Shown here one piece after another: positions 1-64,000 of a DNA stretch of 64,000 bases (the stretch's first letter is position 1; each line of letters starts with the position of its first letter). The stretch covers positions 19,265 to 83,264 of the forward strand of contig CAMTPA010000001.1 of assembly GCA_947074275.1 (NCBI GenBank), read 5' to 3'. Under the pieces are notes generated by a model. That model ran no database searches and had not been told where the DNA came from. It was given only the letters and a program-made list of their open reading frames with translations. This DNA comes from an uncultured Bacteroides sp. (GTDB taxonomy: Bacteria > Bacteroidota > Bacteroidia > Bacteroidales > Bacteroidaceae). The translations under genes were made by a program, and so were the position numbers.

Positions 1-230
1 TTAGATTCCACATATTCGGCAGAAACACCTCCCGGAAATACAACACGCAATGCTCTGTCCAACCCTGCACCTGTTATCTGCAAGATAGATCCCTCCATCA
101 CTTGTGTTGGGTATATTGTAGCTATTGAAGTGGTGGCTACGCTACTTTCTTGTTCGTCTTTGCACGAAAAGGTGACAGAAAGCAAGAAGAACAAGGTGGC
201 AAATAGTATTATTTTATTTATCAATTTCAT
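1..230 (-). CDS. Surface glycan-binding-type lipoprotein with an IPT/TIG-like N-terminal domain (3' end lies outside the window)
   Basis: Not in the ORF track. Manual translation from ATG at 230 gives MKLINKIILFATLFFLLSVTFSC-KDEQESSVATTSIATIYPTQVMEGSILQITGAGLDRALRVVFPGG: a lipobox Cys followed by K(D/E)-rich residues and an IPT/TIG-like 'IYP..V..G..L.ITG.GL' pattern. Lies directly downstream of susD. Confidence 0.7.
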   Translation of the reverse strand, partial: MKLINKIILFATLFFLLSVTFSCKDEQESSVATTSIATIYPTQVMEGSILQITGAGLDRALRVVFPGGVSAEYVES

Positions 231-249
231 ATTCAATCAGATTTAATGA

Positions 250-1950
250 TCAATTCCATCCTTCATTTTGACGTAGATTCGGATTCTTATTCAATTCGCT
301 AAATGGAATGGGGAAAAAGTAGTATTTATCATTCCATTTGCGTTGAGAGGTGTGACGCGTCAATATCACACTCCCATTAAACTCTTTGGTCAGTTTGGCA
401 TAACCAATATCAGATGATTTTTCTCCTTGCTTCCAACGACGCACGTCCCAGAATCTTTGATTTTCAAAAGCCAATTCCACCATTCGTTCACGTTGGTATC
501 GTTCTTGCCAGCCCTCAAAGTGGCCCGACCAATTGGGCATTTGTACATCTGCACGATTGCGCAATGCGTTTATGGCAGCATTGGCACTCAAATCAAATTC
601 GCCCAACGCCTCGGCATCACCATAATAGTGATACATCGCTTCAGCAAAATTTAGGTAAAACTCACCCAAACGCATAAGTACCCATGCGTGAGGTGTTGTA
701 GTGGCATTGTTGGTAGAGATATTGACGTTAGCATCGCAATATTTCTTTAAATAATAGCCTGTTTGTGTGGCATTCAATAATGGCTGGGCATTAACACCAC
801 CTTCAAAAGTTTCGATAGGGCGAGTGTTGTAGTTGGGCCATAAGTCTCCATTGCGCACAATGGTTAGATTAAAACGGGGGTCTATTTTATCGTAAGGTCG
901 ATCTGTCATTAAGTTGATGGTGGATTGAGAAAAGCGTTCTCCAAATGAACGGGCATCATCTTCATATTCGTAGGCATCAACCAAAGTTTGCGTAGGGCAC
1001 ATACCCGAAGTACCATTTTCTACCCCAACAGGGTAGTTGAAAACCTCCCAGCTATTGAAAGAGCCTTGCTTGGATGCAAAAATAACTTCTACTCCATCGC
1101 CATTGTTGGCTCCCCACACTTTATTGTATTCATCGAGCGACACACCCCACATAGCAGCACGTCTGATAACTTCGTAATTGGAACGTGCAGCTTCCAACCA
1201 CCACTCATTGCGATTGGCCGTGTTGAATAAAGGAGAGGCTTTATAGAGCTGTGTACGCGCTTTTAGTGCCAAACACATCAGACGGTTGGCTCTTCCAACC
1301 TCTTTGCTCAACTCTGTGGTATGTGATATGGGCAAATAGCCTGCAATCAAATCCATCTCTTCAATAATCCAGTCGAAAACAACAACGGCTGGAGTTTGTA
1401 TCAGGCTATTGGCTTCGGCATTGGTCAGCGATTTTAAAGCAAAAGGGACATCGCCATAAGCACGCACAAGTTCAAAATAGAAATAGGCGCGTAGAAAACG
1501 AACTTCGTATTCAAAAAGCTCAAATTTTGTCTTCATCGCTTCATAATCGCTATTGTGCTGATAAGCCGACAAATCAATCTTATCAAGCTTCTCCAAAAAC
1601 GTGTTAGCCTCGGCTATGGCTTTATAAGAGTTTTCCCAAGTGAATGAGAAAGGGTTATTGGGACTCCAACCACCATTGTAAAAGCGATGAACGCTGGAGG
1701 TAGAGATAGCGCAATCGGCCTCATCGGTAGCTGCTGCAAGAGTTGACCCACTACCACCTTCGTAGTTTTTATCAAATCCATTGGGAATGCGTGCATAAAC
1801 GCTTGTCACCAATTGCTGAATACCATAGAGAGGACTTTTGTATATCCAATCTTCATCATTGGTTGTAACCTCCGTGTAGTTTAAATCGACACAGCTTGTG
1901 ATAAGAACAAGCACAACCATACTTGTAAAGATTCTATTTATTATTTTCAT
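250..1950 (-). CDS. SusD/RagB-family outer-membrane lipoprotein (second pair of the tandem)
   Basis: Lipobox LITSC; SusD motifs 'EVRFLRAYFYFELVRAYGDVP', 'MRLGEFYLNFAEA', 'RERMVELAFENQRFWDVRRW' and C-terminal 'PIP..EL.KNPNLRQNEGW'. Start refined to ATG 1950 (track gives 1959). Confidence 0.93.
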   Translation of the reverse strand: MKIINRIFTSMVVLVLITSCVDLNYTEVTTNDEDWIYKSPLYGIQQLVTSVYARIPNGFDKNYEGGSGSTLAAATDEADCAISTSSVHRFYNGGWSPNNPFSFTWENSYKAIAEANTFLEKLDKIDLSAYQHNSDYEAMKTKFELFEYEVRFLRAYFYFELVRAYGDVPFALKSLTNAEANSLIQTPAVVVFDWIIEEMDLIAGYLPISHTTELSKEVGRANRLMCLALKARTQLYKASPLFNTANRNEWWLEAARSNYEVIRRAAMWGVSLDEYNKVWGANNGDGVEVIFASKQGSFNSWEVFNYPVGVENGTSGMCPTQTLVDAYEYEDDARSFGERFSQSTINLMTDRPYDKIDPRFNLTIVRNGDLWPNYNTRPIETFEGGVNAQPLLNATQTGYYLKKYCDANVNISTNNATTTPHAWVLMRLGEFYLNFAEAMYHYYGDAEALGEFDLSANAAINALRNRADVQMPNWSGHFEGWQERYQRERMVELAFENQRFWDVRRWKQGEKSSDIGYAKLTKEFNGSVILTRHTSQRKWNDKYYFFPIPFSELNKNPNLRQNEGWN

Positions 1951-1970
1951 ACACATCATTTGAATTGTAA

Positions 1971-4784
1971 TTAGAACATAAATGAAAGACCAACTGTCAC
2001 CCCTTTCAATGTAGGATAGAGAGTTCCAATATTTTCGGGATCCATCTCTTTCAAGTTGCTTATAGTAAACAGGTTTTCGCCTTTTGCAAAAAGCTTTAGC
2101 TGAGACATTCGGATTTTAGAAATAAGCGATTCTGGAAAGAAGTAATACGCTTCGCAACTGCGCAACTTAAAAAAGTTGATGTCTTTATACCACAAATCAT
2201 TTGCGCGATAATTGTTGTTGTTTGCTTTTGATGTAAGACGAGGATAAGTGGGGTTGTCATTAACTCCCCAAGAGTTTTCATAATAATGCTTTGAAAGATT
2301 AGCCCCATCAATCAAAGGAGTGTACACACCCGACACACCGCAATATTGAGTATAGTGAGCAGCACCCTGAAGTTGAACATTCACACCAAACCCCTTTATG
2401 CGAAAGCCTAAATTGAAGGCAAAATTCAACTCTGGAAATGCTGTATCAAAACCTAATTGGGTATTATCATTCTCGTTGACAACTCCATCGTTGTTGTAAT
2501 CGACATATTTTAAATCGCCCGGCTTGCAAATATCAAACTCTTGTGATGGCGAAAGGCTTATATCGTTATTATCGGCAAAAAAGCCATTGGTTTTAAGCCC
2601 CCAAGCTTGATTGACACGTCCACCCACAGCTGAAAGATAATCGTAAGCTACATTCTCAATGGTTCTCAATATCTTATTGCGTCCCCAAGTGACACTTGCT
2701 CCCATATTTAGAGAGGTATTAGGTGCAATGCTCTTCACCCAATTCACACCTGCTTCTACTCCGTAACTTGCCACTCGCCCCCAGTTGGTGTATGCCGATG
2801 GGATGCCAACCACCATCGAGTTTAGTCCGTCGCCCGAAAGTAAAATGTTATCACGCAGTTGGTAGTATCCATCAATGTTGACATCCAAGCTTCTAAAGAG
2901 ACGTAAATCTAAACCTACGTTGGCTTTATAAGATGTTTCGAGCTTGAAATTGGATGTAGGCATATAGCCAATGAAAGTGCCCCAATATTGCGAACCTGTT
3001 CCTGAACCAAAATAGTAATCGCCTCCGCCTCCATTGTAGTTTTCGAGCCAAATGCCATTGATGGGAACGTAGTCGGAATGTTGCATACCACCAGACAATC
3101 GAACTTTAGCCATATTTAGCGCAGCTGCGTCTATGTTGTTTTTTAGGATATACCCAACAGACAATGTAGGTGCAAAAGACCATTTATGCGGATAAGAGCG
3201 ATTTGAGCCATTCAATGTCAAAATAAGGTCGGTGGTAAACTTCTGCTTCATATCATAGTGCAAATAAGCAATGTAGTTCATCCTGTTGATTGTTTGATAT
3301 CTGCCATTAGACGAATGGTGTTTTTGATGCCAAATCAAAGAAGCGATAAAATTGTCATCGCCAGTAAATGTTGTTTGATAGTTGGCATTCAATGACAAAT
3401 AGGAAGAGCGTGTGTGCTGATTGTTCCAGTAACTATAACTTAGGTTGTTTGTCTTATCCCCAGCCGTATAATTGGTGACGCTCATAGGAATACCGTTGCT
3501 ATCAAAGGCATAGCGTTGGTATCCATACGTATAACCCAGCGCATTTTGCTCGTATATTTCGACAAAGTTATTATAGCCAAAACGTACCGATAAATCGAGT
3601 CCTTTAACCCAAAAGTCGAACTTCTGTTTAAGGGTTACATCCCCTTGAAATTCGCGTGAGTGGCTTTTCTGAAAACCTGATGCTTGAATTTTTGCTACCG
3701 GATTATTCACACCATAAGCTGTGTTCCCTCCCCAAATTGTAGCCAACTCTCCCGATGGATCGTTGAGAACAGGAAATGCCGAAGCTGGTGTATTGTAAAG
3801 CATCCAAGTTAAATCATTGGCCGAAGCACCTGCTGGGCGATTGGTTTCGACAAAAACACCCAAAGCGTTCACTTGCATTGTGGTAGAGCTTGTGAGCTGC
3901 ACATCCAAATTGGCTCTTACATTGGCTTTCGATAATTTAAGTTGAGACGAATATTTGTCTTGATTTGCATTTTCGAGCAATCCTCTACTATCGGTGTAGT
4001 CGAGCATAGCAAAGTATTGCACCTTTTCGTTTCCGCCATTTAACGATATATTTGCTTTATCCTCCGAACCACTATTTTTAAAAACCTCATCCTTCCAATT
4101 TACATTAGGATACAAATAAGGATCGAGTCCTACCCCAAAAGCATTAAGTTCATAATCGTTGTACATTGGCGAAAGTCCATCATAGCCACGTGCCTGATTG
4201 ATAGCTCTTGCATAAGTATAAGCATCTACAAACTCGGTGACTTGCGGGTCGAATGTAAATTTATGGTCGTAAGATACTGTTACCTTATTTTGATTGGCCT
4301 TACCTCGTTTTGTCTTCACCAACAAAGCACCGTTCACACCTTCATATCCATACAAAGCCACGGCAGCAGCATCTTTAAGCACAGTTACAGACTCTACTTC
4401 ATCCAAGGTCATATAGTCGATTGAACGTTCAATACCATCGACCAAAATGAGTACATTATTCTCGCTTGTGGTTTGTATGCCACGAATATTCATTGTAGCT
4501 CCATAGCCATTATCGCCCGAAAATCCCCCTTTCTTCAAAGTTGTCAAACCAAGCAATTTGCCATACAATGCGTCTTTCAGAGTAAGAGCAGCGGTTTTTT
4601 TCAACTCATCGCCACTAACCGTATAGGTAGATGCGGTTGTCAGAAGTTGACTTTGTTTTATACCTATACCGAGGTCAACAATTCCATTCTCATAATCAAT
4701 TAAAGTATCCTGTGCAATCAGAGCTGGCGTAATAGCCATTCCTAACGCTACTAAGGCTAACTTTATGATGTTATTGTTCTTCAT
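1971..4784 (-). CDS. SusC/RagA-family TonB-dependent transporter, short form without the N-terminal extension domain
   Basis: Plug motif 'VLKDAAAVALYGYEGVNGALLVKTKRG', barrel region 'PGDLKYVDYNNDGVVNEND', terminal aromatic residue (..GLSFMF). The signal peptide runs almost directly into the plug domain. Confidence 0.92.
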   Translation of the reverse strand: MKNNNIIKLALVALGMAITPALIAQDTLIDYENGIVDLGIGIKQSQLLTTASTYTVSGDELKKTAALTLKDALYGKLLGLTTLKKGGFSGDNGYGATMNIRGIQTTSENNVLILVDGIERSIDYMTLDEVESVTVLKDAAAVALYGYEGVNGALLVKTKRGKANQNKVTVSYDHKFTFDPQVTEFVDAYTYARAINQARGYDGLSPMYNDYELNAFGVGLDPYLYPNVNWKDEVFKNSGSEDKANISLNGGNEKVQYFAMLDYTDSRGLLENANQDKYSSQLKLSKANVRANLDVQLTSSTTMQVNALGVFVETNRPAGASANDLTWMLYNTPASAFPVLNDPSGELATIWGGNTAYGVNNPVAKIQASGFQKSHSREFQGDVTLKQKFDFWVKGLDLSVRFGYNNFVEIYEQNALGYTYGYQRYAFDSNGIPMSVTNYTAGDKTNNLSYSYWNNQHTRSSYLSLNANYQTTFTGDDNFIASLIWHQKHHSSNGRYQTINRMNYIAYLHYDMKQKFTTDLILTLNGSNRSYPHKWSFAPTLSVGYILKNNIDAAALNMAKVRLSGGMQHSDYVPINGIWLENYNGGGGDYYFGSGTGSQYWGTFIGYMPTSNFKLETSYKANVGLDLRLFRSLDVNIDGYYQLRDNILLSGDGLNSMVVGIPSAYTNWGRVASYGVEAGVNWVKSIAPNTSLNMGASVTWGRNKILRTIENVAYDYLSAVGGRVNQAWGLKTNGFFADNNDISLSPSQEFDICKPGDLKYVDYNNDGVVNENDNTQLGFDTAFPELNFAFNLGFRIKGFGVNVQLQGAAHYTQYCGVSGVYTPLIDGANLSKHYYENSWGVNDNPTYPRLTSKANNNNYRANDLWYKDINFFKLRSCEAYYFFPESLISKIRMSQLKLFAKGENLFTISNLKEMDPENIGTLYPTLKGVTVGLSFMF

Positions 4785-4812
4785 ATTGTTTTCTCTAAAT
4801 TTAGATTCTTAA

Positions 4813-6780
4813 TTAATACCAACCGGGATTTTGAGTTAATCCATAATTTTTATTGATTTCCTCAGGTGGAATGGGTGCCAATATCCATTTGTTAGACCAT
4901 CTTTCAGGGTTTTTCCACACAAAACGTGGGTTTGCGCCCCCAATTTCGTAAGGTACATACTCAAACTTTGTAGGGAAAGACTCTCTTGAAGAGTCCCAGG
5001 GTTGTTCGATGCGATTGGCATTATCATCCAGTCGATAAACCTTTAATCCACGTAGCTGCTTCTTAAAATCATCAACCAAGAGGCGACGGTTCATATCGTG
5101 AAAACGTGTTTCGCACTCAAAACCCAACTCACAAGCTCGCTCTCTCAATATCTCATTTATCAAACTCTCTTTATTTGAAATCAGACTCAGCGATGGGTTT
5201 TTCACTTCTAAATCCCCCAATCCCACTCTACGACGAACCGTGTTGATTTGTCCCAAAGCTTCAGCATTGCGCCCTAATTCAGCCAATGCCTCTGCATATA
5301 TCAGATGAATTTCCGCCATACGCAAATAGGATACCTGCATCGGCTCATCATCTATTATGCCTTGTCCACCTTGATCGTCCGACCCCAAATCGAGAACAAA
5401 CTTATATGTAGGAAAACCGTGAGGTTTGCACGCCCAGTCGCCACCACTCACTTTAAAGTCGCCACCTTCCCACAACTGAACCGGGTTGCCCGAACCATAA
5501 TATTGATATTTATAATCTTGTTTTTGTACCACCATCGACTCATACAGACGTGGGTCTCTATCAGCAAAAATATCTTTTTCGGCAGGCGACTGATTGTAAT
5601 ATTGTTGCCCGTCAAAGTTTTTCCCATCAGCCCAAGGGAACATCTCCATCCAATCTAAGGTAGCAGCACAAGCTCCAGAGTGCCAGACATTGGCAGGTGC
5701 TTGATCCCATTCGGTCATATAAACTCGATCACGTACTTCGATAAGCTTCTCACGATCACCACGCGAACGATAGGCCGTGCGATAGGCCGTGCGATAGGCC
5801 TCTTCGTTTTGAGAAGTAGCTTGAACCAATTGATAGTAGTTGCCATTTTGAGCATTAAGCTTCATAAACTGCTCGCAAGCATCAGCCACATCTTGCCATC
5901 GCTGAATATCGTAATTACCATACCACACTTGTAGCTCTGTTACAGCTTCTTGTGGCTCTTCGTCACAATAGGGCGTATCACTATTAAATATCGGACTTGC
6001 CACATAGTGCAACAGTTTGGCTTTAAGCCCCACGGCTGCCCCTTTAGTCATACGTCCTGCCCAAGTAGCAATATCGGCATCGGCTATGTTCCAAGGCAAA
6101 TGAGGTTCGTTTATCGCTTCATCAAGGATACTTAAAGCGTATTTCACTGTTTTATCCAGCGAGGAACGCCCTTCCTCCAATTGTTCATCGCCCTTAAAAG
6201 CACGATCGACAATGGGTAAACCACCAAAATGGCGAATGCCATCCAAGTATTTAGAAGCCAATATAACTTTACATTCAGCAGTATAACGAGCCTTTTCTGC
6301 GTCAGTCATATCGGGCACACGATGTATGTTAGCTATCAATAAATGACAATCACGAACACAGTTCCAAATGGAGCGTTTTGCGGTGTTGTTCATATTCTGA
6401 ATACCTCCTTGTGTGATAAAGGCAAAACGGCTTTGCACCCATCCAGGATTAGCATTGGCAGCGGTCAGGTTTCCTGTATAAAACAAACGTCCTAAATCAT
6501 CCCACCCCAGTTCAGAGTGCATCAAGTCCGAAAGTCCCTCCATCATACCCGAATTGAGTGTATAACAACTTTTGAAAGGGGTATAAAGTCCTTCGTAACA
6601 TTGCCACACCAAATATTCGGTATATACTTTTTTTGAAAAAATCAGTTCTTCATCTACGTCCTCCCCTTCTGCTTTGTCCAAAAAGCCATCCCACATTCTT
6701 ATATTATCAACACATCCAGTCAATAGAATAGTGCTCAACACAAACAGCAAAGAGGTTATTTTATATTTTATCATTCTCAT
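4813..6780 (-). CDS. SusD/RagB-family outer-membrane lipoprotein (first pair)
   Basis: Lipobox LLTGC; 'YLRMAEIHLIYAEALAE', 'RERACELGFECETRFHDMNR', C-terminal 'PIP.EEINKNYGLTQNPGW'. Confidence 0.93.
   Translation of the reverse strand: MRMIKYKITSLLFVLSTILLTGCVDNIRMWDGFLDKAEGEDVDEELIFSKKVYTEYLVWQCYEGLYTPFKSCYTLNSGMMEGLSDLMHSELGWDDLGRLFYTGNLTAANANPGWVQSRFAFITQGGIQNMNNTAKRSIWNCVRDCHLLIANIHRVPDMTDAEKARYTAECKVILASKYLDGIRHFGGLPIVDRAFKGDEQLEEGRSSLDKTVKYALSILDEAINEPHLPWNIADADIATWAGRMTKGAAVGLKAKLLHYVASPIFNSDTPYCDEEPQEAVTELQVWYGNYDIQRWQDVADACEQFMKLNAQNGNYYQLVQATSQNEEAYRTAYRTAYRSRGDREKLIEVRDRVYMTEWDQAPANVWHSGACAATLDWMEMFPWADGKNFDGQQYYNQSPAEKDIFADRDPRLYESMVVQKQDYKYQYYGSGNPVQLWEGGDFKVSGGDWACKPHGFPTYKFVLDLGSDDQGGQGIIDDEPMQVSYLRMAEIHLIYAEALAELGRNAEALGQINTVRRRVGLGDLEVKNPSLSLISNKESLINEILRERACELGFECETRFHDMNRRLLVDDFKKQLRGLKVYRLDDNANRIEQPWDSSRESFPTKFEYVPYEIGGANPRFVWKNPERWSNKWILAPIPPEEINKNYGLTQNPGWY
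5768..5800. repeat. In-frame 12-bp tandem repeat inside susD (CGATAGGCCGTG x 2.75, encoding AYRT-AYRT-AYRS)
   Basis: Exact units at 5768-5779 and 5780-5791 plus a partial unit at 5792-5800. Confidence 0.85.
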
Positions 6781-6793
6781 AATCAGTCCTATT

Positions 6794-9700
6794 TTAGAAA
6801 TTCAATTTAACACCCAAATTAAACACACGCATAACAGGGTATTTTATGAATGAGCCATACCCTCCCCCTGTACTTTCAGGGTCATTAGCATCCATTGGTG
6901 TAAAAGTCAACAGATTTGTTCCACTCAAATAAAAGCGGATGTTTGAAGAGCTGGGCAGCCAAGACATATCACGGAGTGTATAACCCATTTCCACATTTTT
7001 TAAACGGATGTATTTTGCATCTTGATACCACAGGTCTGAAGTAGCTTGGTTTTGTTTTTCGTTGGCGAATGTAATACGAGGCAAACGAGCAGATGAAGCG
7101 TTTTCTGGTGTCCAAGCATTGTTTACCACCCATTGCAATAGTGAGGAGTTGTATTGCTGACCAAATGGTTGGCGATAAACGCCATCTAAATTTCTTGATA
7201 CGTGAGCTGCACCAGCCCAAAGCATTGTAAAATCAAAATTCTTATATTGCAAATACAAATTGAGCGAGAAAGTATATTCTGGATTATCAGTATATCCCAT
7301 ATACATCTGATCGTATTCTTCGGAAATAATTCCATCGCCATCTAAATCGACATAAACAGCGTCTCCATCCATTAGGTTGTTCACAAGTTGTGCTGGCATT
7401 GGTTGCCCATATTTTGCTTGGTATCTCTCTTCCGTTTTTCCCTGATCGTAAAACTCAAAGAAAAGATAGCCTTTTCTTGCTCCAATAGAGTGCCCCGTTG
7501 CATAAGTCCAAGTAGGAGAAACATACGAATCTTCTGTCAAGCCCATCTTTTGCCCTATATAGCTATTGGCCAGTACCAGTTTGTCTGGTTTAGGTATTTC
7601 GGCTTGTTCCAAAACTTTGTTTTTGGCATACGACAAAGTGGGAGAAATAGACAAAGACAAGTTGCGACCAATATTTGCACGATAGTTTAAGGTGACTTCG
7701 TAACCTTGATTCTTCACTCGTCCATAATTAATATACGAAGGACGAAGAGCAGTAGGTGCTTGAATCATATTTTCATTATTAATCAGAATATCTTTGCGAT
7801 ATTCGTAGAAATAATCAAAGTTCACACTCAACTGGTCATTGAAGAATTTCATATCGACACCGTAGTTTTGTTTTATCGCAGTTTCCCAAGTCACGTCGGG
7901 CGATGCAGATGAATACTCGCGTGCAACATTTAAAAACAGGTTGTTGGTAGTTCCAAAATTATAGCCTGCATAGTCGCCGATGTTATTGTAATAACCATTG
8001 AATATCTGCCAAGCGGCTGGCAGGTAAAGAAAACGATAGCCTTGGCAATTATCATTACCAACAGTCCCTATCGAGCCACGTAGCTTCATATACGATATAA
8101 CATTGCTTATCGGCTTCCAGAATTTTTCTTGAGAAACAGTCCATCCCAACGACATAGAGGGGAAAAAACCATATCTATTTCCTTTTGCAAAATTCTCCGA
8201 GCCATTATATCCGATATTGAAATCGGCCATATACTTGAACATATAATTGTAGGTGACACGCCCCACAAGTCCTACATATCCTTTGGGTATAGAAATGTAT
8301 GCCGAATTGGCTGCATCCCAAGGGTAGTAGCTCTTCGATTGGTTGTAGAGCAATAGAGCCGCCACGTTGTGTTCACCAAACTTGCGATCGTAATTCAAGC
8401 TGGCTTCGGCATACCAATCACGATTGGGCCAGCTACTTTCGTCATAGCCCAAGTTCCAATAGTCGCCGCTACGTTGCAAAGAAACACTTCCGTCATTATT
8501 GAGAATAGGTGTAAATTGTGCAGGCTTTCCATTAGTGCGGTTTTTCACGTGATAGTATGTCGAGTTATAAGAGCCTTTCACCCGAAGCGCAAGCCCCTTT
8601 GTCAACATATCAAGCTTCAATTTATAAATCAAGTCGATGTTCAACACATTTGTCGACGACAGTTTATACCCTTGTCCATAAAAAGTGTCCAATCCATCGC
8701 GTGCGCTTACGGCTGCTTCTGAAGAGATATAGGCTGGATTCGTTTTAATCCATTGACCATCAACAATGCCTGCACCTGAGAAAGGTTGTGCATCCATCAA
8801 ATAGCGAAAAATATACTCTTCCCCATCATCTCCTCCATTGTTACCAATAGAGCGTTTGTTTTCAACACGTCCACCAAGATTTATCGAAATCTCTTGTAAC
8901 TTCCCAATATTCAAATCAAGATTTGCACGATAATTATAACGTCGATAAGCAAAATTTGAGTTTTTATCCGAGCTAAATGTCTTAAACAAACCATCTTGAT
9001 CGAGCATACCTACGGACACAAAGTATTTTGCGATGTTGTTACCTCCATTTACCGAAATGTTATATTGGCTCTGCAAAGCCGAATTTTTCATTATATAATT
9101 AATCCAGTCTATATTGGGATACAACAAGGGTTGATCTTGATTGCGAAAATGCTGCACCACATCCTCGGAGAATCGCGGTGTATTTCCATCAGATAGTCGT
9201 GCATTGTTGAATACCGTTGCATAGGTATATGAATCGGCAAAATCCAAAAATTTTGTAACCTTTTGCATCCCCCACGATGCTGATGCCGAAATTTGTGTTT
9301 TGCCCGACTCCCCTCTTTTAGTAGTTACAAGAATCACCCCATTGGCACCACGCACACCATATACAGCGGTTGCTGAGGCATCTTTTAGAACAGTTATATC
9401 GGCCACTTCGTTGGGGTCAATCTGTGTAAAGCTTCGTTCAACTCCATCTACAAGCACCAATGGAGTAGAGCCATTGAGCGAAGCTTGTCCGCGTATAAAA
9501 ATCGTAGGGTCGTCAGCACCTGGCACACCAGAATATTGTACTGTGGACAAACCTGGAAGCTTACCCGAAATAGCATTCCCCAATGAAGCAGCTGGTGATT
9601 TTAAGATTTCTGCACTACTTACATTTGATACCGATCCTGTAATAGTTACTTTTTTCTGTTGCCCATAGGCTATTACAACTACCTCATCTAAGTCGTGAGA

Positions 9701-10000
9701 GGATGGCTCTAAATTGACATCCATCTTTGTTTTACCTTGAACACTTAGTTCTTTTACATTGTAGCCTACATAAGAAAACACAAGCACACTTTTAGATGGA
9801 ACTGTGATTTGATAGTTTCCGAAAAGGTCGGTAATAGTTCCATTGCTTGTTCCTTTTTCAAGAATAGACACCCCAATCATCGGCTCTCCGACTTCATCGG
9901 TCACTACGCCTTGTACTTGTACTTGTGCAAATGCCAAAATTGGTATAAAGCAAATTTGTGCCAAAAGACACCTCAATCTCATACCTTGCAGTTTTCTCAT
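6794..10000 (-). CDS. SusC/RagA-family TonB-dependent transporter, full length
   Basis: N-terminal CarboxypepD_reg-like domain ('VQGVVTDEVGEPMIGVSILEKGTSNGTITD'), 'LDEVVVIAYG', 'VLKDASATAVYGVRGANGVILVTTKRG', ends '..FNLGVKLNF'. Confidence 0.96.
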   Translation of the reverse strand: MRKLQGMRLRCLLAQICFIPILAFAQVQVQGVVTDEVGEPMIGVSILEKGTSNGTITDLFGNYQITVPSKSVLVFSYVGYNVKELSVQGKTKMDVNLEPSSHDLDEVVVIAYGQQKKVTITGSVSNVSSAEILKSPAASLGNAISGKLPGLSTVQYSGVPGADDPTIFIRGQASLNGSTPLVLVDGVERSFTQIDPNEVADITVLKDASATAVYGVRGANGVILVTTKRGESGKTQISASASWGMQKVTKFLDFADSYTYATVFNNARLSDGNTPRFSEDVVQHFRNQDQPLLYPNIDWINYIMKNSALQSQYNISVNGGNNIAKYFVSVGMLDQDGLFKTFSSDKNSNFAYRRYNYRANLDLNIGKLQEISINLGGRVENKRSIGNNGGDDGEEYIFRYLMDAQPFSGAGIVDGQWIKTNPAYISSEAAVSARDGLDTFYGQGYKLSSTNVLNIDLIYKLKLDMLTKGLALRVKGSYNSTYYHVKNRTNGKPAQFTPILNNDGSVSLQRSGDYWNLGYDESSWPNRDWYAEASLNYDRKFGEHNVAALLLYNQSKSYYPWDAANSAYISIPKGYVGLVGRVTYNYMFKYMADFNIGYNGSENFAKGNRYGFFPSMSLGWTVSQEKFWKPISNVISYMKLRGSIGTVGNDNCQGYRFLYLPAAWQIFNGYYNNIGDYAGYNFGTTNNLFLNVAREYSSASPDVTWETAIKQNYGVDMKFFNDQLSVNFDYFYEYRKDILINNENMIQAPTALRPSYINYGRVKNQGYEVTLNYRANIGRNLSLSISPTLSYAKNKVLEQAEIPKPDKLVLANSYIGQKMGLTEDSYVSPTWTYATGHSIGARKGYLFFEFYDQGKTEERYQAKYGQPMPAQLVNNLMDGDAVYVDLDGDGIISEEYDQMYMGYTDNPEYTFSLNLYLQYKNFDFTMLWAGAAHVSRNLDGVYRQPFGQQYNSSLLQWVVNNAWTPENASSARLPRITFANEKQNQATSDLWYQDAKYIRLKNVEMGYTLRDMSWLPSSSNIRFYLSGTNLLTFTPMDANDPESTGGGYGSFIKYPVMRVFNLGVKLNF

Positions 10001-10260
10001 AAGTATTATAATAAAGTTAAGTAATTAGTATATTTCGATATATTCTTTTTAAATGCCCAATCACTGCCAGCCATCGGATATTGAAACGCCAGGAGGCTAA
10101 TGCCCCGAAGCCAATTTAACAATATCCGATTACTCTTGTGACAGTTTTAATTGCACCAAAACAGATGCAATACAAAATGTTGTTTAATAGTTTTGTCTGG
10201 ATTTAATTACTAATCGCTTGTTCCACTTTGCAATTAATCTACTGTATTGAATTTCGAGTA

Positions 10261-10326
10261 CAAACTTACACTATCCTATTTTCATAGAGCCAATCGGATG
10301 TATACATAAATCCCTTATATGTATTA
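10261..10326 (-). promoter_or_regulatory. susC promoter (-7 TAAGTTTG at 10268-10261) with a 21-bp-spaced direct repeat, a candidate HTCS operator
   Basis: CAAACTTA at 10261-10268 is TAAGTTTG on the minus strand. ATGTATAC (10298) and ATGTATTA (10319) are 21 bp apart and about 30 nt upstream of the -7 element. Confidence 0.55.
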
Positions 10327-10405
10327 TAACACATACAAAGGATTTATAGATACAAATAAGAGATTTTTGAGACTCTATTTTTTTTCTTATTACATCAATT
10401 AATTT

Positions 10406-10413
10406 TATATTTG
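10406..10413 (+). promoter_or_regulatory. Bacteroidetes -7 element (TATATTTG) for the HTCS gene
   Basis: Matches TAnnTTTG and overlaps the track's TTG start, which favours ATG 10432 as the real start. Confidence 0.55.
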
Positions 10414-10431
10414 AGCATTAATTTTACTACT

Positions 10432-13400
10432 ATGCTAAAACCACAATCACGTTTCATATTATTACTATTCGCTATTTTACTCGTTTTTCCTTGTTGGGGG
10501 AATATTAATTTTCATCAACTGGACATTAAGTCGGGTATCTCCGACAACTTCATACAAAGCATCGTGAAAGATCAATTTGGATTTATGTGGTTTGCCACAC
10601 ACAATGGTGTGAATCGCTACGACGGCTATCGATTCAAACATTACACCACCATTGAATTGGGTGCATACAACAACGATGTAGAGTGGATTGCCGAAGACGC
10701 TTCGGGCGTTTTGTGGATAAAAACCCCCGTAAACTATTGTTATTACAATCGCGAAGAAGATGAGTTTGTCAACTCTATACACATTCCATTAAAAAACATA
10801 GGCATCAACAATCCTATCGACAAACTATTCATTGATGAGGATAAAAATATTTGGTGCTCTACCAATGACACATTGTATCACTATCAATTCAATAAACAGA
10901 AACTATCTTATTATTCCATACCTCACAACACAGAAATCATACACCTCAGCAGTCGCGATTCACAAAGCTATGTATTGCTTTCCAACAACGTCATAGCCAA
11001 AACCGACCCCAATAGTGGTGTATTGCTTACTGAAACTTATACCAATTGTGCCGATGCTTTTCGCCCAAGACTTCATCTCGACACAACTTTTGCATTGTGG
11101 GTTTACACCTCACAAGACAATTATATCACTACTTATGACACAAAAATGAAACGATGGATTGATTTCCCGGGTTATGAGATGTTCGATAAGAACCAAAATA
11201 TAATAACATCTATAATCGACGATGGAACGGGCAATGTATGGATAGGAACAGATAATCAAGGAATATACATCAGCAATAGTTTGCACAAGAATGTTCAGCA
11301 TTATTTTCGCAAGAAAGATGTGCCATTCACACTTACCAGCAATCACATAAACTGCTTTTTTAAAGATGATAGAGGAGTGATGTGGATTGGAACAAGCAAG
11401 CAAGGGGTAGCGTATACCAACCCCGATAAGAATGCTTTTGACAACCATAAACTATTGTCAAATGAAGATTTAAACTGCCTTATAGAAGATAAAAAAGGCA
11501 ATCTTTGGCTGGGGTATGATGGGGAAGGGATTGAAAAACATTCACTTTACGGAGAGAAAACTTACTATATAAAAGGAAAAAACAATTTACCTTCAAATCT
11601 TATCGTATGCTCTTTTATCGATTCTAAAGAGCGCATTTGGTGGGGTAGTTATGGCGGAGGTGCATTTTATTTCTCTAATGAGACTTTTACTCCTCTTGAA
11701 AGTTTGGTACGCAACGACAATGGTTACAACATACCATTGCACATTCGTCGCATCATCGAAGATAGCAATGGAAGCATTTGGATGGCCACCTACACGCAAG
11801 GACTTTATTGTCTCGACACAAAAGGAAATCTAAACAAATATACAAGAGCCAATTCTCCACTACTTACCGATTACATTGCCGACTTATCTTACACCAGTGG
11901 ACGCGATCTATTTATTGCTACAAGTTCGGGGGTATATCGTATGGATATTATTACCAGAGAAATGGTATATGCCTCGAACACGCGAGACGAGCAACCAATC
12001 ATTCAAGACAACTACGCCAATTGTATTTATCAAGATAGTAGAGGTTTGCTGTGGATAGGTGGCATACGAGGTGTCAACATTTACAACAAAAAAGATGATA
12101 CGCTAACACATCTCACCGAAGCCGAAGGGATTTCTCATCCTTACATCCGAGCTATCATTGAAGACAACAATAAAAATATGTGGATTGCAACAGACCACGG
12201 AATTACACTCGTCTATGTTATCAATGATCCCGATTTAAAAAAAATGAAGTACATCTGCTATCCCTATTTTGAGGCCGATGGTATCGACAACTTTACATTC
12301 AATAACTTTGCCATTACACGCAATAGCTTGAATGAGATATTGATTGGAGGTTCTGGAGGATATTTATCAATCAACCCCGATAAAATTGGATATGCGCACC
12401 AAAAGAAAAGTGTCATCTTCACTGCCTTTTTTCTGGCCAATCAGGTGATGAACGTGAATGACAAAACTCCTGACGGAAGAGTTTTATTAAAACAAAACAT
12501 TCAATTAGCAAAAGAAATGGTTTTAGATTATACCGATCATAATTTTGCGTTAGAAGTATCGGCAATGGATTACGGCAACTTGCATAAATTGGAGTATGCC
12601 TATCGACTGAGTAGCAAAGAGGAATGGATTAGATTAGAAGGAAATCGCATCTACTTCAACAAACTTTCGCCTGGGAAGTATAATTTGGAAGTAAAAGTGA
12701 ATAATCCTTTTCTAAACGACAATGCGCAAATATCACGTTTGACGCTTCATATTACTCCACCGTTTTGGCTATCACTTCCCGGCTATGTGTGTTATGTGAC
12801 TGTGGCTATCGCATTGCTCATCTATACAATATTCCGAGTTCGCATCAAACACAAAACCCAGCTACGAACACAAAAAAATAAAATAGAACTGGATCAACGA
12901 TTAAAAACCGAAGAGGCAAAAATGCGCTTTTTCACCAACGTCAGTCACGACTTACGCACTCCTCTCTCACTTATTATAACTCCACTCGAACACATTCTTA
13001 AAAAAGAAGAAGCCAACACAATGAGAGGTGAACTGGAGTTGGTTCATAGAAACGCAACAATGCTAATGGATGAGGTAAACCAACTACTTGACTTCCGGCA
13101 TCTTGACGAACAAAAAATTCAAATGTCTTACTCATTTGGCAATCTGAGCGAATACATAAAAGAGATTTATACACCATTTCATCAAGTAAGGGCATTGAGT
13201 GGCATTAAGGTTACTCTGGAAATCAACTCACCCATTATCGAGATGAATTTTGACTGCAATAAAATAAAACGAGTTGTGCTCAATTTAATCTCGAATGCTA
13301 TCAAATATAATACGCCCAATGGTACAGTTAAAATCATTGTCGACCGCATCGTCACAAACGAAGGTGAGCAGGCTCGCATTCGTGTTATAGACACAGGTAT

Positions 13401-14442
13401 TGGAGTTCGTCACGAGAATAAAGACAATATATTTGAACGCTTCTTTCAAGAAGAGCATCATACCACCTATGCAGGAAATGGAATTGGGCTAAACATTGCA
13501 AAAGAGTACGTATTGATGCACCAAGGCAGCATATCGGTGACAGACAACAAGCCCTGTGGGTCTGTATTTACAGTATTATTACCTATCATCAGTGTAATCC
13601 CTCCAATAGATATTGATTATGAATCCACAGAAGAGCTACAACCCCTATCTTCTGACACTAAGCAAGACAATAAAGCAAATATTTTGGTGGTAGAGGATAA
13701 CGAAGACTTCAGACAATTCATCGTACATTGCCTTTCGGATTGTTATAACGTTTTTGATGCTCCAAACGGGAAACAAGCTTTGAATGTGCTATTCAAAGAG
13801 AATATACAAATTGTGATTAGCGATGTGATGATGCCTGTAATGGACGGTATGGAGCTATGCAGAAAAATCAAAACTGATATACGAATTTCACATATACCAA
13901 TCGTTTTGCTCACGGCACGCACCACCGAAGAGCATATACTTACGGGGCTAAAAGAGGGTGCAGACGACTACATCACAAAACCCTTCAATACTGATATTCT
14001 ACTTTTACGCATCAAAAAACTACTTGAATGGTCCAGCAACAATCACATCAAATTCAAAACAATAGATGTTTCACCAAGCGAAATCACTGTGAGCAGTCTC
14101 GACGAACAGTTGATTGAAAAAGCAATACAAGTAGTAGAGGACAATATGGATAATTCCAGTTTTTCGGTCGAAGATCTTAGCTCGTTCGTAGGAATGAGCC
14201 GAGGTCATCTTTACAAGAAGTTAATATCCATCACAGGAAAGTCACCAATTGAGTTTATTCGGATTTTACGTATTAAACGCGGCAAGCAATTGCTTGAACA
14301 GAGCCAAATGAATATATCTCAAGTTGCATATCAAATCGGGTTGTCACAAAACCAGTTTACAAAATACTTTAAGGATGAATTTGGTTGCCTACCTTCAAAA
14401 TACTTGAAAGGTAAATCTATCGAAAAAGACAATCAGGATTAA
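10432..14442 (+). CDS. Hybrid two-component system (beta-propeller sensor, Y_Y_Y, TM, HisKA, HATPase, REC, AraC HTH) for PUL 1
   Basis: Repeated 'ED..G.LWIGT..G' propeller units; H-box 'FFTNVSHDLRTPL'; G-box 'GNGIGLNI'; REC 'SDVMMP'; AraC 'SQVAYQIG..QNQFTKYFKDEFG..P'. Divergent from susC. Confidence 0.95.
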   Translation: MLKPQSRFILLLFAILLVFPCWGNINFHQLDIKSGISDNFIQSIVKDQFGFMWFATHNGVNRYDGYRFKHYTTIELGAYNNDVEWIAEDASGVLWIKTPVNYCYYNREEDEFVNSIHIPLKNIGINNPIDKLFIDEDKNIWCSTNDTLYHYQFNKQKLSYYSIPHNTEIIHLSSRDSQSYVLLSNNVIAKTDPNSGVLLTETYTNCADAFRPRLHLDTTFALWVYTSQDNYITTYDTKMKRWIDFPGYEMFDKNQNIITSIIDDGTGNVWIGTDNQGIYISNSLHKNVQHYFRKKDVPFTLTSNHINCFFKDDRGVMWIGTSKQGVAYTNPDKNAFDNHKLLSNEDLNCLIEDKKGNLWLGYDGEGIEKHSLYGEKTYYIKGKNNLPSNLIVCSFIDSKERIWWGSYGGGAFYFSNETFTPLESLVRNDNGYNIPLHIRRIIEDSNGSIWMATYTQGLYCLDTKGNLNKYTRANSPLLTDYIADLSYTSGRDLFIATSSGVYRMDIITREMVYASNTRDEQPIIQDNYANCIYQDSRGLLWIGGIRGVNIYNKKDDTLTHLTEAEGISHPYIRAIIEDNNKNMWIATDHGITLVYVINDPDLKKMKYICYPYFEADGIDNFTFNNFAITRNSLNEILIGGSGGYLSINPDKIGYAHQKKSVIFTAFFLANQVMNVNDKTPDGRVLLKQNIQLAKEMVLDYTDHNFALEVSAMDYGNLHKLEYAYRLSSKEEWIRLEGNRIYFNKLSPGKYNLEVKVNNPFLNDNAQISRLTLHITPPFWLSLPGYVCYVTVAIALLIYTIFRVRIKHKTQLRTQKNKIELDQRLKTEEAKMRFFTNVSHDLRTPLSLIITPLEHILKKEEANTMRGELELVHRNATMLMDEVNQLLDFRHLDEQKIQMSYSFGNLSEYIKEIYTPFHQVRALSGIKVTLEINSPIIEMNFDCNKIKRVVLNLISNAIKYNTPNGTVKIIVDRIVTNEGEQARIRVIDTGIGVRHENKDNIFERFFQEEHHTTYAGNGIGLNIAKEYVLMHQGSISVTDNKPCGSVFTVLLPIISVIPPIDIDYESTEELQPLSSDTKQDNKANILVVEDNEDFRQFIVHCLSDCYNVFDAPNGKQALNVLFKENIQIVISDVMMPVMDGMELCRKIKTDIRISHIPIVLLTARTTEEHILTGLKEGADDYITKPFNTDILLLRIKKLLEWSSNNHIKFKTIDVSPSEITVSSLDEQLIEKAIQVVEDNMDNSSFSVEDLSSFVGMSRGHLYKKLISITGKSPIEFIRILRIKRGKQLLEQSQMNISQVAYQIGLSQNQFTKYFKDEFGCLPSKYLKGKSIEKDNQD

Positions 14443-14468
14443 CTCTTTAAATATTTGATTTACTATGT

Positions 14469-15740
14469 TCACTTTCTATTCCTCAAATATTCATATCCAA
14501 ACCGACAATAAAGGCATTTCTTAGGTTCACAATACGATTTATAAAGCTGAATCAAGGCTTGACTGTCGGCAGCACTACCTACCTCTATACCAGCACTGCC
14601 CCACAAGCGAGTGATGTAATTGTTTTCGGCTTTCAGTTTTTCAAGTAGCTGGGTGGCACGCTCGCAAAGCACTTCGCTGGAACGATGCAACCCGTAGGCA
14701 TATAGAAATGGGATAACTGCATTGATGATGAGAATGTTTTGAGCGGCAGTGCCTAACTTTTTCTCGCGCTGCACCGACGATTTGCCAAACACATAGTGAT
14801 CTCGCCAATAGCTTGAGGTGTTGGTGACAAGCACTTTGTGCAAAGCCTCCACACTGTCCGCTTCGATTATTTTGGAGAAAAGGCTACGACCGTTGCAATA
14901 CCAATAGGCAAGCTGCGCCAATCTGACGTGAGGAAAGTTACCTGGGCGAAGACGAAGAAATTTCCACCGTTCGGCCGTGAGAGTATCGGTGATTGAGTAA
15001 AGATGACGAAGGTATTGGTATTCTTTTTGTAACTTCCGCATATATTCGTCGGTAGGGTCTTTATCGAGCAAGCCTGCCACACCGATAAACAAGGCCTCAA
15101 CTCGCTCCACATCATCTCTTATCTTATCTACTGCACGAAAAGGAATCTTCCCTGCCCAAGCTTCAAAGGCATCGCCATTGAGGCCCACACCAAGATAGCG
15201 AGCGAGGGTTATAAAAAAAGCATCCTCCCAATTTCCGCCACAAACCTCTACCCTACCACGTATGACGGCAGTCTTTTGCTCAAACCGCTCGGACTGGAGT
15301 GCTGTGAGCCACGAATGAACAGTGAGTTTGGAAAGCGATGAGATGATGGAGTAACAGGCAGGCGAGACATCGCCTTTGCTCAGATAACGATAGTTGGCAC
15401 GCACCGCTTGCGGACAATCGAGTAGCATCTGCGGTATCGTTTCGCCGTTGGAACGGAATGTTTGACTATCGCAACAACCCACCACGTGAAGGATTACCGA
15501 GTCGTAGGCTAAATCTTTATCGTGCCCGTGCCGATACCAATCGGATGAGTTGGTGTGAATCTCTACATTGCCCACCCAGAGCGTGTCGCCTATTTTGAGT
15601 TTGGCATTGAAAAAGTCGGGGCCAGCGTGCGTGTTGTGCAGTCCCGAGTCGATAACTTCGACCGTTTGGCCGTTTGTTGTAGTGAGTGTGTGCAAAGGAA
15701 ATATTTTATGCTTCCACACGTAGTGCAGCAGTTGTTCCAT
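14469..15740 (-). CDS. DUF2851 family protein
   Basis: 'MEQLLHYVWKH', 'GPDFFNAK', 'GNVEIH..SSDWYRHGH..D.AYDSVILHVV', C-terminal 'YC..KKCL.CRFG'. Start refined to ATG 15740; a -7 element (CAAATGTA, 15768-15775) lies just upstream. Confidence 0.88.
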   Translation of the reverse strand: MEQLLHYVWKHKIFPLHTLTTTNGQTVEVIDSGLHNTHAGPDFFNAKLKIGDTLWVGNVEIHTNSSDWYRHGHDKDLAYDSVILHVVGCCDSQTFRSNGETIPQMLLDCPQAVRANYRYLSKGDVSPACYSIISSLSKLTVHSWLTALQSERFEQKTAVIRGRVEVCGGNWEDAFFITLARYLGVGLNGDAFEAWAGKIPFRAVDKIRDDVERVEALFIGVAGLLDKDPTDEYMRKLQKEYQYLRHLYSITDTLTAERWKFLRLRPGNFPHVRLAQLAYWYCNGRSLFSKIIEADSVEALHKVLVTNTSSYWRDHYVFGKSSVQREKKLGTAAQNILIINAVIPFLYAYGLHRSSEVLCERATQLLEKLKAENNYITRLWGSAGIEVGSAADSQALIQLYKSYCEPKKCLYCRFGYEYLRNRK

Positions 15741-15827
15741 ATTAAAAGTTGACGTTAATGTGTGCAGCAAATGTAATAAAATTATATATCTTTGCGACTA
15801 ATATTTTGAACATAAGTAAGTAAGGTA

Positions 15828-16556
15828 ATGAAAATAGCATTAATCGGATATGGAAAGATGGGCAAAGAAATCGAAAAGATAGCCCTCAGTCGCGGACATC
15901 AAATCGTTTGTATCATCGACATAGACAATCAAGACGATTTTAACTCAGAAGCATTTCGCTCGGCAGATGTAGCTATCGAGTTTACCAATCCGATGGTGGC
16001 ATATAGCAACTATATACGCACTTTCGATGCAGGTGTGAAGTTGGTTTCGGGCAGCACGGGATGGATGACCGAGCACGGCAACGAGATTAAGCAAATGTGC
16101 GCAGAGGGAGGTAAAACTCTATTTTGGTCGTCTAACTTTAGTTTGGGAGTGACTATTTTTGCAGCAGTCAACAAGTATTTGGCAAAGATTATGAACCAGT
16201 TTCCCGAATACGATGTGACGATGACCGAGTCACACCACATTCACAAGCTCGACGCACCAAGTGGCACAGCCATTACGCTTGCCGAAGGGGTATTGGAAAA
16301 CATCGACCGCAAAAGCTCATGGGTAAAAGAGGAGGCCAACGCCGCCAATCAGCTTCCCATCCACTCCATTCGCGAAGGAGAGATTTTTGGTATTCATACC
16401 ATCCGCTACGAATCGGATGTAGACAGCATCTCCATCACCCACGATGCGAAAAATCGCAGTGGTTTTGCGTTGGGAGCCGTGATTGCAGCCGAATTTACCG
16501 CCACACACGAAGGCTATTTGGGAATGGACGACCTGTTCCCTTTCTTGAAAGCATAA
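15828..16556 (+). CDS. dapB: 4-hydroxy-tetrahydrodipicolinate reductase
   Basis: 'MKIALIGYGKMG', 'GSTGW', 'ESHHIHKLDAPSGTA', 'HDAKNRSGFALGA'; -7 element TATCTTTG at 15787-15794. Confidence 0.96.
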   Translation: MKIALIGYGKMGKEIEKIALSRGHQIVCIIDIDNQDDFNSEAFRSADVAIEFTNPMVAYSNYIRTFDAGVKLVSGSTGWMTEHGNEIKQMCAEGGKTLFWSSNFSLGVTIFAAVNKYLAKIMNQFPEYDVTMTESHHIHKLDAPSGTAITLAEGVLENIDRKSSWVKEEANAANQLPIHSIREGEIFGIHTIRYESDVDSISITHDAKNRSGFALGAVIAAEFTATHEGYLGMDDLFPFLKA

Positions 16557-16586
16557 CATCTATATCAAAAAGACATTCTATAAATT

Positions 16587-18014
16587 ATGAGAAAAGCAAC
16601 ACGTTCACAGTGGATTAAATGTTCTATCGCCCTTGTTCTTTATTTGGCCTTTTTGTTTTGGGTGAAAAGCTGGTGGGGACTTTTAGTAGTTCCTTTCATC
16701 TTCGATGTATATATCACAAAGAAGATACCTTGGGCTTTTTGGAAAGACAGCAAAAGCCCGATGGTGCGCACTGTGATGAGCTGGGTAGATGCCATTGTAT
16801 TCGCCTTGGTAGCAGTCTACTTTGTGAACATATTTGTGTTTCAAAACTATCAAATACCCTCCTCTTCATTAGAGAAATCATTGCTTGTAGGCGATTTCTT
16901 GTTTGTGAGCAAGATGAGCTACGGGCCTCGTGTGCCCAACACACCATTGTCGATGCCTCTTACACAACACACAATGCCTATCACCAATACCAAATCGTAT
17001 ATCGAATGGCCCAAGTGGGAGTATAAACGTGTGCCCGGCTTTGGCAAAGTGAAGATGAACGACATCGTGGTATTCAACTTCCCAGCAGGCGACACGGTTT
17101 CGACAGCTTATCAGCAGACCGATTTCTTTGAGAATATGGCATACAACAAAGGTCGCCAACTCTACCCCAACCGCGTGAATATGGACAGCCTAACAAGAGA
17201 GCAACAATACATTGTGTACGACCTCTACTACAAAGCAGGCAGCGAGTATATAAAGAAACATCCCGAAATGTATGGCGAAATTATCTCGCGCCCAGTAGAC
17301 CGTAGAGAAAACTACGTGAAACGTGCGGTGGGATTGCCAGGAGATACGTTCCAAATTATCAATCGAGCTATTTACATTGATGGAGAAAAACAAGAAGATC
17401 CAGAGGATATTCAGTTCTTTTACAAAGTATATGGAACGGGAAACCCCATCCCTACACAATATTTTCAAGATGAGTTGGGACTTAGCTTTGAAGACTTGCA
17501 GGGTTATGAGCCGGGAGCAACGTTGTTTGCATTGCCACTCACCAAGGCTGCTCGCGAAAAACTACTGAGCAGAAAAGAGTTCGTAACCGCTATCGAGCCT
17601 ATTGACATAGAGCCTTCTCACGATCTTTATCCACAAAACCTATATACCGACTGGACAGTAGACAACTACGGCCCAATATGGATACCAGCCAAAGGTGAAA
17701 CGATAGAACTTACACTCGAAAACCTGCCACTTTATGAACGTTGCATCGTGGCCTACGAAGGCAACAAGCTGGAGGTGAAGAATGGAGAGATATACATCAA
17801 CGGAGAGAAAACAAACCAATACACCTTCGGAATGGACTATTATTGGATGATGGGAGACAATCGTCACAACTCGCAAGATTCGCGTTATTGGGGCTTTGTG
17901 CCCGAAGATCACGTAGTGGGAAAACCACTTGTGGTGTGGCTCTCGCTCGACAAAGACCGCAATTGGCTCAACGGCAAGATTCGTTGGAATCGTCTATTCA
18001 AATGGGTAGGATAA
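16587..18014 (+). CDS. lepB: Signal peptidase I (S26), catalytically intact
   Basis: Box B 'IPSSSLEK' (catalytic Ser codon 16866-16868), box D 'YVKRAVGLPGD' (Lys codon 17319-17321), box E 'MMGDNRHNSQDSRYWGFVP'. Confidence 0.95.
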   Translation: MRKATRSQWIKCSIALVLYLAFLFWVKSWWGLLVVPFIFDVYITKKIPWAFWKDSKSPMVRTVMSWVDAIVFALVAVYFVNIFVFQNYQIPSSSLEKSLLVGDFLFVSKMSYGPRVPNTPLSMPLTQHTMPITNTKSYIEWPKWEYKRVPGFGKVKMNDIVVFNFPAGDTVSTAYQQTDFFENMAYNKGRQLYPNRVNMDSLTREQQYIVYDLYYKAGSEYIKKHPEMYGEIISRPVDRRENYVKRAVGLPGDTFQIINRAIYIDGEKQEDPEDIQFFYKVYGTGNPIPTQYFQDELGLSFEDLQGYEPGATLFALPLTKAAREKLLSRKEFVTAIEPIDIEPSHDLYPQNLYTDWTVDNYGPIWIPAKGETIELTLENLPLYERCIVAYEGNKLEVKNGEIYINGEKTNQYTFGMDYYWMMGDNRHNSQDSRYWGFVPEDHVVGKPLVVWLSLDKDRNWLNGKIRWNRLFKWVG

Positions 18015-18020
18015 AAGTAG

Positions 18021-18953
18021 ATGAAAAAAGGACTTAAATGGATTATAGCATTCATCGGAGCAGCATTATTCGTTTTGCTGCTTCGATGTTTTGCGTTTAC
18101 GTCCTACTACATCCCAGCCAACGGAATGGAAACATCCCTGCATTGTGGCGACCGCATCTTAGTGAATAAATGGAGCTACGGGCTACGTTCTCCGCTACTG
18201 TCTCTACTACCCTATCATCGTTGGAGCGAAAAGCCTGTGAGCAAGGAAGACATTGTGGTGTTCAACAACCCAGCCAACACACAAGCTGCCATCGACAATA
18301 AGGAGGTATTCATTAGCCGTTGCATCGGATTGCCTGGCGATACTTTGATTGTGGACTCAGTGTTTACCCTTGTTTCTCCCAATGTGACTCGTCGGTTTGA
18401 TAAGGCCTATTATTTTACTTATCCCAACGAAAAAGAGATTGAGTTGGATTCGTTGCTCAACACCTACTCCATGACGGCAGACACAATCATAGAAATAGAC
18501 TCGGCACTACAAGCACGCTTGCTACCTTGGCACATCTATCACAATTTAGAGCTGAATATGGGCAAAGAGAGCTGGTTGCAACCATTGAGCCACGATGCTC
18601 CATCTGCTATTCATCCGTTGATAGTGCCCGGAAAAGGAAACACGCTCAAAGTATATCCGTGGAATCGTACTCTATTGATGAATACCCTTGTGCTGCACGA
18701 AGAACGAGATGCTATAATCAAAAACAATACGCTTTATGTAGACAATGAGCCGGTGGACAGTGTTACTTTCACGAAAGATTATTATTGGATGACCTCCAAC
18801 AACACCATCAATACTTCCGATTCACGTCTGTTTGGTTTTGTTCCACACGATCATTTGGTGGGTAAGGCTACCTCCATTTGGTTTTCAAAAGAGCCCAACA
18901 CAGGAGTGCTTAGTGGCTATCGTTGGAATCGTTTCTTCACATCTGTGGAGTAG
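18021..18953 (+). CDS. S26 signal-peptidase-like paralogue lacking both catalytic residues
   Basis: S26 motifs are present ('GDRILVNKWSYG', 'IVVFNNP', 'GLPGDT', 'SDSRLFGFVP'), but box B reads IPANGME (Ser to Gly) and box D reads FISRCIG (Lys to Ser). Confidence 0.85.
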   Translation: MKKGLKWIIAFIGAALFVLLLRCFAFTSYYIPANGMETSLHCGDRILVNKWSYGLRSPLLSLLPYHRWSEKPVSKEDIVVFNNPANTQAAIDNKEVFISRCIGLPGDTLIVDSVFTLVSPNVTRRFDKAYYFTYPNEKEIELDSLLNTYSMTADTIIEIDSALQARLLPWHIYHNLELNMGKESWLQPLSHDAPSAIHPLIVPGKGNTLKVYPWNRTLLMNTLVLHEERDAIIKNNTLYVDNEPVDSVTFTKDYYWMTSNNTINTSDSRLFGFVPHDHLVGKATSIWFSKEPNTGVLSGYRWNRFFTSVE

Positions 18954-18988
18954 TTTCTCGCTTTTATTTTTTATCAATCTCTGTTGTT

Positions 18989-19636
18989 ATGCAAACTGCT
19001 TATCTCTCTTCTGCTTATTTAGCACCTGTTTCTTATTACGCCAAACTGATGGCTTACGACAACGTGGTTATCGAACAGTACGACCATTACACGAAACAGA
19101 CCTATCGCAACCGTTGCACCATCGCTTCACCCAATGGCGAGATAGCCCTAACTATCCCTACCGTGAAACCCGACAATGCCAAATGTCCGATGAAAGACAT
19201 ACGCATATCCGATCACGGCAACTGGCGACACCTGCATTGGAACGCAATGACTTCGGCTTACAATAGCAGTCCGTTTTTTGAATATTACGAAGATGATTTT
19301 CGCCCTTTCTACGATAAGAAATTTGAGTTTTTATTCGATTTCAACGAAGAACTACGACAATTGGTTTGTAGCCTCATCGACATAGAAACACAGGTTTCAT
19401 TTACCGAAGCTTACAAAACAGACTTTACGGCAGACGAGCACGATTTTCGAGAAATCATTCACCCAAAGAAAGATTTCACCATCGTCGACCCCACGTTTAT
19501 CCCAACCTCTTACTATCAGGTATTTGCTACTAAAAATGGCTTCCAACCCAACGCAAGCATTGTAGACCTATTATTCAATATGGGTCCTGAAAGCCTGTTG
19601 ATACTCGAAAAGTGTTTCGATACTCCTTTGGGGTAA
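18989..19636 (+). CDS. WbqC family protein
   Basis: 'EQYDHYTKQTYRNRC.I', 'LTIP', 'W..LHW.A..SAY.SSPFFEYY', 'SIVDLLFNMGPES'. Start refined to ATG 18989. Confidence 0.88.
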   Translation: MQTAYLSSAYLAPVSYYAKLMAYDNVVIEQYDHYTKQTYRNRCTIASPNGEIALTIPTVKPDNAKCPMKDIRISDHGNWRHLHWNAMTSAYNSSPFFEYYEDDFRPFYDKKFEFLFDFNEELRQLVCSLIDIETQVSFTEAYKTDFTADEHDFREIIHPKKDFTIVDPTFIPTSYYQVFATKNGFQPNASIVDLLFNMGPESLLILEKCFDTPLG

Positions 19637-22600
19637 CTCCATAAGCCTCCTTAAACAGGGCAGAGAAATAGGACAACGTACTAAAACCAGTGGCATAGGC
19701 CACATCCGACACACCCAACTTCTTTTCTTGCAGCAACACTGCCGCTTGTCTCAATCGCACGTTTTTTATAAAATCGCGCGCCGACAGATTGGTCAACTCT
19801 TTCATCTTACGGTGTACGTGTCCTCTGCTCAAGCCCACTTGCGAAGCCAATAGTTCTGCATTTAGTTCAGGATTGGCGATGTTTTCGTTTATCACCTGCA
19901 TTATTCGTTCCATCAACTGCTCGTCGGCCGATTTTAAGTCTATTCGTTGTATGTGCTCTTTTTGTTCTTGCGCACCACTATATCTTGTTTTTAGCAAATG
20001 CCTACTTTGTATCAAGTTGGCAATGGTGCTTTTCAGAACCTCCATACTGAAGGGTTTTACAATGTAAGCATCGGCACCTTTCTCAATTCCTTCAACACGC
20101 TCTTCTACCCCCGATTTGGCTGTGAGCAGAATGATGGGTAGATGATTGAAGTTCATATTCCCTTTCACCTTTTGACAAAGCTCTGTTCCGCTCATTTCGG
20201 GCATCATCACATCACTTACAATCAAATCAATTTTACCCGTAAGCACTTGTTCGTAAGCCTCTTTCCCATCGTGGCAAATCGTTACTTTATACTCTTCAGA
20301 TAGCTCTTGCCTGAGGTAGTCACAAATCTCCTCCTCGTCTTCAGCTATCAGAATGCGTACATTGGTTTTCGCTTTGGTTTTCATCGTTCGATTGTTTTTT
20401 ATCAGAGCATCCAGCATAGCCAACTCATCGTGCAGGTGTTTGTAAGAGCGGTTGTTTATATTGAGCAGACATTCACTTTCGCACAGATGACTGCGACCTT
20501 TTGGAATGCGAATAATAAATTTGCTTCCCGATTCACCTTCCCTGTTTTGAGCAGAGATATGGCCTTGATGCAGCTTAACCAAAAGCTGTGTCAGATACAA
20601 CCCGATGCCTGTTCCTACATTTTGATGAGTCGTTTGATTGTCTATCCGATAAAAACATTCAAATATCCGTTCTATCTTGTCGGGATCGATACCGATGCCA
20701 TTGTCCACAACAGCTATTTCAACATATTCTTTCAAAGCGTTTGTGCTGTTAGCGTCCATCCCTTCGGTTATGTAAATCTCTACAATTCCACCATCGGGCG
20801 TGTACTTGAAAGCGTTGGAAAGAATATTCAAAAGGATTTTATCAAAGTGCTCACAATCAATCCACACATTCATTGCAGGCTGTTGGTGCGACAACAGAAA
20901 AGAGATGTTGTGCTTTTGAGCGGTGTACTCAAACGACTGCATCACCTCCTGAACAAAAGAGACCAAATCGGTTTCCTCAAAGTGAATGCTCATTTGCCCT
21001 TTATCCACTTTGTGAATATCCATCAACTGATTGATTAGGCTCAATATGCGCTGCGCATTGCGATAGATGAGTTGATAGCTTTTATAGACTTCGCGAGAAG
21101 CATCCAATTTAAGCAGTTTCTCAATCGGAGCCATTATCAGCGTCATCGGCGTGCGTATTTCGTGCGATATGTTGATGAAGAATTGCAATTTGGCATCATT
21201 CATTTCGGCTGCGTGTTTTCGTTCCATCAACTCACGTCGGTGGTTCATACGCATACGAATGTAGTTTATCACTCCCACCAGTAACAGCAAAACCAGTAGA
21301 GAATAGATTGCGTAAGCCCACCACGAAAGATACCACGGAGGCATTATTGCAATAGAAATACTGCGAACAGGAGCTTCGCTCCCTTGATTGGCTACGCAAA
21401 CTTCAAAGGTGTATTCGCCGGGAGGCAAGTTATTGTAGGTCACTTCGTTTTGCCCCGGATTGGTTTTGAGCCAAGTGGTGTATAGCTCTTTTATTCGATA
21501 GGCATATACCAGTTGGTTGGTATTGTCGAAGGTTAGTGTAGCAAACGTGATGGTAAAGGTGTTATCTCGATAATCCAGTGTAAATCGTTCAGCTTCGTCC
21601 ACGGGCACTTCGACCACTTGTTTTTTGCCCGAAAGAGTTTGCGTGTTGACCGATTGTTGCTGAATACTGAAATTGGTGATGTAGACGGAAGTTCTTTGGT
21701 TATCATCGTCTATCTCGCTGGGATAAAAAGAGGTGATTCCGTTTACTCCTCCAAAGTGTATTTTTCCATCGCTATTTCGCAAATAGGCACCTTGAAAAAA
21801 CTCATTGCCTTGCAACCCATCTTTGGCATAATAGCTGACAATGTTTTCTTGTTGGGGCATCACACAGCTAATGCCTCGATAAGTGCTCACCCAAATAGAT
21901 CCGTTATCATCTTGACAAATACCACAAATCACGTTGTTGGGCAGTCCGTTTTTTAGTGTAAAACGCTGGCTTTGTCTACTCTGTTTATTAAAACGATAAA
22001 GTCCTTCGCCTGTTCCAGCCCAAATATCTCCTACCTCATCTTCGAGAAGCACGTAACCTATGCAATTGCCAATAAGAATGTTGCTACCCAAATCGACGAA
22101 ACTCTCGGTGACGGGATTAAAACAACTGACTCCCTTGTAGTGAGCAATCCAAAGCAATCCGTCACGGTCGATCTTAATCTCATTAATCCAAGCATTGGCC
22201 AGGCTAGTTTTTTGTTTATCGAGTTCGTCACCTTGATGCGCTATATACCTCTTCATTTGTCCTGTACGATTGTTGTAGCAATATAGCCCCGAACCAAAGG
22301 TTGCAAAATAGAGATTTCCCTCTTTGTCTTCCGCAATAGAAGTCACTTTATTCACCTCTATCCCATCTACTTGCTGCAAGCGTCCCTTCTGTTTATCGAG
22401 CACACCTACGCGATGGGTGGGCGCACCTATCCACAATCGCTGCTGCGAATCCTCGAAAAGCACGTGTATCACCTTGGGTATCGTTCCTCCTTCGTCCTCG
22501 GGCAATAGGTGACGCACACGTTTTCCGCTGTTATCCAACTCATAAAGTCCTTCGTTATCGTTGCTTACCCAAAGATGCCCTTTTTTGTCTTCATACATTG

Positions 22601-23666
22601 CACGAACACAATTGTATCCGATGGGGTTGTAATAGCTAGACAGCCGACCCATATAGTCGAATCTCATTTTTTTGTGATTGATAAATGCAACTCCTTTCTG
22701 ACAAAAGCCTATCCACACGTTTTTGTCCTTGTCTTCAATCAACGCGTGAACTCGACTTTGATTATAATCCAGCGTAGCTATATCGGGCTGATAAGTTTCG
22801 AGCACTTTTCGGTCTGTATCGTATATTTTGATACCTTCGCCATCGCATCCTACCCACACTTCACCCTCTATCTTTCCAAAGGTAAACACCGAGAATGAAT
22901 TTGTCGCATCGCTCACGGGCACTCGCACAAAGCGGTTATTGATAGCATCGAACCGCACCACACCTTGCTTTTGCGTTCCTATCAGCAGCTCGTCGGTAGC
23001 AGTTTTCACAAGTGCCGTCACGCTGTTATCGGGCAGTAGCGGGTAGCGATACATTTTCACATCAAGGGTTTTAGGATGAAAATAAATAAGCCCATTAAAC
23101 TCGGATCCAATCCAGATACTACCATCGCTGTTTTCAATCATATTATTCAGAAAATAGATTTGCAAAACCTCCATCACCTCTACCATACTGTGTGCTTCAT
23201 TGGTATGGGGGTGATATTTAAACAAACCCTGTCCTGCGGTAACAATCCAAATCTCGCCGTTGTGCAGTTGCGAAATACAGGTCACGTGAGGATTCTGCTT
23301 TCGCCCGTCTCTATAAATCGGAATCTCCACAAAGGCATCGACGGCTCGGTCGTAGCGCATCATCCCGTTGTAAAAGCCCAGAAATAGATTGCCTTTGTCA
23401 TCTTCGAGCATACAGCGCACATAATTGTTTCTAAGCGAAGTAGAATCGTCTACGTCGTGCCGATAGTTGGTGAAGTTTACACCGTCAAACTTATTGAGTC
23501 CATATTCGGTAGCAATCCAAATGTAGCCTTTGCTATCTTGATAAATTTGATTGATGAAGGTACTCGAAAGTCCATCGTTGGTATCGTAGAACCGACCGGC
23601 TTGCGCAAAGCTCAAAAGGGAGAAGAAAAGCCCCCAAAGCGACAATATTAAAGTGCGTTTTTCCAT
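19575..23666 (-). CDS. Hybrid two-component system regulator of PUL 2
   Basis: Propeller repeats ('QDSKGYIWIATEYGLNKFDG'), Y_Y_Y 'YNNLPPGEYTFEV', TM, H-box 'FFINISHEIRTPM', 'GTGIGL', REC 'SDVMMP', AraC 'VAYATGFSTLSYFS..FK..YG.TP'. -7 element CAAATATA at 23824-23831. Confidence 0.96.
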   Translation of the reverse strand: MEKRTLILSLWGLFFSLLSFAQAGRFYDTNDGLSSTFINQIYQDSKGYIWIATEYGLNKFDGVNFTNYRHDVDDSTSLRNNYVRCMLEDDKGNLFLGFYNGMMRYDRAVDAFVEIPIYRDGRKQNPHVTCISQLHNGEIWIVTAGQGLFKYHPHTNEAHSMVEVMEVLQIYFLNNMIENSDGSIWIGSEFNGLIYFHPKTLDVKMYRYPLLPDNSVTALVKTATDELLIGTQKQGVVRFDAINNRFVRVPVSDATNSFSVFTFGKIEGEVWVGCDGEGIKIYDTDRKVLETYQPDIATLDYNQSRVHALIEDKDKNVWIGFCQKGVAFINHKKMRFDYMGRLSSYYNPIGYNCVRAMYEDKKGHLWVSNDNEGLYELDNSGKRVRHLLPEDEGGTIPKVIHVLFEDSQQRLWIGAPTHRVGVLDKQKGRLQQVDGIEVNKVTSIAEDKEGNLYFATFGSGLYCYNNRTGQMKRYIAHQGDELDKQKTSLANAWINEIKIDRDGLLWIAHYKGVSCFNPVTESFVDLGSNILIGNCIGYVLLEDEVGDIWAGTGEGLYRFNKQSRQSQRFTLKNGLPNNVICGICQDDNGSIWVSTYRGISCVMPQQENIVSYYAKDGLQGNEFFQGAYLRNSDGKIHFGGVNGITSFYPSEIDDDNQRTSVYITNFSIQQQSVNTQTLSGKKQVVEVPVDEAERFTLDYRDNTFTITFATLTFDNTNQLVYAYRIKELYTTWLKTNPGQNEVTYNNLPPGEYTFEVCVANQGSEAPVRSISIAIMPPWYLSWWAYAIYSLLVLLLLVGVINYIRMRMNHRRELMERKHAAEMNDAKLQFFINISHEIRTPMTLIMAPIEKLLKLDASREVYKSYQLIYRNAQRILSLINQLMDIHKVDKGQMSIHFEETDLVSFVQEVMQSFEYTAQKHNISFLLSHQQPAMNVWIDCEHFDKILLNILSNAFKYTPDGGIVEIYITEGMDANSTNALKEYVEIAVVDNGIGIDPDKIERIFECFYRIDNQTTHQNVGTGIGLYLTQLLVKLHQGHISAQNREGESGSKFIIRIPKGRSHLCESECLLNINNRSYKHLHDELAMLDALIKNNRTMKTKAKTNVRILIAEDEEEICDYLRQELSEEYKVTICHDGKEAYEQVLTGKIDLIVSDVMMPEMSGTELCQKVKGNMNFNHLPIILLTAKSGVEERVEGIEKGADAYIVKPFSMEVLKSTIANLIQSRHLLKTRYSGAQEQKEHIQRIDLKSADEQLMERIMQVINENIANPELNAELLASQVGLSRGHVHRKMKELTNLSARDFIKNVRLRQAAVLLQEKKLGVSDVAYATGFSTLSYFSALFKEAYGVTPKEYRNTFRVSTGFQDPY

Positions 23667-23702
23667 TGTTCAGTCCCTCTTTAGATCAGGTTTTATTTTA
23701 AG

Positions 23703-23768
23703 TTGGTAGCAAGGCCTATCCAGCTTGCTGACAAGGCCTTGCCAGCGTGGTAGATAGGCCTTGCCACC
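23703..23768. repeat. Array of three 22-bp quasi-palindromic units (dispersed repeat family, copy 1)
   Basis: TTGGTAGCAAGGCCTATCCAGC / TTGCTGACAAGGCCTTGCCAGC / GTGGTAGATAGGCCTTGCCACC, with GGCC centres exactly 22 bp apart. Confidence 0.8.
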
Positions 23769-23890
23769 ATCCTCCATAGATATAGCTATCATTTACTCAT
23801 CGAGATATAGAGAACTTGCTAAACAAATATACTATTTTTTCGAGCAAAATATTACAAATGAATCACCTATTCATCTTTGTTTATTCTAAA

Positions 23891-23998
23891 TGTAACACGA
23901 CAAATAGAGTTTGTAACATATAGAAAAACGCACGATACCAATTTGGCGATATACGATACCCAGCAAACAGTAAAAACGACCGATTCAGAGTAAGTTTG
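23891..23998 (+). promoter_or_regulatory. susC (PUL 2) promoter with four 21-bp-periodic boxes (candidate HTCS operator) and -7 TAAGTTTG
   Basis: TGTAACA at 23891 and 23912, CGATACC at 23933 and 23954 (period exactly 21). -7 element at 23991-23998, 30 nt after the last box. Confidence 0.7.
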
Positions 23999-24127
23999 TA
24001 TCCAACCAAGAATCTGTTATGTTAAACCATTAAATCGATTAGTAAATGAAAACCTGAGAATGCACCTCTATTTTAATTCCCCCAAAGTTTTAAATCAATC
24101 TTTTTTTTATAATCTAAAAAACGTTTT

Positions 24128-27100
24128 ATGAGGAACACTAATTTAAAATTTAGACTCTCTGTCTTCTTGTTTCTCCTCACTTATTTGTCTATTGGGCTAT
24201 CGGCGCAAGACATCACCATCAGAGGAAAAGTACAAGATGCCAACCACGAACCCGTGATTGGAGCAAGCATCTTAGTGAAAGGTACGACCAACGGAACCAT
24301 CACCGATTTGGATGGAAACTACACCCTACAAGCATCTGCCAACGCTACATTGGTGGTGACTTACGTGGGCTATCAAACCGAACAAATAGCGGTGGATGGA
24401 AGAAAACAAATCAACATCGCACTGAAAGAAGATGCCAAAGCCTTGGAAGAGGTTGTGGTAGTGGGCTATGGTACGGCACGAAAATCGGACGTGACAGGCT
24501 CTATTGCTTCGGTACAAGGCGACATTATGCGTGAAGTTCCAGCCGCCAACATCAGCTATGCACTGCAAAGCCGTGTTGCTGGGGTGGATATGACACAAAC
24601 ATCGTCGAAACCGGGTGCGAATATGCAAATTCGTATTCGTGGTACTCGTTCGCTCACCGCATCCAACGATCCGCTGATTGTGCTGGACGGTATACCGTTT
24701 ATGGGAAACCTGTCGGACATCAACCCAAGCGACATAAAGAGTATGGACATATTGAAAGATGCTTCGTCTACTGCTATATATGGTTCGCGCGGAGCCAACG
24801 GAGTTATCCTGATTACTACTAATAAAGGTAGCGAAGGCCAACCCGCACGTGTGACCTACAACGGATACTTTGGCTTGAAAAGCGTATTTCACGACTACCC
24901 GATGATGAATGGTGAGGAGTTTGCTAAACTACGCCAAGATGCCAATATGTTTACCAACTCATTGGACGAATCGGACACAACCAACACCAACTGGCAAGAT
25001 ATGATGTATCGCACAGCCATTGTGACCAGTCACGATGTGAGCGTGGCAAATGGAACCAAGAATGGTAGTTACAGCGTGGGTGTGGGCTACTATTACGACG
25101 AGTCGAACATTCCTACTCAATCGTTCGAACGTTACAACATCCGTGCTACAATCGATCAAGGCATTGGCGATTATCTCCGCTTTGGAGCCTCTACCATCAC
25201 CAACTACAACATTACCAAAGGTAGCCAGATAGGGCTTTACAACGTGCTCAGCGCATCGCCTATCGCCACCCCCTACAACGAAGACGGCACACTGAAAAGA
25301 ACCATCCGCATGCCATTGGACGAACAATGGGTGATGACCAAAGATGTGCTTAATGAAGTAGGTGAATCGTGGGTAAATGAATCGACTGCAATCGGGTCGT
25401 ACAACACATTCTACGGGCAAATTGAGTGCCCTTGGGTGAAGGGATTGAAATATCGCATCAACGTGGGTATGAACTACCGAGGCGGAAAGACAGGTGCATT
25501 TACAGGCGAAGGCATAAACAGCTCGAACGCTACTACCGAGTCGACTGCATCGGTGCAACACACCGAAACCACCAACTGGGCAGTAGAGAATATGCTAACC
25601 TACGACCGTACATTCGCTCAAAAGCATCAGTTGAACGTGGTAGCTATGTATTCGGCAGAACAAACAAAATACACCAAGTCGTATATGTCGGGCAAAGACA
25701 TTCCCGCTTCTTACTTCCAATACTACAACATCGGGCGTGCCGATGGCGAAATCACCGTAAACCCCAACAATCAGGCTTACGAAAAGAGCGGTTTGCTTTC
25801 GTTTATGGGTCGTGTGATGTATGCTTACGACAACAAGTATATGTTGATGGCCACCATTCGTTCGGACGCATCATCGCGTCTTGCCAAAGGACACCAATGG
25901 CACACCTACCCTGCCGTTTCGCTGGGATGGAACATCAAGAAAGAGCGTTTTATGGACAATGTAGATGTGGTAGACATATTGAAAGTGCGTGCAGGATACG
26001 GACAAACCTCCAATCAGGCAGTAGCCCCCTACTCTACATTGGGTATGCTTAGCACCCGTCCATACAACTTTGGCTCTACCTACTCTACGGGCTATTACGT
26101 GTCGGCACTTCCCAACGCTGCATTGGGCTGGGAATACTCCTCTACTTGGAACTTCGGTGTGGACTTCACTTTGTTTGGTGGCCGCTTGTCGGGTACATTG
26201 GAGTATTACATCCAAAAAACACACGACTTGCTACTCAACGTAAATCTACCATCTACGGCAGGTGTGAGCAGCTATATGGGCAACATTGGTAAAACCCAAA
26301 ACAAAGGTATCGAACTTACGCTGAACGGAACCATCATCGACAACAAAAACGGATGGACGTGGGATGCAGGAATCAATCTCTACGCCAACCGTAATAAATT
26401 GGTAGAATTGGCATCGGGACAAGAGCGCGACGAAGCCAACAACTGGTTTGTGGGCTATCCCATCAACTCCATCTTCGACTACGAAAAAACAGGTTTGTGG
26501 CAAGAGGGCGACCCCTATCTCGACATTCTTGAACCGGGTGGTAACGTGGGTATGATTAAGGTGAAATATACAGGCGAATACAACGCCGACGGCACACCCG
26601 TTCGCCAAATAGGAACTGAAGACCGTCAAATCATCAGTATGGAACCTAAGTTCCAAGGAGGTTTCAACACACGTGTAGCTTGGAAAGGATTAGACCTAAC
26701 CATCATCGGCGCATTCCAATGTGGTGGTAAGCTTATCAGCTCCTTGCATTCATCCAATGGCTACTTGAATATGCTATCTGGACGTAGAAACAACGTGAAG
26801 GTAGACTACTGGACACCCGAAAACACCAACGCCAAGTACCCAAAACCCGGCGGTATTATGAGTGGTGACAATCCGAAATATGGCTCTACATTGGGGTATT
26901 TCGATGCTTCGTATATGAAAATACGCACCATCACTTTGGGTTACAACTTCGACAGCTGCCCCAAATTGAAACAGTTTGGTATCGACAATCTACGCGCCTA
27001 TGTCACCATTCAAAACCCATTCGTACTCTTCTCTCCATTCACCAATGAATGTGGCTTAGACCCCGAAACAAACTCATTGGGCGACGAAAACGTAGCAGTA

Positions 27101-27184
27101 AATATGGTGAGCCGCTTCCCCATCATAGGAACCAACACCCCATCTACTCGCAACTACTTGTTTGGTATTAATCTCACATTCTAA
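24128..27184 (+). CDS. SusC/RagA-family TonB-dependent transporter (PUL 2)
   Basis: 'EPVIGASILVKGTTNGTITDLDGNY', 'LEEVVVVGYG', 'ILKDASSTAIYGSRGANGVILITT', ends '..FGINLTF'. Confidence 0.96.
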   Translation: MRNTNLKFRLSVFLFLLTYLSIGLSAQDITIRGKVQDANHEPVIGASILVKGTTNGTITDLDGNYTLQASANATLVVTYVGYQTEQIAVDGRKQINIALKEDAKALEEVVVVGYGTARKSDVTGSIASVQGDIMREVPAANISYALQSRVAGVDMTQTSSKPGANMQIRIRGTRSLTASNDPLIVLDGIPFMGNLSDINPSDIKSMDILKDASSTAIYGSRGANGVILITTNKGSEGQPARVTYNGYFGLKSVFHDYPMMNGEEFAKLRQDANMFTNSLDESDTTNTNWQDMMYRTAIVTSHDVSVANGTKNGSYSVGVGYYYDESNIPTQSFERYNIRATIDQGIGDYLRFGASTITNYNITKGSQIGLYNVLSASPIATPYNEDGTLKRTIRMPLDEQWVMTKDVLNEVGESWVNESTAIGSYNTFYGQIECPWVKGLKYRINVGMNYRGGKTGAFTGEGINSSNATTESTASVQHTETTNWAVENMLTYDRTFAQKHQLNVVAMYSAEQTKYTKSYMSGKDIPASYFQYYNIGRADGEITVNPNNQAYEKSGLLSFMGRVMYAYDNKYMLMATIRSDASSRLAKGHQWHTYPAVSLGWNIKKERFMDNVDVVDILKVRAGYGQTSNQAVAPYSTLGMLSTRPYNFGSTYSTGYYVSALPNAALGWEYSSTWNFGVDFTLFGGRLSGTLEYYIQKTHDLLLNVNLPSTAGVSSYMGNIGKTQNKGIELTLNGTIIDNKNGWTWDAGINLYANRNKLVELASGQERDEANNWFVGYPINSIFDYEKTGLWQEGDPYLDILEPGGNVGMIKVKYTGEYNADGTPVRQIGTEDRQIISMEPKFQGGFNTRVAWKGLDLTIIGAFQCGGKLISSLHSSNGYLNMLSGRRNNVKVDYWTPENTNAKYPKPGGIMSGDNPKYGSTLGYFDASYMKIRTITLGYNFDSCPKLKQFGIDNLRAYVTIQNPFVLFSPFTNECGLDPETNSLGDENVAVNMVSRFPIIGTNTPSTRNYLFGINLTF

Positions 27185-27201
27185 ATTAAGCGTAAACTGA
27201 T

Positions 27202-29148
27202 ATGAAAAATATAATTCAGAAACTAAAACAAGCCGCACCCATCGCATTGGCATTGATGCTCACCACCTCGTGCGGCAGCGTATTGGACGAACAACCACGC
27301 AGCTTTTTCGAGCCGGGCTTTTTCAAGACAGAAGCCGGTGTGTATGGAGGGTTGACCTCGATGTATGCTCACCTGCGCTACATATACGGGCAGGCTTACT
27401 ACTACAACTCTTGCCAAACAGGAACCGATGAAGCCACTTATGCACAGTCGGCCGATGGAAACTTCAAGGATGCCGACCTATCGGGAGTAGGTAGCCTCAC
27501 CCCCAGCAGCAGCCGTTCGGATGTGTTGTGGGGCGCAGCATTCCCCAACATCAACACAGCAAGCGGCATCATAGAGAACGCCATCGAAGCAGGTATCGAC
27601 AACAGTCTGATTGCTGAAGCGCGCTTCTTTCGTGCATTCGATTATTTCTTGTTGGTGCAGACCTTTGGTGGTGTGCCGCTCGATTTGGGTGCTGGAGAAT
27701 TGATGTTCAACACCACTCCTTCGCGTGTGTCGGTGCGCAACACCGTGCCTGAGGTTTATACCAAAGCGATATTTCCCGACTTGCTGACAGCGATTGACGA
27801 CCTTCCCGAAACTCCTCGCCTGACAGGAGCGGTTACCAAAACGGTAGCTCGCTTGCTGCTCTCGAAAGCATACCTTACCTACGGATGGTGGCTCGAAAAC
27901 CCCAACAGCATCCCTACCTACCCTGAATGTAGCCGTGTAGATTTGGATGGACAAACGGCTCAATGGTATTTCCAGAAAGCATACGACATCGCCACAGCAG
28001 CCATTGCCAATCCCGGTCCTTATGGCTTGCAAGAGACTTTCTATATGGTGAACGCTGGCCCCAACGATCGCAACAGCGAGATATTACTCTATGCCGATCA
28101 CACACAAGAGAGTGAGTATTACAATGGAGGTAGCTTGACGTATGGTAGCGGTGGAGCACCCGATAACTTTGCAGGATGGATGATGACGTGGAACTACACC
28201 AATATGACCAGCTCTATGGACGAAAGTTGGAGTGCTAAAATCAATCCAGTGCAGCGTGCTGCCACTCAACCATTGGGTCGTCCGTGGACACGTATGTGCC
28301 CCACCATCAATGTCATCAGAGACATTTTTGTCGACAAGAGCAACGACTCACGTTACGATGGCACATTCACCACTGTATATCGTGCCAACTGGCCCAAAGG
28401 CGGAACACAGGCAGAATATGTGTACAATGCCAACAACATGATCATCTATCCCGGCGATGCAGTGTTGACCTTCTTGGGCGAAGAACCCGAAACACCTGTG
28501 ACTTATCCTTCGGGACAAGGCAATAGCAACATTGGCACAGGCACACTTCCCGATCGTGCAGATTTTGTGGTGTCGCCAAGTGGTATCAGCCGCATCGTTT
28601 ATCCCGGTTTGTGGAAACTCGGCCCTTATCGCACCGACAACGGTGATGGTTTGGGACAGCCCAACGCCGGCAGCACTCGCCCATACAACATCCTGAAGTT
28701 CTCGGAACTCTACTTGGTAGCAGCCGAAGCCGCTGTAAAAGGGGCACAAGGTTCTCAGCCGGCAAGAGATTTAGTTAACGTGCTTCGTGCTCGTGCAGGA
28801 AAATGGAGTTACAGCAATGCCGACGACGCTGCTAAGGTAGAAGACAACAGCGCAGCGATGACAGCCGCTACTCCTTCTACCATCACCATCGACTACATCT
28901 TGGACGAACGCTCGCGTGAGTTTTATGGTGAGGGGTATCGCTGGTTCGATTTAGCTCGCACACAAACGTGGAAGCAACGTGCTGGCACTTACGAAATTTG
29001 CGGAGCAAGCTACGGTGATCACACACCACAAACCATCACTCGCCAAATAGACGATTTCCTTTATTTGCGTCCTATACCAACTGGACAATTGGAAGGTTTG
29101 GAAATGACCGAAACAGAAAAGAGTATTTATCAGAATCCCGGATATTAA
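27202..29148 (+). CDS. SusD/RagB-family lipoprotein (PUL 2)
   Basis: Lipobox LTTSC; 'AEARFFRAFDYFLLVQTFGGVP', 'LKFSELYLVAAEA', 'ILDERSREFYGEGYRWFDLART', ends 'QNPGY'. Confidence 0.94.
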   Translation: MKNIIQKLKQAAPIALALMLTTSCGSVLDEQPRSFFEPGFFKTEAGVYGGLTSMYAHLRYIYGQAYYYNSCQTGTDEATYAQSADGNFKDADLSGVGSLTPSSSRSDVLWGAAFPNINTASGIIENAIEAGIDNSLIAEARFFRAFDYFLLVQTFGGVPLDLGAGELMFNTTPSRVSVRNTVPEVYTKAIFPDLLTAIDDLPETPRLTGAVTKTVARLLLSKAYLTYGWWLENPNSIPTYPECSRVDLDGQTAQWYFQKAYDIATAAIANPGPYGLQETFYMVNAGPNDRNSEILLYADHTQESEYYNGGSLTYGSGGAPDNFAGWMMTWNYTNMTSSMDESWSAKINPVQRAATQPLGRPWTRMCPTINVIRDIFVDKSNDSRYDGTFTTVYRANWPKGGTQAEYVYNANNMIIYPGDAVLTFLGEEPETPVTYPSGQGNSNIGTGTLPDRADFVVSPSGISRIVYPGLWKLGPYRTDNGDGLGQPNAGSTRPYNILKFSELYLVAAEAAVKGAQGSQPARDLVNVLRARAGKWSYSNADDAAKVEDNSAAMTAATPSTITIDYILDERSREFYGEGYRWFDLARTQTWKQRAGTYEICGASYGDHTPQTITRQIDDFLYLRPIPTGQLEGLEMTETEKSIYQNPGY

Positions 29149-29292
29149 AATATCACTAAGATTAACTTTACAAATACACACTGTTGGTTAATAGGTAAAC
29201 GAGGTTAATAGATTGTTTTTTAACACAGGAGGTGAGAGCGATGCAAACCATTTCTCTTGCCTCCTATCATTCAAAAAAAAGAAATTACAGAT

Positions 29293-31779
29293 ATGAAATT
29301 AAAAATCCTCCTATATCTTGTTTTGCTTGCAGCTGCTTGGCTCACCCCCGATGCGCGAGCGGCCGATAAGTTCGTATCTACCAATGGCGGCTTTGTGTGG
29401 ATTACTCCTTCCAAAGCTCTTCCTATATTGATAGATGCCAACGAAGACAAAGGGGTGCTACGAGCCGTGACAAACCTGCAAACAGATGCGCAAAAAGTGA
29501 CTGATAGATGTCCGATGTTGACATATCAACTTACTACATCCAACGTGTTAATTGTGGGAACTTTAGAAAACAACCGTTGGATAAAACAGTTGGTAGAAGC
29601 TGGAAAGATAAATGGCGAAGAACTCGCGGGTGCCTACGAGAAGTTTATTATCACCACGGTAGACAATCCTTTTGAGGGAGTAGAGCAAGCGGTGGTGATT
29701 GCCGGTAGCGACAAGCGTGGAGCAATCTATGGCATTTACGAACTTTCGCAGCAGATGGGGGTATCGCCGTGGTATTATTGGGTCGATGCGCCTATCAACA
29801 AGCAAGACACCATTGCCATAAACCGAGGCACATACACCGATGGCGAACCAGCGGTGAAGTATCGAGGGATATTCTTAAACGACGAATGGCCTTCGCTGGG
29901 CAAATGGGCTGCGGCCACGTATGGTGGATTCAATAGCCAATTTTACGAAAAGGTATTCGAGCTGATTCTACGCTTGAAGGGAAACTTCTTATGGCCAGCA
30001 ATGTGGGCAAGCGCATTCTACGACGACGACCCACTAAATGGCCCTCTTGCCAATGAGATGGGGGTTGTAATGGGCACTTCGCACCACGAGCCAATGGCAC
30101 TGGCACAGCAAGACTGGAAACGCACAGGCAAAGGTGAGTGGAACTACCAAACCAACAAGAAAGGATTGAATGAATTTTGGAAACGGGGTATGGAGCGTGC
30201 CAAAGATTGGGAATCGGTCATCACCGTAGGGATGCGTGGCGATGGCGACGAACCAATGAGCGAAGAATCGAACATCCAATTGCTGCAAAACATCGTGAAG
30301 GAGCAACGCCGCATTATAGCCGACGTAACGGGCAAAAAGGCTAAAGATACTCCGCAAGTGTGGGCACTCTACAAAGAGGTGCAAGACTATTATGACAAAG
30401 GAATGCGTGTGCCCGACGATGTGACACTGCTACTGTGCGACGATAACTGGGGCAACGTGCGAAAACTCCCCCTACTCGATGCTAAACCACGCAAAGGGGG
30501 CTATGGTATGTATTATCATTTCGACTACGTAGGCGCACCACGCAATTCTAAATGGATTAATATCACACAGATACAACGTGTGTGGGAACAAATGTTGCTC
30601 ACCTACAACCACGGTGTAAAAGAGCTTTGGGTAGTAAATGTGGGCGATTTGAAACCGATGGAATACCCCATCACCTTCTTTCTGGATATGGCTTGGAATC
30701 CTACACGGTTCAATGAAAACAACTTATTTGAACACACCGTAAGCTTCTGCACACAACTATTTGGCACACAGTATGGCGAAGAGGCTGCTCGGTTGATGGA
30801 TATGTACAGCAAATACAACCGCCGCATCACCCCCGAATTACTAAACGAAAACACGTACAGCCTCAACCATTACAATGAGTGGGAGACGGTACGAAAAGAG
30901 TATGAAGCCCTTGCGCTATCAGCTCTGAAGCTTTACTATCTGCTACCACAGGGTTGCAGAGATGCTTTCGACCAATTGGTGCTCTATCCCATTCAGGCAT
31001 CTTCCAATCTCTACGATATGTATCACGCTGTGGCAATGAACAAGGCCCTTGCAGCTGCGCAACAACCCGAAGCAAATGAATGGGCCGACAAAGCAAAGCT
31101 CTATTTTGAAAGAGACTCTGTTTTGACTCACCACTACAACCACATTATGGCAAAGGGCAAGTGGAACCATATGATGGATCAGACACACATAGGCTACACA
31201 TCGTGGAATCATCCCGACTACAACATAATGCCTGCGGTGACTTATGTAAATGCAGCAGATAGCAAGAAACAGCCCATTTTCGAGGAGCGCAATGGCTATG
31301 TGTCGATAGAGGCCGAGAATTATAGCCGAGCAACATCCAATGAACCTGTGCGGTGGATTACTATCCCCAATATGGGGCGCACGCTTTCGGCCATCACCAC
31401 AATGCCCAATACCGTCGACCCATCGCCCGAAACCTACGTGGAATACGATTTTGAAACAAGCTCAACGGGAGAAGCAAAGGTGATTGTTCGCTTTTCGTCT
31501 ACGCTCAATTACAACGAGAACCGAGGGTTGAGTTATGCCATACGCATAGACGATGCCCCCGAACAAGTAGTAAACATCAACGGACACTACAATGGCGAGC
31601 TGGGCAAATGGCAGGCCGACCACGTGATAGACAGCCAAACCACACACCAAATCAAATCGCAAGGTTTACATACTTTGCGCATTCGCCCACTCCACCCCTC
31701 GTTGGCGATGCAGAAGATTATGATTGATTTGGGAGGACTACAACCCGCCTATTTAGGCGCACCCGAAACAAGAAAGTAG
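29293..31779 (+). CDS. GH115 family glycoside hydrolase (probable xylan alpha-1,2-glucuronidase)
   Basis: GH115 motifs 'KYRGIFLNDEWP', 'WPAMW.SAFYDDDP', 'GTSHHEPM', 'GMRGDGDEPM', 'DDNWGNVR', 'GMYYHFDYVGAPR', 'NVGDLKPME'. Sec signal from ATG 29293. Confidence 0.9.
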   Translation: MKLKILLYLVLLAAAWLTPDARAADKFVSTNGGFVWITPSKALPILIDANEDKGVLRAVTNLQTDAQKVTDRCPMLTYQLTTSNVLIVGTLENNRWIKQLVEAGKINGEELAGAYEKFIITTVDNPFEGVEQAVVIAGSDKRGAIYGIYELSQQMGVSPWYYWVDAPINKQDTIAINRGTYTDGEPAVKYRGIFLNDEWPSLGKWAAATYGGFNSQFYEKVFELILRLKGNFLWPAMWASAFYDDDPLNGPLANEMGVVMGTSHHEPMALAQQDWKRTGKGEWNYQTNKKGLNEFWKRGMERAKDWESVITVGMRGDGDEPMSEESNIQLLQNIVKEQRRIIADVTGKKAKDTPQVWALYKEVQDYYDKGMRVPDDVTLLLCDDNWGNVRKLPLLDAKPRKGGYGMYYHFDYVGAPRNSKWINITQIQRVWEQMLLTYNHGVKELWVVNVGDLKPMEYPITFFLDMAWNPTRFNENNLFEHTVSFCTQLFGTQYGEEAARLMDMYSKYNRRITPELLNENTYSLNHYNEWETVRKEYEALALSALKLYYLLPQGCRDAFDQLVLYPIQASSNLYDMYHAVAMNKALAAAQQPEANEWADKAKLYFERDSVLTHHYNHIMAKGKWNHMMDQTHIGYTSWNHPDYNIMPAVTYVNAADSKKQPIFEERNGYVSIEAENYSRATSNEPVRWITIPNMGRTLSAITTMPNTVDPSPETYVEYDFETSSTGEAKVIVRFSSTLNYNENRGLSYAIRIDDAPEQVVNINGHYNGELGKWQADHVIDSQTTHQIKSQGLHTLRIRPLHPSLAMQKIMIDLGGLQPAYLGAPETRK

Positions 31780-31807
31780 ATTTTTCATAGATTGGTTTTT
31801 GTGTAGA

Positions 31808-31852
31808 AAAGGTGTATCAACGGTGATTATATGTCACAGGAGATGCACCTTT
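31808..31852 (+). terminator. Probable intrinsic terminator of PUL 2
   Basis: AAAGGTGTATC...GATGCACCTTT stem with a plus-strand G.U pair and inner GTGA/TCAC helix, 29 nt after the GH115 stop. Confidence 0.55.
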
Positions 31853-31874
31853 ATCATTACCTCCAAAACCAATA

Positions 31875-31908
31875 AAAGGCCGATTCACCCGTAGGTAAAC
31901 CAGCCTTT
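31875..31908 (-). terminator. Intrinsic terminator of the double-CBM gene
   Basis: Minus strand AAAGGCTGGTTTACC-TACG-GGTGAATCGGCCTTT pairs fully with three G.U wobbles and is followed by a T-rich run. Confidence 0.7.
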
Positions 31909-31939
31909 CGACAATCAAATCAACTAATGAAGTCGGGGG

Positions 31940-33238
31940 TTATTTTGCGATTTTACTTTTATAAATCTTACCGTCTATTATTACTTTCACGATATAAATA
32001 TCGCTTGCAAATGCCGACAGGTCGATAGAAGAAGCGTTTTGAGCCGATGCACAAGGCAAGCCAGCTTTGGTATATACAGTTACATCTGCAGGTGCATTGC
32101 TGTTGATATATAGCACACCACCTTGCACGTATAGCGTAAATGGAGTTTCAATCGCCATCTCTGCGCCAATGCCTGTTGAGCCTTCAGCCTCTTTCAATTT
32201 CACGTTGTCGATGTAGTAGTTGGCATCGTTTGAATTTAAGCCAAGAGCCAAAGAGAATGAGTTTTTGGCTTTATCCTCATCAGTCAGCGTCATATCTGCC
32301 ACATTGTAATTGAGGGTAGTCCAAGTATTAAACTCAGCTTTCTTTCCATAGTCACCATCTGGTTTGTACACGTGTGTACCATCTATCGAAATCACCATTT
32401 GTTTGCAGTTTGCCCATTCGTCTGTTGCGTGAGTTGGGATATAGAGGTCGAAGTAAACACCCTCGTAGTCGGCCAATGTTTTGCCTTCGGGAAGTGTTAC
32501 GTTAAACTTCACCAACGGATCCCAGAAAGTAGTTACCAAGTTCACTACTTTGTTGTCGGCATTTTCAGGGTCGGCAGCCACGGTTGCGGTAGCTTGTCCT
32601 TCATCATAAGTTTGCACATCAATAGCATCGCCTATGCTTTTGCCTTCAAAATCTTCCACAGCCAAAAATCCCTCTTCCGAAGCCACTTTGGGAGCTATCA
32701 ATTTCACATTGTCTACACAGTAATTGGCAGTGTTGGAGTTGATACCAAAACCCAATGTGAAAGAGTTTTTTGCTTTGTCCTCATCGGTCAGTGTCATAGC
32801 CGAGCAAGGATAAGTAATGGTAGTCCAAGTAGACATAGGAGCAATTTGCGGATAGCTATCTGGAATTTTATAGACAAACTCGCCATCGATTGAAATCACA
32901 AATTGTTTGAAGTGAGGCCATTCATCTTGTGCATTTTCACCAATATAAATATCAATGCTCAGCTCATTGTAGTCGGCCAATGTTTTACCTTCGGGCAGAG
33001 TTACATCAAATTTAAAGCGAGCGTCCCAGTTGGTAGCAGCAATGTTTCCTGCCTTATTGGTTTCATTCACGGGGTCGGCCACTACGGTAGCGGTGGCTTG
33101 TCCTTCTTCATAGGTTATCACTTCAAGCGCATCACCTACATTTTTGTCTTCAAAATCCGCCACTAAGAAATCTTGTGCCGATACGTGGGTAACCAAACCC
33201 ATTGAAACAAGTAACAAAGAGAGTAATTTTGTTTTCAT
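31940..33238 (-). CDS. Secreted non-catalytic protein: two tandem CBM-like beta-sandwich repeats and a T9SS C-terminal domain
   Basis: Sec signal; two repeats of about 160 aa ('DFE....GDA..V.TY.EGQATATV.ADP...VTLPEGKTLADY...MTLTDEDKAKNSF...Y..DNVKL'); C-terminal 'VLYINS...VTVYT..G...SIDLSAF..DIYIVKV..DGK.Y.SKI.K' typical of T9SS type-A signals. Confidence 0.75.
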   Translation of the reverse strand: MKTKLLSLLLVSMGLVTHVSAQDFLVADFEDKNVGDALEVITYEEGQATATVVADPVNETNKAGNIAATNWDARFKFDVTLPEGKTLADYNELSIDIYIGENAQDEWPHFKQFVISIDGEFVYKIPDSYPQIAPMSTWTTITYPCSAMTLTDEDKAKNSFTLGFGINSNTANYCVDNVKLIAPKVASEEGFLAVEDFEGKSIGDAIDVQTYDEGQATATVAADPENADNKVVNLVTTFWDPLVKFNVTLPEGKTLADYEGVYFDLYIPTHATDEWANCKQMVISIDGTHVYKPDGDYGKKAEFNTWTTLNYNVADMTLTDEDKAKNSFSLALGLNSNDANYYIDNVKLKEAEGSTGIGAEMAIETPFTLYVQGGVLYINSNAPADVTVYTKAGLPCASAQNASSIDLSAFASDIYIVKVIIDGKIYKSKIAK

Positions 33239-33299
33239 AAATAAGTACTATTAAATTAAGGTATTTTATCAATGCGTTTACTCGCTAAACGCTTTAACA

Positions 33300-33365
33300 C
33301 AAAATTAGTGTGTTTGACGACAAATTGCTATTCTTCTTGTTACACAAGCTTTCAGATAGGTTACT
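33300..33365 (-). promoter_or_regulatory. Promoter of the double-CBM gene with a 21-bp-spaced operator resembling the PUL 2 operator
   Basis: Minus strand AGTAACC (33365-33359) and TGTAACA (33344-33338), 21 bp apart, then 30 nt to -7 TAATTTTG (33307-33300). Confidence 0.6.
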
Positions 33366-33496
33366 CTTTTTTTGAAATAGATACATCAAATGATATATGC
33401 CAGTTTACAAACAATGCACCACCCCAATAAACAAGCCTTAGCGAGCTGTTTATCAGAGTGGTGCATCGAGTAGTTTCTTGATACGAACTAACGGTA

Positions 33497-34210
33497 TCAG
33501 TCTTTCAGATAATATTGTATGGTAGTGACCACGCGCACTTGCTTGATATAGGGTGCATTGCGGTCGGGGTCGGTGATGGTAAATTGTCCTTGCGATGCCA
33601 CTTTTATCTTGCCCAATCTACTATCAGAATCTTCGGCAAACTTCTCGGCGGCTTCGCGTGCGCTTTGGGTTGCCTCTTTTATCATTTCGGGCTTGATGGC
33701 GTTTAATCCTTCAAACGAGAAAGCGATGGTGCTTGTACCATATTCGCTCGACGAAATTGCAAGTCCATCTTTCAGCAAGGTAGCGGTGTTGTTCATCGCC
33801 TCAAGCACTCTATCTACTTTTTGAGAAGTGACGGTGACAGTGGCCGTGATGTTGTAGCGTGAGCGCACTTCACTGGTGTTCACATACCGATCGGCATAGA
33901 GGTCTACCACCACGGGCAAGGCGATGGATATATCGCTCTCTTCGATGCCATTGCTCTTGAGAAAAGCGATAATTTTTTGGTTATTCTTCTCCATATCAGT
34001 GTAAAGAGAAGTAAGGTCATTACCGATAATTTTGTATTGAAGAGGCCACAAAACATTGTCGGCACGTACCGTTCGCTCCGAAAGTCCTTTCACTGTGACA
34101 ATTCTTTCGGTGTCTTTAAATCCTGTGATACCGCTTTTGAGCAGTGCGCCCAAGCACACCAAACCCAATGCTAAAATAAATGCTGCTAAGGGAATAATTA
34201 CTTTCTTCAT
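33497..34210 (-). CDS. SIMPL (DUF541) domain protein
   Basis: N-terminal TM; 'RIVTVKGLSERTVRAD', 'IKPEMI.EAT..AREAAEKFA.DS.S.LGKIK.A.QGQF.I'. Confidence 0.88.
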   Translation of the reverse strand: MKKVIIPLAAFILALGLVCLGALLKSGITGFKDTERIVTVKGLSERTVRADNVLWPLQYKIIGNDLTSLYTDMEKNNQKIIAFLKSNGIEESDISIALPVVVDLYADRYVNTSEVRSRYNITATVTVTSQKVDRVLEAMNNTATLLKDGLAISSSEYGTSTIAFSFEGLNAIKPEMIKEATQSAREAAEKFAEDSDSRLGKIKVASQGQFTITDPDRNAPYIKQVRVVTTIQYYLKD

Positions 34211-34240
34211 AAGTCGTTATTTTTAAAGGTAAATCTGTTT

Positions 34241-35479
34241 TTACTTGTAGATGAGTGTAGAGAGATAAGTTTCGTCAAACATCTCATTGGCCACTTCCCA
34301 TAGCTCTTGCGCCGTCACTTGCTCTATGCGATGACAGATGGCAGGCAGATTCTCATGCTTGTTGTAGTGGAGGTATATCTTTGCCATGCCCAAGGCATTG
34401 TTCTCGTAGTTGTCCGATGCCACGCAAATTTGTCCTACCAGCTGCTTTTTCACCGCTTGCAGTTGCGAGGCAGTCAACTTGTTGTCGCGCAATCGTTTCA
34501 ACTCTTTGTAGGTGAGGCGCAGGCAGGTGTCTATGTCGTCGGTATCGGTGCCAAAATAGATGCTAAAGGCTCCTGTATCGGTATATGAGGTGAGGTTCGA
34601 CTCCACGTTGTACACCAATCCACGGCGTTCACGCAATGCCACGTTCAAGCGGCTGTTCATTCCGGGACCTCCCAAAATATTGTTGAGCAGGTAGAGTGCC
34701 GTACGCTTATCATTGTAGGCACTATATCCCCTACTGCCTATCATCACGTGCGCTTGGTGGGTGTCTTTTGGTATCACCAATTGTTGAGGAATATAGGGAA
34801 GCGGCGGCATTCGGTCTGTTTTGCAAAAAGAGCCAGCCAAAACCTCACCCATCCCTTTCTCAAGCATCCGTATCAAGCGTTTAAAATCGATATTGCCTTG
34901 TGCGAAGAATACCATATTTTCGGGCTGATAAAGTCTTCGAGTAAAAGCAAGTGCCTTTTCGGTATCAAACTGTTTCAGCAAGGCGGGATGCCCCAATATG
35001 TTTCTTCCCAATGGATGCCCACGGAAAATCAAGTCTTCAAAATCATCAAAAATAAGTTCTGAGGGATTGTCCTCATACGACTGTATTTCGTCTATTATCA
35101 CGTCTACCTCTTTGTCTATCTCGCGTTGCGGAAAAACCGAATGAAACACGATGTCGCATAGCAAATCCACTGCACGGGGCAAGTCTTGGGGCAAGAAGGC
35201 GGAGTAAATCACCGTCTCTTCTTTGTTGGTGTAGGCATTCAAGTCGCCGCCCACCGCTTCCATCCGGTTGAGGATGTGCCAAGCCTTGCGTCGCTCGGTG
35301 CCTTTAAATACAAGGTGCTCCACAAAGTGCGCCATACCCTGTTCTTGTTCGTGTTCGTCGCGCGTGCCAGCATCTATTGCGAAACCGCAATACACCACAT
35401 CGGTTTGTGCGGGTCGGTATATCACTCGCAAACCATTGGAGAGGGTATGCACCATTGGCTCTGTTTTTATTGATTTCAT
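34241..35479 (-). CDS. M16 family (pitrilysin-like) zinc peptidase
   Basis: Inverted zinc motif 'HFVEH', 'NAYT.KE.T', 'LRERRGLVYNVES'; -7 element CAAAAATA at 35504-35511. Confidence 0.92.
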   Translation of the reverse strand: MKSIKTEPMVHTLSNGLRVIYRPAQTDVVYCGFAIDAGTRDEHEQEQGMAHFVEHLVFKGTERRKAWHILNRMEAVGGDLNAYTNKEETVIYSAFLPQDLPRAVDLLCDIVFHSVFPQREIDKEVDVIIDEIQSYEDNPSELIFDDFEDLIFRGHPLGRNILGHPALLKQFDTEKALAFTRRLYQPENMVFFAQGNIDFKRLIRMLEKGMGEVLAGSFCKTDRMPPLPYIPQQLVIPKDTHQAHVMIGSRGYSAYNDKRTALYLLNNILGGPGMNSRLNVALRERRGLVYNVESNLTSYTDTGAFSIYFGTDTDDIDTCLRLTYKELKRLRDNKLTASQLQAVKKQLVGQICVASDNYENNALGMAKIYLHYNKHENLPAICHRIEQVTAQELWEVANEMFDETYLSTLIYK

Positions 35480-35581
35480 GGGTTGCTATCTATAATGAAG
35501 TTGCAAAAATACAACAAAACTTATTGTGGTTCATCGAAAATTATGGATATTTGCCAACAATAAAACAGCACGTTGCCATTT

Positions 35582-36118
35582 ATGATAAAGATAGGAGTTT
35601 TCTGCGCTGCTTCGGCAAGTATAGACGAGAGCTATTTTGAAAGTGCCTCGCAAGTGGGCAAGTGGATTGGCGAAAATGGCTATACACTGGTGTATGGCGG
35701 AGCCGACATGGGCTTGATGGAGTGTGTGGCAAAGGCTACCAAAGCGTCGGGCGGAAACATCATCGGCGTGGTGCCCACCAAGCTCGAAGAGAACGACCGA
35801 GTGAGCGAACTACCCGACCAAATAGTGCATACACAAAACCTGAGCGACCGCAAAGATGAGATTGTGGCCTTGTCCGATTATCTCATAGCTCTGCCGGGTG
35901 GAGTGGGAACGCTCGACGAGATATTTCACACCATCGCAGCAGCATCGATAGGCTATCACCACAAAAAAATCTTGTTTTATAACACCAACGGCTTTTACAA
36001 CACACTGCTCAAAGCATTAAGCGAAATAGCGGAGAAAGGATTTATCCGTCACTCACTTTCGGACTACTACGATGTAGTGGATTCTCTTGACCAACTAACT
36101 GAACGAATAAGGATATGA
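35582..36118 (+). CDS. LOG family (TIGR00730-like) nucleotide phosphoribohydrolase
   Basis: 'IGVFCAAS', 'LVYGG...GLM', 'RK..I..LSD..IALPGGVGTLDE'. ATG 35582 preferred over TTG 35573. Confidence 0.9.
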   Translation: MIKIGVFCAASASIDESYFESASQVGKWIGENGYTLVYGGADMGLMECVAKATKASGGNIIGVVPTKLEENDRVSELPDQIVHTQNLSDRKDEIVALSDYLIALPGGVGTLDEIFHTIAAASIGYHHKKILFYNTNGFYNTLLKALSEIAEKGFIRHSLSDYYDVVDSLDQLTERIRI

Positions 36119-36720
36119 TTGAATCGATTAACGAACTATTGAAAAAAGAGGCACAAGCGGTGCTCAACATCCCCGTGACTGAGGCCTACCCTAAAGCGGT
36201 GGAACTGATTGTGGAACAAATACACCACAAAAGAGGCAAATTAGTGACAAGCGGTATGGGAAAAGCTGGACAGATTGCGATGAACATAGCCACCACCTTT
36301 TGTTCCACAGGCATCCCATCGGTGTTTTTGCATCCCAGCGAGGCGCAACACGGCGACCTTGGTGTGCTGCAAGAAAACGACCTGCTGCTGCTCATCTCCA
36401 ATTCGGGCAAGACGCGCGAGATTGTGGAGCTGACCCAACTGGCGCACAACCTGAATCGCAACCTAAAATTTATTGTCATCACCGGAAACCCCGATAGCCC
36501 ATTGGCGGCACAGTCGGACGTATGCCTAAGCACAGGCAAACCCGACGAGGTGTGTACATTGGGTATGACCCCTACTACCTCCACCACAGCTATGACAGTG
36601 ATTGGCGATATATTGGTGGTGCAAACTCAAAAACAAACCCAATTTACCATTGAAGAATACTCCAAGCGTCACCACGGTGGCTACTTGGGCGAAAAATCGA
36701 GAGAATTATGCGAAAAGTAA
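36115..36720 (+). CDS. Single-domain SIS sugar-phosphate isomerase, KdsD/KpsF-like (arabinose-5-phosphate isomerase type, no CBS domains)
   Basis: 'LVTSGMGKAGQIA', 'FLHPSEAQHGDLG', 'ISNSGKTRE', 'TPTTSTT', 'HHGGYLG'. ATGA overlap with the LOG gene. Confidence 0.85.
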   Translation: MIESINELLKKEAQAVLNIPVTEAYPKAVELIVEQIHHKRGKLVTSGMGKAGQIAMNIATTFCSTGIPSVFLHPSEAQHGDLGVLQENDLLLLISNSGKTREIVELTQLAHNLNRNLKFIVITGNPDSPLAAQSDVCLSTGKPDEVCTLGMTPTTSTTAMTVIGDILVVQTQKQTQFTIEEYSKRHHGGYLGEKSRELCEK

Positions 36721-37637
36721 TTGGCATTGGCGAAACCATCTTCGACATCATCTTCGAGAACGGACAACCCACAGCGGGTGTGCCCGGCGGATCGGTGTTC
36801 AACGGAATGGTGTCGCTGGCACGAGTGGGCGCAGAGGTTTCGTTCATCAGCGAAACGGGCAACGACCGTGTGGGCAACACCATCTTGCAGTTTATGCGCG
36901 ACAGCGGTATGACTACCGACTACGTGAATGTATTCCCCGACGGCAAATCGCCCGTTTCGTTGGCCTTTCTCGACCAACAGCACGATGCGGAATACTTGTT
37001 TTACAAAGACTACCCCAACCAGCGGCTCGATGTGCTGTTTCCCAAGATACAGGAAGACGACATCGTAGCCATCGGCTCTTACTTTGCCCTCAACCCCGTG
37101 TTGCGCAGCAAAGTAGTGGAACTACTCGATATAGCTCGCGAAAAAAAGGCGATTATCTACTACGACTACAACTTTCGCAGCACCCACCAGTACGAAGCAA
37201 TGAAGCTTGCTCCCACCCTTATCGAGAACTTGGAGTATGCCGACATAGTACGTGGCTCTTCCGACGACTTTTTTTATGCCTACGGAATGCAGGATGTTGA
37301 CAAAATCTACAAAGACAAAATAGCCTTTTACTGCCCCAATTTTGTTTGCACCAATGGCAGCCAGCCTGTGCAGCTACGTACCCGAACCACCAACAAAAGC
37401 TACACAACACGACCCGTAGAGGCGGTGAGCACCATTGGAGCGGGCGACAACTTCAACGCTGGCATCATCTACGCATTGCTTAAATACGATATCCGGCACC
37501 GCGACCTACCTACCTTGAGCGAAGCTTGGTGGGACAAGATTGTGGAGTGTGGCATCCGCTTTTCGGCAGAGGTATGCCAAAGCCTCAACAACTCGGTATC
37601 AATGGAATTTGCCCAACAAAACAGCTTGGAGCGATGA
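36708..37637 (+). CDS. PfkB family carbohydrate kinase
   Basis: 'GIGETIFDI', 'PGGSVFN', C-terminal PfkB signature 'STIGAGDNFNAG'. Confidence 0.92.
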   Translation: MRKVIGIGETIFDIIFENGQPTAGVPGGSVFNGMVSLARVGAEVSFISETGNDRVGNTILQFMRDSGMTTDYVNVFPDGKSPVSLAFLDQQHDAEYLFYKDYPNQRLDVLFPKIQEDDIVAIGSYFALNPVLRSKVVELLDIAREKKAIIYYDYNFRSTHQYEAMKLAPTLIENLEYADIVRGSSDDFFYAYGMQDVDKIYKDKIAFYCPNFVCTNGSQPVQLRTRTTNKSYTTRPVEAVSTIGAGDNFNAGIIYALLKYDIRHRDLPTLSEAWWDKIVECGIRFSAEVCQSLNNSVSMEFAQQNSLER

Positions 37638-38368
37638 AACACCTACTACAACTCATTCTGCTGCTGGCAATGCCACTGATGGCTTCAGCCTGCCACAGCG
37701 AAAGCAGCAAAGAGTCTCAGCAAGGCCACCTGCAAGTGAAACACATTGATGCCAAAACGGTGGAGGCCGAAGATGTTCCAGCTCTGCTTCAACAAGCAGA
37801 AATCCCATTTCAGTCCATTGGCACGGTCAATTGGAGCAGCTTCCCCTATCGCCCCGATGTGAAATTTCGCATCGCCTACACACCACACGCATTGCTGCTG
37901 CACTATTGGGTGACAGAGGCAAGCGTGCGTGCCTTGTATGCGCAAGATGGCGAAGCGGTGTGGAGTGACTCGTGTGTGGAGTTTTTCTCCATTCCCGGTG
38001 GCGATGGCGTGTACTACAACATTGAATGCAACTGCATCGGCACCATTTTGATGCAAGCTGGCACGGAGCGAAGCGACAGGCAGTCCGCACCCGAAGAAAC
38101 AACCGCCCTGATAAAACGTTGGGCAAGTTTGGGCAACCAGCCATTTGAGGAGCGCATAGAAGAAACCACGTGGGAGGTGGCATTGGTGATTCCCTACGAG
38201 GTCTTTTTTCAGCACTCTATCAACTCGCTTGAGGGCAGAAACGTAGCAGCCAACTTTTACAAATGTGGCAGCGGATTGCAAACTCCTCATTACTTGACGT
38301 GGAATCCTGTGGGAACAACCAAACCCGACTTCCACCAGCCACTCTATTTCGGGCTACTATCCTTCTAA
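37634..38368 (+). CDS. CBM9-like/DOMON-type sugar-binding lipoprotein
   Basis: Start refined to ATG 37634 (ATGA overlap with the PfkB stop), giving the lipoprotein signal MKHLLQLILLLAMPLMASAC; motifs 'VWSDSCVEFF', 'YYNIECNCIG', 'ANFYKCG', 'HYLTW.P..T.KPDFHQP.YFG'. Confidence 0.8.
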   Translation: MKHLLQLILLLAMPLMASACHSESSKESQQGHLQVKHIDAKTVEAEDVPALLQQAEIPFQSIGTVNWSSFPYRPDVKFRIAYTPHALLLHYWVTEASVRALYAQDGEAVWSDSCVEFFSIPGGDGVYYNIECNCIGTILMQAGTERSDRQSAPEETTALIKRWASLGNQPFEERIEETTWEVALVIPYEVFFQHSINSLEGRNVAANFYKCGSGLQTPHYLTWNPVGTTKPDFHQPLYFGLLSF

Positions 38369-38554
38369 TCGCTTATTCTCATCTTCACGCCACAAATATT
38401 GGCAAACCCACACAACTGTCCAAGCCGATTGCTGAAAGTGACTTTAATAGTCTCTTCAACACCCCACTCTCTTCTTTCATTTATATATATACGCCCGTAA
38501 AGTATAGGAAATTCGCGTAAAAAAGAATAAGTTTATAATATATAGATACTTCTG

Positions 38555-38666
38555 ACGATAGCTATGCACATCTATCGCCTCAACTATGCACACTCCATTT
38601 GCTGGGTAGCTATATCTAACGCGGTAGGCATAGCTACCCAGCACGGTAGATAGGCCTTGCTACCAA
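38555..38666. repeat. Array of about five 22-bp quasi-palindromic units (dispersed repeat family, copy 2)
   Basis: Centres TGCA 38565, TGCA 38587, GCTA 38609, TAGC 38631 and GGCC 38653 are 22 bp apart. GATAGGCCTTGCTACCAA (38649-38666) is the exact reverse complement of 23703-23720. Perfect 13-bp inverted repeat at 38601-38613/38630-38642. Confidence 0.75.
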
Positions 38667-38778
38667 TCAGGGTGTAGGAATAGCACCATTTCCGAATGAG
38701 TTCAACGAATGAACAGATATATTGTTTCAAAAAAAAATGTATCTTTGCTACACCAAAAATTTAAAATACAACCTCTAT

Positions 38779-40512
38779 ATGCCAAGCAAAATAACGGAAT
38801 CCATCACGGCATCTAAAATGCGGTTTACGCTGTTTGTATTTTTATTTATTCAAACAATCACCTTGTTTGCGCAGTCGTCTGCTGTCTTCGACTCGCTCAC
38901 TACCCTCATCAATCAGAGCAAAGGAGAAGAGAAGCTAAATATCTGTTATCAGGAGTGCAGCCGAGCGGCGGCACACACCACGGTGGACAACGAACTGGCA
39001 TTGCTTCACATCTACCAAGCAGAGGCCGAAAATCAGAACAATGCCAAACACGAGATGATGGTGCGCACACTGCGACTCTACACCTTCTACAACAGCAATA
39101 TGCACGATAGCATCTTCGTCTATATCAACAATGATTTGGAGGTGTTTCAAAAACACGAGCAATGGGACTTTTACTATTCGTGTCGCAGCCTGACGGTGGA
39201 GAGTTACCGCTATGCCAACCGTTTGCAGAGTGCTCTGAGAGAGGCGCAGGCTATGTACGACTTTGCTGTGAGCCACCACAGCAACTATGGAAAAGGGGTG
39301 GCCGCCTACCTCATTGCATCGTGTCACCAAAGTATGAATCGCAGCGCACAAGCGGTGGAGTTTTTCGAGACGGCAGAAGAGTGTATGCTGACAGAGGGCA
39401 ACGTGGGGCAACTGCACAATATGTATGGCATCGCATGGGAGTCGTTTCTGGCTGCAGGCGAAAACGAGAAACTGCAAAAGATGCTGGACAGGTGGGACGA
39501 TATGTGGAAGGAGTATTGTAAGAAAAACGAGATGCAGCTCACCGATGTGGCTATCTACTACTTGGTGTGTGTATCGGCAAGGGCACACTTGTATACCGAT
39601 AACAAAGATTTTGAAGCGGCCAGACGTGAGTTAGATGAAGCTGCCCGCTTAGCCGAAAATCAGAAAGAAATTTCCAAAGCTTTGTGGTTGAAAGAAGAGG
39701 CACGATATGCCGAAGCGATGGGTGGCTTGGACACAGCACTACACTATTTGGACGAATGCCACAAGGTGCAAACAAACCACAACAACCAGATTGCCGCTGT
39801 GGCTACACAAGAGATGCGAGCCAACTTGCTTATGAAACTTGGACGAATGGACGAAGCCGCACAAATCTACCGCAAGCTACTCCCTCAAAAAGATGCTATG
39901 ATGCAATTGGATATGGCTGCACAGCTCGACGACTTTAGTTCTATCTACAAGGTAGACACACTGCGTGAAGAGAAGATTCTGCTTAGATTGTGGCTGACGG
40001 TTGCTTTAATTGGTTTTGGAGCGATGGCGCTACTTACCACAGGATATTTTTACTATCAAAAGAAGCTGCAAGCCAAAAACAGGACTATTGTCTTGCAATA
40101 CCAAAAACAAAAAAATACCGAAAAGACACTCGAACAGATATTGGACAGCGAATCTTCCACCACATCGTCGGACAAAGATATGGAGATGTTTATGGAAATC
40201 AAGAAGTTTTTGAATAACAAAGAGGTACTCTCAAATCCTTCATTAGATCGCAACCTGCTTGCTGCCGAATTTGGCACCAACTACACCTATATCTCAAGAG
40301 CCATACAAGTTGGTGCGGGGGTAAATGTTAGTGCTTATATCAACCAAGTGCGAATAGACTATGCTTGCGAACTGCTGAAACAAGATAGCGAAAATAGCAT
40401 TGCCGAAGTGTTAGAGAAGTGTGGTTTTCAGTCGCGTTCCTACTTCTACCGCATCTTCAAAAGTCAAATGAATATGTCGCCCACCGAGTTCCAAAAAGAG
40501 TTGAAAGAGTAG
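38779..40512 (+). CDS. Membrane-spanning one-component regulator: signal/TM, periplasmic TPR-like helical domain, TM, cytoplasmic AraC HTH
   Basis: Hydrophobic 'MRFTLFVFLFIQTITLFAQ'; TPR-like helices ('AYLIASCHQSMNRSAQAVEFFETA', 'ANLLMKLGRMDEAAQIYRK'); TM 'LWLTVALIGFGAMALLTTGYFYY'; AraC 'LAAEFGTNYTYISRAI...YINQVRIDYACELL...CGFQSRSYFYRIFK..MNMSPTEF'. The -7 element TATCTTTG at 38740-38747 argues for a start at 38779 or 38818, not 38722. Confidence 0.88.
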   Translation: MPSKITESITASKMRFTLFVFLFIQTITLFAQSSAVFDSLTTLINQSKGEEKLNICYQECSRAAAHTTVDNELALLHIYQAEAENQNNAKHEMMVRTLRLYTFYNSNMHDSIFVYINNDLEVFQKHEQWDFYYSCRSLTVESYRYANRLQSALREAQAMYDFAVSHHSNYGKGVAAYLIASCHQSMNRSAQAVEFFETAEECMLTEGNVGQLHNMYGIAWESFLAAGENEKLQKMLDRWDDMWKEYCKKNEMQLTDVAIYYLVCVSARAHLYTDNKDFEAARRELDEAARLAENQKEISKALWLKEEARYAEAMGGLDTALHYLDECHKVQTNHNNQIAAVATQEMRANLLMKLGRMDEAAQIYRKLLPQKDAMMQLDMAAQLDDFSSIYKVDTLREEKILLRLWLTVALIGFGAMALLTTGYFYYQKKLQAKNRTIVLQYQKQKNTEKTLEQILDSESSTTSSDKDMEMFMEIKKFLNNKEVLSNPSLDRNLLAAEFGTNYTYISRAIQVGAGVNVSAYINQVRIDYACELLKQDSENSIAEVLEKCGFQSRSYFYRIFKSQMNMSPTEFQKELKE

Positions 40513-40634
40513 CCCCTTCACCCTACAAGAACCGTGTTTCTATTTTTCAAAATGAGCGTTATCATTTGGAAAATGAATGTATTTCGCACCTGAGAGCAAA
40601 AACAAAAGCCCCACAACTACTTATTTATCAACTC

Positions 40635-40700
40635 ATTGCATATAGTAGACAATTAATTGCGCATAGTAGACACATCTAAAAAGTATTCTCATTAATTTAG
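40635..40700 (+). promoter_or_regulatory. 17-bp direct repeat with 21-bp period upstream of the pilin gene (candidate AraC operator) and a degenerate -7 element
   Basis: ATTGCATATAGTAGACA (40635-40651) and ATTGCGCATAGTAGACA (40656-40672); TAATTTAG at 40693-40700 has one mismatch to TAnnTTTG. Confidence 0.5.
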
Positions 40701-40780
40701 CTGTCGAAACGATTGTAGCATCATAGCTGATATCTAAATGCACAACTACAACTTGAAAAATACAACACTAAAAAAAGGAT

Positions 40781-43630
40781 ATGAAGAGAAGTATTCTATT
40801 ACACGCAGCCACCGCGCTGCTGTTGCTTGGCACTGCTACGGGCTGCCAGCAAGAAATTGTTGAGGACAACGCACCCTCACAAGGGGCAATGAGAGAAATC
40901 ATCATCCAAGCCTCGATGGGCGAACCGGGCGTAAACACAAGGGCTTCGATGACACCCAGTGGAGATGACTTTATGAACACTACGTGGGTATCTCAATGGC
41001 AATCGCACGACCAATTGGGAGCTTGGAGCACGGGGGTCTCCCAACTTTCGGATTTCAATATCAATGCCGGATACGACAACGAGACGAAGAGTGCCTCGTT
41101 TACAGGACAAATACCACAAGATGCAACCCAAGTACGCTTTATATACCCCTACGATGCTGCCGCAACAATCACAAGCAACACATACACCGTAGACATCAGC
41201 ACCCAAGTGTGCGACGGTGGAGCGGTGTTTCACCACTATGCCAAAAACAAACCAATGGTGAGTGAGTTGATGGATGTGTCTGACGGAAATATCGCTGATG
41301 TAACACTACATAACCTCTGCGCAGGAATGGAGTATCGCATCAAGTTAGACCCTGCCATTACACAAACCGATGTACGGCTGCTGCGTGTGGAGCTGACAGG
41401 TGCGAATATAAAGAGCACCGCCACCCTTGCGCTCACCGACGGAGAGCTGACATATTCGGACGCAGCCAACCAAACTATTGCGATGAATATAGAGAACTCA
41501 CCACAGCTGGATGACTACAAGGGCGAAAAATACTTCTCGGTAGTTGGATCGGTGTTTCCGTTTGAAATGGATGTGGACGATGAAATCACCCTCACGGCAT
41601 ATACCAACTATGGTTTATACACGCGAACATTCAAAGCCACCGAAACAATGAACTTCGGATTGGGCAAGCACCACTACCTTAGCGTGACGATAAATGCTTT
41701 CACAGTTTCAAACACTTGGCTGGGAAAAGGAACAGCAGCCGACCCTTACTTAATAAGGAATCATACCGATATGAAATATATCGCTAATTGCGTTAAATAT
41801 GGGTCGAATGATGATCAAGGTGGGTATATAGAATTTACCTCAGAGGGAGTACATTTCAAACTAATGAATGATATAGACCTCGAATGTAATGAGCAAGAAC
41901 AATGGTTGCCAATAGGAGTGTGCGAGATTGGTCTCAGTATTCCTTTTGCAGGCACATTCGACGGGAATGGCAAAAGAGTAACGGGGCTTTATATTAATAC
42001 AAATTCTCAATGGGATAATATGGCTTTGTTTGGCAACATAGAGGGTGCAACCATTAAAAACCTCATTGTAGAAGGCAATGTGACAGGAGGTGGTAACAAT
42101 GCGGGCATTGTAGCGAATGCACTCAACAGCACCATCATCAACTGCTGCAACGCAGTGGTGGTGACAGGGGGAGTATATGCTTCTGGCGGTATAGCTGGAA
42201 TTATTTCCAACACTTCGATAATGAATTGCTACAACACGGCAGCAATTAACGCAAGCAGAACGGCGAATTATTTCGGCTCCATAGCTGGCTATGCTGATAA
42301 TCAATCCAAGCTAAAGAATTGCTATACCTTAAAGGACTGCGCTGAAACGGGATATTTCGTAGATGGACAAATCATTAACGAAGGAGTCCAGATAGAACAA
42401 TGTTATGACGAGGCATCAACAGATATTTCCCTCACTACGCTCAACACCAACGCAGCTTCCATTCCGGGAGCTTGTGCTTGGATGGAAGGTGCTGACGGCT
42501 ACCCCACCTTTGCGTTTGAGGAATTGCCTGTGGCAAGTGGCGAAATCACCGATAACTGGATAGACTTTGTAGCCCCCAACTTTGGTGGCGGACAAGGCAC
42601 ACAGAAGAATCCCTACATCATCAGCACCCCACAAGAGCTTGCCAAATTGGCGGCGGATGTGAATGGAGATAACACCTACTCAGGTAAATACTTCGCCTTG
42701 GCTTGCGACATCGACCTCAGCGGCAAGCAATGGACGGCGATAGGAGTGTATAAAAACATGTATGGTGTTGTAATTGAAAAGCCCTTCGACGGTACATTCG
42801 ATGGAAACAACAAAAAGATTACGGGGCTGTATATCAACAACAGCAACACAAGAACCGATGTTCAGGGGTTGTTTGGATATTTAGGCAATAGCGGCACTGT
42901 TCAAAACCTGCGCATGTCGGGTTCAATCACCGTTCAAGCCCATAATGTGGGCGGCGTGATAGCATACAACACAGGTATCGTCAAGGGTTGTAGCTTCAGC
43001 GGCACCGTGTCGGCTACGGTTTGGGATACTGCTGGTGGCAATAGCAGTTGCACCGTTGGTGGCATTGTAGGTTGTTCTAAAGGAACAATCATCTCTTGCC
43101 ACAACACAGGGATGGTGACGGCAACAAGTCAATCAACTTCCGCATCTCCTTATATTGGTGGCGTTGTTGGTAATACTTATACCTCTATTACTTCCTGCTA
43201 TAACATTGGTACGGTATCGGTTATGGGTGATAGCAATAGTTATGTTGGTGGCATAGCTGGGGTTGTAGAAATTATTTCTTCTTGCTACAACAATGGCGCT
43301 GTGTCGACTTCGGGAGGTTATACTGGCGGCATCGCAGGTTCTTCTATTTCCATCACCTCCTGTTACAACACAGGTGCGGTGACGGGAGAAAATAGCAATA
43401 TCGGTGGCATTGCTGGAAATACTTATAGCAGGGTAGAATATAGTTATTGTCTGAATGCAACTGACGGTGGCACAGATACAACAATAGGAAGTGGCAATGC
43501 TACCCTTAACAATGTAGCTGCACTATCAAAAGCCGAAATGACCAATGGCACAATGTATAGCAACTTAATACTGGGCGATAGCAATTATTGGAAAAATCGC
43601 ACAGGCGATTATCCTTGGTTGGGCTTTTAA
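40781..43630 (+). CDS. Fimbrillin (Mfa-like, type V pilin) lipoprotein with C-terminal GLUG-repeat adhesin-like domains
   Basis: Lipobox TATGC; pilin-type propeptide ending 'NTR|AS'; 'W...D.LG.W', 'IYPY', 'LHNLCA' N-terminal pilin motifs; two 'G.GT..DPY.I' modules with 'F.GTFDGN.K.ITGLYIN...LFG...GA..KNL...G' and many 'GGIAG..I..CYN.G.V' GLUG repeats. Confidence 0.8.
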   Translation: MKRSILLHAATALLLLGTATGCQQEIVEDNAPSQGAMREIIIQASMGEPGVNTRASMTPSGDDFMNTTWVSQWQSHDQLGAWSTGVSQLSDFNINAGYDNETKSASFTGQIPQDATQVRFIYPYDAAATITSNTYTVDISTQVCDGGAVFHHYAKNKPMVSELMDVSDGNIADVTLHNLCAGMEYRIKLDPAITQTDVRLLRVELTGANIKSTATLALTDGELTYSDAANQTIAMNIENSPQLDDYKGEKYFSVVGSVFPFEMDVDDEITLTAYTNYGLYTRTFKATETMNFGLGKHHYLSVTINAFTVSNTWLGKGTAADPYLIRNHTDMKYIANCVKYGSNDDQGGYIEFTSEGVHFKLMNDIDLECNEQEQWLPIGVCEIGLSIPFAGTFDGNGKRVTGLYINTNSQWDNMALFGNIEGATIKNLIVEGNVTGGGNNAGIVANALNSTIINCCNAVVVTGGVYASGGIAGIISNTSIMNCYNTAAINASRTANYFGSIAGYADNQSKLKNCYTLKDCAETGYFVDGQIINEGVQIEQCYDEASTDISLTTLNTNAASIPGACAWMEGADGYPTFAFEELPVASGEITDNWIDFVAPNFGGGQGTQKNPYIISTPQELAKLAADVNGDNTYSGKYFALACDIDLSGKQWTAIGVYKNMYGVVIEKPFDGTFDGNNKKITGLYINNSNTRTDVQGLFGYLGNSGTVQNLRMSGSITVQAHNVGGVIAYNTGIVKGCSFSGTVSATVWDTAGGNSSCTVGGIVGCSKGTIISCHNTGMVTATSQSTSASPYIGGVVGNTYTSITSCYNIGTVSVMGDSNSYVGGIAGVVEIISSCYNNGAVSTSGGYTGGIAGSSISITSCYNTGAVTGENSNIGGIAGNTYSRVEYSYCLNATDGGTDTTIGSGNATLNNVAALSKAEMTNGTMYSNLILGDSNYWKNRTGDYPWLGF

Positions 43631-43667
43631 GCAAAAAGAGTAATAGCAATAAAAAACAACAGATAGA

Positions 43668-43778
43668 ATGAAAACAAAAATTAGATACGTGAAACCCACC
43701 ATTGAGGTGATAACCATAGAGCTGGAAGCATCCGTGCTATCGGGCAGCAACCAGAGTTCGGGAACAGGATGGGGATAA
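43668..43778 (+). CDS. Unannotated 36-aa peptide MKTKIRYVKPTIEVITIELEASVLSGSNQSSGTGWG
   Basis: Below the track cutoff. ATG 37 nt after the pilin stop, A-rich leader with A at -3, closed by TAATAG, and inside the same transcription unit before the 43801 terminator. Confidence 0.7.
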   Translation: MKTKIRYVKPTIEVITIELEASVLSGSNQSSGTGWG

Positions 43779-43800
43779 TAGCTTGCTGAGCTACTTCCAC

Positions 43801-43862
43801 AAAAAAAGAACGCTGTAAAAAAGATAACAAAATGTTTTTCTTTTTGGCAGCGTTCTTTTTTT
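43801..43862 (+). terminator. Strong hairpin terminator closing the pilin-peptide unit
   Basis: AAAAAAAGAACGCTG...CAGCGTTCTTTTTTT 15-bp perfect arms extended by an imperfect inner stem; the -7 element TATCTTTG of the next gene begins at 43862. Confidence 0.8.
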
Positions 43863-43889
43863 ATCTTTGCAAATAAAACCATCCCCACA

Positions 43890-44915
43890 ATGAAACATCT
43901 ACTAAAGCTGTCGACAATATGCGTAGCCATCTTGTTGATGGTGGCTTGCACCAACCACAACGACGACCACACACAGGGCTACACCATCAATGGCAACATA
44001 CAAGCCCTCGACGGCACCATCTATCTGATAAAGAAAGACGGGAAAAGAAAAGAGACCGTGATAGACTCTACCAACGTGGCCGACGGAAAGTTTGCTTTTA
44101 GCGGACGGATAGAAACACCCATGTATGTGTTTGTGCAAAAGAAATACGAAAGCAACAGCCCCATCGTGAGCTTCTTTCTCGAAAACTCGGATATAACCAT
44201 CGCTGGAAACACCTCGGAGTTGGAGGAGATAAGCGTGAGCGGCTCTACCGAGAATGATTTGTATCGATATGGTTACTACCCTGTGAGAAACGACTTGGAG
44301 AAAGTAGTGGCGTTTGTAAAGCAAAACCCCAGCAGCATAGCTGCCGCCTATGTGATGATGGACGCGCTGATATACGAACTACCCATAGATGAAACTGAGG
44401 CGATGCTAAACGCTATGAGCACCACCGCTCAAAACAGCTCTTATCTACAATGGGTGAGAAGCACCTTAGTAGCCAAAAGAGAAAGTTTGCCCGGAAAGCA
44501 ATACAAGGAAATAGTATTGCCCGATGTGGAAGGCAGCCAGTTGTCGCTATCGAACGTGTTGACGGACAACAAGTATGTGCTGCTCAACTTCTGGGCATCG
44601 TGGTGCCCTTATTGTCGTCGCGACAATCCCGGTTTGGTTTCGGCATACACGCAGTTCAAAGAGAAAGGATTTGATGTATTTGGCGTGTCGCTGGACTACA
44701 ACGCATCGCAATGGACTAAAGCCATAGCAGACGATGGGTTGGTTTGGAGCAATGTATCGGATTTGAAACGCTGGGAATGCGCACCAGCTTTGGAGTATGG
44801 TGTTATCTTGATTCCATCCAACTTTTTGATAGACTCCAACGGCATCATCGTGGCGCAAAATTTGCACAACGACGCTTTGGAAGCAAAGTTAACCGAACTA
44901 TTGGGAGCTGAGTAG
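43890..44915 (+). CDS. TlpA/ResA-like thiol-disulfide oxidoreductase lipoprotein (DUF4369 plus thioredoxin-like domain)
   Basis: Lipobox MVAC; 'YVLLNFWASWCPYCR' CxxC motif; 'GVSLD', 'IPSNFLID.NG.IVA'. Confidence 0.92.
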   Translation: MKHLLKLSTICVAILLMVACTNHNDDHTQGYTINGNIQALDGTIYLIKKDGKRKETVIDSTNVADGKFAFSGRIETPMYVFVQKKYESNSPIVSFFLENSDITIAGNTSELEEISVSGSTENDLYRYGYYPVRNDLEKVVAFVKQNPSSIAAAYVMMDALIYELPIDETEAMLNAMSTTAQNSSYLQWVRSTLVAKRESLPGKQYKEIVLPDVEGSQLSLSNVLTDNKYVLLNFWASWCPYCRRDNPGLVSAYTQFKEKGFDVFGVSLDYNASQWTKAIADDGLVWSNVSDLKRWECAPALEYGVILIPSNFLIDSNGIIVAQNLHNDALEAKLTELLGAE

Positions 44916-45012
44916 GTAGCCGATTTACCTCTTTCACAGTTATTCTTTACAAAGTGTATCAGCTAAATGAGAATTTTTGCCTAAGTTTGTTGGCTGTAAT
45001 GAAATTGTAGGT

Positions 45013-46035
45013 ATGGAAGATAGTTTTGATATACGCGACCACCAACTCACCAAAAAGGAACGCGATTTTGAGAATGCGTTGCGTCCCCTAAGCTTCGACG
45101 ACTTTAGCGGTCAGGACAAAGTGGTAGAAAACCTTCGCATCTTTGTGAAGGCGGCTCGTTTGCGTGGCGAAGCACTCGACCACACGCTGCTACACGGCCC
45201 TCCGGGACTTGGTAAAACAACGCTATCAAACATCATCGCCAACGAATTAGGGGTAGGATTTAAAGTGACCTCAGGCCCCGTGCTCGACAAACCGGGCGAC
45301 TTGGCAGGCGTGCTCACCAGCCTCGAACCAAACGATGTGCTTTTCATTGACGAAATACACCGACTATCACCTGTGGTAGAGGAGTATCTCTACTCGGCAA
45401 TGGAAGATTACCGCATCGACATTATGATAGACAAAGGCCCGTCGGCACGTAGCATACAGATTGATTTGAACCCGTTCACATTGGTAGGTGCTACCACACG
45501 CAGCGGACTACTAACCGCGCCACTACGTGCCCGTTTCGGCATCAACCTCCATTTAGAGTATTACGACGACGACATACTGAGCAGCATCATCCGCCGTTCG
45601 GCATCAATACTTAGCGTGCCTTGCTCCATTCCGGCAGCAGGCGAGATAGCCTCGCGCAGCCGTGGCACGCCTCGTATAGCCAACGCCCTGCTACGCCGTG
45701 TGCGCGACTTTGCACAAGTGAAGGGCAACGGCTCTATCGACACCGAGATAGCCAATTTTGCCTTGGAAGCACTCAACATAGACAAATACGGACTGGACGA
45801 GATAGACAACAAGATTCTACTCACCATCATCGACAAGTTTAAGGGTGGTCCTGTGGGGCTGACCACCATCGCCACCGCATTGGGCGAAGACCCCGGAACC
45901 ATCGAAGAGGTGTATGAGCCTTTCTTGATAAAAGAGGGATTCTTGAAACGAACCCCCCGTGGTAGAGAGGTGACCGACCTTGCCTACAAACATTTAGGGC
46001 GTGTGTCGTTTGGCACACAGTCCACCTTGTTTTAA
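45013..46035 (+). CDS. ruvB: Holliday junction branch migration DNA helicase RuvB
   Basis: Walker A 'GPPGLGKTT', 'LFIDEIHRL', 'GATTRSG', '[10 protein letters not shown]', 'EPFLI..G.L.RTPRGR'. Start refined to ATG 45013; -7 TAAGTTTG at 44982-44989. Confidence 0.98.
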
Positions 46036-46053
46036 CAACAGAGCAGCAACACA

Positions 46054-47499
46054 ATGGCCGAACTTAAATCGTTGGTAAAAGATACCGCCATCTATGGCAT
46101 CAGCAGCATCGTAGGACGTTTTCTGAACTACCTATTGGTGCCCATCTACACGCTCACTATGCCAGCCTCATCGGGCGACTACGGAGTGATAACGCAAATA
46201 TATGCTATCACGGCATTGCTACTTGTGCTACTCACCTGTGGAATGGAAACGGGCTTCTTTCGCTTTGCCAATAAAGAGGGTGAAGATCCGACGCGTGTAT
46301 ATGCCACTACATTAATCACTGTGGGAATGATCTCGCTGTCATTCCTATTTGTCTGCTTGGTGTTTCTGCACCCAATAGCCAGTGTGATGGGATTTGGCAA
46401 AAACCCGTGGTACTTGGGTATGATGCTCATCGTGATAGCAATGGACGCAATTCAAAGCATTCCTTTCGCTTACCTTCGCTACCAAAAACGCCCCATCAAA
46501 TTTGCCGCCTTAAAGATGCTCTTCATCGTCACCAGCATTGTGCTCAACATTGTTTACTTCGTGATACTGAAAGGCACCAACGTAGGCGCAGCCTTTGCCA
46601 TCAATCTCATTTGCACCTCGGTGGTGATGATTTGCCTTGTGCCGCAACTTGTGGGTTTCCGTTACCAACTGGACAAAGCCTTGATGAAACGGATGTTCAG
46701 CTACTCGTTCCCTTTGATGGTGCTGGGCATAGCAGGCATACTCAATCAGGTGGCCGATCGCATTATCTTCCCCTTTGTTTACCCCGACCGTGCCGAAGCC
46801 GACGTGCAACTGGGCATCTACGGTGCTACCAGCAAGATAGCGATGATAATGGCCATGTTTACACAGGCTTTTCGCTTTGCCTACGAGCCATTTGTATTTG
46901 GCAAAAGCAAGGACAAAGACAACCGTGCAATGTATGCGCAAGCAATGAAGTTTTTTATCATCTTTGCCTTGCTCGGCTTTTTGGCGGTAATCTTCTACTT
47001 AGACATTCTGAAATTCCTCATCGGACGCGATTATTGGGCAGGCCTGCGGGTAGTTCCCATCGTGATGACCGCCGAGATGTTTATGGGCATCTATTTCAAC
47101 CTGTCGTTTTGGTACAAGCTCACCGACGACACTCGCTGGGGGGCTTACTTCTCGCTCACAGCCTGCATCATCGTGGTGCTGATGAACATCTTCCTGATTC
47201 CCATATACGGATATATGGCTTGTGCGTGGGCTGGCTTTACGGGATATGCCGTGGCTATGCTCCTATCCTACTTTGTGGGGCAAAAAAAATATCCCATCAA
47301 CTACGACCTCAAAGGCATTGGTACCTACGTGCTATTGGCTTTCATCTTATATGCCGCAGCCCAATATTTACCTATCGATAACTTGGCGTTGCGATTGGTG
47401 TTCCGCACACTGTTGCTCTGCTTGTTCATCGCATTTATCGTGAAACGCGACTTGCCGTTGAAGCAAATTCCATTCGTAAATCGTTTTATAAAGAAATAG
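46054..47499 (+). CDS. Polysaccharide biosynthesis/oligosaccharide flippase (MOP superfamily)
   Basis: About 12-14 TM helices; 'TAIYGISSIVGRFLNYLLVPIYT', 'GMETGFFRF', 'QAFRFAYEPF'. Confidence 0.88.
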   Translation: MAELKSLVKDTAIYGISSIVGRFLNYLLVPIYTLTMPASSGDYGVITQIYAITALLLVLLTCGMETGFFRFANKEGEDPTRVYATTLITVGMISLSFLFVCLVFLHPIASVMGFGKNPWYLGMMLIVIAMDAIQSIPFAYLRYQKRPIKFAALKMLFIVTSIVLNIVYFVILKGTNVGAAFAINLICTSVVMICLVPQLVGFRYQLDKALMKRMFSYSFPLMVLGIAGILNQVADRIIFPFVYPDRAEADVQLGIYGATSKIAMIMAMFTQAFRFAYEPFVFGKSKDKDNRAMYAQAMKFFIIFALLGFLAVIFYLDILKFLIGRDYWAGLRVVPIVMTAEMFMGIYFNLSFWYKLTDDTRWGAYFSLTACIIVVLMNIFLIPIYGYMACAWAGFTGYAVAMLLSYFVGQKKYPINYDLKGIGTYVLLAFILYAAAQYLPIDNLALRLVFRTLLLCLFIAFIVKRDLPLKQIPFVNRFIKK

Positions 47500-47502
47500 C
47501 CT

Positions 47503-48858
47503 ATGAAGACCGATCCACGCAACGTACACGCTATTAAGAAATTTATCAGCGAATATCTCGACCTACGAAAAGACAAAGAAGACGAAATAAAAACCGTAGA
47601 ATCTATTCGTAAAGGTGTAGAGTTTAAAGGTGCAAACCTTTGGATTTTGATATTTGCCGTGTTTATGGCTTCGCTGGGGTTAAACGTAAACTCTACCGCC
47701 GTAATTATCGGAGCGATGTTGATTTCGCCACTTATGGGGCCAATTATGGGTGTGGGGTTATCCGTAGGTCTGAACGACTTTGAATTGATGAAACGCTCAC
47801 TAAAGAGCTACCTCATCACTACGATGTTTTGCGTCATCACTGCCACCATCTACTTTCTTTTCACCCCCATTGCCGAAGCGCGGTCGGAACTGTTGGCTCG
47901 CACATCGCCCTCTATCTACGATGTGTTTATCGCCTTGCTGGGTGGTATGGCTGGCGTGGTGGCACTCTCTACCAAAGAGAAAGGGAATGTGATACCGGGA
48001 GTAGCTATTGCCACCGCTCTGATGCCCCCACTCTGCACCGCGGGCTATGGGTTGGCTTCGGGCAACTTAGTCTATTTTCTGGGCGCATTCTATCTCTATT
48101 TCATCAACTCGGTGTTCATTAGTTTGGCTACCTTCATTGGGATTCGAGTGATGCATTTCAAACGCAAAGAGTTTGTAGACAAAAAGCGTGAATCGACCGT
48201 AAAGAAATACATCATCATTATAGCCGTAGTCACAATGGCACCTGCCATCTACCTCACCTTCGACATCATCAAAAGCACGTTCTACGATTCGGCAGCCAAC
48301 AAGTTTATCAACGAGCAACTGAGCTTTGAGAATGCGCAAGTAGTAGATCGTAAGATAAACTACGATGAAAAAGAGATTCGCGTGGTACTGCTGGGCGAAG
48401 ACGTGCCCGAAGCCTCGCTTGCCATAGCCCGAGATATGATGAAAAACTACCAATTGGGCGACACCAAGCTGACTGTGCTACAAGGCATCAACAACAACCA
48501 AGTAGATATGACTTCGATGCGTGCTATGTTGATGGAAGACTTCTATAAAAACAGTGAACAACGCTTGCAAGAACAGCGCACTCAAATATCGCATTTAGAG
48601 AGTGAACTGCGCCGCTACAAAGCCTACGATGAAGTAAACAGCTCGTTGATACCCGAAATGAAAGCTTTGTTTCCCGAAGTAACCAGCGTGGCAGTGTCTC
48701 GTATGGTAGAAATCAGTGTGGAAACAATGAAAACGGACACCATCGAAGTAGCTCTGCTCAATTTTGACAAGCAACCTGCTAAAAAAGAGCTTGCCAAAAT
48801 TGATGAGTGGCTTAAAGCGCGTTTAAAAACCAATCACTTAAGATTGATAGTAGAGTAA
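47503..48858 (+). CDS. TIGR00341/DUF389 family membrane protein
   Basis: 'ASLGLNVNSTAVIIGAMLISPLMGPI', 'ARTSPSIYD', 'PGVAIATALMPPL'. Confidence 0.9.
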   Translation: MKTDPRNVHAIKKFISEYLDLRKDKEDEIKTVESIRKGVEFKGANLWILIFAVFMASLGLNVNSTAVIIGAMLISPLMGPIMGVGLSVGLNDFELMKRSLKSYLITTMFCVITATIYFLFTPIAEARSELLARTSPSIYDVFIALLGGMAGVVALSTKEKGNVIPGVAIATALMPPLCTAGYGLASGNLVYFLGAFYLYFINSVFISLATFIGIRVMHFKRKEFVDKKRESTVKKYIIIIAVVTMAPAIYLTFDIIKSTFYDSAANKFINEQLSFENAQVVDRKINYDEKEIRVVLLGEDVPEASLAIARDMMKNYQLGDTKLTVLQGINNNQVDMTSMRAMLMEDFYKNSEQRLQEQRTQISHLESELRRYKAYDEVNSSLIPEMKALFPEVTSVAVSRMVEISVETMKTDTIEVALLNFDKQPAKKELAKIDEWLKARLKTNHLRLIVE

Positions 48859-48892
48859 AACAACTATAAAATCCCTTTTATCCCTAATTACC

Positions 48893-51025
48893 ATGAAGCT
48901 AAGACCGCTCTTTTTTCTAATACTCACACTCTGCACCCTTACATCGCAAGCCGATGAGGGTATGTGGCTGCTGGGCAGCATCAACAAACAAGTACGATCG
49001 ACAATGAAGGAGATGGGCTTGGAAGTGCCTTTCGACAAAGTGTATAGCCCCAAACATCATTCGCTATCCAACGCAGTAGTCAATTTCGGTGGTTTCTGCT
49101 CGGGCGTGGTGGTGTCGGACAATGGGCTGGTGTTTACCAATCACCATTGCGGTTTTGGAAGCATTCAACAGCTTTCTACCCCCGATTTCGATATTATCAA
49201 AAATGGATATGCAGCCTACACACTCGAAGAAGAGTTGTCCGACCCAGAACTCTATGTGCGCTTTTTGGTTCGCTCGGAAGATGTGACCAAACGAATGCTC
49301 AAAAATATCAAGCCCGATATGAGCGAAAGCGAGCGAACCAATATCCTCGACTCCATCGCCCGGAAGATTTCGGAAGAGGTGAGCCGAAAAGACAGCACAC
49401 TGGTAGGCGTGGTAGATACTTACTATGCGGGCAACGAGTTTTGGCTATCGGTATATCGCGACTACAACGACGTGCGTCTGGTGTTTGCCCCTCCCTCCAA
49501 CATCGGAAAGTTTGGTTGGGATGCCGACAACTGGATGTGGCCACGTCACACAGGCGATTTCTGCGTGTTTCGCATCTATGCCGATGCCAATAATCAGCCC
49601 GCCGACTACTCGCCCGACAACGTGCCCTATCGCCCCGACTACGTGGCTCCTATCTCGCTCGATGGGTATCAAAGTGGATCTTTCTGTATGACAATGGGCT
49701 ATCCGGGAAGCACCGAGCGTTATATGTCCTCGTATGGCATTTTGGAGATGGTAGAAGGGATAAATCAAGCGATGATCGACATCCGAGGTATCAAGCAAGA
49801 TATTTGGAAGAGAGAGATAAACGCCAACGACTCCATCCGCATTCAGTATGCTTCTAAATACGACGAAAGCTCTAATTACTGGAAAAACAGCATCGGAAAA
49901 AACAAAGCCATCTACCAGCTAAATATCCTCGGAAAGAAGCGAGCACAAGAAGCCACCCTGTTGCGATGGATTCAAGACAACCCCAAAGAGAGAGAGAAGC
50001 TATTGCACTTGTTCACTAACTTGGAACTGGCATACAGCTCGCGTAAAGAAACCGATCGTGCTTTGGCCTACTACGTAGAGAGTTTCTTGAATGGCCCCGA
50101 ACTGGTGCAAGTGGCTTTGGAGATACTCAACTTCGATTTTGAAGGTGAGGAAAAGGATGTGATGCGCAATTTTCAAAAATTATTAGACCAATACGACAAT
50201 CTCAATTTAGATGTAGACAAAGAGGTGTTTGTCGCTATGCTCAACTCATATCCCAAGTATGTGAGCAAAGCATATTTACCTGCCATATACACCACCATCG
50301 ACACCCTCTATCAGGGCAATGTACAGGCTTATGTAGACACGCTATATGCAACCTCAAAGCTCACCACCACAGAAGGGCTGGAACTATTCTTGGCACAAGA
50401 TTCTACTTATCAAATCATAGAAGACCCAGCCGTGGAAATGGCCATTGACATCATTCTCAATTACTACGATATGAACCAGTCGATGATGGAAGCGAACGAA
50501 AACATCGAGAAGGGTGAACGACTGCTAAACGATGCAATGAGAAGAATGTACGCTTCGAATAATTTCTATCCCGATGCCAACTTCACGATGCGGCTTAGCT
50601 TTGGCACGGTGCAAGGATATTCACCCTACGATGGTGCTTTTTACAACTACTACACCACGCCAATGGGTATTGTAGAAAAGGTAAAAGAGCATTGGGGAGA
50701 CCCCGATTTTGAGGTAAATCCACGATTGATGGAACTCTTCAACAAAGGAGAATATGGGAAATATGGCGATGAAGAGGGCGAAATGCGCGTCTGTTTCATT
50801 TCCAACAACGATATTACAGGCGGAAATTCGGGCAGCGCAATGTTTAATGGCAAAGGCGAGCTTATCGGGTTGGCATTTGATGGCAACTGGGAAGCGATGA
50901 GCAGCGACATAGCCTACGAGCCGAATATGCAGCGTTGTATCGGCGTAGATGTGCGCTATATGCTATTTATCATCGAACAATATGGAGAGGCAACCAACAT
51001 CATCGAGGAGTTGAAGCTGAAATAA
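48893..51025 (+). CDS. S46 family dipeptidyl peptidase (DPP7-like)
   Basis: 'ADEGMWL', 'TNHHCG' (His), 'DNWMWPRHTGDF' (Asp), 'DITGGNSGS' (Ser). 'FDGNWE' has Gly rather than the Arg typical of DPP11. Confidence 0.92.
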   Translation: MKLRPLFFLILTLCTLTSQADEGMWLLGSINKQVRSTMKEMGLEVPFDKVYSPKHHSLSNAVVNFGGFCSGVVVSDNGLVFTNHHCGFGSIQQLSTPDFDIIKNGYAAYTLEEELSDPELYVRFLVRSEDVTKRMLKNIKPDMSESERTNILDSIARKISEEVSRKDSTLVGVVDTYYAGNEFWLSVYRDYNDVRLVFAPPSNIGKFGWDADNWMWPRHTGDFCVFRIYADANNQPADYSPDNVPYRPDYVAPISLDGYQSGSFCMTMGYPGSTERYMSSYGILEMVEGINQAMIDIRGIKQDIWKREINANDSIRIQYASKYDESSNYWKNSIGKNKAIYQLNILGKKRAQEATLLRWIQDNPKEREKLLHLFTNLELAYSSRKETDRALAYYVESFLNGPELVQVALEILNFDFEGEEKDVMRNFQKLLDQYDNLNLDVDKEVFVAMLNSYPKYVSKAYLPAIYTTIDTLYQGNVQAYVDTLYATSKLTTTEGLELFLAQDSTYQIIEDPAVEMAIDIILNYYDMNQSMMEANENIEKGERLLNDAMRRMYASNNFYPDANFTMRLSFGTVQGYSPYDGAFYNYYTTPMGIVEKVKEHWGDPDFEVNPRLMELFNKGEYGKYGDEEGEMRVCFISNNDITGGNSGSAMFNGKGELIGLAFDGNWEAMSSDIAYEPNMQRCIGVDVRYMLFIIEQYGEATNIIEELKLK

Positions 51026-51048
51026 TCGACCGTCAGCTATTAATATCT

Positions 51049-51100
51049 ATTGCGCCAACTATCAACAATCCATTTGAGGAGTGTGAATAGTTGGCGCAAT
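51049..51100. terminator. Hairpin between convergent genes (probable bidirectional terminator)
   Basis: Perfect 14-bp inverted repeat ATTGCGCCAACTAT / ATAGTTGGCGCAAT with a 24-nt loop. Confidence 0.6.
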
Positions 51101-51115
51101 CGTTGTTTTAAGCCA

Positions 51116-51979
51116 TTATTGCTTGAGAATAATAACAGTGACAGCAGCAATGATAAATGCCACCCCCAAACCAATGCCATAGGTGAGCGGTTCGTGAAAT
51201 ATCCAAATGCCCACACACACAGCCGTCACAGGTTCCATAGCTCCCAAAACTGAAGTCAGCGTAGAGCCAATCATTTTGACCGAACGCACCAAAGCCAAAT
51301 TGGATACCACCGTGGGAATCAATGCCAGCATCACCAAGTTTCCACCCATTTGCCAGTTGTCTATCCCTTGTATTCCCGTAGCAAAGGGCACACCTACCAA
51401 CAAAAACATCGTTCCAAAAAGAAAAACATAAAAAGTCAGCTTAATGCCTTTCATTTTGCCCACTTTCAGTTGGCCGATGGTGACGAGATAAAGGGCGTAT
51501 CCCAAGGCCGACAGCAAAACAATAACAATGCCCCACACACTAAAATGACCCGCATCGCCCCCACTCGACAAAAAATAGACTCCCGACACCGCCAACACAA
51601 TGGCAGCCATTCGCCATATCGATTTTTTCTCACGAAAAAAAATCATCATCAGCACAGTGGTGAGCACTGGATACATAAAATGAAGAGTAGTGGCGATGCC
51701 ACTGGGCATATATTTATAGCCCCAAAACAGAAACAAAGCCGACATTAAATAGAACAAAGACAATAGCAGCAAAGGAGGAACATCGCGCCACGCTATGCGA
51801 AAATCCGCTTTGCTAAGCAGCATCAAGCCTCCCAGCGCAATGGTAGCAAACAAGAAGCGATAAAGCAATATCGATTCAAATTCCATTCCACGGCGCATCA
51901 CCGGAATGGCAAAAAGAGGAATAAGCCCGAAAGAGGCCGAAGACAACAATCCGTAAAGGAAGCCATTAAACTTATTCAT
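51116..51979 (-). CDS. EamA/DMT family transporter
   Basis: Ten TM helices in two EamA halves; 'SGIATTLHFMYPV', 'SVLGAMEPVTAV'. Start refined to ATG 51979. Confidence 0.9.
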   Translation of the reverse strand: MNKFNGFLYGLLSSASFGLIPLFAIPVMRRGMEFESILLYRFLFATIALGGLMLLSKADFRIAWRDVPPLLLLSLFYLMSALFLFWGYKYMPSGIATTLHFMYPVLTTVLMMIFFREKKSIWRMAAIVLAVSGVYFLSSGGDAGHFSVWGIVIVLLSALGYALYLVTIGQLKVGKMKGIKLTFYVFLFGTMFLLVGVPFATGIQGIDNWQMGGNLVMLALIPTVVSNLALVRSVKMIGSTLTSVLGAMEPVTAVCVGIWIFHEPLTYGIGLGVAFIIAAVTVIILKQ

Positions 51980-52213
51980 AGGGCAGGCAGTCTGTTTTCT
52001 AAAAATCAATCTTTATAGATAATACTACAAAAGTAAGCAAATAAAGTTCTTTCCTTGCTGCTTTTTATAGGCAACACCCTTATTTAGTTGCAAAACATTT
52101 GGTTAAACGTGTTAAATGAGATGTAGTTTGGCTAATAATAATAAAGGGCTTTGTCAACCAAAATGATTAATGCCTATCTTTGTAGCGTATTATATAATGA
52201 GGCAAATATACGT

Positions 52214-53269
52214 ATGTACAAAAACCTGTTGAATTGGCTGGCTATTGTTATTTTACTTCCTTCTTGCTCTAAATCATCGCCGAACATCTCGACGGTGTGT
52301 GAAGAGAACTATGTAGGCAATTGTATCATCAAATGGGAAACCACCCCCACCATTCCCGGGCAAGTAAAAGTGTATGCCTCTTTGAATCCCAACTTCATCC
52401 CCGAAATAAACCCTGTGGCTTCGGCGTGCATTTCGGATGAAAGAGTGACAATTATCACCAACAACCCCTCTCAACGCTATTTCTACTCGATGGTATTCGA
52501 CAACAAGTACCGAGTGAAAATAGCCTCACGAAACGTCAACATACCAGGCGTTCAAAACTTTCGCGACTTAGGCGGCTACAAATCGTCTGAAACTGGGCAG
52601 AACACCCGTTGGGGAATGCTGTACAGATCGGCTAATATTGAGCCTAAAGGATCGACAGAGAGAAAGCTGAAAAGCATAGGCGTGAAAACCCTGATTGATT
52701 TGCGCCCCCAGCGAGAGCGTAAAAGCGTAGGTGATAGTTTAGCAGGAGCTCGCGTGGTTCGTATTCCTATCGATGTGATGAGTTTGACATCTTTGCTGGG
52801 CGATATACAGCAAGGAAAAGCAGACAGCAAAAAGATAGATGAACTGACGAAACAATTCTATCGCGACTTCGTGGCCAATTATCACGACGAGTACAGACAA
52901 ATGTTTGACGTGTTGCTCGACAAAAGCAACTATCCTGTGGTGATTTATTGTTCATCGGGCAAAGGCAGAACGGGTATCGCTGCCGCGCTTGTACTGGCTG
53001 CATTGGGTGTAGACGAAAACACCATCGTGCAGGATTATCGTTTAAGCAACGATTACTACAACATCGCTAAAGCGTATAAGTACGCTTACAACTTGCCTCC
53101 CGCTTCGCAAGAAGCTGTCACCAGCCTTTATACTGCGAAAGAGAAGTTTATAAATGCGGCAAGTGCGGAAATTAAAAAGATTAGCGGCGACAAGGTCACT
53201 TTTCTGAAAGAACAAATCGGGCTAAGCGAAGATGAGATAGAAAAGCTGCGAAGCATCTTGCTTGAATAA
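52214..53269 (+). CDS. Tyrosine-phosphatase-family (Y_phosphatase3-like) lipoprotein
   Basis: Lipobox LLPSC; 'NFRDLGGY', 'LYRSA', 'IDLR', CX5R loop 'YCSSGKGRTG', 'QDYRLSN'; -7 TATCTTTG at 52175-52182. Confidence 0.85.
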   Translation: MYKNLLNWLAIVILLPSCSKSSPNISTVCEENYVGNCIIKWETTPTIPGQVKVYASLNPNFIPEINPVASACISDERVTIITNNPSQRYFYSMVFDNKYRVKIASRNVNIPGVQNFRDLGGYKSSETGQNTRWGMLYRSANIEPKGSTERKLKSIGVKTLIDLRPQRERKSVGDSLAGARVVRIPIDVMSLTSLLGDIQQGKADSKKIDELTKQFYRDFVANYHDEYRQMFDVLLDKSNYPVVIYCSSGKGRTGIAAALVLAALGVDENTIVQDYRLSNDYYNIAKAYKYAYNLPPASQEAVTSLYTAKEKFINAASAEIKKISGDKVTFLKEQIGLSEDEIEKLRSILLE

Positions 53270-53343
53270 TTCGAGCTATATCGAAGTATGTTAGCGTTTT
53301 ATACCTATCTTTGCACCCAAATATAAAGATATACAAATAGTTA

Positions 53344-55251
53344 ATGAAGACATTTGAAGAGCTTGGCGTATCTGCGGAGATACAAAAAGCAATTGAGGAG
53401 ATGGGGTATGTGAACCCTATGCCGGTACAAGAAGAGGTGATTCCATACCTTTTAGGAGAAAACAATGATGTGGTAGCCCTCGCCCAAACAGGCACCGGAA
53501 AAACTGCAGCTTTCGGTTTGCCATTGGTTCAAAAGATTGACGTAAGAAATCGTGTTCCACAATCGCTTATACTTTGCCCCACACGCGAGCTTTGCTTGCA
53601 GATTGCGGGCGACTTGAATGATTACTCCAAATACATCGACGGATTGAAAGTGCTTCCCGTTTACGGTGGTTCGTCTATCGACAGCCAAATACGTAGCTTG
53701 AAGCGTGGTGTGCATATCATCGTGGCTACACCCGGTCGTTTGCTCGACTTGATGGAGCGCAAAACTGTATCACTCTCGACCATTCACAACGTGGTGATGG
53801 ACGAAGCTGACGAAATGCTCAATATGGGCTTTACCGATAGCATCAACGCCATCCTTGCCGATGTACCCGAAAATAGAAACACGCTACTTTTCTCGGCCAC
53901 AATGAGCCCCGACATAGCACGAATCTCGAAAAAATACCTGCGCGATGCGAAAGAGATTACCATCGGACGCAAGAATGAAGGTAGCAACAACGTGCAGCAC
54001 ATCGCCTATACCGTTCACGCAAAAGACAAATACGCCGCTTTGAAGCGTGTGGCCGATTGCAACCCACAGATTTATGGCATCATCTTCTGCCGTACTCGTA
54101 AAGAGACACAAGAGATTGCCGACAAACTGATGCAAGAGGGGTACAACGCCGACTCGCTACACGGTGAATTGTCGCAAGCCCAACGCGATGCTGTGATGCA
54201 AAAGTTCCGCATTCGCAACATTCAGCTATTGGTGGCTACCGACGTGGCTGCACGTGGTTTGGATGTGGATGACCTGACTCACGTAATCAACTACGGACTA
54301 CCCGACGATACAGAAAGCTACACACATCGTAGCGGACGTACCGGACGTGCAGGAAAAACAGGTACTTCTATCGCCATCATCAACCTACGCGAAAAAGGCA
54401 AAATGCGCGAAATAGAGCGCATTATGAGCAAGAAGTTTGTTATTGGCGAACTACCTACTGCCAAAGAGATTTGCGAGAAGCAATTGGTGAAGGTGATTGA
54501 CGACTTGGAAAAAGTAAAGGTAAACGAAGAAGAAATCAACGACTTTATGCCCGAAATCTACCGCAAACTGGAATGGTTGAGCAAGGAAGACTTGATTAAA
54601 CGTGTGGTATCGCACGAGTTCAACCGCTTTTTGGACTACTACCGTGGCAAAGGCGACATTGAAGCTGTGACCGATGGACGTGGCGAAAGAGGCGAACGCA
54701 GAAACGGCGAAAGAAGCCGCAAAGCACAATCTGGATTCAAACGCCTGTTTATCAACTTGGGCAAGACCGACAACTTCTTCCCAGCCGAGCTTATTTCGCT
54801 ACTCAACAATAACACCCGTGGACGTGTGGAATTGGGCAAGATTGACTTGATGAAAACATTCTCGTTCTTTGAAGTGCCCGAAAGTGACGCTCAAAACGTA
54901 GTTAAATCGTTGAATCGCGCCAATTACAACGGTCGCAAGGTTGTGGTAGAAATGGCCGATGAAAACTCGTCAGAAGGCGGAAAAAGCAACAGAGGCGGAC
55001 GTGGATCTTATGGCAAAGAAGGTGGTAGAGGCTATCAAGGAGGCAGAGGAGACCGTGCAAAACGTGACGGTGCAACCGATCGCCCCAGACGTGATGCTTC
55101 GAGCGATAAAAAACAAAAACCTTCACGCGAAGAGCGTGGCTATACTGGCTCACGTGGCAAAAAAGACGATTGGCAAAAATTCTTCAACGGCTCTGAACCC
55201 GATTTCAGCGAAGAGGGCTGGGCAAGAAGAGAACCTAAAAAGAAAAAATAA
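53344..55251 (+). CDS. DEAD-box RNA helicase (DeaD/CsdA-like) with DbpA-type RNA-binding domain and RGG-rich tail
   Basis: 'AQTGTGKT', 'PTREL', 'DEAD', 'SAT', 'ARGLD', 'HRSGRTGRAG'; C-terminal 'LFINLGK.D' domain. Confidence 0.96.
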   Translation: MKTFEELGVSAEIQKAIEEMGYVNPMPVQEEVIPYLLGENNDVVALAQTGTGKTAAFGLPLVQKIDVRNRVPQSLILCPTRELCLQIAGDLNDYSKYIDGLKVLPVYGGSSIDSQIRSLKRGVHIIVATPGRLLDLMERKTVSLSTIHNVVMDEADEMLNMGFTDSINAILADVPENRNTLLFSATMSPDIARISKKYLRDAKEITIGRKNEGSNNVQHIAYTVHAKDKYAALKRVADCNPQIYGIIFCRTRKETQEIADKLMQEGYNADSLHGELSQAQRDAVMQKFRIRNIQLLVATDVAARGLDVDDLTHVINYGLPDDTESYTHRSGRTGRAGKTGTSIAIINLREKGKMREIERIMSKKFVIGELPTAKEICEKQLVKVIDDLEKVKVNEEEINDFMPEIYRKLEWLSKEDLIKRVVSHEFNRFLDYYRGKGDIEAVTDGRGERGERRNGERSRKAQSGFKRLFINLGKTDNFFPAELISLLNNNTRGRVELGKIDLMKTFSFFEVPESDAQNVVKSLNRANYNGRKVVVEMADENSSEGGKSNRGGRGSYGKEGGRGYQGGRGDRAKRDGATDRPRRDASSDKKQKPSREERGYTGSRGKKDDWQKFFNGSEPDFSEEGWARREPKKKK

Positions 55252-55280
55252 GAGTAACAACTCTTATCAGTAGATAAAGC

Positions 55281-55326
55281 AAATCCCCTGTCAGAGATTA
55301 AATTCTGGCAGGGGATTTATTTTTTC
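55281..55326 (+). terminator. Intrinsic terminator after the helicase (convergent with the AlkD-like gene)
   Basis: AAATCCCCTGTCAGA...TCTGGCAGGGGATTT stem followed by ATTTTTT. Confidence 0.8.
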
Positions 55327-55339
55327 ATAAGCAACCGCC

Positions 55340-56047
55340 TCATTTCCGTTTCAAATAATATTGCCGCTCCTCTTCGGGAAACTTCTCGATGGAATAGCGG
55401 AGCATTGTGCGTGGCATTAGGGTGCTGTGTTTGTCGAGAAACTGTACAAGCAGATCTTTGTCACGCTTCCCCAACTCGCGAAGCATCCAGCCAATGGCTT
55501 TGCGCATCAAGTCGTGCGGATGCTGCAAAAGCTTTTCCGAAAGAGCCAATATATCGAGGTATTCCCCGTAGCGGATTAGTTTCCAATTGGCCACCACTGC
55601 AATGCGCTGCTCCCATAGCAATGCGCTATCGGCAAGACGATAAAGGTCGTGACGTGGCTTGTCTTTGAGATATTCGCCCACAATACCTGGTGCCGACAGG
55701 TCTACCAAATCCCAATTGTTGATACGCTCGGTTTGTGTCAGATAGAAATCATAAATCTCTTTTCGCGCCAATTCACCGCTCTTTTTGAATCGTTCCACCA
55801 GCATCAACAAGGCACAAAGCCTGCATTCGTGCCACGGGCTTTGTAGTAGCTCTTTCATCACCTCAAAATCGCATCCTTTGTATTTCTTGGCCACTATTCG
55901 CGTGTTGGGCACCACCACCCCTAAAAACCGATCACCTTCGCCATATTCTCCTTTTCCTGTTTTAAAAAAGCGTGGCAAGTACTCCCGCTTCACTGGGTCG
56001 ATGTAGGCCTCAAGCTCTTTTTGAATATGTGCAGCAGTTGTTTTCAT
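55340..56047 (-). CDS. DNA alkylation repair protein (AlkD-like)
   Basis: 'FFKTGKGEYGEGD.FLG', 'INNWDLVD.SAP', 'DL..KAIGWMLRE.GK', 'MPRTMLRYSIEK'. Confidence 0.9.
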   Translation of the reverse strand: MKTTAAHIQKELEAYIDPVKREYLPRFFKTGKGEYGEGDRFLGVVVPNTRIVAKKYKGCDFEVMKELLQSPWHECRLCALLMLVERFKKSGELARKEIYDFYLTQTERINNWDLVDLSAPGIVGEYLKDKPRHDLYRLADSALLWEQRIAVVANWKLIRYGEYLDILALSEKLLQHPHDLMRKAIGWMLRELGKRDKDLLVQFLDKHSTLMPRTMLRYSIEKFPEEERQYYLKRK

Positions 56048-56209
56048 ACGTTTATTTTTATGGTTGTAGCAAAAATAAAGAAAATTGAAGGTAGATTATC
56101 ATCGAATATATAAAAATAAAAGAAAAAGTCTCCATTCAACAACCAACAGAACCCGACAGCATCATAAACAATTGATTATCAACGAACAACAACCACACGA
56201 AAACTGGCT

Positions 56210-56297
56210 TTGGTAGATAGGCCTTTCCAGCTCGGTGGAAAGGCCTACTCAGCTTGGTAGACAGCCCTATCTACCAAGCTGGCAAGGGCTACTTGAC
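56210..56297. repeat. Array of four 22-bp quasi-palindromic units (dispersed repeat family, copy 3)
   Basis: TTGGTAGATAGGCCTTTCCAGC / TCGGTGGAAAGGCCTACTCAGC / TTGGTAGACAGCCCTATCTACC / AAGCTGGCAAGGGCTACTTGAC, with centres at 56220, 56242, 56264 and 56286. Confidence 0.8.
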
Positions 56298-56397
56298 ATT
56301 ATGATGCTATAAGCCAAGCCTTTTTGATAATATTTTTCTCAATAAGCCAAACAAGCCCTTGAAATCTTTTTTATATTTGCATTAAAATGACGATAAA

Positions 56398-57630
56398 ATG
56401 GTCTTAAATTACATTTGGATTGCTTTCTTCATCGTAGCCTTTGTAGTGGCATTGGGAAAGCTTCTTCTCACAGGAAACACACAAATCTTCACTGACATTA
56501 TTCAGTCTACTTTCGATTCATCGAAAACGGCCTTTGAAATATCGCTGGGGCTGACAGGTGTGCTTTCGTTGTGGCTGGGTATTATGAAAATTGGCGAAAA
56601 CAGTGGATTAATCAACACACTGGCACGCTGGCTCAGCCCTGTGTTTTGTCGTTTATTCCCCGATATTCCAAAGGGACATCCTGTGATGGGAGCTATCTTT
56701 ATGAATATGTCTGCCAATATGCTGGGACTGGACAATGCCGCCACTCCAATGGGACTGAAAGCGATGAAGGAGCTTCAAGAGTTGAACCCCCAAAAAGACA
56801 CGGCGAGCAACCCTATGATTATGTTTTTAGTAATCAACACATCGGGATTGATTCTGATACCCATCTCGATAATGGTGTATAGGGCACAGATGGGAGCCGC
56901 ACAACCAACCGATATATTCATCCCCATTTTGCTAACCACGTTTATCTCTACAATTGTGGGGGTAGTCACCGTGAGCATATCACAACGCATCAACCTCATC
57001 AATAAGCCCATACTCATCCTCGTTGGGGCACTTAGCCTCTTTTTTGGTGGTTTGATGTATCTGTTTGCCACTATTTCGCGTCAAGAGATGGGAACTTACT
57101 CCACACTAATAGCCAATATGATTCTTTTTGGTGTGATAGTGTTATTTATTGTGAGTGGATTGAGAAAGAAGATAAACGTGTACGATTCGTTTGTGGAGGG
57201 TGCAAAAGAGGGATTTACCACTGCCGTGCGCATCATACCCTACTTAGTAGCGTTTTTAGTGGCTATCGCAGTGTTTCGTACTTCGGGAGCAATGAGCATC
57301 ATCACCGAAGGGATAGGTTATGCAATCGGCGCAATGGGGCTCGACACATCGTTTGTAGAAGCTCTGCCTACGGGCATTATGAAATCGCTTAGTGGAAGCG
57401 GCGCCAATGGACTGATGATTGACACGATGCAACAACACGGCCCCGATTCGTTTGTGGGCAGAGTGAGTTGCGTGGTGAGAGGCGCATCGGACACTACATT
57501 CTACATTTTAGCGGTCTATTTTGGTAGCGTAGGCATCAGCAAAACACGCAATGCGGTAACTTGCGGATTGATTGCAGATTTTTCGGGTATCATAGCTGCC
57601 ATTTTTATGAGTTATTTGTTCTTCTATTAA
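56398..57630 (+). CDS. Nucleoside-recognition (Gate) domain membrane protein, SpmA/SpmB-like fusion
   Basis: 'NMLGLDNAATPMGLKAM.ELQ', 'FVEGAKEGF', 'SDTTFYILAVYFGSV'; -7 TATATTTG at 56372-56379. Confidence 0.88.
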   Translation: MVLNYIWIAFFIVAFVVALGKLLLTGNTQIFTDIIQSTFDSSKTAFEISLGLTGVLSLWLGIMKIGENSGLINTLARWLSPVFCRLFPDIPKGHPVMGAIFMNMSANMLGLDNAATPMGLKAMKELQELNPQKDTASNPMIMFLVINTSGLILIPISIMVYRAQMGAAQPTDIFIPILLTTFISTIVGVVTVSISQRINLINKPILILVGALSLFFGGLMYLFATISRQEMGTYSTLIANMILFGVIVLFIVSGLRKKINVYDSFVEGAKEGFTTAVRIIPYLVAFLVAIAVFRTSGAMSIITEGIGYAIGAMGLDTSFVEALPTGIMKSLSGSGANGLMIDTMQQHGPDSFVGRVSCVVRGASDTTFYILAVYFGSVGISKTRNAVTCGLIADFSGIIAAIFMSYLFFY

Positions 57631-57651
57631 ATTATCAATACCAATACATAT

Positions 57652-58080
57652 ATGGCTGTAACATATCACGCAGAAGGGACTAAAATGCCTGAGATAAAGA
57701 AACGAAACACCACGGAGTGGATTAAAGAGGTGGCTAACAGCTACGGGAAACGTCTCGGTGAAATCGCTTATATTTTCTGTTCGGACGAAAAAATATTGGA
57801 GGTGAATCGCCAATATTTAGAACACGATTACTACACCGACATCATCACCTTCGACTACACGGAAGGAGACAGAATATCGGGCGATTTGTTCATCAGCTTG
57901 GATACCGTAAAAACAAATGCGGAGCAATTCGCTCAAAGTTATGAGGAGGAATTGCACCGCACAATTATACACGGGATATTGCATCTTTGTGGCATCAACG
58001 ACAAAGGGCCAGGCGAGCGCGAAATAATGGAAGCCGCCGAAAACAAAGCGTTGTCGATGCTTGCCTGCAAAGAGGGCTAA
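57652..58080 (+). CDS. ybeY: rRNA maturation endoribonuclease YbeY
   Basis: 'N.QYL.HDYYTDIITF', 'GDLFIS', zinc motif 'HGILHLCGIND'. Confidence 0.95.
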   Translation: MAVTYHAEGTKMPEIKKRNTTEWIKEVANSYGKRLGEIAYIFCSDEKILEVNRQYLEHDYYTDIITFDYTEGDRISGDLFISLDTVKTNAEQFAQSYEEELHRTIIHGILHLCGINDKGPGEREIMEAAENKALSMLACKEG

Positions 58081-58091
58081 ATTTCAACTTA

Positions 58092-59009
58092 TCAGAAGTA
58101 GAGCCGAACACCACCTAAAAGATCGATGTGGCCGAGACCTTCGGTTTCATCTCTGAAGATGGTGTTCTCATTACGAAAATAAGAGGCCGATGTAACAGCT
58201 TTTGCCCCTATTCCCATAAATGGTAGAATCATATATTCGGCACCTACACTTACATCAAAGCAGGCACCACTCCTGGTCACCCAATGATCGTCGTAAGACA
58301 CATATCCCATCCCAATATCGACTTTAAACATCCAACGATTCAACCTCTGAACATATCCGATTTGAGGCGCAATGGTGTAGAGCGACAAAAAACCTTCGGG
58401 TACGTCCCTACTCTTGAAACGCGATACGTGAGCACCTATCGACCAACCTTTTCGGAGCACGTATTCGTATTGTAATTCCCATTTTATACCACCCATACCG
58501 CCTTTGAGACGATTGCCATATATATCATACAGTTTGCTTGTAATCCATCCATAACCCACGTTGAAGCTCACAATGTTGGCAGGAGGGGCAGATGCAGGAC
58601 GAATCCTGTTTACAACTTCGTGATATTCTTTACGGAAATTATCCAAAGAGGTGTCTATTGTATCGTTTGAATGAAGTATCAGCGCAGAAACCTGATGACA
58701 AGAACTCGACCAGCGATTGGGTGTTTGATGTGTCACTACATACAGCCCATTGCCTCCTTGTTCGGATGCTGCTTTTTTTGCCAACTGCATCACTCGGTCG
58801 TAGCCACAATTCACAGCAAATCCACCATCTTTCACACACACGCTACCAATGGCCCTGGCATTCGGAGGAAGCGAATCGCCTGCTTCATAAACAGCAACCT
58901 GCAACGGGGCAACAGTGGAAGGAAGAGCGGTTGATGTACGGGTAATTACTCGTGGCGAACAAGAGCAAAAAAAAGCGATGATAGAGAATAGATAAAATAA
59001 AGGTTTCAT
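58092..59009 (-). CDS. Lipoprotein-signal protein with an N-terminal YbjQ-like alpha/beta domain and a C-terminal approximately 8-stranded outer-membrane beta-barrel
   Basis: 'MKPLFYLFSIIAFFCSCS'; 'IGSV.VKDGG....CGYD..MQLAK..A...GGNGL'; alternating amphipathic strands ending in 'GGVRLYF'. Confidence 0.6.
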   Translation of the reverse strand: MKPLFYLFSIIAFFCSCSPRVITRTSTALPSTVAPLQVAVYEAGDSLPPNARAIGSVCVKDGGFAVNCGYDRVMQLAKKAASEQGGNGLYVVTHQTPNRWSSSCHQVSALILHSNDTIDTSLDNFRKEYHEVVNRIRPASAPPANIVSFNVGYGWITSKLYDIYGNRLKGGMGGIKWELQYEYVLRKGWSIGAHVSRFKSRDVPEGFLSLYTIAPQIGYVQRLNRWMFKVDIGMGYVSYDDHWVTRSGACFDVSVGAEYMILPFMGIGAKAVTSASYFRNENTIFRDETEGLGHIDLLGGVRLYF

Positions 59010-59130
59010 AGAATTCATTGTTTGTACAAAAAATAATAGTTTGCTGTTAACAAAGGTATTATGATTTACTTAAAAATCAAGAGTATTCATTCTTTTTCGT
59101 ACTTTTGCGGTGTAAAAAAGTTATCAAAAA

Positions 59131-61005
59131 ATGGATTTTAAATACGATGTAATTGTTATCGGAGCAGGACACGCTGGCTGTGAAGCCGCAGTAGCTGCAG
59201 CAAACTTAGGGTCGAAAACATGCCTGATAACAATGGATATGAATAAAATCGGGCAGATGAGTTGCAACCCAGCCGTGGGCGGTATTGCCAAAGGACAAAT
59301 TGTGCGTGAAATAGATGCGTTAGGAGGTATGATGGGGCTTATCACCGATCAGACGGCCATTCAGTTTCGCATTCTCAACCGCTCTAAAGGGCCTGCAATG
59401 TGGAGCCCTCGTGCGCAGTGCGACCGCAACAAGTTTATCTGGGCGTGGAGAGAAGTGATAGAAAACACTCCCAACCTACACGTGTGGCAAGACACCGTAA
59501 AAGAACTATTGGTAGAAAACGGAGAAGTCACAGGCGTGAAAACAGTGTGGGACGTTACATTTCAAGCAAAATGCGTGGTTATCACTGCTGGCACATTCCT
59601 CAACGGGCTGATGCACGTAGGCAAAAACATGCTTCCTGGCGGACGTATGGCCGAACCTGCTTCATATATGCTCACCGAATCAATTACCCAACACGGTATT
59701 ACGCACGATCGGATGAAAACAGGAACACCTGTGCGCATCGACGGACGCAGCGTACATTACGACCTGATGGAAACTCAAGATGGTGAGAATGATTTTCATA
59801 AATTCTCGTATATGAACACTGGCGTGCGCCACCTGAAACAATTGCAGTGCTGGACTTGCTATACCAACCCCGAAACCCATCGCATATTGAGAGAGGGACT
59901 GGTAGTATCTCCCCTATTCAACGGTCAAATTCAAAGCATCGGGCCACGTTATTGCCCCAGCATCGAAACTAAAATAGTCACCTTCCCCGACAAAGAGCAA
60001 CACCAACTATTCTTAGAGCCCGAAGGAGAAACCACGCAAGAGCTTTATCTAAATGGATTCTCTTCATCATTGCCAATGGATATTCAAATCAAAGCATTGA
60101 AGCAAATACCCGCTTTCAAAGATTTGGTTATCTATCGCCCTGGCTATGCTATCGAATACGATTTCTTCGACCCAACCCAACTGAAACATACGTTGGAATC
60201 GAAGGTTATCAAAAACTTATTCTTTGCAGGACAAGTGAACGGAACCACTGGTTACGAAGAAGCTGGAGGCCAAGGACTGATTGCAGGCATCAATGCACAC
60301 ATCAATTGCCACGGCGGAGAACCATTTACACTAAGTAGAGACGAAGCTTACATCGGTGTTTTGATAGACGATTTGGTGACCAAAGGAGTAGATGAACCTT
60401 ATCGAATGTTTACCTCACGTGCCGAATATCGTATTTTATTGCGTATGGATGATGCCGATATGCGATTGACAGAAAAGGCTCGCAAGCTGGGATTGGTGAA
60501 AGATGACCGTTATGAACTGCTAATCAAAAAACGTGAAGCAATCGAACGCATCGTCACTTTTGCCCGAACTTATTCGATAAAAGCGGTATTAATCAACGAT
60601 GCGCTCGAAGCATTAGGCACCACCCCATTGCGACAAGGCTGCAAACTAATCGACTTAATCAATCGCCCACAAATCACGATATGCAATATAGCCGAACATA
60701 TACCTGCATTCAAGAAAGTGCTCGATGAGATAACCGAGCGCAAAGAAGAAATCATCGAAGCAGCCGAAATCTTAATCAAATATGAAGGCTACATCCAACG
60801 CGAACGTGTAATTGCCGATAAACTTTCGCGATTGGAGTCAATCAAAATCAAAGGAAAGTTCGACTACAATTCGTTGCAATCACTATCGACCGAAGCTCGC
60901 CAAAAGCTTTCGAAGATAGACCCCGAAACCATTGCGCAGGCAAGTCGAATACCAGGCGTATCCCCCAGCGACATCAACGTGCTGCTGGTGCTTTCGGGAC
61001 GATAA
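59131..61005 (+). CDS. mnmG: tRNA uridine-5-carboxymethylaminomethyl(34) synthesis enzyme MnmG (GidA)
   Basis: 'VIVIGAGHAGCEAA', 'MSCNPAVGGIAKG', 'GPRYCPSIE', 'AGQVNGTTGYEEA', 'FTSRAEYR'. Confidence 0.98.
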   Translation: MDFKYDVIVIGAGHAGCEAAVAAANLGSKTCLITMDMNKIGQMSCNPAVGGIAKGQIVREIDALGGMMGLITDQTAIQFRILNRSKGPAMWSPRAQCDRNKFIWAWREVIENTPNLHVWQDTVKELLVENGEVTGVKTVWDVTFQAKCVVITAGTFLNGLMHVGKNMLPGGRMAEPASYMLTESITQHGITHDRMKTGTPVRIDGRSVHYDLMETQDGENDFHKFSYMNTGVRHLKQLQCWTCYTNPETHRILREGLVVSPLFNGQIQSIGPRYCPSIETKIVTFPDKEQHQLFLEPEGETTQELYLNGFSSSLPMDIQIKALKQIPAFKDLVIYRPGYAIEYDFFDPTQLKHTLESKVIKNLFFAGQVNGTTGYEEAGGQGLIAGINAHINCHGGEPFTLSRDEAYIGVLIDDLVTKGVDEPYRMFTSRAEYRILLRMDDADMRLTEKARKLGLVKDDRYELLIKKREAIERIVTFARTYSIKAVLINDALEALGTTPLRQGCKLIDLINRPQITICNIAEHIPAFKKVLDEITERKEEIIEAAEILIKYEGYIQRERVIADKLSRLESIKIKGKFDYNSLQSLSTEARQKLSKIDPETIAQASRIPGVSPSDINVLLVLSGR

Positions 61006-61013
61006 ACCGATAG

Positions 61014-61029
61014 CGTTTCACGTGAAACA
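61014..61029. other. parS-like centromere site (CGTTTCACGTGAAACA)
   Basis: 15 of 16 positions match the canonical parS TGTTNCACGTGAAACA, with a perfect 14-bp palindromic core, intergenic between mnmG and apt. Confidence 0.75.
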
Positions 61030-61053
61030 AACCATTTAACAAAACCATTTAAC

Positions 61054-61587
61054 TTGATGAATATGAGCAAAGAAAGACTAATTCAAAGTATAAGAACAAT
61101 ACCAAACTTTCCCATTCCTGGTATTTTATTCTACGACGTAACCACGCTCTTTAAAGATGCCGAATGTTTGCGTCTCCTATCGGATATGATGTATGAAGAA
61201 TACAAAGAGAGAGGTATCACCAAAGTAGTAGGTATTGAATCGAGAGGATTTATTATGGGTCCCGTTCTTGCCACCCGCGTAGATGCAGGCTTTATCACTG
61301 TGCGCAAACCCGGAAAACTCCCAGCCGAAACCATTCAACAAAGCTATGATAAGGAGTATGGCACAGACATCATCGAAATACACAAGGACGCTTTGACCGA
61401 AGACGATGTAGTGTTGCTGCACGACGACCTGCTTGCCACAGGGGGCACAATGCTTGCAGCAGTTGAATTGGTGAAAAAATTCAAGCCTAAAAAGATTTAT
61501 GTCAACTTCATCATCGAGCTATCCGAGCTAAAAGGAAGAGAGCTTTTTGGCAACGACGTAGAAATAGAATCTATCCTAACCGTTTAA
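61054..61587 (+). CDS. apt: Adenine phosphoribosyltransferase
   Basis: 'PNFP.PGILFYD', 'GIESRGFI', 'RKPGKLP', PRPP-binding 'HDDLLATGGT'. Confidence 0.96.
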   Translation: MMNMSKERLIQSIRTIPNFPIPGILFYDVTTLFKDAECLRLLSDMMYEEYKERGITKVVGIESRGFIMGPVLATRVDAGFITVRKPGKLPAETIQQSYDKEYGTDIIEIHKDALTEDDVVLLHDDLLATGGTMLAAVELVKKFKPKKIYVNFIIELSELKGRELFGNDVEIESILTV

Positions 61588-61619
61588 GCCGTTTAAAAGA
61601 TAATATTTTCTATATTTGC

Positions 61620-61648
61620 AGGGTGTAGTTTAGTCTACACCTTTTTTT
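61620..61648 (+). terminator. Intrinsic terminator of mnmG-apt overlapping the uvrC promoter
   Basis: AGGGTGTAG-TTTAGT-CTACACCTT followed by a T run; -7 TATATTTG at 61611-61618 immediately upstream. Confidence 0.65.
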
Positions 61649-61651
61649 GTT

Positions 61652-63469
61652 ATGGAAGCAAGCAAGAAAACATCTACCGAAGAGTACCTAAGAGGTATCG
61701 TATCCAACCTCCCCGAAACACCAGGTATTTACCAATACCTAAACACCGAGGGAACAATTATCTATGTAGGCAAAGCCAAGAATCTGAAAAGGCGCGTGGC
61801 CTCCTACTTCAATAAAGAGCATCAACCTGGCAAAACACGGGTATTAGTGAGCAAAATCGCCGATATACGCTACGTGATAGTTAGCACCGAAGAGGATGCG
61901 TTATTGTTGGAAAACAACCTGATAAAGAAATACAAACCACGCTACAACGTGTTGCTCAAAGATGATAAGACCTACCCTTCCATCTGCGTGCAAAACGAAT
62001 ATTTTCCACGCGTATTTAAAACGCGCAAAATTATCCGTAACGGGTCATCGTATTATGGGCCATACAGCCACGCACCGTCGATGAACGCACTACTCGATTT
62101 GATAAGGCATCTATACCCGTTACGAAGTTGCAATCTCAATCTTTCGCCCGAAAACATCAAGGCAGGCAAGTTTAATGTTTGCTTGGAATATCATATCAAA
62201 AACTGCGCAGGTCCGTGCATCGGGTTACAATCTTCCGATGAATACGCTAAAAACATTCTTCAAGTAAAAGAAATCCTGAAAGGGAACACGCAGGAAGTAA
62301 GCCGTTTACTTTTACAGCAAATGAACACACTTGCCAAAGAGATGCGTTTTGAAGAGGCTCAAAAAGTGAAAGAGAAATACACGTTGATAGAAAGCTACCG
62401 CGCCAAATCGGAAGTAGTAAGCTCTATCCTGCACAATATAGACGTTTTTTCTATCGAAGAGGACGAAAACGCCGCTTTCATCAACTATTTACACATCACC
62501 AACGGAGCTATCAACCAAGCATTCACCTTTGAATACAAAAAAAGATTGAATGAGACGAAAGAGGAGTTACTGTCATTGGGCATCATCGAAATGCGTGAAC
62601 GATACAAAAGTCTTTCGCGTGAAATCATCGTTCCTTTCGAGATGGATGTAGAGCTAAACAACGTGGTATTCACTGTGCCACAAAGAGGGGACAAAAAGAA
62701 ATTGCTCGATTTATCACAGTTGAACGTGAAGCAGTACAAGGCCGATAGGATGAAGCAAGCAGAAAAACTAAATCCCGAACAGCGAAGCATACGCTTGATG
62801 AAGGAGATTCAACAAGAACTCCATTTAGAGAAACTCCCAATGCAAATAGAGTGCTTTGACAACTCGAACATACAAGGAGCGGATGCGGTGGCTGCCTGTG
62901 TCGTTTTCAAAAAAGCCAAACCATCTAAAAAAGACTACCGGAAGTATAACATCAAAACCGTGGAGGGCGCCGACGACTATGCTTCGATGCGAGAGGTGGT
63001 AAAACGACGATATAAGCGCGCCTTAGAGGAAGAATCACCCCTGCCCGACCTAATTATTACCGACGGCGGGAAAGGGCAAATGGGAGCCGTAAAACAGGCT
63101 CTAAATGAAATTGGCGTGAACATTCCCATTGCGGGACTGGCGAAAGACAGAAAACACCGCACTTCGGAACTATTATATGGCTTTCCACCGCAAATTATAG
63201 GCTTAAAGCAAGGCACACCTTTGTTTCGGCTACTGGAACAAATACAAGACGAAGTACATCGCTTTGCCATTACTTTTCATCGAGATAAGCGTAGCAAAAG
63301 ACAAGTAGCATCGGCACTCGATGAAATCAAAGGTATCGGTGAGAAAAGCAAGACAGCCTTGCTACAAGAGTTTAAGAGCGTGAAGCGCATCAAAGAGGCT
63401 ACTATTGAGCAACTTGCTGGGGTGATAGGATTCTCGAAGGCACAACTTATCAAAGAGCAGCTTAAATAG
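61652..63469 (+). CDS. uvrC: Excinuclease ABC subunit C
   Basis: GIY-YIG 'PGIYQY...IYVGKAKNLKRRV.SYF', 'LLENNLIK...PRYN', 'ECFDNSN', 'DLIITDGGKGQ', 'DEVHRFAI.FHR', HhH 'IKGIGEK'. Confidence 0.98.
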   Translation: MEASKKTSTEEYLRGIVSNLPETPGIYQYLNTEGTIIYVGKAKNLKRRVASYFNKEHQPGKTRVLVSKIADIRYVIVSTEEDALLLENNLIKKYKPRYNVLLKDDKTYPSICVQNEYFPRVFKTRKIIRNGSSYYGPYSHAPSMNALLDLIRHLYPLRSCNLNLSPENIKAGKFNVCLEYHIKNCAGPCIGLQSSDEYAKNILQVKEILKGNTQEVSRLLLQQMNTLAKEMRFEEAQKVKEKYTLIESYRAKSEVVSSILHNIDVFSIEEDENAAFINYLHITNGAINQAFTFEYKKRLNETKEELLSLGIIEMRERYKSLSREIIVPFEMDVELNNVVFTVPQRGDKKKLLDLSQLNVKQYKADRMKQAEKLNPEQRSIRLMKEIQQELHLEKLPMQIECFDNSNIQGADAVAACVVFKKAKPSKKDYRKYNIKTVEGADDYASMREVVKRRYKRALEEESPLPDLIITDGGKGQMGAVKQALNEIGVNIPIAGLAKDRKHRTSELLYGFPPQIIGLKQGTPLFRLLEQIQDEVHRFAITFHRDKRSKRQVASALDEIKGIGEKSKTALLQEFKSVKRIKEATIEQLAGVIGFSKAQLIKEQLK

Positions 63470-63593
63470 ACGGAAACAATTATGCGTTCGCACATAAGCA
63501 CATAACAAGGATGTATGTGCTAAAAAAATGATAATTGATTATTTATCAGTTACAAATGGCTAATTTTGCAAACGGTTATAATAAAAATAAAAT

Positions 63594-64000
63594 ATGAGAG
63601 TAGTAATACAGCGGGTATCACACGCATCGGTCGCCATCGAAGACAAATGCAAATCGGCCATCCAGAAAGGCTTGCTCGTGTTGGTTGGAATCGAAAGCGA
63701 TGATACGAAAGAAGACATTGACTGGCTCTGTAAAAAGATTGTGAATCTACGAATATTCGACGATGAAAACGGGATAATGAACCGCTCCGTAATGGATATC
63801 GAAGGGGATATATTAGTGATTAGTCAGTTCACCCTACACGCATCTACCAAAAAGGGAAACAGACCTTCGTATATCAAGGCTGCAAAACACGATATATCCA
63901 TCCCACTCTACGAACAATTCTGCCACGAATTGAGTTGTTCATTAGGTAAGAATGTGGGCACAGGAACATTTGGGGCAGATATGAAAGTAGAGCTGCTCAA
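63594..64000 (+). CDS. dtd: D-aminoacyl-tRNA deacylase (3' end outside the window)
   Basis: Manual translation: MRVVIQRVSHASV...KIVNLRIFDDENG.MN.SV...SQFTL...KGNRPSY...TGTFGADMKVELLN; SQFTL signature present. Confidence 0.95.
   Translation, partial: MRVVIQRVSHASVAIEDKCKSAIQKGLLVLVGIESDDTKEDIDWLCKKIVNLRIFDDENGIMNRSVMDIEGDILVISQFTLHASTKKGNRPSYIKAAKHDISIPLYEQFCHELSCSLGKNVGTGTFGADMKVELL

What the first reader, a model, noticed from the sequence alone, without database searches (positions are those of the whole stretch)
38779..43862. Candidate undescribed three-part system: transmembrane TPR-AraC sensor, orphan type V pilin and small peptide
Seen: (1) a one-component regulator with a periplasmic TPR-like domain, one TM helix and a cytoplasmic AraC HTH; (2) a 21-bp-period direct repeat before the next gene; (3) a pilin-type lipoprotein with an Arg processing site and GLUG repeats; (4) a 36-aa ORF in the same transcript; (5) a strong terminator. 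The block sits among core genes with no integrase. Known: TPR domains of RRNPP regulators bind signalling peptides in Gram-positive bacteria, and type V pilins assemble by protease-triggered beta-strand exchange. Inference: a self-contained circuit in which the regulator switches on an adhesin plus a peptide that either feeds back on the TPR sensor (quorum- or assembly-sensing) or acts as a strand-complementing chaperone for the pilin. I know of no characterised system with this composition. This is the best candidate in the window.
Basis: partly seen in the sequence, partly recalled or inferred. Interest (0 to 1): 0.75.

Follow-up and report, generated by a model that had tools for sequence, protein, structure and literature searches.

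The report
Regulated pilin-fold adhesin with partner micro-peptide
A fish-gut Bacteroides carries a small operon in which a membrane-spanning sensor-regulator most likely switches on a surface adhesin built on a pilus-subunit fold, together with a conserved, unannotated 36-residue peptide that recurs beside adhesins of this type in other bacteria and whose role is still unknown.

Summary

- **Regulator:** signal peptide, periplasmic TPR domain, one membrane helix, cytoplasmic AraC HTH.
- **Operator:** two half-sites 21 bp apart. A matching tandem site follows four orthologous regulator genes in three further locus types and occurs nowhere else in 341 kb, so it is very probably the operator.
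- **Adhesin:** the 949-aa lipoprotein has a type V pilin fold (AF2 plus Foldseek), a conserved Arg after the first strand, and two GLUG beta-helix modules resembling the N-domain of IgA1 proteases.
- **Peptide:** the 36-aa ORF is a real gene (pN/pS 0.24-0.44). It belongs to an unannotated family found beside GLUG surface proteins at seven of the nine locus types examined.
- **Terminator:** a strong hairpin closes the unit.

The proposed mechanisms fare less well. Orthologous regulators with equally conserved TPR domains drive pilin or polysaccharide operons that lack the peptide. The peptide also occurs without the regulator. It has no export signal. In two loci it sits with an HprK/ScmC-like kinase and an S24-like peptidase, and in one of those also with PqqD, a nucleotidyltransferase and an ABC exporter.

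Best reading: two linked modules, regulator-operator and adhesin-peptide, with the peptide probably a leader-plus-core precursor. Moderately novel; the peptide's function is open.

The parts
38779..40512 (+). One-component transmembrane regulator, 577 aa. Signal-like segment res 14-32; periplasmic TPR domain about res 35-395 (nt 38881-39963); membrane helix res 400-423 (nt 39976-40047); AraC-type HTH res 494-573 (nt 40258-40497).
   Evidence: Pfam HTH_18 E 8e-18, HTH_AraC, weak TPR families. Hydropathy and positive-inside rule. 26 full-length relatives at 38-72% identity.
40629..40673 (+). Probable operator: two 17-bp half-sites (40636-40652 and 40657-40673) spaced 21 bp. The 21-nt repeat units found by the repeat tool are 40629-40649 and 40650-40670.
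   Evidence: A homologous tandem site follows the orthologous regulator genes in L007, L008, L010 and L017. These five are the only such sites in 341 kb.
40693..40700 (+). Bacteroides-type -7-like box TAATTTAG (consensus TAnnTTTG, one mismatch), starting 16 nt after the proximal 21-nt unit.
   Evidence: Read. The same spacing to TATATTTG (L007), TACATTTG (L008/L017) and TAGATTCG (L010). The consensus comes from established knowledge of Bacteroides promoters.
40781..43630 (+). Surface lipoprotein adhesin, 949 aa. Lipobox Cys22 (nt 40844-40846); Arg54 candidate cleavage site (nt 40940-40942); type V pilin fold res 37-305 (nt 40889-41695); GLUG module 1 res about 311-590 (nt 41711-42550); GLUG module 2 res 591-949 (nt 42551-43627).
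   Evidence: Pfam Glug. AF2 models with pLDDT 67.6 and 78.9. Foldseek top hits are type V pilin-superfamily structures, and IgA1 protease for the GLUG part. The two modules are 30% identical. The xTR motif is conserved.
43668..43778 (+). 36-aa peptide MKTKIRYVKPTIEVITIELEASVLSGSNQSSGTGWG. The first 27 residues are conserved and leader-like; the tail is short, Gly/Ser-rich and ends in GWG.
   Evidence: Homologues at 50-69% identity. pN/pS 0.24-0.44 with pS 0.23-0.83. No Pfam or NCBIfam family. No source gives it a name.
43801..43862 (+). Long hairpin with a flanking A-run and U-run: an intrinsic, probably bidirectional, terminator closing the unit.
   Evidence: dG -32.7 kcal/mol, z -5.98, 0 of 200 shuffles as stable.

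Best explanation
The block is a regulated surface-adhesin operon made of two linked modules.

Module 1 is a membrane-spanning one-component regulator. Its periplasmic TPR domain receives an envelope or environmental cue. Its cytoplasmic AraC-type domain binds two direct half-sites 21 bp apart that abut the -33 region of a Bacteroides-type promoter, and activates transcription. Binding and activation are inferred.

Module 2 is the transcript. It encodes a lipoprotein whose N-terminal part has the type V pilin fold, with the usual Arg site after the first strand, and whose C-terminal part is two GLUG beta-helix modules. This is a tip-adhesin-like or cell-anchored adhesin with no stalk or anchor pilin found in the window by BLAST. 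The transcript also encodes a 36-aa peptide and ends at a strong hairpin.

The peptide belongs to a new family whose constant partner is a large surface protein, usually a GLUG protein, and not the regulator. Its architecture is a conserved N-terminal 27 residues followed by a variable Gly/Ser-rich tail with a terminal aromatic. In two other loci it is encoded with an HprK/ScmC-like kinase and an S24/S26-like peptidase; one of those also has a PqqD recognition protein, a nucleotidyltransferase and an ABC exporter.

From this I infer that it is a leader-plus-core precursor. It would be processed, and perhaps modified and exported, by functions encoded elsewhere in this genome, and would act together with the adhesin. 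It is probably not the ligand of the TPR sensor.
For: - Domain architecture and topology of the regulator.
- The operator is conserved and unique to regulator-downstream positions, at a fixed distance from a -7-like box.
- The cargo of orthologous regulators is always a cell-surface function: pilins in L010 and L019, GLUG/Mfa-LRR in L018, polysaccharide genes in L007/L008/L017.
- Pilin fold and GLUG/IgA1-protease-like beta-helix. The N-terminal domain is homologous (BLAST 1e-30) to that of P0007, which carries PF13149 Mfa_like_1.
- The peptide is coding and conserved.
- The peptide is adjacent to GLUG proteins in the window, L009, L011, L012, L013, L018 and L020. A motif regex hit only these peptide ORFs in all loci.
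- The contig of P0002 probably carries a further pair; both P0002 and peptide P0150 are on record with a longest contig of 75,138 bases.
- Maturation-type neighbours: the L018 kinase and peptidase are homologous to those of L015 (29% and 28% identity). PqqD E 2e-15 and NTP_transf_5 E 4e-42. ScmC/HprK_rel_A weak hits, and PF27840 ScmC in the precomputed table.
Against: - There are no expression data, so co-transcription and regulator control are inferences.
- No kinase, S24-like peptidase or NTP_transf_5 homologue is found in the 64-kb window (tblastn); PqqD and ABC exporter were not searched for. Five of the seven GLUG-linked loci also lack visible maturation genes. The peptide may therefore act unprocessed.
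- The peptide has no recognisable export signal.
- A profile of rumen lasso leaders scores the window peptide at chance level (E 9 among 1746 small ORFs).
- The nearest full-length adhesin relative outside the group (P0007, three contigs) has neither peptide nor regulator.
- The L018 tandem site has 20-bp, not 21-bp, spacing and was found by eye only.
Confidence: 0.5

Rival explanations
1. Autoinduction circuit. The peptide is exported and binds the periplasmic TPR domain of the regulator, giving positive feedback or quorum or assembly sensing on the adhesin operon.
For: A regulator, peptide and GLUG adhesin occur together in four independent loci. These include two TPR-TM-AraC proteins only 23.5% identical to each other. 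TPR domains are classic peptide binders (established knowledge). In L018 the peptide and its putative maturation genes lie inside the operon downstream of the regulator.
Against: Orthologous regulators at 45-59% identity have no peptide nearby: L005, L007, L008/L017, L010 and L019. In the 52-59% group the TPR domains are as conserved as the HTH. The closest orthologue examined in context (L010, 59%) lacks the peptide, while the more distant L018 has it. The peptide occurs without an adjacent regulator in L012, L014/15 and L016. It has no signal peptide, and no exporter was noted among the genes examined beside the block (window-wide tblastn covered only kinase, peptidase and nucleotidyltransferase).
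Confidence: 0.12
2. Strand-complementing partner. The amphipathic beta-strand of the peptide (PTIEVITIELEASVL) fills the groove of the pilin-fold domain, or caps an edge of the GLUG beta-helix, stabilising an adhesin that has no partner pilin subunits.
For: The peptide's constant neighbour is the adhesin, with tight spacing: a 37-nt gap here and an overlapping stop/start in L013. The conserved part is strand-like and loosely resembles the adhesin's own first strand (EIIIQASMG against ELEASVLSG, read). No stalk or anchor pilin is detected in the window by tblastn.
Against: The peptide has no signal sequence, whereas the adhesin is a Sec-exported lipoprotein. The same family sits next to a Flg_new surface protein on a low-GC, Firmicutes-like contig (L015) and next to dockerin/DUF7619 proteins (L016), where no pilin fold was detected. 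In L015 and L018 it is accompanied by kinase and peptidase genes, which a simple structural partner would not need.
Confidence: 0.12
3. The peptide is a stand-alone secreted product, either a bacteriocin-like or signalling RiPP. It merely shares a promoter with adhesin genes and has no functional tie to them.
For: Leader-plus-variable-core architecture. The PqqD/kinase/peptidase/NTP-transferase/ABC cassette in L015. The leader resembles Firmicutes lasso leaders such as MKTWTKPELEVLAIEETAQ (PMC7533575).
Against: Adjacency to GLUG proteins in seven separate contexts, spanning uncultured Bacteroides MAGs and a Rikenellaceae MAG, is hard to explain without a functional link. The cores are very short (9-12 residues here) and, in the window peptide, lack the residues needed for known ring chemistries. 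Most loci have no maturase.
Confidence: 0.15
4. The 36-aa ORF is not a gene, and the conservation reflects the 3' UTR or terminator region.
For: It is very short, has no family annotation, and is rare in databases.
Against: Frame, length, start and stop are kept in four sequences with pS 0.23-0.83 but pN 0.10-0.26. The family extends to unrelated nucleotide backgrounds. A strict motif search gave no false hits in 341 kb.
Confidence: 0.03

Closest known systems
Type V pili of Bacteroidia (FimA/Mfa superfamily; tip pilins with extra C-terminal domains)
   Same: Lipoprotein signal with lipobox Cys. First beta-strand followed by a conserved Arg. Two-lobed beta-sandwich fold matching 4k4k, 3ufi, 3t2l, 3sy6, Mfa4 5dhm and FimA1 6jzk. 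An adhesive C-terminal extension, as in tip pilins. Relatives carry PF13149 Mfa_like_1.
   Different: No stalk, anchor or other pilin gene is detected in the operon or elsewhere in the 64-kb window by tblastn. The C-terminus is taken up by about 640 aa of GLUG modules, so the usual C-terminal donor strands are not free. Pfam's own model does not score the domain. Polymerisation is untested.
GLUG-motif beta-helix of M26 IgA1 proteases (Streptococcus pneumoniae, Gemella haemolysans)
   Same: PF07581 repeats. The model aligns to 7uvk, 6xjb and 6xja over about 320-370 columns at 18-20% identity, prob 1.00.
   Different: No M26 catalytic domain. Here the module is fused to a pilin fold in a Gram-negative lipoprotein.
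AraC/XylS activators binding tandem direct half-sites (AraC I1-I2, 21-bp register; class II activation overlapping -35)
   Same: C-terminal double HTH. Two about 17-bp direct half-sites 21 bp apart, adjacent to the promoter.
   Different: The regulator is membrane-anchored, with a signal peptide and a roughly 360-aa periplasmic TPR sensor instead of a cytoplasmic ligand or dimerisation domain. The promoter is Bacteroides-type. No member of this architecture was found characterised in the literature searched.
RRNPP peptide-sensing regulators of Firmicutes
   Same: A TPR domain combined with a DNA-binding domain, and a small peptide gene nearby.
   Different: Here the HTH is AraC-type and C-terminal. 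The TPR domain is predicted periplasmic rather than cytoplasmic. The peptide lacks a secretion signal, is linked to the adhesin rather than to the regulator, and is absent from most orthologous regulator loci.
Lasso-peptide precursors of Firmicutes and their accessory genes (PqqD/B1, HPr-kinase-like, nucleotidyltransferase, ABC exporter)
   Same: N-terminal aromatic-x-x-P-x-[IL]-E-V-[IL]-x-I motif. Compare MKTWTKPELEVLAIEETAQ in PMC7533575. The relative in L015 sits with PqqD, an HprK/ScmC-like kinase, NTP_transf_5 and an ABC transporter.
   Different: No lasso cyclase or B2 protease in the roughly 7 kb either side of the peptide in L014/L015 that was examined. No Thr at -2. The window core has no Asp or Glu for a macrolactam. 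An S24/S26-like peptidase takes the protease's place. A profile of lasso leaders does not score the window peptide above chance.

Membership tests
AraC/XylS transcription factor family | C-terminal double helix-turn-helix (HTH_18 / HTH_AraC) | tested here: met
   PF12833 E 7.9e-18 (65 bits, cut-off 33.6) and PF00165 E 3.5e-11.
Membrane-bound one-component sensor-regulator | Sensor and DNA-binding domains in one chain, separated by a single membrane helix | tested here: met
   Hydropathy peaks at res 14-32 and 400-423 only, with a positive cluster after the second. Topology is inferred, not measured.
RRNPP regulators | Cytoplasmic TPR domain C-terminal to an XRE-type HTH (or a phosphatase); cognate secreted and re-imported peptide | tested here: not met
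   The HTH is AraC-type and C-terminal. The TPR lies between a signal peptide and the membrane helix. The peptide has no signal sequence.
Type V pilin (FimA/Mfa superfamily) | Lipoprotein signal peptide with lipobox cysteine | tested here: met
   MKRSILLHAATALLLLGTATGC, Cys22.
Type V pilin (FimA/Mfa superfamily) | Two-domain beta-sandwich pilin fold | tested here: met
   AF2 core pLDDT 70-92. The top 24 Foldseek PDB hits are all Bacteroidales pilin-superfamily structures or pilin-domain fusions (E to 6e-10, TMt 0.5-0.58). Repeated with the full-length model, including FimA1 6jzk. Sequence link to the PF13149-bearing P0007.
Type V pilin (FimA/Mfa superfamily) | Arg/Lys cleavage site in the loop after the first strand | tested here: met
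   GVNTR54-A. xTR[AVLS] is conserved in P0002, P0003, P0009, P0011, L012, L013 and the L010 and L020 pilins; P0007 has Lys. Cleavage itself is untested.
Type V pilin (FimA/Mfa superfamily) | Operon with stalk and anchor subunits; polymerisation by strand exchange | tested here: not met
   No paralogue of the pilin domain in the 64-kb window (tblastn); remote paralogues could be missed. Polymerisation is not testable here.
GLUG motif proteins (PF07581) | Repeated GLUG motifs above the Pfam threshold | tested here: met
   50-57 bits against a cut-off of 20.5; 8 stretches.
Lasso peptide precursor | Leader YxxPxL...T(-2); core starting G/A/S/C with Asp/Glu at position 7-9; adjacent B and C enzymes | tested here: not met
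   Y7, P10 and I12 are present. There is no Thr at -2 and no acidic residue after residue 20. No maturase homologue in the window (only kinase, peptidase and nucleotidyltransferase queries were run, not lasso B or C). The lasso-leader profile gives E 9.
RRE (PqqD)-dependent RiPP precursor | Precursor encoded beside a PqqD-like recognition protein and modifying enzymes | tested here: inconclusive
   Met for the relative in L015 (PqqD E 2.4e-15). Partly met in L018 (kinase and peptidase, no PqqD). Not met next to the peptide in the window. The rest of the genome is unavailable.
Intrinsic terminator | Stable GC-containing hairpin followed by a U-run | tested here: met
   43801-43862, -32.7 kcal/mol, z -6, UUUUUUU tail.

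The most novel reading that the evidence does not exclude
The peptide is the processed, exported signal of a Gram-negative pheromone-adhesin circuit. A lasso-leader-like micro-peptide, matured by an HprK-like kinase and an S24-like peptidase, would be sensed outside the cell, by the periplasmic TPR domain of the AraC regulator or by the GLUG adhesin itself, and would couple cell density or contact to display of a type V pilin-fold adhesin. This would be a new RiPP-like class and the first peptide-sensing TPR regulator with this topology in Bacteroidota.
Probability: 0.12. Interest if true: 0.8.

Novelty: new variant of a known kind. Interest (0 to 1): 0.58.

Why it matters
[quoted passage not shown] This locus offers a compact, testable model: a membrane sensor with a conserved tandem operator that appears to drive different surface-structure operons (pilins, GLUG adhesins, polysaccharides) in related genomes. 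It also reveals an unannotated micro-peptide family. That family's repeated pairing with GLUG-type surface proteins, and occasional pairing with kinase, peptidase and RRE genes, has no described counterpart. It may represent a new kind of processed peptide working with adhesins.

Tried and rejected
- Pfam and NCBIfam do not recognise the N-terminal domain or the peptide.
- The exhaustive representative search with the peptide gave only 2 hits. DNA-level scans were needed.
- P0002's contig could not be retrieved.
- Literature searches for ScmC and for TPR-AraC regulators of pili found nothing relevant.
- No RNA runs cover the locus or the L016 relative.
- Logan contigs of three fish-gut runs show no inverted promoter form, but contigs cannot show rare variants.
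- Rfam and tRNA scans of the window found nothing.
- Lasso peptide rejected: no acidic core residue, no Thr at -2, and the lasso-leader profile is not significant.
- Mobile-element origin was considered. There is no integrase and the flanks are housekeeping genes. However, contig breaks and a depth drop at 38.57-38.67 kb hint that the block varies between strains.
- The L018 tandem site has 20-bp spacing and was not counted as an operator.
Full report
**What is in the window.** Three same-strand ORFs fill 38779-43778.

The first (38779-40512, 577 aa) carries HTH_18 (E 8e-18) and HTH_AraC at its C-terminus and several weak TPR families further upstream. Hydropathy shows only two hydrophobic segments. 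One is signal-peptide-like (res 14-32, ending LFAQS). The other is a membrane helix (res 400-423) followed by a cluster of positive charges. The roughly 360-aa TPR region should therefore lie in the periplasm and the HTH in the cytoplasm. This topology is inferred, not measured.

A 268-nt intergenic region holds two 21-nt direct repeat units (40629-40670, 81% identical).

The second ORF (40781-43630, 949 aa) begins with a lipoprotein signal and lipobox (Cys22). Pfam finds eight GLUG stretches in its C-terminal 620 residues but nothing in the first 330.

After a 37-nt A-rich gap comes a 36-codon ORF (43668-43778). It is followed by a long hairpin at 43801-43862 (-32.7 kcal/mol, z -6, none of 200 shuffles as stable), flanked by an A-run and a U-run.

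The flanking genes are ordinary. Upstream are an M16 peptidase, a LOG-like gene, a SIS-like gene, a sugar kinase-like gene and a CBM9-type lipoprotein. Downstream are a DUF4369-thioredoxin lipoprotein, RuvB, a flippase-like protein, DUF389 and an S46 peptidase. The only public runs holding the sequence are fish-gut metagenomes, DNA only. The nearest named relatives are uncultured Bacteroides MAGs.

**The adhesin.** The N-terminal domain is 45-50% identical to the same region of P0002 and P0003. It is 32% identical (BLAST 1e-30) to that of P0007, which carries PF13149 Mfa_like_1.
- An AF2 model of residues 1-340 (pLDDT 67.6, core 70-90) gave a Foldseek top-24 made up entirely of Bacteroidales type V pilin-superfamily structures or pilin-domain fusions. 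These include 4k4k, 3ufi, 3t2l, 4rdb, 3sy6 and Mfa4 5dhm, with E down to 6e-10.
- The full-length model (pLDDT 78.9) repeated these hits and added FimA1 prepilin 6jzk. Its GLUG part matched the beta-helical N-domain of IgA1 proteases 7uvk, 6xjb and 6xja.
- The first strand (res 37-46) is followed by GVNTR54-A. The xTR[AVLS] motif is conserved in relatives and in unrelated Mfa-like proteins of L010 and L020. This is the position of the protease site of type V pilins (established knowledge).
- There are two GLUG modules, 30% identical to each other. Close relatives have only one.
- No other pilin-domain gene was found in the window by tblastn.

The protein is thus a pilin-fold adhesin of tip-pilin style, or simply a lipid-anchored surface adhesin. 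Whether it polymerises cannot be tested here.

**The regulator and its operator.** The regulator has 26 full-length relatives at 38-72% identity. I looked at the context of eight of them.
- Directly downstream of those in L007, L008, L010 and L017 lies a tandem site with the same core as in the window, TTGC(G/A)nAt.t.G..A, in the same 21-bp register.
- In 341 kb of window plus loci, both strands, the only TTG[CG]-N17-TTG[CG] sites with at least 13/17 matching half-site positions are these five.
- In each, a TAnnTTTG-like -7 box starts 16 nt after the proximal unit (read). The site therefore abuts the -33 region, as for class II AraC-type activation.
- L018 has a similar pair with 20-bp spacing. 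I did not count it.

What follows the operator differs between loci:

| Locus | Cargo downstream of the regulator orthologue |
|---|---|
| window | adhesin plus peptide |
| L010 | five Mfa_like_1 genes |
| L018 | kinase, peptidase, peptide, GLUG lipoprotein, Mfa-LRR protein |
| L019 | pilin-like lipoproteins |
| L007, L008/L017 | flippase, polymerase-like and glycosyltransferase genes |
| L005/L006 | small unknown ORFs |

Sources. The regulator-operator pair is therefore a conserved module that drives variable cell-surface cargo. That the regulator controls the adhesin promoter is a strong comparative inference, not a demonstration.

**The peptide.** The exhaustive search of 1.84 billion representatives found only two relatives. 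DNA-level scans and context look-ups found more.
- *Directly after a pilin-GLUG gene:* four 35-36-aa versions sit 30-45 nt after a pilin-GLUG gene ending ..YPWLGF. These are the window, L009, L011 and L012. Frame, length and start are all kept.
- *Selection:* between these four, synonymous differences are frequent (pS 0.23-0.83) while non-synonymous ones are few (pN 0.10-0.26), giving ratios of 0.24-0.44. The ORF is a gene under purifying selection.
- *More distant members:* these keep the first ~27 residues, (M..)Y-x-[KR]-P-T-I-E-V-I-x-[IL]-E-x-E-...-[AS]-G-S, but have different tails of 9-43 residues, Gly/Ser-rich and usually with a late aromatic.

| Locus | Form and position of the distant member |
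|---|---|
| L013 | 70-aa ORF overlapping the start of a 684-aa pilin-like GLUG lipoprotein |
| L018 | 56-62-aa ORF just before an 887-aa GLUG lipoprotein |
| L020 (Rikenellaceae MAG) | uncalled 39-aa ORF just after a 1400-aa Mfa_like_1-GLUG protein |
| L016 | 58-aa ORF after three secreted proteins |
| L014/L015 (low-GC, Firmicutes-like contigs) | 40-aa ORF before a 953-aa Flg_new surface protein |

- *Specificity:* a strict motif regex hit only these ORFs in all sequence held.
- *Annotation:* none of the peptides carries a functional name in any source.

Seven of the nine distinct locus types have a GLUG protein as the immediate neighbour.

**Clues to what the peptide is.**
- In L018 the operon downstream of the regulator orthologue begins with a 310-aa P-loop protein and a 170-aa S24-like peptidase. 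The P-loop protein is PF27840 ScmC in the precomputed table and gives weak HprK_rel_A and ScmC hits.
- L015 has homologues of both (29% and 28% identity). It also has an 87-aa PqqD protein between them (E 2.4e-15), an NTP_transf_5 nucleotidyltransferase (E 4e-42) and a divergent ABC exporter.
- That gene set matches the accessory genes of Firmicutes lasso clusters, but no lasso cyclase or B2 protease lies in the region examined. The peptide's N-terminus also resembles Firmicutes lasso leaders such as MKTWTKPELEVLAIEETAQ (PMC7533575).
- The resemblance is only that. A profile of those leaders scores the window peptide at chance (E 9 among 1746 small ORFs). The window peptide has no Thr at -2 and no acidic core residue.
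- No kinase, peptidase or nucleotidyltransferase homologue is present in the 64-kb window.

I therefore read the peptide as a leader-plus-core precursor of a processed peptide. Any maturation functions would be encoded elsewhere in this genome or be dispensable. This step is inferred and carries modest confidence.

*Feedback on the TPR sensor.*
- Orthologous regulators in L005, L007, L008/L017, L010 and L019 have no peptide in up to 10 kb on either side.
- In the first four of those the TPR domains are as conserved relative to the window (53-61%) as the HTH domains (56-64%). L019 is lower in both (45% and 33%).
- The closest orthologue examined in context (L010) lacks the peptide.
- The peptide occurs without an adjacent regulator in L012, L014/15 and L016; in L020 no regulator lies in the 2.2 kb held upstream.

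A sensor tuned to a locus-specific peptide would not behave this way. Still, the triad does recur in L009, L013 and L018, with very divergent regulators. The simplest account is two pairwise links. TPR-TM-AraC regulators commonly control pilin-type operons, and GLUG adhesins commonly carry the peptide.

*Strand-complementing chaperone.*
- Tight coupling to the adhesin and the strand-like sequence speak for it.
- The missing export signal, the occurrence beside non-pilin surface proteins, and the kinase and peptidase neighbours speak against it.

Neither idea is excluded. I give each about 0.12.

**Comparison with known systems and novelty.**
- The parts are members of known families: the AraC/XylS HTH, the type V pilin fold and the GLUG motif.
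- The regulator's architecture (signal peptide, periplasmic TPR, membrane helix, AraC HTH) and its conserved operator were not found characterised in the literature searched.
- The system is not RRNPP-like in topology or domain order.
- The peptide family is unannotated. Its pairing with GLUG surface proteins, and occasional pairing with an HprK/ScmC-like kinase, an S24-like peptidase and PqqD, has no described counterpart that I could find.
- I rate the whole as a new variant of a known kind: a regulated adhesin operon with an unusual, conserved peptide partner.
- It is rare in the databases: a handful of MAGs, plus one relative found on 309 contigs.

**Limits.**
- There are no expression or protein data.
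- Context evidence rests on about twenty loci, several of them short metagenomic contigs.
- Remote pilin paralogues in the window could have been missed.
- The rest of this genome is unavailable.
- AF2 confidence for the N-terminal loop holding Arg54 is low.

Noticed in passing
window 38570-38683: A palindrome with 22-nt arms (38600-38643) lies just upstream of the regulator gene. Logan contigs from three fish-gut runs break or diverge at 38570-38666, and word depth falls from about 12 to about 7 there. The regulator-adhesin block may therefore vary between strains.
   Followed up: partly
window 40538-40550 and 40753-40765: A 13-nt inverted repeat (92% complementary) brackets the whole operator and promoter region, in the manner of an invertible promoter. 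No inverted form was seen, but only assembled contigs were available.
   Followed up: partly
L015 5480-12989 (also L014): On low-GC, Firmicutes-like contigs there is a RiPP-like cassette without a lasso cyclase. It comprises an ABC exporter, a ScmC/HprK-like protein, PqqD, an S24/S26-like peptidase, NTP_transf_5, a 40-aa peptide of the same family and a 953-aa Flg_new surface protein.
   Followed up: partly
L018 7001-15617: A regulator orthologue (48% identical) is followed by a ScmC-like kinase, an S24-like peptidase, the peptide, an 887-aa GLUG lipoprotein and an Mfa_like_1-LRR_5 protein. FimA-type pilin genes are divergently transcribed upstream.
   Followed up: partly
L013 9616-9972: A stand-alone 118-aa AraC HTH protein lies between the TPR-TM-AraC regulator and the peptide ORF. 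It is 57% identical to the C-terminus of that regulator.
   Followed up: no
L012 4039-4111: Three 22-bp direct repeats (..CATACTGCGAAAT..) lie after the peptide's terminator, near the end of a 4.5-kb contig. They may be another regulator's binding site.
   Followed up: no
window 41711-43627: The GLUG region is a tandem duplication of a roughly 280-360-aa module (30% identity). Relatives P0002 (579 aa), P0003 (744 aa) and L012 (740 aa) have a single module. Contig joints that skip 370 and 1748 nt inside the gene probably reflect these repeats or co-occurring shorter paralogues.
   Followed up: partly
L020 6675-6794: A 39-aa member of the peptide family in a Rikenellaceae MAG is not in the list of called genes for this contig. 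It lies between a 1400-aa Mfa_like_1-GLUG gene and an LRR_5 lipoprotein gene.
   Followed up: yes

What the first reader, a model, noticed from the sequence alone, without database searches (positions are those of the whole stretch)
43668..43778. Unannotated 36-aa peptide with a YxxP leader-like motif and a Ser/Gly-rich tail
Seen: MKTKIRYVKPTIEVITIELEASVLSGSNQSSGTGWG, with a basic N-terminus, 'YVKP', a beta-strand-prone acidic/hydrophobic core and a flexible tail ending in GWG. It has no Sec signal and falls below the 60-aa ORF cutoff. Known: YxxP-type motifs mark leader peptides bound by RiPP recognition elements (lasso-peptide class). No such maturase is in this window. I recall similar short hypothetical ORFs beside Bacteroidales pilin-like lipoprotein genes but could not verify this. 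Inference: precursor of a signalling peptide processed in trans, or a free donor strand.
Basis: partly seen in the sequence, partly recalled or inferred. Interest (0 to 1): 0.68.

Follow-up and report, generated by a model that had tools for sequence, protein, structure and literature searches.

The report
Leader-like micropeptide partnering Bacteroidales pilin adhesins
This is a real, conserved 36-residue peptide gene that sits beside genes for large pilus-type surface adhesins in Bacteroidales; its front end looks like the 'leader' of a modified-peptide precursor, but no modifying enzymes lie nearby, so its mode of action is probably new.

Summary
The ORF at 43668-43778 (+) is there exactly as described. 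An ORF of this size is common by chance, but this one is a genuine gene. It has at least 8 sequence variants in fish-gut Bacteroidales contigs. Only its reading frame stays open in all of them, and residues 7-27 are under strong purifying selection.

It is the last gene of a cassette: AraC-type regulator, then a 949-aa surface lipoprotein (type V pilin fold plus GLUG repeats), then the peptide, then a strong terminator. Divergent relatives of the peptide lie beside fimbrillin/GLUG genes in three other Bacteroidales MAGs that were fetched through the adhesin alone. The pairing is therefore old and specific.

The conserved front end (K-x-x-Y-x-x-P-x-I-E-V-I) matches the docking motif of lasso and LPP leader peptides. 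The only relative found outside Bacteroidales is the likely precursor in a complete LPP-type RiPP cluster. No RRE, kinase, peptidase or exporter lies near any Bacteroidales copy.

Best reading (about 0.4): a leader-plus-payload peptide made with the adhesin and handled by machinery encoded elsewhere. Main rival (about 0.3): it binds the adhesin directly. No Pfam or NCBIfam family covers it.

The parts
38740..38747 (+). Bacteroides-type -7 promoter motif (TATCTTTG, TAnnTTTG consensus), probably the promoter of the cassette
   Evidence: It is one of only two TAnnTTTG matches on the + strand in 38300-44000; the other, at 43862, lies after the terminator. The consensus itself is from my own knowledge of Bacteroides promoters. 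This is a consensus match only.
38779..40512 (+). AraC-family regulator (577 aa from ATG 38779) with an N-terminal signal-like segment, TPR repeats, a transmembrane helix and a C-terminal HTH_18/HTH_AraC domain
   Evidence: Pfam gives HTH_18 at 7.9e-18, HTH_AraC and TPR_8. The gene call in the near-identical contig L001 (1112-2845) maps to 38779-40512. AraC-type HTH genes also lie upstream of the adhesin in L006, L013 and L016.
40781..43630 (+). 949-aa surface lipoprotein: lipobox Cys22, anchor-strand-like REIIIQASM, Arg54 (NTR|A) site, type V pilin-fold module (about residues 1-310), two GLUG-repeat modules, C-terminus ...DYPWLGF
   Evidence: Pfam Glug scores 2e-13. The N-terminal 320 aa align to the Mfa_like_1 region of P0008 at E 6e-29. 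An AF2 model of residues 1-330 (pLDDT 59.6, pTM 0.61) matches Bacteroidales type V pilins on Foldseek: 4k4k at 3e-9, 3t2l, 3sy6, Mfa4 5dhm and Mfa3 5nf4. Paralogues or orthologues at 37-56% identity all end in PWLG[FH].
43631..43667 (+). 37-nt A-rich spacer with no promoter motif
   Evidence: Sequence; no TAnnTTTG match; no sigma-70-like site.
43668..43778 (+). 36-aa micropeptide gene (the finding)
43686..43712 (+). Residues 7-15, YVKPTIEVI: RRE-type docking motif ([Y/W]xxPx[L/V/I] plus a beta-strand E-V-I)
   Evidence: Y7, P10, E13, V14 and I15 are invariant in the close family. The motif is conserved in the distant members L021, L023 and L026 and in the LPP-cluster peptide of L018. Motif definition is from PMC13381572.
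43719..43748 (+). Residues 18-27, ELEASVLSGS: acidic/hydrophobic segment ending in invariant G26-S27, the possible leader/payload junction
   Evidence: E18, L19, E20, A21, V23, L24, G26 and S27 are invariant. Calling this a junction is inference.
43749..43775 (+). Residues 28-36, NQSSGTGWG: variable stretch (28-33) followed by invariant G-W(-G)
   Evidence: Close variants differ mainly here: SNQTKGSGWG, SNQTTGTGWG, SNQTPGTGWG, SDIKKGSGWG, SDTKKGGGWG. pN is higher than in residues 7-27.
43801..43862 (.). A-run / long hairpin / T-run: intrinsic terminator, bidirectional in form, that closes the cassette
   Evidence: RNA fold of 43776-43875 gives -32.7 kcal/mol, z -5.98, with 0 of 200 shuffles as stable. 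Rfam gives only sub-threshold matches.

Best explanation
The ORF encodes a leader-plus-payload micropeptide that is a dedicated accessory gene of operons for type V-pilin/GLUG surface adhesins in Bacteroidales. It is transcribed with the adhesin from the promoter in front of the AraC-type regulator and translated on its own. It has no fold of its own. Its conserved first 24-27 residues (aromatic Tyr, Pro kink, amphipathic I-E-V-I-x-I-E-x-E strand) act as a docking element that adds a beta-strand to a partner protein, as RRE-bound RiPP leaders do. The short, lineage-variable tail ending in Trp is the payload. The most likely partner is an RRE/PqqD-type adaptor encoded elsewhere in the genome. 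That adaptor would hand the peptide to a leader peptidase and/or exporter, so a small Trp-containing peptide (possibly modified at the invariant Ser27) is released whenever the adhesin is made. Shown here: the gene is real, it is under purifying selection, it is linked to the adhesin gene, the motif matches RRE-binding leaders, the related peptide in L018 lies within an LPP cluster (that it is the cluster's precursor is inferred from position and motif), and cis enzymes are absent. Inferred: RRE binding, cleavage, export and any modification.
For: Coding conservation. One transcription unit: there are promoter motifs only at 38740 and 43862, and a terminator at 43801-43862. Linkage to the adhesin: close family. 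A profile of the close family picks out the small ORF next to the distant fimbrillin/GLUG genes P0010, P0012 and P0022 as the top hit among 3,115 six-frame ORF pieces (E 8e-6, 4e-5, 1e-4). Those loci were fetched through the adhesin, not the peptide. Leader likeness: the peptide matches position by position the PbaA residues that contact the RRE, and it fits the [Y/W]xxPx[L/V/I/F/A] motif. L017/L018 carry a 40-aa peptide that is 55% identical over residues 1-31 without gaps, with Tyr at position 7. It sits in a cluster with an ABC exporter, an HprK/ScmC-like kinase, an 87-aa PqqD-like RRE, an S24/S26 SpI-like peptidase and NTP_transf_5. That is the LPP architecture of PMC13381572. The pattern of a conserved N-terminus and a variable C-terminus matches what is reported for LPP precursors. 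AF2 predicts an extended chain with no secondary structure. One identical peptide (P0124) follows two adhesins that are only 39-47% identical, and the DNA identity is confined to the ORF. This argues for a shared partner rather than an adhesin-specific one.
Against: No RRE, kinase, leader peptidase or exporter lies in the 64-kb window or in any of the roughly 12 Bacteroidales loci examined. LPP and paeninodin systems are reported as restricted to Bacillota. Known Bacteroidales RiPP precursors use GG motifs with PCAT transporters. The full LPP consensus is not met and the register of any phospho-Ser is uncertain. The L018 match was seeded by a 9-residue pattern, so its E-value is inflated. There is no expression data. 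Strict linkage to a non-enzyme gene is unusual for RiPP precursors.
Confidence: 0.4

Rival explanations
1. The peptide is a direct physical partner of the adhesin. Unprocessed, it adds its amphipathic strand to the adhesin itself. It could do so before export, holding the long beta-helical precursor in an export-competent state. Or it could do so outside the cell as a free donor or cap strand, filling the pilin groove left when the anchor strand is cut at Arg54. The adhesin has a pilin module but no donor strand of its own.
For: The only constant neighbour across deep divergence is the fimbrillin/GLUG gene, in either gene order. The two genes are co-transcribed at about 1:1. No other conserved gene accompanies them. 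The N-terminal module has the type V pilin fold, closest to the tip and accessory pilins Mfa4 and Mfa3, with a TR|A site but GLUG repeats where donor strands would be. Tip pilins lack donor strands and accept one from another subunit. The peptide is extended and strand-prone.
Against: The peptide has no signal peptide, while type V strand exchange takes place on the cell surface after Sec/Lol export. Its conserved part is N-terminal, whereas the extreme C-terminus starts strand exchange in Mfa1. There is no covariation with the adhesins' anchor strands, which differ between lineages while IEVIxIE stays fixed. The identical peptide P0124 follows two diverged adhesins. P0008-type Mfa/GLUG genes have no such ORF. 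Co-folding could not be run.
Confidence: 0.3
2. The peptide is a cytoplasmic regulatory micropeptide. It stays in the cell and reports or limits expression of the adhesin cassette. For example, it might act on regulators of paralogous cassettes so that only one adhesin is made at a time, or feed back on its own operon.
For: The lack of an export signal fits a cytoplasmic role. Several paralogous cassettes occur in one sample: L002, L006, L008 and L020 all come from ERZ14022228. AraC-type regulators head the cassettes in the window, L006, L013 and L016. The variable tail could set specificity.
Against: The regulators are not conserved in sensor architecture, and no AraC-type gene is seen beside the peptide in the parts of L021, L023 and L026 that were fetched (3-4 kb on each side). 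This reading does not explain the specific RRE-leader-like motif. Gene order varies, so a cis effect is unlikely. There is no precedent I can cite for a 36-aa regulator of this kind in Bacteroidales.
Confidence: 0.2
3. The peptide is a canonical lasso-peptide or LPP precursor whose gene cluster happens to lie outside the window and has nothing to do with the adhesin.
For: The YxxPxI motif and the relative in the L018 cluster.
Against: The tail of the window family has no Asp or Glu to form a macrolactam. There is no Thr at the position that would be -2. The LPP consensus YxxPxVLxHQxIxFETxxS is matched only at Y, P and I. No cluster lies near any of about 12 Bacteroidales loci. The strict linkage to adhesin genes would be left unexplained.
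Confidence: 0.04
4. The ORF is a chance ORF or a non-coding element, such as a 3' UTR or the flank of the terminator.
For: ORFs of this size are abundant by chance. There is no expression data.
Against: The frame is open only on this strand and in this frame in all homologues. Substitutions are biased to third positions with low pN/pS. The start codon is conserved. The family recurs in loci found independently.
Confidence: 0.02

Closest known systems
LppA precursors of linear polyphosphorylated peptides (LPP; Popov et al., Nat Commun 2026, PMC13381572)
   Same: Both are short ribosomal peptides (LPP precursors are 35-200 aa) with a conserved N-terminus and a variable C-terminus. Both carry a YxxP RRE-binding motif near the N-terminus followed by a beta-strand. 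Both have a Ser shortly after a hydrophobic/acidic junction. The nearest non-Bacteroidales relative (L018) lies in a full LPP-type cluster.
   Different: The Bacteroidales loci have no SpI-like peptidase, RRE, HprK-like kinase, NTP transferase or MsbA-like exporter nearby. The consensus VLxHQxIxFET is not kept. The host is Bacteroidales, whereas LPP is reported only from Bacillota. The peptide is fixed next to a pilin/GLUG adhesin gene.
Paeninodin-like and other lasso-peptide leaders (PbaA/PbaB1, TbiA/TbiB1)
   Same: K-x-x-[W/Y]-x-x-P-x-[L/I]-E-V-[L/I] corresponds residue for residue to the PbaA positions that contact the RRE. Tyr rather than Trp is the form used by most non-paeninodin lasso leaders and by LPP.
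   Different: The tail has no ring-forming Asp or Glu, the core is only about 9-12 residues, and there is no B1/B2/C machinery.
Donor strands of type V pili (FimA, Mfa1; PMC13655056)
   Same: It is a strand-prone segment of 15-20 residues encoded next to a protein with the type V pilin fold and an Arg cleavage site but no donor strand of its own.
   Different: Known donor strands are the C-terminal end of an exported lipoprotein pilin. This is a separate gene with no export signal, and its conserved part is the N-terminus.
Dispersed RiPP precursors served by one distant enzyme (prochlorosin-type; from my own knowledge, not tested here)
   Same: Many precursor genes scattered in a genome, with a conserved leader and a hypervariable core.
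   Different: Those precursors are not tied to one particular non-enzyme neighbour gene, and their modifying enzyme is known.

Membership tests
LPP precursor (LppA) | [Y]xxP RRE-binding motif in the N-terminal leader | tested here: met
   Y7-V-K-P10-T-I12, invariant in the family; motif as defined.
LPP precursor (LppA) | Full leader consensus YxxPxVLxHQxIxFET|xxS | tested here: not met
   Only Y, P and the [V/I] position match without gaps. FET is absent. L018 fits only if a 3-residue deletion is allowed.
LPP precursor (LppA) | Cluster with SpI-like peptidase, discrete RRE, HprK-like kinase, NTP transferase and MsbA-like exporter within about 12 kb | tested here: not met
   None in the 64-kb window or in the related loci. 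All are present around the L018 peptide.
LPP precursor (LppA) | Ser at core position 3 that is polyphosphorylated | tested here: inconclusive
   S27 is invariant and follows a hydrophobic pair, as in the distant members, but the cleavage register is unknown. S22 is Pro in the other members. Phosphorylation cannot be tested here.
Lasso peptide precursor | [Y/W]xxPx[L/V/I/F/A] leader motif | tested here: met
Lasso peptide precursor | Core with an N-terminal Gly/Ala/Ser/Cys and Asp/Glu at position 7-9 for the macrolactam (from my own knowledge) | tested here: not met
   There is no acidic residue after E20 in the window peptide or after residue 28 in the close family.
Lasso peptide precursor | Adjacent B (or B1/B2) and C enzymes | tested here: not met
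Type V pilus donor strand | C-terminal segment of a Sec/Lol-exported lipoprotein pilin | tested here: not met
   It is a separate ORF. Its frame relative to the adhesin ORF varies between loci, so it is not joined by recoding (coordinates). It has no signal peptide.
Type V pilus donor strand | An acceptor pilin with a groove and an Arg cleavage site encoded alongside | tested here: met
   The neighbour has the type V pilin fold and an NTR|A site.
Type V pilus donor strand | Physical insertion into the acceptor groove | not testable with these tools
Double-glycine (GG) leader peptide / PCAT substrate | Match to the GG-leader profile, and a C39-peptidase ABC transporter nearby | tested here: not met
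   No NCBIfam or Pfam match at all, even at E up to 10 (NCBIfam) or up to 1 (Pfam); the four relatives also give nothing in Pfam at E up to 10. There is no PCAT in the window. Only G26-S27, L at -4 and E at -8 resemble the motif.

The most novel reading that the evidence does not exclude
The micropeptide is an obligatory, separately encoded structural partner of type V-pilin/GLUG adhesins. It would be a free strand that completes or caps the adhesin, filling the pilin groove after the anchor strand is cut, or keeping the beta-helix export-competent. In that case a docking motif known only from RiPP leaders has been recruited for adhesin assembly, and strand complementation in type V systems can be supplied in trans by a 36-residue gene product.
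Probability: 0.25. Interest if true: 0.8.

Novelty: new variant of a known kind. Interest (0 to 1): 0.6.

Why it matters
The work defines an unannotated micropeptide family: no Pfam or NCBIfam model matches it, and gene callers often miss it. The family is hard-wired to genes for type V-pilin/GLUG surface adhesins across Bacteroidales, an order whose pili and adhesins shape gut and oral colonisation. Either reading is informative. If RiPP-type leader recognition operates in Bacteroidales without a local gene cluster and is coupled to adhesin expression, the reach of the recently described LPP/lasso leader logic extends beyond Bacillota. If the adhesin needs a trans-encoded strand, that adds a new step to type V assembly. 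Both readings can be tested with a deletion, a tagged peptide and mass spectrometry.

Tried and rejected
- **Family libraries.** Pfam and NCBIfam scans of the peptide and of four relatives gave nothing, even at E up to 10.
- **Solved structures.** Sequence and profile searches gave only chance matches.
- **Word-indexed protein search.** With the peptide padded to 41 aa it found only the peptide itself.
- **Collection scans.** The genome-contig scan with the adhesin and the one with the peptide profile both found nothing. The first metagenome pattern (ELEAxVLxGSNQ) gave 0 hits. The viral-contig scan gave none.
- **Split gene or recoding.** No GLUG homologue among 120 carries the peptide as a fused tail. 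The relative reading frames differ between loci. Rejected.
- **Antisense gene.** The 135-aa minus-strand ORF 43565-43972 shares wobble positions with the peptide frame but is interrupted in the homologues. Rejected.
- **Non-coding RNA.** Rfam gives only sub-threshold matches on the terminator hairpin.
- **Downstream TlpA-like gene as partner.** It is not conserved in other loci and lies beyond the terminator. Rejected.
- **Homology between the large neighbour in L018 and the GLUG adhesin.** None found.
- **Linkage to all GLUG proteins.** P0008 (Bacteroidales) and P0024 (Firmicutes) have no such ORF. The link holds for a subset only.
- **Expression.** No RNA run holds the region.
- **Literature.** Searches for the motif strings found nothing relevant.

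Full report
**1. The observation**

The 111-nt ORF at 43668-43778 (+) reads MKTKIRYVKPTIEVITIELEASVLSGSNQSSGTGWG*, exactly as reported. An ORF of this length means nothing on its own: 121 ORFs of at least 30 aa overlap the surrounding 12 kb. No Pfam or NCBIfam model matches it.

**2. Is it a gene?**

- A filter-free phmmer search of 1.84 billion representative proteins found two relatives. These are P0122 (36 aa, 69% identical) and P0123 (56 aa, with the homologous part at its C-terminus).
- A profile search added P0124.
- Reading the contigs added a fifth variant in L016 and the close variants P0125-P0127.
- Codon by codon, changes fall mostly on third positions. Y7, P10, E13-V14-I15, E18-L19-E20-A21, V23-L24, G26-S27, G32, G34 and W35 never change.
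- A minus-strand frame shares its wobble positions with this frame, so I checked all six frames in seven homologues. Only + frame 1 is open in all of them.
- Nei-Gojobori counts for residues 7-27 give pN 0.02-0.27 against pS 0.26-0.94. The tail (residues 28-35) is less constrained.

The ORF is therefore a protein-coding gene under purifying selection.

**3. Where it sits in the window**

The window is a Bacteroidales chromosome segment with SusC/SusD loci, hybrid two-component regulators and housekeeping genes. It has 44% G+C. DNA runs that hold it are labelled fish gut metagenome. Its MnmG and UvrC have no relatives at 90% identity in 15 billion proteins, so the lineage is poorly sampled.

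The peptide gene starts 37 nt after the stop of a 949-aa lipoprotein gene (40781-43630). It is followed by a long hairpin between an A-run and a T-run (43801-43862; -32.7 kcal/mol, z -6).

On the + strand between 38300 and 44000 there are only two Bacteroides-type TAnnTTTG promoter motifs. One lies in front of the AraC-type regulator gene (38740) and one lies after the hairpin, in front of the TlpA-like gene (43862). The simplest reading is a single transcription unit: regulator (38779-40512), adhesin, peptide, terminator. This rests on consensus matches only. No RNA data exist for the region.

**4. The neighbour**

- The 949-aa protein has a lipobox (Cys22) and an acidic stretch after the Cys.
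- A strand-like REIIIQASM segment is followed by NTR|A at Arg54.
- Two GLUG-repeat modules follow (Pfam Glug 2e-13).
- Its first 320 residues align to the Mfa_like_1 region of P0008 (E 6e-29).
- An AF2 model of residues 1-330 has modest confidence (pLDDT 59.6, pTM 0.61). Foldseek still places it among Bacteroidales type V pilin-superfamily structures. The hits include 4k4k (3e-9), 3t2l, 3sy6, the tip pilin Mfa4 (5dhm) and Mfa3 (5nf4).

So the protein is a type V pilin module carrying a GLUG adhesin part where stalk pilins carry their donor strands. In type V pili, tip pilins lack donor strands and accept one from another subunit. The anchor strand is cut at an Arg and replaced on the cell surface (PMC13655056).

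**5. The linkage is conserved**

Every close relative of the peptide lies 30-90 nt downstream of a homologous lipoprotein gene. These lipoproteins are 37-56% identical to the window's and all end in PWLG[FH]. The genes further downstream differ between loci: TlpA/RuvB, a zeta toxin, DUF4922/SpoIID, or a cytochrome b-like gene. An AraC-type HTH gene precedes the adhesin in the window, L006, L013 and L016.

Four different loci come from one sample (L002, L006, L008, L020), so the cassette is probably multi-copy.

One peptide, P0124, follows two adhesins that are only 39-47% identical at their ends. The near-identity of the DNA (one synonymous change in 111 nt) begins just upstream of the start codon and ends at the stop. 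This looks like gene conversion of the peptide gene alone.

I then fetched loci of distant fimbrillin/GLUG homologues through the adhesin, without reference to the peptide.

| Locus | Source | Small ORF | Position |
|---|---|---|---|
| L023 | GCA_028748585.1 | 45 aa, MKTNYESPKIEVIEIEFEDAVF... | 32 nt after P0010, between GLUG genes |
| L021 | Rikenellaceae MAG | 39 aa, uncalled, MNKNYEAPQIEVIEIEIEGVL... | after P0012, inside an array of Mfa-like/GLUG/LRR lipoproteins |
| L026 | Rikenellaceae MAG | 42 aa, MKNMNYESPQIEIVEIEVEDAILSVSGTSNQ...GGSAW | 11 nt upstream of P0022 |

A profile built only from the close family ranks these three ORFs first among 3,115 six-frame pieces of those loci (E 8e-6, 4e-5, 1e-4). 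P0008 and a Firmicutes GLUG protein have no such ORF. The partnership with fimbrillin/GLUG genes is therefore old, holds in either gene order, and is the only constant feature of the context.

**6. What the peptide resembles**

A metagenome scan found one relative outside Bacteroidales (L017/L018): MKEKDIYVKPTIEVIEFEMEDSIAQSAQGSSLFEDIWGED. It is 55% identical over residues 1-31 without gaps, with Tyr at position 7 in both.

That peptide lies in an AT-rich contig from landfill, compost or soil samples. The cluster around it contains:

- an ABC exporter;
- an HprK/ScmC-like kinase;
- an 87-aa PqqD-like protein, which weakly matches the lasso RREs TbiB1 and PbaB1;
- an S24/S26 signal-peptidase-like protein;
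- an NTP_transf_5 protein.

This is the architecture of the linear polyphosphorylated peptide (LPP) clusters described in 2026 (PMC13381572). LPP precursors are 35-200 aa, with a conserved YxxP leader bound by the RRE LppB and a variable C-terminus.

The same paper lists the residues of the paeninodin-like lasso leader PbaA that contact its RRE: K-18, W-15, P-12, L-10, E-9, V-8 and L-7. The window peptide has K4, Y7, P10, I12, E13, V14 and I15 at exactly that spacing.

The L018 hit was seeded by a 9-residue pattern, so its E-value overstates the case. Even so, it shares the start position and lies in a RiPP cluster at the place expected for the precursor. A chance pattern match would be very unlikely to show both features.

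AF2 gives the peptide no secondary structure of its own, as expected for a segment that folds onto a partner.

**7. What is missing**

No RRE, kinase, leader peptidase, radical SAM enzyme, cyclase or peptide exporter is present in the 64-kb window. Large ORFs were read, gap ORFs and the remaining genes. None is present in any Bacteroidales locus examined either.

LPP and paeninodins are reported as confined to Bacillota. A survey of Bacteroidales RiPP clusters found GG-motif precursors with PCAT transporters, not YxxP leaders.

**8. Reading**

I weighed four facts:

- the strict linkage to the adhesin gene;
- the RRE-leader-like motif;
- the absence of enzymes in cis;
- the absence of an export signal.

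The reading that fits them best (about 0.4) is a leader-plus-payload peptide made with the adhesin. A trans-encoded RRE-type adaptor would recognise its front end, and a peptidase or exporter would release a short Trp-containing tail. The invariant G26-S27 may mark the junction or a modified Ser, by analogy with the S3 phospho-site of LPP.

Only the gene, its selection, its linkage, the motif match and the cluster context of its relative are shown. Binding, cleavage, export and modification are inferred.

The main rival (about 0.3) is direct strand addition to the adhesin. It explains the linkage best. It must, however, explain how a peptide without a signal reaches a surface protein, and why an identical peptide serves two diverged adhesins.

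A cytoplasmic regulatory role (about 0.2) is possible but does not explain the motif. Canonical lasso or LPP membership fails defining features. A chance ORF is excluded.

**9. Novelty**

The kind of element, a leader-type ribosomal peptide, is known. An unannotated family with no local gene cluster, fixed to type V-pilin/GLUG adhesin genes in Bacteroidales, has not been described in the libraries or papers I could search. I rate it a new variant of a known kind, with moderate to high interest.

**10. Limits**

- There are no expression data.
- No whole genomes of carriers could be searched.
- Co-folding was not possible.
- The pilin-fold model is of modest confidence.
- The census of distant loci is small: three of four independent Bacteroidales loci were positive.

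Noticed in passing
window 38507-38666 (also L019 1865-2046 and L020 1968-2108): A non-coding element of about 160 nt just upstream of the AraC-type gene is about 76% identical to a segment lying about 150 nt downstream of a paralogous peptide gene in L019 and L020. The window copy holds a perfect 12-bp inverted repeat (CTGGGTAGCTAT / ATAGCTACCCAG). Rfam has no match. It could be a cassette boundary, a promoter region or a small RNA.
   Followed up: partly
window about 38437 (L001 position 770): A contig that is 99.7% identical from another sample (L001) is collinear with the window only from 38437 rightwards. To the left it carries an ABC permease gene instead of the window's CBM9-like and PfkB genes. 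This is a strain-level synteny break at the left edge of the regulator-adhesin-peptide cassette.
   Followed up: partly
L010 1819-1929 versus L013 3714-3824: Two loci with clearly different adhesin genes share an almost identical peptide ORF (one synonymous change). The flanks diverge right at the ORF borders, and several contigs end about 40 nt after the stop. This suggests gene conversion or a repeat that breaks assemblies.
   Followed up: partly
L007 1777-1947: This variant lacks the canonical ATG (it has ATT) and uses an upstream ATG, giving a 56-aa product. The final Gly codon is replaced by TGA, so the peptide ends in Trp.
   Followed up: no
L018 3480-10989 (and L017): A complete LPP-type RiPP cluster (exporter, HprK-like kinase, PqqD-like RRE, SpI-like peptidase, NTP_transf_5, 40-aa precursor) in a contig from landfill, compost or soil samples. 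A gene for a 954-aa secreted protein with Listeria-Bacteroides repeats starts 2 nt after the precursor's stop. A leader-type peptide thus abuts a large surface protein here too.
   Followed up: partly
L006 1134-5370: In this paralogue the adhesin ORF reads about 36 residues past the usual ...PWLGF end. The peptide gene is followed by a 60-aa ORF and a zeta-toxin/AAA_33 gene, which is probably a toxin-antitoxin pair.
   Followed up: no
window 43890-44915: A TlpA-like lipoprotein (DUF4369 plus an AhpC/TSA thioredoxin fold with a CxxC motif) with its own TAnnTTTG promoter motif right after the terminator. It is not conserved next to the peptide elsewhere, so it is not part of the cassette.
   Followed up: yes
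L021 90-8537 and L023 779-8838: In Rikenellaceae-type MAGs the micro-ORF lies inside arrays of several fimbrillin-like, GLUG or LRR_5 lipoprotein genes with no obvious stalk pilin. These are operons made only of tip-like adhesins.
   Followed up: partly
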